Source: an uncultured virus (IMG/VR IMGVR_UViG_3300037245_001434)
Taxonomy: Duplodnaviria > Heunggongvirae > Uroviricota > Caudoviricetes
IMG/VR virus record: IMGVR_UViG_3300037245_001434
DNA: 20,000 nucleotides
Strand: one strand, 5' to 3'
Part shown: positions 1 through 20,000 of the stretch, in pieces
Layout of the letters: each line of letters begins with the position of its first letter
How positions within the stretch are numbered: position 1 is the stretch's first letter
Position numbers and translations under genes: made by a program
Notes under the pieces: generated by a model
Told to the model about the DNA's origin: nothing
Seen by the model: only the letters and a program-made list of their open reading frames with translations
Databases searched by the model: none

Positions 1-12
1 TGAGGTAAGCTA

Positions 13-624
13 ATGACGTCAACCAATTTTATCACAAAAGAATGCAGTAGCTGCGAAGATATTAAGCCGTTAAATGAGTTTTACAAAAGAAAATCATCTA
101 AAGATGGTTATCATTGCCATTGTAAATCATGCGTATCATTGAACGATGATGAATACAAAAGAACAAAAAAAGGCCTCGTTTTAAAAATATACAAATCTCA
201 AATATCAAGATCAAAAGCAAGGGGTTATGCTAAGCCTGATTATAGTCTTAATGAATTAAGAGAATGGGTATTTAGTCAAGATAATTTCAATGAGATATAT
301 GAATCGTGGGTTTTGTCTGATTATAAAAAGATGCTAATACCTTCTTGTGATAGATTAGATGATTACAAGCCATATAGCTTGCCAAACATTAGACTTGTAA
401 CGTGGCAAGAAAACAAAAGCAAATCTTATTGTGACAGAAAAAATGGCCTGAATAATAAACACAGTAAATATGTTGCACAGTTTAATATCGATGGTGAATT
501 GATAAGTGGATATTATTCGACAAAGCAAGCAGAGAGGGAAACAGGGGTGGCAAATACAAGCATTTCCGCTTGCTGTCTTGGGAAAAGAAAAACGGCAGGT
601 GGCTTTATATGGAAAAGAAGATAA
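13..624 (+). CDS. Free-standing HNH-like (His-Me) homing endonuclease with N-terminal Zn finger and C-terminal NUMOD1/IENR1 DNA-binding domain
   Basis: N-terminal CxxC...CxxC (KECSSC...CKSC); central PSCDRLDDYKPYSLPNIRLVTWQEN resembles the SxDRxD...N HNH-like core; C-terminal VAQFNIDGELI..YYSTKQAERETG...ISACCLGKRKTAGGFIW is NUMOD1-like; abuts terL. Confidence 0.75.
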   Translation: MTSTNFITKECSSCEDIKPLNEFYKRKSSKDGYHCHCKSCVSLNDDEYKRTKKGLVLKIYKSQISRSKARGYAKPDYSLNELREWVFSQDNFNEIYESWVLSDYKKMLIPSCDRLDDYKPYSLPNIRLVTWQENKSKSYCDRKNGLNNKHSKYVAQFNIDGELISGYYSTKQAERETGVANTSISACCLGKRKTAGGFIWKRR

Positions 625-2214
625 GTGGCTTTCAATTTCAAAAATCCCGACTACGACGAAGTATTCAGGTTAAGAGCTGGCAATCTAAATAAAATTAGAG
701 AGTCCCCAGCTAAACTGCCAGCAATAAAGAAATACTACTCCACTAACTACGCCGACTTCATAGAGGATTGGATATTAACCATTGATCCTCGTGTAGCTGG
801 TCGCCCTACCATCATGCCGTTTCTTCTGTTCCCTAAGCAGAGAGAGTTTATCGAGTGGCTATATCAGCATAGGCTTGACGGTAAAGACGGATTGGTTGAG
901 AAAACTCGTGATTCTGGCTTCACCTACATGTGCGGTGCGTTTGCGATATGTGAGTGGATTTTCTGTTCTGGATCTAAGATTGGCTTTGGCTCAAGAAAGC
1001 AAGACCTAGTAGACAGAACGGGCGACCCAGATTCAATATTTGAAAAGCTTCGGTTCATGATTAGGACTTTGCCAGATGAGTTCCTGCCAGAAGGATTAAG
1101 CGAGAGGAAGCACTTTTCTTTTATGCGGATATTAAATCCTGTTAATGGATCGGCCATTACTGGAGAGGCTGGCGATAATATCGGAAGAGGAGGGAGATCT
1201 AGCTGCTATTTTAAAGATGAAAGTAGTTTTTATGAACGGCCAAAGCTAATTGATGCCGCATTGTCTCAAAACACCAAGTGCCAAATAGACATATCAACCG
1301 TTAACGGGGTAGGAAACCCTTTTTTCCTAAAAAGACACAGGATGCCTGCTGAAGACGTTTTTATCTTCGATTGGAGGGACGACCCTAGAAAGGACGATGA
1401 GTGGTATGCCGATCAATGCCAAAGACATTCACCCGAGATTGTAGCCCAAGAGATTGATCGTGATTACTTTGCCTCTACTGAAGGAATATGTATTCCTGCA
1501 AAATATGTCAAAGCCGCTGTAAACTTTGCTGAGAAGATGGAAATAGAGCCAAGTGGTAAAGTAATAGCCGGGTTCGATCCTGCTGATGATGATGAAAGCT
1601 CAGATCCTAAAGGTATGATTATTAGGAAGGGGATTAGCGTATATCATGCTGAAGAGTGGAAGGCTGGCAATGTCACCGAATCAACTCGGCGAGTCTATGG
1701 CGTATGCAAGGATGAGCGTGTTGAGGTGTTACACTATGACTCTATTGGCCTTGGTGCTGGCGTAAAGGGCGAGATCAAGTCACTCGTTCAGTTGAATGTT
1801 AAGTCGCCATATAATCTAACAGCGCGGGGCATTAATGTAGGCAAGCCGCCCACAAAGGACGAATACTACGAAGAGGATAAGCTCTGTGTTGACATGTTCG
1901 CTAATCTTAAGGCTGAATTGTATACTAAGCTATCACGTAGATTCAGGCGCACCTATGAGGTTGTTAATGATATCAAGGATCACCCGTTTGATGATTGTAT
2001 CTCTATTCCTGACAATCAACAGCTTATTGCTGAACTATCCTCATTCAAGAGTGGGCATAACGAAGCAGGAAAGGTTGCGATAGAATCAAAAGCAGCACTT
2101 GCAAGGCGTGGCGTTCCATCACCAAACATAGCAGAGGCGTTGGCCGTGGCATTTGATCAGATACAGATTAGCACCGCCGAGGCAATGGCATCGACAAGAG
2201 TTAGGATATTTTAA
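625..2214 (+). CDS. terL: Terminase large subunit
   Basis: 529 aa; ATPase motifs (LFPKQREF, VEKTRDSGFT, Walker B YFKDES, ISTVNG) and RNase H-like nuclease (GFDPAD, HYDSIGLGAG, SPNIAEALA); upstream of portal; GTG start directly after the previous stop. Confidence 0.93.
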   Translation: MAFNFKNPDYDEVFRLRAGNLNKIRESPAKLPAIKKYYSTNYADFIEDWILTIDPRVAGRPTIMPFLLFPKQREFIEWLYQHRLDGKDGLVEKTRDSGFTYMCGAFAICEWIFCSGSKIGFGSRKQDLVDRTGDPDSIFEKLRFMIRTLPDEFLPEGLSERKHFSFMRILNPVNGSAITGEAGDNIGRGGRSSCYFKDESSFYERPKLIDAALSQNTKCQIDISTVNGVGNPFFLKRHRMPAEDVFIFDWRDDPRKDDEWYADQCQRHSPEIVAQEIDRDYFASTEGICIPAKYVKAAVNFAEKMEIEPSGKVIAGFDPADDDESSDPKGMIIRKGISVYHAEEWKAGNVTESTRRVYGVCKDERVEVLHYDSIGLGAGVKGEIKSLVQLNVKSPYNLTARGINVGKPPTKDEYYEEDKLCVDMFANLKAELYTKLSRRFRRTYEVVNDIKDHPFDDCISIPDNQQLIAELSSFKSGHNEAGKVAIESKAALARRGVPSPNIAEALAVAFDQIQISTAEAMASTRVRIF

Positions 2215-3650
2215 TGGGCACTGTAAACCAAACTGACATCTATATTAAGCAGCTGAAGAGTATGACTCGACAGGATAGATGGGTAAACGAGCGGAATAGT
2301 TTCGGCGGGTCTAATGATCCCATGGTGAATACCGCGTTCTATCGTGAGAATGCCTTAGCCCGTGGTGAGCTTGAGGCTATGTACTCGCAGGATTGGTTAG
2401 CGCGTCGGGTTATTGACATAATCGGTAAGGACGCTACTCGCAATTGGATCAGTATCACAGCAGGCCAAAACAAAGACAAAGCCGAGAAGATTGAGAAAGA
2501 GCTACGCCGGTTAAACGTTCGCGAGAAAGTAAACGAGGCTATCAGGCTTGGTCGGCTGCATGGTGGAGCGCTTCTGATTGTTGGCGCGTTTGATGGCCAA
2601 GAAACAGATATGCCGCTTAATAAGGTTAGATCTGTTGAGTTCTTTGATGCTGTAGACCGCTGGCAGACATTCCCGCAGCGATACTATACCGACGAAAACA
2701 GCATGAACTATGGCATGCCTGAAACGTACCTCATTAACAGAATTCAGGTTAGAGGCACAACTACAGCTATCGTCCATGAATCGCGAGTAATCCGCTTTGA
2801 CGGTCACTACCTACCGCCTATTGAACGAATGAGAAACCTAGGCTGGCATGCTTCAGTTCTGGAAAACCTCAAATCAGAGCTAAAGAGCTTCGGAACATCC
2901 AACCAAGCAGCCAGTTCAATCATTCAGGACTTCATAACAAAGAAAGTCCAGATTAAGAACCTGCGTGAGCTATTGCTAAACGATAAGGGTGAGGCTCAGC
3001 TAATGGCCCGCCTTGCTACTCTCGCTTATGGGATGTCGATTCATAACATTGCTATCTTTGGTGATGATGAGCAGTTTGAGAAGATGGGAACGCCTCTCAC
3101 GGGGCTAGATAAGATACTCACTCATTTCATTGATATCGTCTCTGCTGCTGCCGAGATACCAAAGGGCCGCCTATTCCACAATCAGTCTGGGATACTCGGC
3201 GGTGATGCTGGTGGCAGTGATCTGCGTGTTCACTACGACAATATTGGAGCGTATCAAGAGAATGATCTACGACCTAAGCTAAAAACCATCATTGATGTTG
3301 TAGCAGAGGGTATTGGCGTTGATAGTGCTGATGTGGAGTTTGAGTTCAACCCATTGTGGATGTTGTCAGAGCTAGAAGAGTCTACAGTTCGCAAGAATAT
3401 TGCTGATTCTGATGCTGCCTATATTACAGCTGGAGTTGTTGAGGCCGAAGAGGTCGCACTATCTCGATTTGGTGGTGACGGGATCAACCTTGATGAAATG
3501 ACCATTGATACAGATCGAAGAGAAAAGTATCTTGAGCAGCTGTCAAAGCAAGAGATTGATCTTGATGAGGGTGATGTAGATGATGACGTTAGTAGTGGCG
3601 AAGAGCTTGAAGGTGAAGTGAATGTTAAAAACAACGAGGAAAAACCATGA
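2214..3650 (+). CDS. Portal protein, DUF1073/HI1409 family
   Basis: 478 aa after terL (TAATG overlap); MYSQDWLARRVIDI, RLHGGA, VHESRVIRF, AAAEIPKGRLF, FNPLW motifs typical of DUF1073 portals; acidic tail. Confidence 0.88.
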   Translation: MGTVNQTDIYIKQLKSMTRQDRWVNERNSFGGSNDPMVNTAFYRENALARGELEAMYSQDWLARRVIDIIGKDATRNWISITAGQNKDKAEKIEKELRRLNVREKVNEAIRLGRLHGGALLIVGAFDGQETDMPLNKVRSVEFFDAVDRWQTFPQRYYTDENSMNYGMPETYLINRIQVRGTTTAIVHESRVIRFDGHYLPPIERMRNLGWHASVLENLKSELKSFGTSNQAASSIIQDFITKKVQIKNLRELLLNDKGEAQLMARLATLAYGMSIHNIAIFGDDEQFEKMGTPLTGLDKILTHFIDIVSAAAEIPKGRLFHNQSGILGGDAGGSDLRVHYDNIGAYQENDLRPKLKTIIDVVAEGIGVDSADVEFEFNPLWMLSELEESTVRKNIADSDAAYITAGVVEAEEVALSRFGGDGINLDEMTIDTDRREKYLEQLSKQEIDLDEGDVDDDVSSGEELEGEVNVKNNEEKP

Positions 3651-3997
3651 GTGAAAAAGATATTGAGCAAGAAATCAAAGACAAAGGTTTAACTGCCCCG
3701 CGTCTCACCCCCGCCCTTATCGATGCAACTATTGCTAGTGAGGATTACCATGTTTTTGAGGGCAGTCAGTTGACCGTATGCTGCTTGACTCTTCAAAATG
3801 GGTTTACCGTGACGGGCGAGAGCGCATGTGCTAGCCCTGAAAACTTCAATGCAGAGATAGGTCAGAAGATTGCAAGAGAGAACGCCAGAGGTAAAATTTG
3901 GGCTCTTGAAGGCTATCTGCTAAAGCAAGCGCTAAGCAAAAACCTACTATGCGTTGCCGTTGGTGTGGAGATTGATCGCGATTATAGCGCCAAATAA
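3647..3997 (+). CDS. N4 Gp49 / Sf6 gp66 family protein (PF13876-like; Acb4-type nucleotide-signal sponge family)
   Basis: TAPRLTP...LTVCCLTLQNGFTVTGESACASPENFNAEIGQKIARENA..KIWALEGYLL is the recognisable family signature; ATGA overlap with portal. Confidence 0.85.
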   Translation: MSEKDIEQEIKDKGLTAPRLTPALIDATIASEDYHVFEGSQLTVCCLTLQNGFTVTGESACASPENFNAEIGQKIARENARGKIWALEGYLLKQALSKNLLCVAVGVEIDRDYSAK

Positions 3998-4795
3998 ATG
4001 GCCCGTAGAATCCCAAAGCTGAAAAGCACTATTAGTGACGAACAGCGCTACGAAGCCTCTATCAAGGTGATGATTAACGACCTGAGAAAGCTAACTAGAC
4101 GACACGTAGAGCCTTCCCTAGAATCGATAGTCGATAAGGTGGCTATCAGGGTAGATGAAGAAGCCGGAGTTATTGACACGGCCATAGGTAAGCTCAGAGC
4201 GTCATTTTCTCGCATGTATTCGCCAAGAGACTACCGTAGAGCAGCCAAAGCAGCCGCTGACCGTACAAACAAGACCAATATATCTAACCATGCCGCTTTG
4301 ATGAAGTTTGTCGTTAAAGCGGACGTGGTTAAGTTTGAGTCTTGGTTGGATTCAGAGATTAAGAGCTTCGTTAATCAGAATGTTTCACTGATTGAGTCTC
4401 TGCCTGAAACCACCATGCAAGATATTGAACAGATGCTTTATCGTGAGTCTCGGCGTGGGTTATCTCCTAAAGAACTCAAGGCAGCGATTAAGGAAAAGTT
4501 CAAAGCTACTGACAATCAAGCCAAGCTAATTGCACGGGATCAGGTGAGTAAGTTCAATGGGTCACTAACTGAGCTTAGGCAGAAGAACGCCGGAATCACT
4601 CACTATGAGTGGCTTACCTCTGATGATGGCAGGGTGAGACCTGATCATGACAGGCTAAATCATACTATTCAGGCTTGGGATAGCCCGCCTATAACGGTGA
4701 CAACTGGCAAAAGAGCTGGAGAAAGAAACCACCCAAATGGTGATATTTTATGTAGATGTATCGCTGCGCCGATCATCCCAAAGCGCGGTAAATAG
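3998..4795 (+). CDS. Minor head / head morphogenesis protein (SPP1 gp7 / MuF family)
   Basis: AKLIARDQVSKFN, YEWLTSDDGRVRPDH, HPNGDILCRCIA motifs; position after portal. Confidence 0.92.
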   Translation: MARRIPKLKSTISDEQRYEASIKVMINDLRKLTRRHVEPSLESIVDKVAIRVDEEAGVIDTAIGKLRASFSRMYSPRDYRRAAKAAADRTNKTNISNHAALMKFVVKADVVKFESWLDSEIKSFVNQNVSLIESLPETTMQDIEQMLYRESRRGLSPKELKAAIKEKFKATDNQAKLIARDQVSKFNGSLTELRQKNAGITHYEWLTSDDGRVRPDHDRLNHTIQAWDSPPITVTTGKRAGERNHPNGDILCRCIAAPIIPKRGK

Positions 4796-4810
4796 TGCCG
4801 CGTTATATTT
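4782..4810 (+). terminator. Hairpin at the convergence of + and - transcription units (possible terminator)
   Basis: AGCGCGGTA-AATAG-TGCCGCGTT stem followed by ATATTT; weak U-tract. Confidence 0.4.
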
Positions 4811-4856
4811 ATACATCATCACCGACGCGGCCAGCGGGGAAATTGTAGTATATCAG

Positions 4857-5129
4857 TTATTCTTTGGAGTCACCGGTAAAGCTTCTGATTTTAAGGCTTG
4901 AAATCTCTATATCCCACTGACTATCAATTGAATACCCTTCTTCCATTCTACTACCGCCAAACCTGTATCCCTGATCCTTCATTTCTTTGGGCATAGCGTC
5001 CTCTGCTTTTTGCATGGCAATTTCGCTACCTTCATCAGAAATAAGAGATCCTACGATTTCCGGTATTTCAGAATCCTTGGGGCAGTAAAAATATATATAT
5101 AAATCATTCGCTTTCTCTCCACCAGTCAA
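4857..5129 (-). CDS. Hypothetical protein
   Basis: 90-aa ORF in a tightly packed - strand run; start uncertain. Confidence 0.5.
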   Translation of the reverse strand: MTGGEKANDLYIYFYCPKDSEIPEIVGSLISDEGSEIAMQKAEDAMPKEMKDQGYRFGGSRMEEGYSIDSQWDIEISSLKIRSFTGDSKE

Positions 5130-5150
5130 AGGTGGTGCATACCTGTAAAT

Positions 5151-5360
5151 TCATTGCTCAGCCTCATGTTTAGCCAGCCAGAGTAGAAATATGTAGTAGC
5201 ATGCGCTATCAACGCTATATCCAGGCATGACTTTTAGTTTTCCGCCAAGCGAATCAATGATGTTTTGCGGGTCTTGAGTGGTTACTCTTCTGTGTAATGA
5301 TACCTTCTCAAATCTTTCAATTTGCCGCTGTAGTTCGTCTTGTAGTTTGCTGTCACTCAT
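5151..5360 (-). CDS. Hypothetical protein
   Basis: 69-aa ORF with AGGA upstream of the ATG. Confidence 0.6.
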   Translation of the reverse strand: MSDSKLQDELQRQIERFEKVSLHRRVTTQDPQNIIDSLGGKLKVMPGYSVDSACYYIFLLWLAKHEAEQ

Positions 5361-5396
5361 TGGTCTATTCCTGTTGTTCCGAAGCGCGGGTGATGG

Positions 5397-6098
5397 TTAT
5401 GGTTCAAGCGAAACCTTAAAATCACGTAGTTCGATCTTGTCACCACAATCCCACTCTTCTATCTCTGGATGCTTCTCTGAAAGAAAGATGGTCTTGTTGC
5501 AATCACATGAATAGTTGCCATCAAAAAACATGAATCTAGCTGAGTCCTCACCAAAATCATATCCAAAATCATATTCATACGGAAACTCTCTGCCATCTGG
5601 CAAGGCCATCACCATTCGCGCAATAGTTCTAAACCTGACTTGATTTCCCTCTTCTTCTTTAAATGCGATTGTAACTTTGTGAGTTTCAGCAAAACCAATA
5701 AGCTTGGCTTTAAATTCAGACCGATCATTTGAAGTAGGAAACCAGAAGTCCCTTTCTTTTATTCCAAGGTATCGCTCTACTAGATTATCGTTGGTAATCT
5801 GACCACGGAACCCAAGGTAGTATTCAAAGTCGCCTACATCAGAAGCGTTAAAGGTGATTTCATGCTCACGTACCGCGCCTGGAAGCCTAGCGTTTACTTC
5901 ACCGTTAAATAGTCCATTACAGATAAGCCCATCGACAACAGCCTTATCTAGTACAGCCTCAATCTTCCCTGTAATTTCATCAATGCCCTTACCTTCAATA
6001 GCCGCATTAACTCTACTGGCTATTTCTTCGATTCTGTCGGCCTCGTCATCTGGGGTGACTTTATGCCAGTTGCGTACTTCGTTATCAATTTCACTCAT
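5397..6098 (-). CDS. Hypothetical protein with C-terminal NYSCDCN...C putative metal-binding motif
   Basis: Long ORF; start moved to ATG 6098 (MSEIDNEV), which has AGGA upstream and overlaps the upstream stop. Confidence 0.75.
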   Translation of the reverse strand: MSEIDNEVRNWHKVTPDDEADRIEEIASRVNAAIEGKGIDEITGKIEAVLDKAVVDGLICNGLFNGEVNARLPGAVREHEITFNASDVGDFEYYLGFRGQITNDNLVERYLGIKERDFWFPTSNDRSEFKAKLIGFAETHKVTIAFKEEEGNQVRFRTIARMVMALPDGREFPYEYDFGYDFGEDSARFMFFDGNYSCDCNKTIFLSEKHPEIEEWDCGDKIELRDFKVSLEP

Positions 6099-6312
6099 GA
6101 TTTTTCCTAATCCACCCCAGCTGATCCATTTCGTGATCGTCGAGAGATTCAATTGTTTGGTCTCTGTCTAATACGATAATCATGACACGCTTTAGCTTTC
6201 TCCTTGATATCTCCTCCGCAAACTGGTCAAGCATCACTATCTCTGCGTCTCCTGATATTACTAGGGTGCTGCCATCGGTTACGCCTATTAGGTGTGTTTC
6301 CATATCGCTCAT
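6091..6312 (-). CDS. Hypothetical protein
   Basis: ATG at 6312 preceded by GGAG; packs between neighbours. Confidence 0.6.
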   Translation of the reverse strand: MSDMETHLIGVTDGSTLVISGDAEIVMLDQFAEEISRRKLKRVMIIVLDRDQTIESLDDHEMDQLGWIRKNHE

Positions 6313-6326
6313 GACTTTACTCCAAT

Positions 6327-6638
6327 TCAGCCAAAGACTTTCCGACAAAGATTATTATAGTGATCTCCCATCTCTTCATCGAACTGCCTAGGGATAATCT
6401 TCATTGCCTTAATAATATATCTAGTAGAGTCAGGTCTGGTAAATCCAGGCATATACCCATGTTTAGAATATGATTCTTTGGTTATTTCAACAACAGTATA
6501 GTTATTGCCTATTAGCTCGATAATGCGGTCACCAGACATAGCGCTATCTAGTAGATCTTGTTCATGCTTATTTTCCTTTATCGAGTCGCTATATAGGACT
6601 AGGGTTAGGTCGTGTTCTGGCTTGAGTATGTCGCTCAT
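6327..6638 (-). CDS. Hypothetical protein
   Basis: 103 aa; ATGA overlap with upstream gene. Confidence 0.65.
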   Translation of the reverse strand: MSDILKPEHDLTLVLYSDSIKENKHEQDLLDSAMSGDRIIELIGNNYTVVEITKESYSKHGYMPGFTRPDSTRYIIKAMKIIPRQFDEEMGDHYNNLCRKVFG

Positions 6639-6946
6639 TGTCTTTCCTTGAAGTTATTAAATAGTCTCTGCACAGATCGCGAATTACTACCGGATGGGTG
6701 GCAAGCGCTCTTAGCTATCTCAATAAACAAATTACAATGCATCGTAAGATCTTTATGGTCAAACCAAGCGTGCTTAGTTTCTTCACCTACCATCCACTGT
6801 ACGGCATATTGAACTTGATGTTCTGGGTAGTGCTGACCTTCATTGAGACTGACTTCCTGTATAAAGCCTACGTCACCACCCTCATTCGTCACTACGTCAA
6901 ATGGCTTGTATGACCATTCAAGGGTTTCTTTTGAAATGCTACTCAT
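6635..6946 (-). CDS. Hypothetical protein
   Basis: 103 aa; AGGAG SD; ATGA overlap. Confidence 0.75.
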   Translation of the reverse strand: MSSISKETLEWSYKPFDVVTNEGGDVGFIQEVSLNEGQHYPEHQVQYAVQWMVGEETKHAWFDHKDLTMHCNLFIEIAKSACHPSGSNSRSVQRLFNNFKERQ

Positions 6947-7680
6947 GACTTATCTCCTAGCTTAAATTCAAGCGGTACACCGCACCCACTACAGTAGTTA
7001 TCATTTTTTGCTAGAGTGGTTATCCCGCACTTAGGGCATTCATATGTGACGTAATACATTTCCTCTACGCCTTGCAAGTGATTATCCGTCACAGTAGCGA
7101 TACACTCATCCTCTGCTGACACAAGATTGCTTAATTCAGCCCATACTTTGTAACCATTAGAAAACTCAACCATACCAAGACCTGATTCGATATCATGCTG
7201 TATTAATGCGCACCTCTCGCCAGCAGGCATAACAGTATCTGGATCAACTAACCCCCCAAGTAGCGGCAAGTCTCTTTTTAGAGAGTATATCTTGGTGTCG
7301 CAATACTTGTCTGTCGCGTCCATTTCCTCATCGGTATCGTAGTGTTCAGGTAGCGATTTACTTAGTCGCTCAATCAGCTGCTCAACATCCCTATTCTCCC
7401 AGACTGCAAAGAGCTGGTCTTTATCAAAGCAACCATCTCTGCATAGAGTTTCAAAGTCCATGCTAAAGCTCTCGCCAGATCTTGAGTTATGAAGTAGCTC
7501 CACCTCCTCATCAGAACTTCTTGCCTCCACAGAGGTAGCAATTTCGTTATAGAAAAAGTCACCGCTATCTAATATTGAATCACACTTTATTAGTAGATCC
7601 TCGAAGCAGCAAGACTCATACTTAGAAAACACGGTATTAGCTGGCAGCTTTAGAAACTCATCTAGGTTTACTATTTTCAT
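6943..7680 (-). CDS. Hypothetical protein with C-terminal Zn ribbon
   Basis: 245 aa; CPKCG...NYCSGCG at the C-terminus; AGGA upstream. Confidence 0.75.
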   Translation of the reverse strand: MKIVNLDEFLKLPANTVFSKYESCCFEDLLIKCDSILDSGDFFYNEIATSVEARSSDEEVELLHNSRSGESFSMDFETLCRDGCFDKDQLFAVWENRDVEQLIERLSKSLPEHYDTDEEMDATDKYCDTKIYSLKRDLPLLGGLVDPDTVMPAGERCALIQHDIESGLGMVEFSNGYKVWAELSNLVSAEDECIATVTDNHLQGVEEMYYVTYECPKCGITTLAKNDNYCSGCGVPLEFKLGDKS

Positions 7681-7694
7681 TCTATTTGTCCTAG

Positions 7695-8039
7695 TTAGAT
7701 TTTAAACGCGCCACGAAAATTTGGTGGCGCGTCAACATTGCGAATTAAGCAGTGATCTTTCATGTTCTTCATCTGCTCGATCAACCCTCTAAATTCACCA
7801 TCACCAATATCATAAAACCGCACGTAGGCTTGGTTTCTGTAAACTCCAGTCAGTATGATGGTGTTATTGCCTCTCATCCCTATATCAGCATCAACCCGAG
7901 TATATTTCTTGAGTTCCGCAACCTTGCGTTCTACAAACATTTCATGACGCCGTAAGTCAGCCAGTAGTAATCTGTTCTCGTTTTCAATGGCTGTGATACC
8001 AAGCGTTTTCTTAATCCAGTTTTTAATCCGCTCTTTCAC
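7695..8039 (-). CDS. Hypothetical protein
   Basis: 114 aa; AAGGAG SD; GTGA overlap. Confidence 0.7.
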   Translation of the reverse strand: MKERIKNWIKKTLGITAIENENRLLLADLRRHEMFVERKVAELKKYTRVDADIGMRGNNTIILTGVYRNQAYVRFYDIGDGEFRGLIEQMKNMKDHCLIRNVDAPPNFRGAFKI

Positions 8040-8455
8040 TTTGATTCACTCCTTACTTTAAGTAACAAAGCGGCCCCGTCATAAATTGACTGCTTTGTAG
8101 AATTAAGACATATATGCTCAAAATCTGGTATATGCGCCCACAAATAAGCTTCAAAATCATCGCAGCATTTAAACTCACGCAAGATACTCTCATGCTCTTG
8201 AAAGTCTTTGCTGGCATCTGAGCTGCTATGTTCTATCCACCAATGCGTACATGGATAATGCCACTCGTCGCGCCAGTATGGTGGCTTTCCTACTATCGCC
8301 ACATGATCAGTAGCCATGCGCTTTATAACGCGCACCCGCTCAAATTTAAGCCACGTCCACGGCTTTAAAAGCTCGCCGCAATATCTCCACTTTGGTTTCT
8401 GGTTAAAGGTAACGTCGTAGCCTACAGATGCTTCTGGTATGTTTGGTTCTTTCAT
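8036..8455 (-). CDS. Hypothetical protein
   Basis: 139 aa; ATGA overlap with upstream gene. Confidence 0.7.
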   Translation of the reverse strand: MKEPNIPEASVGYDVTFNQKPKWRYCGELLKPWTWLKFERVRVIKRMATDHVAIVGKPPYWRDEWHYPCTHWWIEHSSSDASKDFQEHESILREFKCCDDFEAYLWAHIPDFEHICLNSTKQSIYDGAALLLKVRSESK

Positions 8456-8895
8456 TTTCCACCTTCCAATTTCACCTGGATATTAACAAGCCTACTTTGA
8501 CGATAAATTGCTATGTAGTCGTAGGTTATTGGACGCTCAACAGTTATGCCGAGATCTGCAATGTGGCTAAGTTCAGGCTCATTAGCCAGAAGATACTTAG
8601 TGCTTTCGTCTGATGGGTGAATTAGTAAGCTGCTATCTACTGCGTCAAATAGCTTCTCATCAGCGTAGATTCGACCATAAGTGCCTGCATCGGTTATTTT
8701 GATCGTCGGGCTATCACTCTCTACCCATGCAATATCCCGCTTAGGGCTATACAGCTTACCCTCAAACACAATCCAGCCGTCACGAATCCAAGGGGTAACA
8801 GACTGCGGATTCTTTAGCCCCATTGCTCGAGCAAAGGCGGCATTGTTCCCGCCGTGGCATCGTTTGATGTAGTCTCTTAGGGGTTCTGCTTCCAT
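8452..8895 (-). CDS. Cro-like HTH protein with additional C-terminal region
   Basis: LRDYIKRCHGGNNAAFARAMGLKNPQSVTPWI is a Cro/XRE-type helix-turn-helix; GAGG SD. Confidence 0.65.
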   Translation of the reverse strand: MEAEPLRDYIKRCHGGNNAAFARAMGLKNPQSVTPWIRDGWIVFEGKLYSPKRDIAWVESDSPTIKITDAGTYGRIYADEKLFDAVDSSLLIHPSDESTKYLLANEPELSHIADLGITVERPITYDYIAIYRQSRLVNIQVKLEGGK

Positions 8896-9068
8896 TAAGT
8901 ATCCTCTAATGCGTTATTTATCAGCTTAACCATAAATGCTGCATTTGCGTCTGCTTTGTCACTCATTCCAATGAACGAGACCAAGTTATCATCAGCGTCA
9001 TAGATGGCTGTATATACCGCAGTTCTAGCCACCCTTACAGGAGGCGTTATGTTTATGTTAAATTGCAC
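8895..9068 (-). CDS. Small hypothetical protein (57 aa, absent from the ORF track)
   Basis: GTG start, MQFNINITPPVRVARTAVYTAIYDADDNLVSF...ALEDT*; TAATG coupling to the Cro-like gene; fills the gap exactly. Confidence 0.55.
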   Translation of the reverse strand: MQFNINITPPVRVARTAVYTAIYDADDNLVSFIGMSDKADANAAFMVKLINNALEDT

Positions 9069-9261
9069 CCTTAGATCTCAAGAATTCTTTTTGCTCAGCC
9101 TGGGTGCTGAATAAGTATGCAACTAGAAGCCCCTCCATTTTCACGCTGAAAGCTGCAAAGCTTACGCGAGCCGTTGATATTTCAGCCCCACTCGATTCTA
9201 GGCTATCAATGGAGATTTCTTCATTGCACCACTTACTTCCGTCTATTAGAGCTGAATACAT
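9058..9261 (-). CDS. Hypothetical protein
   Basis: 67 aa; first gene after the promoter at 9301-9329. Confidence 0.6.
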   Translation of the reverse strand: MYSALIDGSKWCNEEISIDSLESSGAEISTARVSFAAFSVKMEGLLVAYLFSTQAEQKEFLRSKGAI

Positions 9262-9300
9262 TGTCTTGTTCCCGTTGGTTATTGCCTTAACTTGGATACA

Positions 9301-9339
9301 AGTATAAACGCTACTGCTTTATATGTAAAGCTTTTTTAT
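9301..9339 (-). promoter_or_regulatory. Sigma70-type promoter with A-rich UP element
   Basis: - strand ATAAAAAAGC-TTTACA(9329-9324)-N17-TATACT(9306-9301). Confidence 0.7.
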
Positions 9340-9496
9340 TTACTATCTTAACTCCAACAAACTCACTCACAGGCAAAAACCTATACAGCATCTGAAACCA
9401 CACGCCTAGCTCACCATTACGCTCCACTACCTCAATGGTTCGCGTGTTACCGGCGTGGGTTTCTACTGTGTAGGTTCCTGGGGCGTTGAATTGCAT
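9311..9496 (-). CDS. Hypothetical protein
   Basis: 61 aa directly after the tRNA array; GGA upstream. Confidence 0.55.
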   Translation of the reverse strand: MQFNAPGTYTVETHAGNTRTIEVVERNGELGVWFQMLYRFLPVSEFVGVKIVNKKALHIKQ

Positions 9497-9515
9497 AGGT
9501 GATCCGTTTTAAGAT

Positions 9516-9589
9516 TGGAAGCGGCACAAGGAATTGAACCTTGATGCGCGGAGTCAAAGTCCGCTGCCTAACCATTCGGCCATACCGCT
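9516..9589 (-). tRNA. tRNA-Gln(UUG)
   Basis: Acceptor AGCGGTA/TGCCGCT, anticodon arm GCGGA-CTTTGAC-TCCGC, T arm CAAGG-TTCAATT-CCTTG, U73, encoded CCA. Confidence 0.92.
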
Positions 9590-9595
9590 TTAAAT

Positions 9596-9682
9596 TGGCA
9601 GAGAGCAATGGAGTTGAACCATAAGCGTAAACACTCACATTGCTTAGCAGGCAAGCTCTAGCACCGGCTAGAATTACTCTCT
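9596..9682 (-). tRNA. tRNA-Ser(GCU), 8/4 acceptor/T-stem fold
   Basis: Acceptor AGAGAGTA/TGCTCTCT (8 bp), T stem ATGG/CCAT (4 bp), anticodon loop CTGCTAA, long variable arm TGAGTG-TTTA-CGCTTA, G73-CCA. Confidence 0.88.
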
Positions 9683-9686
9683 ATAT

Positions 9687-9772
9687 TGGAGGAAGGTGAA
9701 GGAATCGAACCCTTGACGGTTACGTCACCCTGGTTTTCAAGACCAGTTGCCAGCCATTTAGCGGCACCTTCC
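9687..9772 (-). tRNA. tRNA-Ser(UGA), 8/4 acceptor/T-stem fold
   Basis: Acceptor GGAAGGTG/CACCTTCC (8 bp), T stem AGGG/CCTT (4 bp), anticodon arm CTGGT-CTTGAAA-ACCAG, variable arm TGACG-TAAC-CGTCA, U73-CCA. Confidence 0.9.
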
Positions 9773-9777
9773 TTAAT

Positions 9778-9860
9778 TGGTAGCGGGGGAGAGACTCGAA
9801 CTCTCAAAGGTCGTGGGTCTAAACCACGTAGCTGTGCCAATTTACATTAACCACCCCGCC
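9778..9860 (-). tRNA. tRNA-Leu(UAG), short variable loop, enlarged D loop
   Basis: Acceptor GGCGGGG/CCCCGCT, anticodon arm CGTGG-TTTAGAC-CCACG, T arm GAGAG-TTCGAGT-CTCTC, A73-CCA. Confidence 0.87.
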
Positions 9861-9865
9861 AGAAG

Positions 9866-9950
9866 TGGTGGATGAACTAGGAATCGAACCCAGAATGCCT
9901 TACGGAACGGGGTTACAGCCCGCACGCGATCCATACGCGTCTATTCATCC
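9866..9950 (-). tRNA. tRNA-Tyr(GUA)
   Basis: Acceptor GGATGAA/TTCATCC, anticodon arm GCGGG-CTGTAAC-CCCGT, variable hairpin CC-GTAA-GG, T arm CTGGG-TTCGATT-CCTAG, A73-CCA. Confidence 0.92.
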
Positions 9951-9955
9951 TTATA

Positions 9956-10032
9956 TGGTACCCACCCTCAGAGTCGAACTGAGAATCACAGAGGCTTAAA
10001 CTCTGTGGCGTTGCCAATTAGCCTAGGTGGGC
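9956..10032 (-). tRNA. tRNA-Leu(UAA), short variable loop
   Basis: Acceptor GCCCACC/GGTGGGT, anticodon arm CAGAG-TTTAAGC-CTCTG, T arm CTCAG-TTCGACT-CTGAG, A73-CCA. Confidence 0.92.
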
Positions 10033-10048
10033 ATTAAATATTAATAGG

Positions 10049-10123
10049 TCGGAATGGTAGGATTCGAACCTACGGCCTCTCGGTTCCAAACCGAGTCGTC
10101 TACCAAGCTGACAATACACTCCG
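10049..10123 (-). tRNA. tRNA-Pro(UGG), CCA not encoded (ends A-CCT)
   Basis: Acceptor CGGAGTG/CATTCCG (C1-G72, A73), anticodon arm CTCGG-TTTGGAA-CCGAG, T arm GTAGG-TTCGAAT-CCTAC. Confidence 0.93.
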
Positions 10124-10140
10124 CCTATTAACACTCAGGC

Positions 10141-10179
10141 AATAAAAAAGCCCTCGTAACTTTCGCTATGAGGGCTTTT
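10141..10179 (-). terminator. Intrinsic terminator (attenuator 3:4 hairpin) directly upstream of the tRNA array
   Basis: - strand AAAAGCCCTCATAGC-GAAA-GTTACGAGGGC-TTTTTTATT. Confidence 0.88.
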
Positions 10180-10207
10180 CAGAATACTTCTTGTGCTGCT
10201 GAAAAAA

Positions 10208-10273
10208 CTACATAGCTGTCCCGTCCGAATAACTCGGCGATTGCGGGAGAACTTGTAATAGTAGTGCTTTCAT
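10208..10273 (-). CDS. Putative attenuator leader peptide MKALLLQVLPQSPSYSDGTAM (21 aa, absent from the ORF track)
   Basis: ATG AAA GCA CTA CTA TTA CAA GTT CTC CCG CAA TCG CCG AGT TAT TCG GAC GGG ACA GCT ATG TAG; control codons match all seven downstream tRNAs; sits between promoter and terminator. Confidence 0.82.
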   Translation of the reverse strand: MKALLLQVLPQSPSYSDGTAM

Positions 10274-10281
10274 AATGAAGA

Positions 10282-10310
10282 AGTATATATCAACCTTTCA
10301 CGTTTATCAA
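10282..10310 (-). promoter_or_regulatory. Sigma70-type promoter for the leader/tRNA array, overlapping the end of rtcB
   Basis: TTGATA(10310-10305)-N17-TATACT(10287-10282); 8 nt between the -10 box and the leader ATG, no SD, so leaderless or near-leaderless. Confidence 0.75.
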
Positions 10311-11393
10311 CGGCGTTACGTGATGGATAGTATCCACTAAATCAGCCTGCAGGCGCATCACTTCAAAGATGTCCTTGTAAGCTAATGGCGATTCATCCAA
10401 GGTGCTTTCATCGACAAGCGCGGTAACGCCTTGCATGGTTGCCTTGAAATCCTCTACGTTAAGCTCTCGTTCTGCTTGCTTGCGCCCCATCACGCGCCCA
10501 GCCCCGTGAGAGCTAGAATATAAAGAATCAGGGTTTCCTTTACCTCGCACAATGAATGAGCCATCACGCATATTTCCAGGTATCACGCCCATCATTCCAT
10601 CTTCTGCATGGGTAGCACCTTTCCGGTGAATCCATAAACCGTCTTTCTCTTCTGCATGGTTATGGTTACGGTTAATAAGATGATCCCATTCACCATGCCC
10701 ATCACAATAAAAAGCCATTGCATCAAGAACTGAAATTAACATCTGCTGGCGGTTTATTAATGCGTACTCAAGCGCCCAATTCAGATCATTGATGTATGCC
10801 TGACCATTATCACTATCAACTCTAAATCCATAGTGCCCGTCACGTACCTTGCCCTCGGGATCTGCAAGCCGTACATATTCAGTAGCTATGCCATGGCCTA
10901 CGCCGCGTGAACCGGAATGAATAATAATCCAAACCTTGTTAGTTTCATCTTTGCCAATCTCGATAAAGTGGTTCCCACCTCCAAGAGTACCAATACCTCT
11001 AAACCCCTTACGCTTTTCAAAGGCTTTCCGGCCAAGGTCTGCCAAGTGCCAGGGATCTAAATCACATCCTGCAGGGTGTTGGTGTACTTTGCCAACGCCG
11101 ACAGGAACGCGCGTGTATATCTCATCAAAGATCATCCTCCCGTTTTTTATAATGTCATCAACATCAAATGTAGTTGGCAGTGCGCACATTCCACACCCGA
11201 TATCGAAGCCCACCCATGATGGTAGAATCACTCCCTCAGTGGCTACGACTGCACCAATAGGCAATGAATATCCCGTGTGAGCATCTGGCATTAATGCACC
11301 CTTAATAGAAAAGTCTTGCTCCATTGCGCTGTTAAACTGCTCTAATGCGGTTTCTTCTAAGTGTTCTGCATAAATTTTAATCTGCTTGCTCAT
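10290..11393 (-). CDS. rtcB: RtcB family RNA 3'-phosphate/5'-OH ligase
   Basis: MPDAHTG, GFDIGCG, GTLGGGNHF, HSGSRG, HNH, HRKGAT, PGNM, SHGAGR, DESPLAYK motifs. Confidence 0.96.
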   Translation of the reverse strand: MSKQIKIYAEHLEETALEQFNSAMEQDFSIKGALMPDAHTGYSLPIGAVVATEGVILPSWVGFDIGCGMCALPTTFDVDDIIKNGRMIFDEIYTRVPVGVGKVHQHPAGCDLDPWHLADLGRKAFEKRKGFRGIGTLGGGNHFIEIGKDETNKVWIIIHSGSRGVGHGIATEYVRLADPEGKVRDGHYGFRVDSDNGQAYINDLNWALEYALINRQQMLISVLDAMAFYCDGHGEWDHLINRNHNHAEEKDGLWIHRKGATHAEDGMMGVIPGNMRDGSFIVRGKGNPDSLYSSSHGAGRVMGRKQAERELNVEDFKATMQGVTALVDESTLDESPLAYKDIFEVMRLQADLVDTIHHVTPLINVKG

Positions 11394-11462
11394 TCAATAT
11401 CTCCATCCCTCTCTCAACCAGCCGATCAAATACCGGCCACGTATGCGGCTTAGATAGCTGCT

Positions 11463-12404
11463 TTACAATTGCCGTTCAACTGCACTAACTAGAAAATCAT
11501 CCCAAAAGCCGCGATCAACATTCTCTGGCAGCTCGCACGTAGAAGACAGCTCCTCTACTCGATCCATTAAGGCCTCAAGCGTTGGCGCTACCTCTGATAA
11601 GTAATCAGCCTCACCACGCTTGATCCTCTTCAAGTAACCTGCCTGCTCAAGAGGGAAAACAATGGTTCCTTTGGTGTAAATCTCTTCAAGTTGATAAGCG
11701 GCTCTCATGGCATGTGAGAGTGCTTTCCAGTCAATGCCCTGGTTCTTTGCGGCTAACTCTGCCCTTGATCCAAATGCTGTTACGAATATAGCCAGTGATT
11801 CAATGACGCTATCAACCTTTACTGTTTCGAGGAACTTCTTACCGCATACCTGATAGATTTTGCATTTGTTTGTATCTTTGTCGTTTGGCTCAAGGTGGTG
11901 GATATGCTCCCCTGTTGGTAGCATGCTCCATACGTCACGCATCCGTGTATCAGACGGAAGCCCACTAAGTAAAGCGATCACCTCTTTAGCTGCATTTAGC
12001 CTGCTACCTTTAACGCCATACTTAGCCGCCTGCCTTCTACAGTAACCAACAAACGCCTTAAGGTTCTTGGTGTAGAACTTATCTCTATTAGCAGCGATAG
12101 CTTTCCACACATCACTAGACTCGATGATCATTGAATCAGGAGCGTGTAGCATGTCAATCGCAACTGTTTGACCTTCACACGCAAGCTCAATGAACCGGTG
12201 CAGAGAAAACATTTCATCATCAATATCGCCAGCGCCGTTCTTTCCGTGCTTATCGCCGGTAGAGGTGCTGATTGATTTGGGAAATTTAGCCAGCAATATC
12301 TGCCGTTTCGTTGGCATATAAATACCCTTAAAGTCATCATCAGATGATTCTGTATTGGTGCCGTAAAGATGTGACCCAAACTTCATATAAACTAGCTTCT
12401 GCAT
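11463..12404 (-). CDS. Pol-beta superfamily nucleotidyltransferase (RlaP / T4 NrdC.11-like)
   Basis: FGSHLYGTNTESSDDDFKGI (GS...DxD) and C-terminal DWKALSHAMR. Confidence 0.85.
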   Translation of the reverse strand: MQKLVYMKFGSHLYGTNTESSDDDFKGIYMPTKRQILLAKFPKSISTSTGDKHGKNGAGDIDDEMFSLHRFIELACEGQTVAIDMLHAPDSMIIESSDVWKAIAANRDKFYTKNLKAFVGYCRRQAAKYGVKGSRLNAAKEVIALLSGLPSDTRMRDVWSMLPTGEHIHHLEPNDKDTNKCKIYQVCGKKFLETVKVDSVIESLAIFVTAFGSRAELAAKNQGIDWKALSHAMRAAYQLEEIYTKGTIVFPLEQAGYLKRIKRGEADYLSEVAPTLEALMDRVEELSSTCELPENVDRGFWDDFLVSAVERQL

Positions 12405-12982
12405 TTTAGCTCTCCCTCTGCGCTTCTTGCGCGTTGGTGGTAGTATTCGATGATCTGATTCATTGCCCTGATGTAGAGTGTTTTATCTCCATCTATCAGG
12501 TATGGCATGAGCTTCACTATTTCACTCATGTAGACCTTTGCGAAATTCTTATCGTTGGTGCAAATGCACTTGGTATTGTGAATAATATCAGCAAGCTTAA
12601 TGGTCTTGCCGCCCGGTGTGGCGTTTGCAAGATGCTCTCTATCAAGGGCTTTCCTGATCTCTCTATTCCCATCCTCTGGCCGAGAAACATCAGTTACATC
12701 GCCAACCATTTGCGCTACATAGTTGCAAAAGCCAGCCTCTTTAATCTCATCAATGGTGACTGGCGTATCTTCAACCACATCGTGTAGGAATGCAGCGCTG
12801 ATTGTGTCGCAACAGGTAGTAACAGAGGCCACTATCTGCGCTACAGCTATAGGGTGAACAACATAAGGCTCACCGGTGTACTTTCTCTTTTGCTCACCGT
12901 GTGCTTCAGCGGCAAACTCACACGCGTAGTCGATTAACTGCTGACTGCGATCATGCTTAATTCCGTGGTCGTACATTTTCAT
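12392..12982 (-). CDS. Stand-alone RelA/SpoT-type HD hydrolase (small alarmone hydrolase / Mesh1-like)
   Basis: AAEAHGEQKRKYTGEPYVVHPIAVA, AAFLHDVVEDT, IKLADIIHN; no synthetase domain. Confidence 0.88.
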   Translation of the reverse strand: MKMYDHGIKHDRSQQLIDYACEFAAEAHGEQKRKYTGEPYVVHPIAVAQIVASVTTCCDTISAAFLHDVVEDTPVTIDEIKEAGFCNYVAQMVGDVTDVSRPEDGNREIRKALDREHLANATPGGKTIKLADIIHNTKCICTNDKNFAKVYMSEIVKLMPYLIDGDKTLYIRAMNQIIEYYHQRARSAEGELKCRS

Positions 12983-13088
12983 CTCCTTTTAATTTAAACT
13001 CAGCTGTATCATTGCGCTCTTTTGGTTTTGCGTAGGTTCCCATTGTTTGTGGCCTTGATGTTAGCCGCCTTCCTTGGCAGCTATTTGG

Positions 13089-14558
13089 TTAGCTAGAAAT
13101 ACGCGCTCTAATAGCCGCTAAAGTTTCATCAACTTTCAGCTCACCATTTAGGAAGATGGTTTGCATCAAACATGGCTCAGTATGGTTTAGAGCCAATCGA
13201 TCCTTGCATACCAGCTCACCATCAACCATCTGCACGGCGACACAACCAGTATTTGATTTCTTCGTTCCATCATCCGTTTTAGGGTCTTTGAAGATCATCT
13301 TCTCTTCACCGTCAATGACCACCATTGTTGACTTCATGGCAAAGCCAAACGTATCTCTGGTGTTGTATTGGTAGGTGTATGAGCCAATACCAAAAACCAC
13401 ATTGGTAGATGCAAACCCTTTCTCAGCCAGGATATAGCAAATAGCCTCGCATCGCTCTGGCGTAATAGAATCGCCATAGATCGCCCCAATATGTGAATCA
13501 AGCTCAATATAGCCCTGTGCGTTCTTCTCACCACCAAAGATATCGTAAAGACACTCAACCACGCCTTTGTATTCTTGCGAACCCTCTTCCGCTGTTAAGT
13601 CACCACAAATGATATCTACAGGGTCGCCACTATCAGGCCGAATAACGACCTTGCCATCTCTGGCCATAATTTCAGGCTTTAGCGGCTTGATGATAGTTTC
13701 TAAGCAGCCGAACAGATCCCACGTATCGGAAACAATGCTAATAATGCCTGTAGGGTAGACCTCAGAAATTAACCGGCGATAGGTTTCAAATTCATTATCA
13801 GCGCCACCGGCACACATTACAGAGTGCTCTGTAGCGTTAACTGATGTACCAACCAACTCCTTCTCAATATCAGCGTTATAGTACCGCTCAAGGTAAGCAA
13901 TAGCAGGAACGGTATCAGTGCCAACAAACGAAAGAAGATGCCCTGCACCAGATAGCATTGCAGCGTCAATGCCTGCCATCCCCCTCATACTGAAGTCATG
14001 ACCCTGGAATGGCACGAAGTCAGTCGAACCTGCCGTTTTTAGTGCGTACTCATCAAGGATAGACCGATAAGAAAGTGCAATCGTCGCCGCTGTTGAAGTT
14101 AGCCACATCTCAGTAGAGGCTAAAGTTTCAATGTAGTTAGTTAGCCAAAAGAATCGGCTATCAACGTTATGCACTGTTAGCATTGGCACCCGCATAGGAA
14201 CAAGCGTGCCTTCTGGCAAAGCTTTAATGTGCAACGGCATATATCCAAGCTCATGCAGCTCTTCAATATGCTTGGTTTCTGGATTCTCGATAAACAGCGT
14301 GTATTTGATGTATCGCGCATATTCGGCAACAACATCATCAATCGGGCGAGAGAAGAAGTTTTCATTGAAGTAATCGATGAGTATCTTCTTAATCATCCCT
14401 TGTGCGCCAAAAGCTACAACTGATTCAGCTCTTGGGAAATATTTGTTAGAACGAGGTGTCCACGTTGAATAGACGACCTCTGTTTTATCTGGGTACTGTG
14501 CGCGGTGTGATATTTTGTAGAAATCACAAAGTAATGTTGCTGGTGTTGTATGTCTCAT
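13089..14558 (-). CDS. Nicotinamide phosphoribosyltransferase-like enzyme (Nampt/NadV fold; probably Namat of NARP1)
   Basis: DFYKISHRAQYP, HDFSMRG, GTDT, ATEHSVM, SIVSDTWD, VIRPDSGDP, IYGDSIT, FGIGSYTYQYNTRDTFGFAMK, KDPKTD. Confidence 0.93.
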   Translation of the reverse strand: MRHTTPATLLCDFYKISHRAQYPDKTEVVYSTWTPRSNKYFPRAESVVAFGAQGMIKKILIDYFNENFFSRPIDDVVAEYARYIKYTLFIENPETKHIEELHELGYMPLHIKALPEGTLVPMRVPMLTVHNVDSRFFWLTNYIETLASTEMWLTSTAATIALSYRSILDEYALKTAGSTDFVPFQGHDFSMRGMAGIDAAMLSGAGHLLSFVGTDTVPAIAYLERYYNADIEKELVGTSVNATEHSVMCAGGADNEFETYRRLISEVYPTGIISIVSDTWDLFGCLETIIKPLKPEIMARDGKVVIRPDSGDPVDIICGDLTAEEGSQEYKGVVECLYDIFGGEKNAQGYIELDSHIGAIYGDSITPERCEAICYILAEKGFASTNVVFGIGSYTYQYNTRDTFGFAMKSTMVVIDGEEKMIFKDPKTDDGTKKSNTGCVAVQMVDGELVCKDRLALNHTEPCLMQTIFLNGELKVDETLAAIRARISS

Positions 14559-14569
14559 GCTATCTCTCC

Positions 14570-15328
14570 CTAAATTAGCTTGATTTTCTGACTTGTCGCA
14601 GAAAGTAAGTTGTCTTTTGATGTGTAAAGCCCGTCTATATGGTCGAATAATTCTCCTGTGAACACGTTATTTTCTAAATGCGCCACTAACAAAAATACTT
14701 CTTTAGCGCCCTTAGCTCTTAATTCCTTGGCGGCCCCTATAAAGGTGCCACCTCTACTGCATAGGTCATCAACGATTAGTACACGCTCACCTACATCACC
14801 TAAGATGCTGTATGACTGAATATCGCCGCTCTCGAAGTCACGATGCTTATGCCCGACTGCATACTTTAATGGTGATAGGTATCTCTTTTGTGCCCCCGCA
14901 TCAGGGAAAAGTAGCGAGTCTGCGAGAATGTCGCGACCCACAGATCCAATCTTTTGCTGACACCACTCAATAGCTTTGCACTTATCTAGTAGCGGCTGAG
15001 AAACATCAGAATGCGGTTCAATTATGGTGACGCTATCGAACTCCAGGTTGTTAATAAGGTCAGCAGAAACTTTGAGGCCCATGCAATAATGATCGTTTAC
15101 TCTATCCATTCTTGAGTGAGGCATATACCGAATAGTAAGATCGTTTATCGACTTATCAATCCTATTTAATTCGTGCTTCAGCATAGCTAACTGAAAAAAC
15201 TCTTCATCTCCCTCATAGACCCACTCGACAACATTGCGCTGCTGCATGCCGATAGCACTAATAGGCAAATAGGACTCATTATTTGGGAACTTACCAAACT
15301 CAATATCATTACAATTTAGCTTTATCAT
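14570..15328 (-). CDS. Ribose-phosphate pyrophosphokinase-like enzyme (probably Adps of NARP1)
   Basis: KFPNNE, YMPHSRMDR, EPHS, FPDAGA, KHRD, VDDLCSRGGTF (PRT loop); adjacent to the Nampt-like gene. Confidence 0.9.
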   Translation of the reverse strand: MIKLNCNDIEFGKFPNNESYLPISAIGMQQRNVVEWVYEGDEEFFQLAMLKHELNRIDKSINDLTIRYMPHSRMDRVNDHYCMGLKVSADLINNLEFDSVTIIEPHSDVSQPLLDKCKAIEWCQQKIGSVGRDILADSLLFPDAGAQKRYLSPLKYAVGHKHRDFESGDIQSYSILGDVGERVLIVDDLCSRGGTFIGAAKELRAKGAKEVFLLVAHLENNVFTGELFDHIDGLYTSKDNLLSATSQKIKLI

Positions 15329-15461
15329 TAACCCTCTCCATCCCTACAGTTTAGTAGGCTGATACATTACAGCCTGCCCATTGATATCTCTAGCGCCCTC
15401 TAATCCTGCGCCTACGGTCTTTCCTTTGCATGTAGCACACATGACTCCATCTTCTGGTATT

Positions 15462-16259
15462 TCAGCGTACATACGGCCTTTGTGTATGAAGATTGCCGTT
15501 ACATTTAACACTGGCACAGTGAGTATCAGCTAGGTAATCTAGAAACTCCTCTATTCCATCGTCAATACCAGCATTGAACTCAAACTCAAAGCGGCTGATA
15601 TCAGCCTTTAGCGCACTAGAAACATAGTCATACATCTGCTGGATATTGCTTCCAGTCGTGTAAACATAAACAACTTCGCCGCCCATTTGCTTGAACTCTA
15701 ACAATATTGAGTCAAGCTCATCTTCTGAATGCTCCGACAGATTTACGATGTATGAATATTTTTTATCCACTGTGCGTAAGTAGTCTTTTGCACGGCTTTC
15801 TAGTTTTGGATCATTTTCTAAGTTTATATACTTAGTGCCTGTCTTTATTTTGTAGCTGCTTTCTTTAACATAGGGTGATGAATGAACTATTGAATGACAA
15901 TTAGAATCAAAGAAGCAAAAGCCACCAACATCGTTTACAAGCATTGTTTTCCCATCAAAAATATAGCTAAGCATCTGTATGGATTTTTTCTGCGCATGCT
16001 CTGCCATACAGATTAGTGGGTTCTTTCCCTGTATTTTGGCCTGTACAACCCCCGCACCTAGCAATGACCCAGATAAGTTATCTAGGCACATATGGTCTAT
16101 CCTTTCAGGATGAATGCCAGACTTCATTACGCTAGATATCTTTCTTTCAACCAAGATGTTCATCATTGCCGTATATTCAAGCACATCAGCAGAACCCTCT
16201 AACATGATGTACTTCAAATTCTCGTCGAAGCCTACACTGTTTATAATCACGCTCTTCAT
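15462..16259 (-). CDS. Hypothetical protein
   Basis: 265-aa ORF with GGAG SD; no family recognised. Confidence 0.75.
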   Translation of the reverse strand: MKSVIINSVGFDENLKYIMLEGSADVLEYTAMMNILVERKISSVMKSGIHPERIDHMCLDNLSGSLLGAGVVQAKIQGKNPLICMAEHAQKKSIQMLSYIFDGKTMLVNDVGGFCFFDSNCHSIVHSSPYVKESSYKIKTGTKYINLENDPKLESRAKDYLRTVDKKYSYIVNLSEHSEDELDSILLEFKQMGGEVVYVYTTGSNIQQMYDYVSSALKADISRFEFEFNAGIDDGIEEFLDYLADTHCASVKCNGNLHTQRPYVR

Positions 16260-16319
16260 TTCCTATCTCCAGTATTTTAAACACACCCAGCCCTCTTTCT
16301 TCTATGCAATAACTCTAGG

Positions 16320-16955
16320 CTACAACTCGATAAACGATAGCTTGCCACTACGGAAGGCGAGCGTATCAATAAAATGTACGTTACCTATATTCATAGGTTC
16401 ATCAACCTGCGTGTGGCCATGAATCGTCATCGTAACGCCGCTTACATCATCCATAGATATATCTTCAATCCAATGCCTTGCCCATATCATGACCTCTTTT
16501 GACCGATCATCAGGGTCTATTGTGTCGTTCCAGTCCAGGCTTGGCGGTTGAGCATGGCAAATCCCGGCTGATCCTTTGTCAGTTTGCACTGTCATGGAGT
16601 ACGGTAGTTTATTAACCACTTCTGCATACGACATCAGAACGATGTCATTTGCTTCATTCGCCCACAGCCCACCATTCATCATCCACATATAAGAATCTTC
16701 ACCCTCCAGTAAGACCTTAACCATCATGTCTTCATGATTTCCTCTCACAGCATGGAACCAAGGCTCTGTAATAAGCATCAAGCACTCCATGCTTTTTGGG
16801 CCTCTGTCGATCAGGTCGCCAACAGAGAATATCCTATCCACTCTCTTGTCGAAATTGACCTTTACCAGTACTTCATTAAACAGATCCAGGCATCCATGTA
16901 GGTCACCTATCACGAAGTCACGACCCTGTTTATTCTGCTCATACTCTTTGTGCAT
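16320..16955 (-). CDS. Ser/Thr protein phosphatase-like metallophosphoesterase (lambda NinI / PphA family)
   Basis: GDLHG, GDLIDRGP, RGNHE, HGHT, IDT motifs. Confidence 0.92.
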   Translation of the reverse strand: MHKEYEQNKQGRDFVIGDLHGCLDLFNEVLVKVNFDKRVDRIFSVGDLIDRGPKSMECLMLITEPWFHAVRGNHEDMMVKVLLEGEDSYMWMMNGGLWANEANDIVLMSYAEVVNKLPYSMTVQTDKGSAGICHAQPPSLDWNDTIDPDDRSKEVMIWARHWIEDISMDDVSGVTMTIHGHTQVDEPMNIGNVHFIDTLAFRSGKLSFIEL

Positions 16956-17004
16956 ATCTATTCCCCAGCGTCTAAAACATAGTTGTCAATTAAGATGCCT
17001 TCAT

Positions 17005-17520
17005 TTACTTTGGCATCAAGTTGGCGCGTGACATAACTATCATCGCCTCTGGTTTAAACCATTCACCGCTTACGCTGTATTTCCTAAGCCGCTCATGGAA
17101 TGCTTTCTCCATGCATAAGGCATGGGCGTCATTATCGGCATTTATTCTAGCTAGAATGGTAAGGCTGTACGGTGATGCTGTTTGCAGAGCCTTTACTCGT
17201 TTATCAACATCCCTAGCCTTGCCTATCTTAATAAAGTTGCCGCCTCCTTGCTGTTGAATTATGTATACATAACATCCGCCGCACTCTACTTTTTTAGTCT
17301 GTCTTGATGCAATAACGCCAGTAAGCTTCATATGCTCATATATGATTCTTTTGGCAACCTCCTTTGTCATCTCCCTTGGCTGCTTATCACCTCTTGATTC
17401 AACTATCTTTGACGCTAAAACAATAGAAGGCAACCGCTTACGGTCAAGCCCCATTACCTTTTGCAGTCTGCAGACATGAGCCGCCTTGAATGCTCCTCTA
17501 AGTCTCTTTCTCTTTATCAT
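17005..17520 (-). CDS. T5orf172/MUG113 (GIY-YIG-like) domain protein
   Basis: YVYIIQ...IKIGKARDVDKRVKALQTASP...EKAFHERL...GEWF; start placed at ATG 17520 (GAGGG/GGAG upstream) because ATG 17580 lies within the structured region. Confidence 0.8.
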   Translation of the reverse strand: MIKRKRLRGAFKAAHVCRLQKVMGLDRKRLPSIVLASKIVESRGDKQPREMTKEVAKRIIYEHMKLTGVIASRQTKKVECGGCYVYIIQQQGGGNFIKIGKARDVDKRVKALQTASPYSLTILARINADNDAHALCMEKAFHERLRKYSVSGEWFKPEAMIVMSRANLMPK

Positions 17521-17933
17521 CTCCAGCCCTCTCAGATCTACTTTAAAGTCAGTTACTCCACTTTCCCCTGTAGAATCCATGCACTACAGCTCAACCGTAA
17601 TTGAGTAAAGGTACTAGCTAATCCCCTTTCTGTTTCCAGAATAACCAACACCATGTTAGTTAGCGTCATCACCCGCTAAGGCTCTACAGGCTAGGTTGCA
17701 AGTGGTCAGCATTGCCTAGATTGATTTGTTAGCTTCTTTAATTCCTGGCCTGCGAAGATCGACAGCACTGCTAACGAGAGGAGTCCGATCGATGTGATAA
17801 ATTAGCTTAGGTCTGGCAGCGATGCGACCTTGAAACTTGGACTCACTGCATTAGCGGCTTCAAGGGCAACTAAATTAAGCCAAGGCGTACTCTTCAGTAC
17901 ATTACACCACTGCCAGAATTAAACTAACTCATC

Positions 17934-17969
17934 GAGGGATTGAAACAGTTGAACATAAAGAGGGATTGA
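17934..17969. repeat. 10-bp direct repeat GAGGGATTGA x2
   Basis: Copies at 17934-17943 and 17960-17969, flanking the -35 box of the antisense promoter. Confidence 0.6.
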
Positions 17970-17977
17970 GCTATGAT
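17949..17977 (+). promoter_or_regulatory. Sigma70-type antisense promoter
   Basis: TTGAAC(17949-17954)-N17-TATGAT(17972-17977). Confidence 0.55.
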
Positions 17978-18064
17978 TCGGTTGTGGCTCGGTGCCACTG
18001 TTGGATCGATATCCGTCAAGCATTCTATCTGTTCAACATGGGTTCCAGCCCACGCCGATGATTC

Positions 18065-18094
18065 ATTTTACATCTCCTTAGCTTTAAATTGCAA
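18065..18094 (-). promoter_or_regulatory. Possible sigma70-type promoter driving the structured region
   Basis: TTGCAA(18094-18089)-N18-TAAAAT(18070-18065). Confidence 0.45.
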
Positions 18095-18127
18095 GCCCCT
18101 TCGCTCCATCGTCGGGGCTTTCTTTTT
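18093..18127 (+). terminator. Intrinsic terminator oriented for a + strand (antisense) transcript
   Basis: AAGCCCC...GGGGCTT followed by TCTTTTT on the + strand, although flanking genes are on the - strand. Confidence 0.65.
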
Positions 18128-18132
18128 GGGTG

Positions 18133-18333
18133 TTATATCTCATCAACCCATGGTAATTCCCACGATCTACAGTCACTCAAAAAATGTGGTGGCCTTGTTT
18201 TTTGTGTTCTGTAGAAATCTAGAAACGCTTCTTTCAAGGAATCGCCAAACCCAGCATGGTCTGTTGCTAGGCATTTGAAATGCGCATCCGTAGCGCATAC
18301 TTGGTTTCCGTCAATCGAATAATTTAAAGCCAT
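18133..18333 (-). CDS. Hypothetical protein
   Basis: 66 aa; AGGAG SD. Confidence 0.7.
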   Translation of the reverse strand: MALNYSIDGNQVCATDAHFKCLATDHAGFGDSLKEAFLDFYRTQKTRPPHFLSDCRSWELPWVDEI

Positions 18334-18388
18334 TTCTCTCTCCTAATCTTGAATCATCATTCACTTGGTGGGGCTTTGTTTTTGGGTG

Positions 18389-18571
18389 CTAATCTTTCAG
18401 TTTATTAATTGTTTCAGCCAGGCCATAGGCAAGAGAAACAGCTTTATGCCTAACATGTCGCTCAACCTCTCGACCAAACATCATTAGGTATCTCTCGGCA
18501 TGCTCACCATCGTTCTCGCTAACGGCTGTCACATATTGTTTAGCCAGCTCTCTCATTTCTTCTTCGTTCAT
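18389..18571 (-). CDS. Hypothetical protein
   Basis: 60 aa; GGAG SD; ATGA overlap. Confidence 0.65.
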   Translation of the reverse strand: MNEEEMRELAKQYVTAVSENDGEHAERYLMMFGREVERHVRHKAVSLAYGLAETINKLKD

Positions 18572-18966
18572 TTTTCTCTCTCCGCATCTAAAGCCTCATC
18601 AAGGCTGTTGAGCGATAATGTCTGAATGCCAATTTTGAGATCACTGACATTTTCCACAACAATCATTTTGCCGTCACTCCAATGCATAAATCTCAACATT
18701 CTGTATCTTTTGGCATCCACGGAATCAGCATTAATCTCTTTAAGTTCATCGGTAAACTTAATAAGCTCAACAGGGTGGTTAAGTATTGAACCGTCGGCCT
18801 TTTCGATTATGGCCGTTGAATAACTGCCAGCACCTGATTCAAATTCTTCATAATCAGATCCCCACTTATGGAATGTCCCGTCTCCAATCTCTTTTTTAAG
18901 GTAACTGCCTTGCTCTGTTTTCGCTCTATCCCAATCTAAAATAATTACAGGTCTTGTTTTAGTCAT
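18568..18966 (-). CDS. Hypothetical protein
   Basis: 132 aa; GGAG/GGAAG upstream. Confidence 0.7.
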   Translation of the reverse strand: MTKTRPVIILDWDRAKTEQGSYLKKEIGDGTFHKWGSDYEEFESGAGSYSTAIIEKADGSILNHPVELIKFTDELKEINADSVDAKRYRMLRFMHWSDGKMIVVENVSDLKIGIQTLSLNSLDEALDAEREK

Positions 18967-18998
18967 CTTCCATCTCCATTGAATTACAGTAGCCGCTA

Positions 18999-19280
18999 TT
19001 AAGGTTGGTTAGCATGGTCGTTTAAAACTTTAAGCACGTGCTGAAATATAGATTCTGGTCTATCCCAGTTTTCCTCGGCCCATTGAACTACCGCTTCAAA
19101 CCAGCCCTTAAACCACGATAAGTCTTCAGCCACATTGGCAATTGTAATATAGTCATGCAAATGAAATAGCTCCCCATGTGAATTGCTATTAAATATCCTC
19201 TGCTTGTATTCGGTTATGCCAAGTCTTTCTAGCGCGGCATCAAAATCGCCAATAGTTTCCATATTCCCTCTCCCTTGCAT
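18999..19280 (-). CDS. Hypothetical protein
   Basis: 93 aa; alternative start at the second Met (19262). Confidence 0.65.
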   Translation of the reverse strand: MQGRGNMETIGDFDAALERLGITEYKQRIFNSNSHGELFHLHDYITIANVAEDLSWFKGWFEAVVQWAEENWDRPESIFQHVLKVLNDHANQP

Positions 19281-19317
19281 TGCCCCTCGTTAGGGGTTAG
19301 ATGTTATTTGTTATGCG

Positions 19318-19611
19318 TCAAAACCGTGGCGCATATTTAACTTCCTGTTTAACCTCATCCTGCTTCTCTGTATGCTGCTCAAGTCCGCAGGTTTCACAGG
19401 TTCTTGTCCACCGGTCTTTAGTAACATCTTCAAATCGAGTCTTTGGCCACCTATGAACGCCATGCTCTTCATACTCACCAGTTAAAACCAGCTCCTTTCC
19501 AGTGTACGGATTGTAATTAACAGTTCCCCATGAGTGCCTGCATAACTTCTGCTTGGCTATTAGTGTCTTCTTCTTTGCTTCTAGTTCGTCAATTTCGTTC
19601 TGAATACTCAT
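19318..19611 (-). CDS. Hypothetical protein with CxH...CxxC putative Zn site
   Basis: CRHSW...RTCETCG; AGGAG SD. Confidence 0.7.
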   Translation of the reverse strand: MSIQNEIDELEAKKKTLIAKQKLCRHSWGTVNYNPYTGKELVLTGEYEEHGVHRWPKTRFEDVTKDRWTRTCETCGLEQHTEKQDEVKQEVKYAPRF

Positions 19612-19634
19612 CCCACTCTCCCTAATTTAAGTAA

Positions 19635-19865
19635 CTAACACTCTGCTGGTGACACCATCTTCAGAAGTAATTTATTGCCCCATGCAATATGCAAATCTAT
19701 CTGCTCCTGAGTCCAGATATTACCCTTGAGTCGTGCTGCCTTCTTGGCTTTGCGCTCAAGTTCTTCTATTGGCTGCTGCTTCCTCATGGCGCTTAAATAC
19801 TCACTTCGAGTTATATGCGCCTCTTCCATTATTTCGGCATGTTCACCCATAATCGCTTTACTCAC
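19635..19865 (-). CDS. Hypothetical protein
   Basis: 76 aa; GTGA overlap with upstream gene. Confidence 0.6.
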   Translation of the reverse strand: MSKAIMGEHAEIMEEAHITRSEYLSAMRKQQPIEELERKAKKAARLKGNIWTQEQIDLHIAWGNKLLLKMVSPAEC

Positions 19866-20000
19866 CTTTTCCGATCTTGCTTAAGTAGGTACTCATAAAA
19901 TATCTCACTGTGGTCATCGTGGAGCCAGATAAGGAGGTCGTAGGCTGTATTGGCCGCAGTGTTCATTGTTCGATCTCCGCGCTCCCATTTATCCAGAGTC
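19862..20000 (-). CDS. Partial XRE-family HTH protein (5' end outside window)
   Basis: Open frame TLDKWERGDRTMNTAANTAYDLLIWL...DRKR*; TLxKWERGxR matches an XRE recognition-helix end. Confidence 0.55.
   Translation of the reverse strand, partial: TLDKWERGDRTMNTAANTAYDLLIWLHDDHSEIFYEYLLKQDRKR

Follow-up and report, generated by a model that had tools for sequence, protein, structure and literature searches.

The window analyzed here, a stretch of 20,000 nucleotides of DNA from an uncultured virus of the Caudoviricetes (IMG/VR IMGVR_UViG_3300037245_001434), carries on its minus strand a leader cassette in which a promoter, a short open reading frame (ORF), a hairpin with a U6 run, and seven tRNA genes follow one another in this order (Table 1). 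The promoter, ORF, terminator, and tRNA genes named in the original prediction were each located by a sequence check exactly where it had placed them. The gene for an RtcB RNA ligase lies upstream in the same orientation, and its stop codon falls inside the leader promoter.

Table 1 Features of the leader cassette and its surroundings (positions are those of the window)
Feature	Position	Strand	Basis and remarks
RtcB RNA ligase gene	10290..11393	-	Pfam PF01139, E 1e-87; context, outside the cassette
-35 hexamer TTGATA	10305..10310	-	Promoter scan; 10/12 consensus matches together with the -10 hexamer, spacer 17
-10 hexamer TATACT	10282..10287	-	Promoter scan; ends 8 nt ahead of ATG
Leader ORF, 21 codons, MKALLLQVLPQSPSYSDGTAM and stop	10208..10273	-	Sequence; counterpart ORFs in L049, L054, and L014
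Proposed control codons 4-16	10226..10264	-	11/13 matched by the anticodons of the seven tRNAs
Segment 1 (5' strand of the long 1:2 hairpin)	10244..10272	-	Minimum free energy (MFE) structures
Segment 2 (3' strand of 1:2)	10200..10223	-	Folds; holds the stop codon (10210-10208) and a U6 run
Putative antiterminator 2:3, GCUAUG:CAUAGC stacked on UUUUUCAG:CUGAAAAG	10165..10216	-	Constrained fold
Intrinsic terminator 3:4, A4-GCCCUCAUAGC-GAAA-GUUACGAGGGC-U6	10144..10179	-	Folding, -18.8 kcal/mol
Spacer, 20 nt, ending in the conserved junction GAGTGTTAATAGG	10124..10143	-	Sequence; directly 5' of tRNA-Pro
tRNA-Pro (UGG), first of the array	10047..10123	-	ARAGORN, Rfam
tRNA-Leu (UAA)	9956..10032	-	ARAGORN, Rfam
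tRNA-Tyr (GUA)	9866..9950	-	ARAGORN, Rfam
tRNA-Leu (UAG), atypical	9781..9855	-	Rfam tRNA, 19.9 bits, below gathering score; missed by ARAGORN; anticodon from sequence
tRNA-Ser (UGA)	9691..9772	-	Rfam tRNA-Sec model, 41.5 bits; anticodon from sequence
tRNA-Ser (GCU)	9599..9683	-	Rfam tRNA-Sec model, 47.3 bits; anticodon from sequence
tRNA-Gln (UUG), last of the array	9516..9589	-	ARAGORN, Rfam

The promoter is of the sigma-70-like type, with TTGATA and TATACT set 17 nt apart and 10 of 12 positions matched; taken by itself this match means little, because four promoter-like sites were seen between positions 9000 and 11600, where 4.2 are expected from shuffled sequences. The leader ORF has no Shine-Dalgarno (SD) sequence, a 4-nt SD core being present in 14 of the 23 genes of the window. 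Ending 8 nt before the ATG, the -10 box implies a leaderless or near-leaderless transcript, and from this spacing and the predicted start the ORF would presumably be translated as a leaderless message. Against such translation, the AUG would become buried in the long 1:2 hairpin after this hairpin has formed. The count of seven tRNAs comprises four detected by ARAGORN and three added by Rfam, the anticodons of the latter (UAG, UGA, and GCU) being read from the sequence; the counterpart of tRNA-Ser (UGA) in one homologous cassette (L049, see below) is called Ser-UGA by ARAGORN. The original prediction had pointed to an independent promoter between terminator and tRNA-Pro as evidence that would speak against control by the leader, and the promoter scan found none in the 20-nt spacer. 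The junction pattern AGTRTWAATAGGC is common to the window and its three homologues. A TAAATAG-like conserved junction was also considered by eye as an array promoter and was discarded, as the start would fall inside tRNA-Pro.

The ORF had been proposed to carry 11 cognate codons among its codons 4-16 and none beyond them, and both statements hold under Watson-Crick pairing with standard wobble. These control codons cover Leu-UAG, Leu-UAA, Gln-UUG, Pro-UGG, Ser-UGA, Ser-GCU, and Tyr-GUA, that is, the isoacceptors encoded by the array. Array-cognate codons thus occupy 11 of the 20 internal positions of the ORF versus 18.0% of 4884 codons in 19 phage genes (binomial P 2e-4); the enrichment is also significant against base shuffles (P 0.0014-0.002), and the other two frames of the leader each hold 5/19 cognate codons. 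By its cognate score the leader ORF ranks third among the 270 small ORFs of the window, two of the other 269 scoring equally high. The window by itself provides only modest evidence beyond chance, and the case is carried by the comparative evidence.

All folds described here are equilibrium models. The region 10135-10282 is strongly structured (z = -3.84), none of 200 shuffles folding as well. The MFE fold, at -41.0 kcal/mol, holds both 1:2 and 3:4. The terminator hairpin reads AAAAGCCCUCAUAGC-GAAA-GUUACGAGGGC-U6, with the U-run ending 20 nt before tRNA-Pro, and was missed by a simple terminator scan because its stem is imperfect. Three alternative pairings had been described for this leader: 3:4 is present in the MFE structure, and 2:3 forms just as proposed when the terminator is deprived of its 3' arm (-15.6 kcal/mol, falling to -0.7 with a ribosome on the stop codon), while the register of 1:2 turned out slightly different. 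The accompanying proposal that a ribosome stalled at any control codon would free 2:3 has to be narrowed; in the modelled stalls, the antiterminator stays intact at codons 4-12 and is weakened at codons 14-16, where the ribosome increasingly covers segment 2, and the 13 codons are therefore likely not all equivalent inputs.

Several of these features would also be expected if the hairpin were a constitutive, leaky terminator or insulator, merely closing the upstream operon and a short transcript from the nearby promoter. The tRNAs would then be supplied through constant leakage or with the help of a phage antitermination factor, the ORF would be untranslated, and its codons would be incidental. 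The hairpin is located where a co-oriented operon ends, with the RtcB stop codon inside the promoter, the ORF lacks an SD, two chance ORFs of the window score as high as the leader, and the antiterminator of the window is no more stable than those of shuffled sequences (P 0.185). The leader cassette is, moreover, dispensable: many phage arrays are without one, and some relatives (L001 and L045) have tRNA-Pro straight after RtcB with no leader between them. What weighs against such an assignment comes from the comparison of related cassettes.

Three full homologues were found among about 150 fetched loci, namely L014 (one of 22 RtcB loci), L049 (from a metagenome scan), and L054 (by nhmmer, E 3e-11). 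The promoter in all four cassettes (window plus three) conforms to TTGAnn-17-TAnnnT with 10-11 of 12 matches, and the -10 box lies 8 (window), 7, 6, and 6 nt from the ATG, with no SD in any of them. The ORFs, of 21, 21, 21, and 19 (L014) codons, have their stop codon within segment 2, and the terminator, a spacer of 13 to 20 nt, and tRNA-Pro follow in unchanged order, whereas the upstream gene varies: the window and L014 have RtcB there, and L049 and L054 each have a different, unrelated gene. Counted strictly, cognate codons in the ORF frame and the other two frames number 11/5/5, 10/5/4, 9/4/4, and 8/5/4, although such close homologues are not independent samples. Pairwise identity among the leaders is 36-39% in codons 2-12 versus 60-77% in codons 13-22. 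Codons for L, S, P, Y, or Q nevertheless make up 12 of 20 in each 21-codon leader and 10 of 18 in L014; across the three 21-codon leaders, 9 of the 20 aligned columns consist entirely of these residues, the corresponding figures for the other frames being 4/19 and 2/19, and aligned positions interchange P/Y/S, Q/L/S, and S/Q/Y. Leader composition is thus conserved while the peptide sequence diverges. The same tendency is seen in two partial relatives from other runs (X2 and X3), the alignment of which starts only at the ATG and continues onward: all four listed substitutions within codons 4-16 stay in the L/S/P/Y/Q class, the chance expectation being 44% of single-base changes. Codons 13-16 (PSYS) form a conserved apical hairpin, CCGAGUUAUUCGG, and for this reason the conservation of the PSYS codons may be structural.

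The terminator stems of the four cassettes differ in sequence, and in folds that withhold the 3' arm, the 3' end of each cassette's own ORF pairs with 6-12 nt of the terminator 5' arm (-15.6, -17.0, -15.3, and -17.4 kcal/mol), a pairing that drops to between 0 and -0.7 kcal/mol once a ribosome occupies the stop codon. The stability of the antiterminator exceeds that of shuffles in L014 (P 0.003) and L054 (P 0.048), and does not in L049 (P 0.228) or, as mentioned above, in the window. The likeness to trp/his/ilv-type attenuators drawn in the original prediction is accordingly sustained with respect to the layout, which the three homologues keep with terminators and complementary ORF 3' ends of their own, and is not borne out by the strength of the 2:3 pairing of the window itself.

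These data also bear on the idea that the cassette is a stand-alone tiny gene, the 21-residue peptide or a small RNA of about 130 nt having its own function (e.g., as a decoy or inhibitor of host factors), with the neighboring tRNAs reflecting tight packing. The element begins with a promoter and ends with a terminator that belong to it alone, its RNA is strongly structured (z -3.84), and the motif PSYS[D/E]G is conserved in the window and L049; furthermore, liberated attenuator RNAs and leader peptides of rhizobia are reported to be able to act in trans (PMC6614838, PMC7968998). It is, however, the composition of the peptide that is conserved and not its sequence, and a separate function would explain neither the shift of this composition with the downstream array described below nor the pairing of the ORF 3' end with the terminator arm. 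It would also leave the tRNAs without a promoter of their own, none having been found in the 20-nt spacer. We regard this possibility as quite improbable.

Searches for further relatives returned little beyond these loci. Cultured-phage records (INPHARED) gave no near match to the window, the distant matches being pieces of RtcB and tRNA only, and leader-only queries of the same records gave only short chance or terminator-like matches. A tRNA-Pro pattern retrieved 11 loci, with the leader present only in L039, a repeat of L014; with the junction pattern, 6 viral matches and 84 in genome_contigs were obtained, with no real relative among the latter, and only L052, once more a repeat of L014, passed the tRNA-signature filter. 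An apical-hairpin pattern yielded two chance matches, inside a coding region. With Rfam, the His_leader model (RF00514) reached 23.3 bits, its gathering score being 49 (E 0.06-0.34), and the weak matches to His_leader, rnk, Thr, and Phe leaders were rejected as evidence of membership, their score coming mostly from the terminator. In 10100-10330, Rfam gave 15 hits at E up to 10, none of them to the T-box covariance model.

Whether the codons of the leader follow the content of the array was examined in more remote elements, picked by an unbiased rule from 31 screened array starts. In four such elements (G005-A, G005-B, G004, and G002), the leader fits the array that follows it. In G005-A, the leader MITFLHLSQSLSLYPYPHGYFGLRM stands ahead of tRNAs for Gln, Pro, His, Leu, Leu, Tyr, Ser, and Ser, and the additional His tRNA is accompanied by two His codons in the leader. 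In G005-B, the leader MINLTTNTNRIFTNEIRWGGFACVKNTGIDKM precedes tRNAs for Trp, Asn, Asp, Lys, Ile, Phe, Arg, and Glu, with later blocks for Gly, Cys, Val, Ala, Met, Arg, Met, and Thr, and in G004 the leader MKTLLLKLEQLEKHEKSCAGMVSFS precedes those for His, Glu, Lys, Lys, and Glu and, past a gap, Leu, Leu, and Lys. Since G005 is one phage fragment with two leader/array pairs, a swap test is possible within it: 13 of the 24 codons of leader A match its own array versus 4/24 for the other, and 16 of the 31 codons of leader B match its own array (26/31 including the later blocks) versus 1/31 (Fisher p 1.8e-5 and 2.0e-5 for the A/B swap). Some other comparisons in the swap matrix were non-significant, namely those of the G004 leader with the array of the window (p 0.22) and of the G005B array with the G004 leader (p 0.27). 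The co-variation of leader codons with array anticodons, suggested in the original prediction as a check, was thereby found in elements remote from the window. Moreover, the ORF frame is the best of the three frames in all eight leaders (four cassettes and four remote elements), the distance from -10 to AUG is 7 nt in both G005 leaders, and folding indicates that the four remote antiterminators are removed by a ribosome near the ORF end, in G005-A largely so.

The tracking of arrays by leaders across elements is imperfect. The leader of L014 contains AGT, TAT, and TCG, whereas the only tRNAs in its 47-kb record (91% complete) are Pro, Leu, and Leu, so that its own array accounts for only 5 of the 18 leader codons; in L054, one Gln codon is retained with no Gln tRNA seen on the 5.65-kb contig, and L049 has an additional tRNA-like element without a matching codon. 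Among the 31 screened array starts, 23 have no terminator within 80 nt. A terminator before His, Thr, and Glu tRNAs (L028/G003) was considered as an analogue and rejected, as it has no leader ORF and is preceded by another tRNA-like sequence.

Returning to the leaky terminator with incidental codons, that reading provides no reason for an enrichment specific to the ORF frame in 8/8 leaders, for a composition kept at 36-39% sequence identity, or for G005 leaders that each fit their own array only (p ~2e-5). The same is true of an AUG placed 6-8 nt past the -10 box in four cassettes and 7 nt in both G005 leaders, and of an ORF 3' end complementary to the 5' arm of its own terminator in four cassettes. 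A leaky terminator of this kind is considered unlikely.

The elements seen in the sequence and conserved among the homologues, together with the alternative folds and the agreement of leader codons with arrays, suggest that the cassette is, rather probably, a ribosome-mediated (leader-peptide) transcription attenuator that gates the phage tRNA array with feedback on tRNA supply. In the mechanism that we infer, transcription would begin from the sigma-70-type promoter at the AUG or 1-2 nt before it, and the 21-codon ORF would be read as a leaderless message. A fast ribosome would reach the stop codon inside segment 2 and mask this segment, allowing 3:4 to form 20 nt before tRNA-Pro and transcription to stop. 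Without translation, 1:2 and 3:4 would form together and transcription would likewise stop; because untranslated RNA also terminates, the same hairpin would end the upstream operon. A ribosome slowed at the early or middle codons (roughly 4-13) would instead cover segment 1 and leave segment 2 free for pairing with the terminator 5' arm, whereupon RNA polymerase could enter the seven tRNA genes by regulated read-through. The fresh phage tRNAs would then speed up decoding of the leader and close the gate, constituting a negative feedback. The slow-down of decoding could be caused by natural scarcity of host tRNAs, by host shut-off, or by cleavage by defence nucleases.

A more specialized version of this mechanism is a dedicated counter-defence sensor, which would respond exclusively to the destruction of the seven isoacceptors by host anticodon nucleases or by effectors that block tRNAs. 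The cassettes of the window and L014 adjoin an RNA-repair module (RlaP and RtcB) and NAD-salvage genes, and phage tRNAs are reported to rescue phages from tRNA-targeting defences (PMC11555353). The cassettes of L049 and L054, however, are without RtcB, and analogous leaders head blocks for most amino acids (26/31 codons in G005-B with the later blocks), resembling a general gauge of decoding capacity more than a sensor of particular nucleases. The leader would, in addition, react just as readily to a natural scarcity of host tRNAs or to amino-acid starvation. A plain homeostat of decoding capacity accounts for the data as well as a trigger responding to anti-phage cleavage does, and a sensor dedicated exclusively to defence seems unlikely.

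The proposed attenuator is worth comparing with known systems. The multivalent leaders of enterobacteria include that of ilvGMEDA, with Leu, Val, and Ile codons, and that of thr, with Thr and Ile codons, in addition to trpL, hisL, leuL, and pheL. The phage cassette shares with them a promoter-proximal short ORF rich in test codons and an intrinsic terminator directly ahead of the genes under control; the 1:2, 2:3, and 3:4 pairings are predicted to exclude one another in a similar way, and the cassette would likewise sense more than one amino acid and have a product that relieves the signal by negative feedback. In contrast to these leaders, the genes under its putative control encode tRNAs and not enzymes, and the codons match the anticodons of the co-transcribed isoacceptors, seven tRNAs for five amino acids. 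The ORF, lacking an SD and starting 6-8 nt past the -10 box, is of the leaderless type, and it spans segments 1 and 2 with its stop in segment 2, whereas the trpL ORF ends between the segments. The element is also a mobile phage cassette with no sequence membership in the enterobacterial families, His_leader remaining below its gathering score. The attenuator of pheST with its pheM leader controls phenylalanyl-tRNA synthetase in a cellular genome and responds to a single amino acid; it resembles the cassette in that a component of the translation apparatus, and not amino-acid synthesis, is attenuated, and differs in that a synthetase gene is controlled there, whereas tRNA genes would be controlled here. 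T-box elements likewise report tRNA status through a terminator/antiterminator choice, but they bind uncharged tRNA directly and have no ORF, whereas the sensor here would be the ribosome. Attenuator-like leaders of E. coli tRNA-Phe genes, considered as a possible precedent, were dismissed, as the DNA upstream of pheV shows a promoter only. Full-text literature searches found no published control of tRNA genes by leader-peptide attenuation, and the present cassette would be the first case found.

It is debated why phages carry tRNA genes; the proposals include compensation for codon usage, the substitution of host tRNAs that have been degraded, and escape from defences that target tRNAs. It appears likely, on balance, that the elements described here represent a family of mobile phage cassettes in which a leaderless test ORF, written in the codons of the tRNAs that follow, drives the choice between terminator and antiterminator, so that each tRNA block would be switched on only when its codons are read slowly. 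If this is true, leader-peptide attenuation extends from amino-acid metabolism to the tRNA genes themselves, and the cassette would serve as a compact natural sensor for the availability of several tRNAs simultaneously. The leader composition could then predict which tRNAs share one transcription unit in uncultured phages, and the phage itself would be reporting the purpose of its tRNAs, namely, the on-demand restoration of decoding of specific codons.

The window is a phage fragment encoding a portal protein, a Mu F-like protein and an N4 gp49-family protein, and a near match was absent among 50,697 phage records. Its DNA also occurs in a marine-sediment metagenome run, a possible source. Its tRNA cassette stands directly downstream of a five-gene operon, the stop codon of RtcB falling within the sigma-70-like promoter of the leader; this layout puts NAD salvage and RNA repair beside spare tRNAs. 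A Shine-Dalgarno (SD) sequence is absent before the leader ORF, whereas a 4-nt SD core precedes 14 of the 23 window genes. Past the U-run of the terminator, 20 nt lead to tRNA-Pro(UGG), the first of seven tRNAs, four of which are called by ARAGORN; the other three were found weakly or via the tRNA-Sec model in Rfam, and their anticodons were taken from the sequence by reading. In the homologous cassette L049, the equivalents of both Ser tRNAs likewise match the tRNA-Sec model only. The coordinates and counts of the original prediction all proved correct on re-check.

Features of the window cassette, its homologues and the more remote elements
Feature	Record	Position	Strand	Detail
NUMOD-domain gene, I-HmuI-like	window	13-624	+	probably homing-endonuclease type
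T5orf172/MUG113-domain gene	window	17005-17580	-	probably homing-endonuclease type
Operon NAMPT-like, PRPP-synthetase-like, HD-domain, RlaP, RtcB	window	10290-15328	-	directly 5' of tRNA cassette
Leader promoter	window		-	TTGATA, 17-nt spacer, TATACT; 10/12 matches
Leader ORF	window	10273-10208	-	begins 8 nt past -10 box; peptide MKALLLQVLPQSPSYSDGTAM; codons ATG AAA GCA CTA CTA TTA CAA GTT CTC CCG CAA TCG CCG AGT TAT TCG GAC GGG ACA GCT ATG TAG; ORF 3' end : terminator 5' arm GCUAUG:CAUAGC
U6 after stop codon	window	10202-10207	-	
Terminator	window	10179-10144	-	A4-GCCCUCAUAGC-GAAA-GUUACGAGGGC-U6; hairpin -18.8 kcal/mol
Junction AGTRTWAATAGGC	window	10124-10136		also in L049, L054
Junction AGTRTWAATAGGC	L014	4396-4408		
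tRNA array	window		-	Pro(UGG), Leu(UAA), Tyr(GUA), Leu(UAG), Ser(UGA), Ser(GCU), Gln(UUG)
Atypical Leu-UAG, Ser-UGA, Ser-GCU	window	9781-9855, 9691-9772, 9599-9683	-	Rfam 19.9 bits or tRNA-Sec model only
Leader with array rearranged in X3	window	9514-10273		
Leader	L049			peptide MNKLSTLSPYQQPSYSEGMGV; GGCG:CGCC + GGGC:GCUC
Extra tRNA-like element	L049	~540-615	-	~75 nt, between Leu-UAG and Ser-UGA
Leader	L054			peptide MKKFTLSSPSLYPSQLEGGAL; GGAGGG:CCCUCC
Leader	L014			peptide MKFICPSYLSLLPPKRLEV; UGGAGG:CCUCCA
Two leaderless leader + terminator units (G005)	L143	277-455, 1197-1395		one 13-kb phage fragment
Leader and tRNAs	G005-A			MITFLHLSQSLSLYPYPHGYFGLRM; Gln, Pro, His, Leu, Leu, Tyr, Ser, Ser
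Leader and first block	G005-B			MINLTTNTNRIFTNEIRWGGFACVKNTGIDKM; Trp, Asn, Asp, Lys, Ile, Phe, Arg, Glu
Later blocks	G005-B			past HNH gene Gly, Cys, Val, Ala, Met, Arg; then Met, Thr
Leader and tRNAs	G004			MKTLLLKLEQLEKHEKSCAGMVSFS; His, Glu, Lys, Lys, Glu; then Leu, Leu, Lys
Leader and tRNAs	G002			...MKTFTSLQLSWSQSYPLLSERTTCL; Gln, Pro, ..., Ser, Leu
GOLLD RNA (G002)	L027	563-1014	-	174 bits vs gathering score 150

When the 14 codons read by the seven anticodons through Watson-Crick and standard wobble pairing are counted as cognate, 11 of the 20 internal leader codons qualify, against a share of 18.0% among the 4884 codons of 19 window genes (binomial P 2e-4), with 5/19 in each of the two other frames of the leader DNA and P 0.0014-0.002 in base shuffles. 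By cognate fraction (0.55), the leader ranks third among 270 ORFs of 15-40 codons in the six frames of the window (mean 0.27, sd 0.11), behind two chance ORFs at 0.56. The leader region folds unusually well (z = -3.84; 0/200 shuffles equal), its MFE structure consisting of the hairpin of segments 1 and 2 (1:2) and the intrinsic terminator (3:4). The antiterminator (2:3) as originally drawn emerges at -15.6 kcal/mol with the terminator 3' arm withheld, and is lost (-0.7 kcal/mol) when a ribosome is modelled at the stop codon. Codon and fold evidence from the window alone exceeds chance only moderately.

Three full homologues of the cassette were recovered. Among 22 viral loci with a gene for an RtcB relative, L014 alone carries the cassette behind that gene; L001 and, in a separate scan, L045 run from RtcB directly into tRNA-Pro without it. 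L049 was found by a metagenome scan with the Pro-Leu junction, and L054 by an nhmmer profile over all fetched loci (E 3e-11). All four cassettes share a TTGAnn-17-TAnnnT promoter (10-11/12 matches), an SD-less ATG 8, 7, 6 or 6 nt past the -10 box, an ORF of 21 codons (window, L049, L054) or 19 codons (L014), a hairpin separating stop codon from terminator, and a terminator loop of GAAA or UCAAA followed by U6-7. The junction AGTRTWAATAGGC, reaching the first base of tRNA-Pro, is kept in all four while the remaining spacer varies; it might be a processing site, and it was not called as a promoter in a scan of the window. The gene upstream is RtcB in two (window, L014) and a different, unrelated gene each in L049 and L054, and the comparison therefore indicates that the cassette is a mobile unit starting at its promoter. 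In the partial relatives X2 and X3, contigs with 80-95% identity to the window leader, the alignment ends at the ATG. X3, from another metagenome, has this leader before a rearranged array that, read in the RNA sense, places the Gln tRNA ahead of the two Ser tRNAs, with ~209 other letters replacing the post-Tyr stretch. The extra element of L049, called by neither ARAGORN nor Rfam, shows by eye an acceptor stem of 7 bp and, within a 9-nt anticodon loop, the letters CCA.

In each cassette the terminator 5' arm is complementary to the 3' end of its own ORF, by different sequences, and the stop codon lies within segment 2. In truncated folds the antiterminators of L049, L054 and L014 reach -17.0, -15.3 and -17.4 kcal/mol, and with a ribosome at the stop codon those of all four fall to between 0 and -0.7 kcal/mol. 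Compared with same-base shuffles, stability gives P 0.185 for the window, 0.228 for L049, 0.048 for L054 and 0.003 for L014; the predicted antiterminator topology is conserved across the four cassettes and statistically distinct in two only. As a side observation, the U6 after the window stop codon can bind GAAAGC (codons 2-3) in the MFE structure; its alternative partner is a GAAAAG ahead of the terminator, itself able to pair with the U-tail of the terminator. The window, L049 and L054 all show this three-way competition.

Selection on the leader ORF appears to act on the tRNAs consumed. Among the three 21-codon leaders, nucleotide identity is 36-39% over codons 2-12 and 60-77% over codons 13-22, the stretch that makes up the apical hairpin and segment 2. 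Leu, Ser, Pro, Tyr and Gln codons nevertheless make up 12/20 of each (10/18 in L014), aligned positions interchanging P/Y/S, Q/L/S and S/Q/Y, and this class occupies 9/20 columns in all three, compared with 4/19 and 2/19 when the DNA is read in the other frames. Strict cognates in the ORF frame and the other two number 11/5/5, 10/5/4, 9/4/4 and 8/5/4 in the four cassettes. Among the X2/X3 substitutions listed in codons 4-16 (CCG>CCT, CAA>CTA, CCG>CCA, TCG>TTG), all four stay in the class, where 44% of single-base changes would by chance, weakly favouring class conservation. The pattern would fit a frame selected for the tRNAs it consumes, not a peptide selected for its sequence.

Whether leader codons follow array content has a mixed answer within this close family. 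In the L014 phage record (47 kb, 91% complete) the tRNA set is limited to Pro, Leu(UAA) and Leu(UAG); its leader has zero Gln codons and 7/18 Leu and Pro codons, above the other homologues, but keeps AGT, TAT and TCG. L054, whose 5.65-kb contig has no Gln tRNA, carries a single Gln codon, where the window and L049 carry two each. Our collected viral loci, with tRNA blocks defined by ARAGORN, were then screened for a hairpin of <= -9 kcal/mol with at least T5 within 80 nt upstream of a block's first tRNA. Eight of 31 block starts passed. Owing to genes overlooked by ARAGORN and to truncated loci, many of the remaining 23 do not represent the real start of a block. Four elements beyond the homologues (G005-A, G005-B, G004, G002) emerged when ATG ORFs with a minimum of 10 codons and an end <=110 nt from the T-run were listed. 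In G005-A and G004 a second overlapping ORF also satisfied the rule, and the one starting right after the promoter was chosen; for G002, which gave a longer ORF, the portion from an internal ATG following the promoter was used. The GOLLD RNA of G002 sits inside the tRNA block, downstream of the leader and terminator.

Covariation of leader codons with array anticodons, a test proposed with the original prediction, turned out favourable in these remote elements. The two G005 leaders, each with a TTGACA-17-TAATAT or AATAAT promoter and an ATG 7 nt past the -10 box, head blocks whose amino-acid sets complement each other, and an HNH endonuclease gene lies between later blocks. When codon-anticodon pairing is scored strictly, 13/24 codons of leader A fit array A and 4/24 fit array B; for leader B the counts are 16/31 with its own array (26/31 once the later blocks are included) and 1/31 with array A (Fisher p 1.8e-5 and 2.0e-5 for the A/B swap). 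The G005-A set is that of the window plus His, and its leader holds two His codons, which are absent from the leaders of the four close homologues and G002. The G004 leader matches its own block at 12/24, against 4/20 for the window leader (p 0.06) and 4/31 for leader B (p 0.006), some reverse swaps involving G004 being non-significant (p 0.22, 0.27). The ORF frame is the best of three in 8/8 leaders (shuffle P 0.0014 to 0.07), and a ribosome modelled near the ORF end removes the antiterminator in the four analogues, in G005-A largely.

Taken as the best-supported reading, and one we hold to be reasonably probable, the window cassette is a leader-peptide attenuator, working by a transcription start, translation, stalling and regulated read-through that we infer. 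The leaderless-type ORF would be translated during its transcription; slow decoding of early and middle codons would cover segment 1 and free segment 2, so that 2:3 pairs and RNA polymerase enters the tRNA genes, whereas fast decoding would move the ribosome forward until it covers segment 2 with the stop codon, allowing 3:4 to form and ending transcription 20 nt ahead of tRNA-Pro. When translation is absent, 1:2 and 3:4 would form, the same hairpin terminating the upstream operon, and fresh phage tRNAs would speed leader decoding and close the loop. Comparative evidence upholds the architecture and codon matching of the original prediction, but not the equal weight it gave to all 13 control codons: the antiterminator survives modelled stalls at codons 4-12 and is increasingly occluded by stalls at codons 14-16, so that the conserved PSYS codons probably serve less well as inputs than the variable ones preceding them. 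The narrower view, in which cutting of host tRNAs by defence nucleases is the sole trigger of the switch, is not directly supported; the nearby RlaP-RtcB module fits it, but the cassette is also found without RtcB, and the analogous leaders head blocks spanning most amino acids, a pattern that resembles a general control on decoding capacity.

The proposed attenuator shares its logic with the multivalent ilvGMEDA and thr leaders and with those of trp, his, leu and phe, but the genes under its control are tRNAs. Unlike in the amino-acid operon leaders, its test codons are matched to co-transcribed anticodons, and its SD-less ORF begins at the predicted 5' end of the transcript and covers both segments 1 and 2. 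The cassette stands outside every Rfam leader family, a full-length His_leader match to the window leader being sub-threshold (23.3 vs 49 bits), and it is not a T-box, for which the Rfam search gave no match at the leader. E. coli pheV was rejected as a precedent for an attenuated tRNA gene, having a plain promoter only upstream. We found no description of attenuation of tRNA genes, phage or cellular, in the full-text literature searched, which covers few subscription journals, an older report being possible. As a phage leader before a tRNA array, the cassette would be a variation on known leader-peptide control, and a readily testable one.
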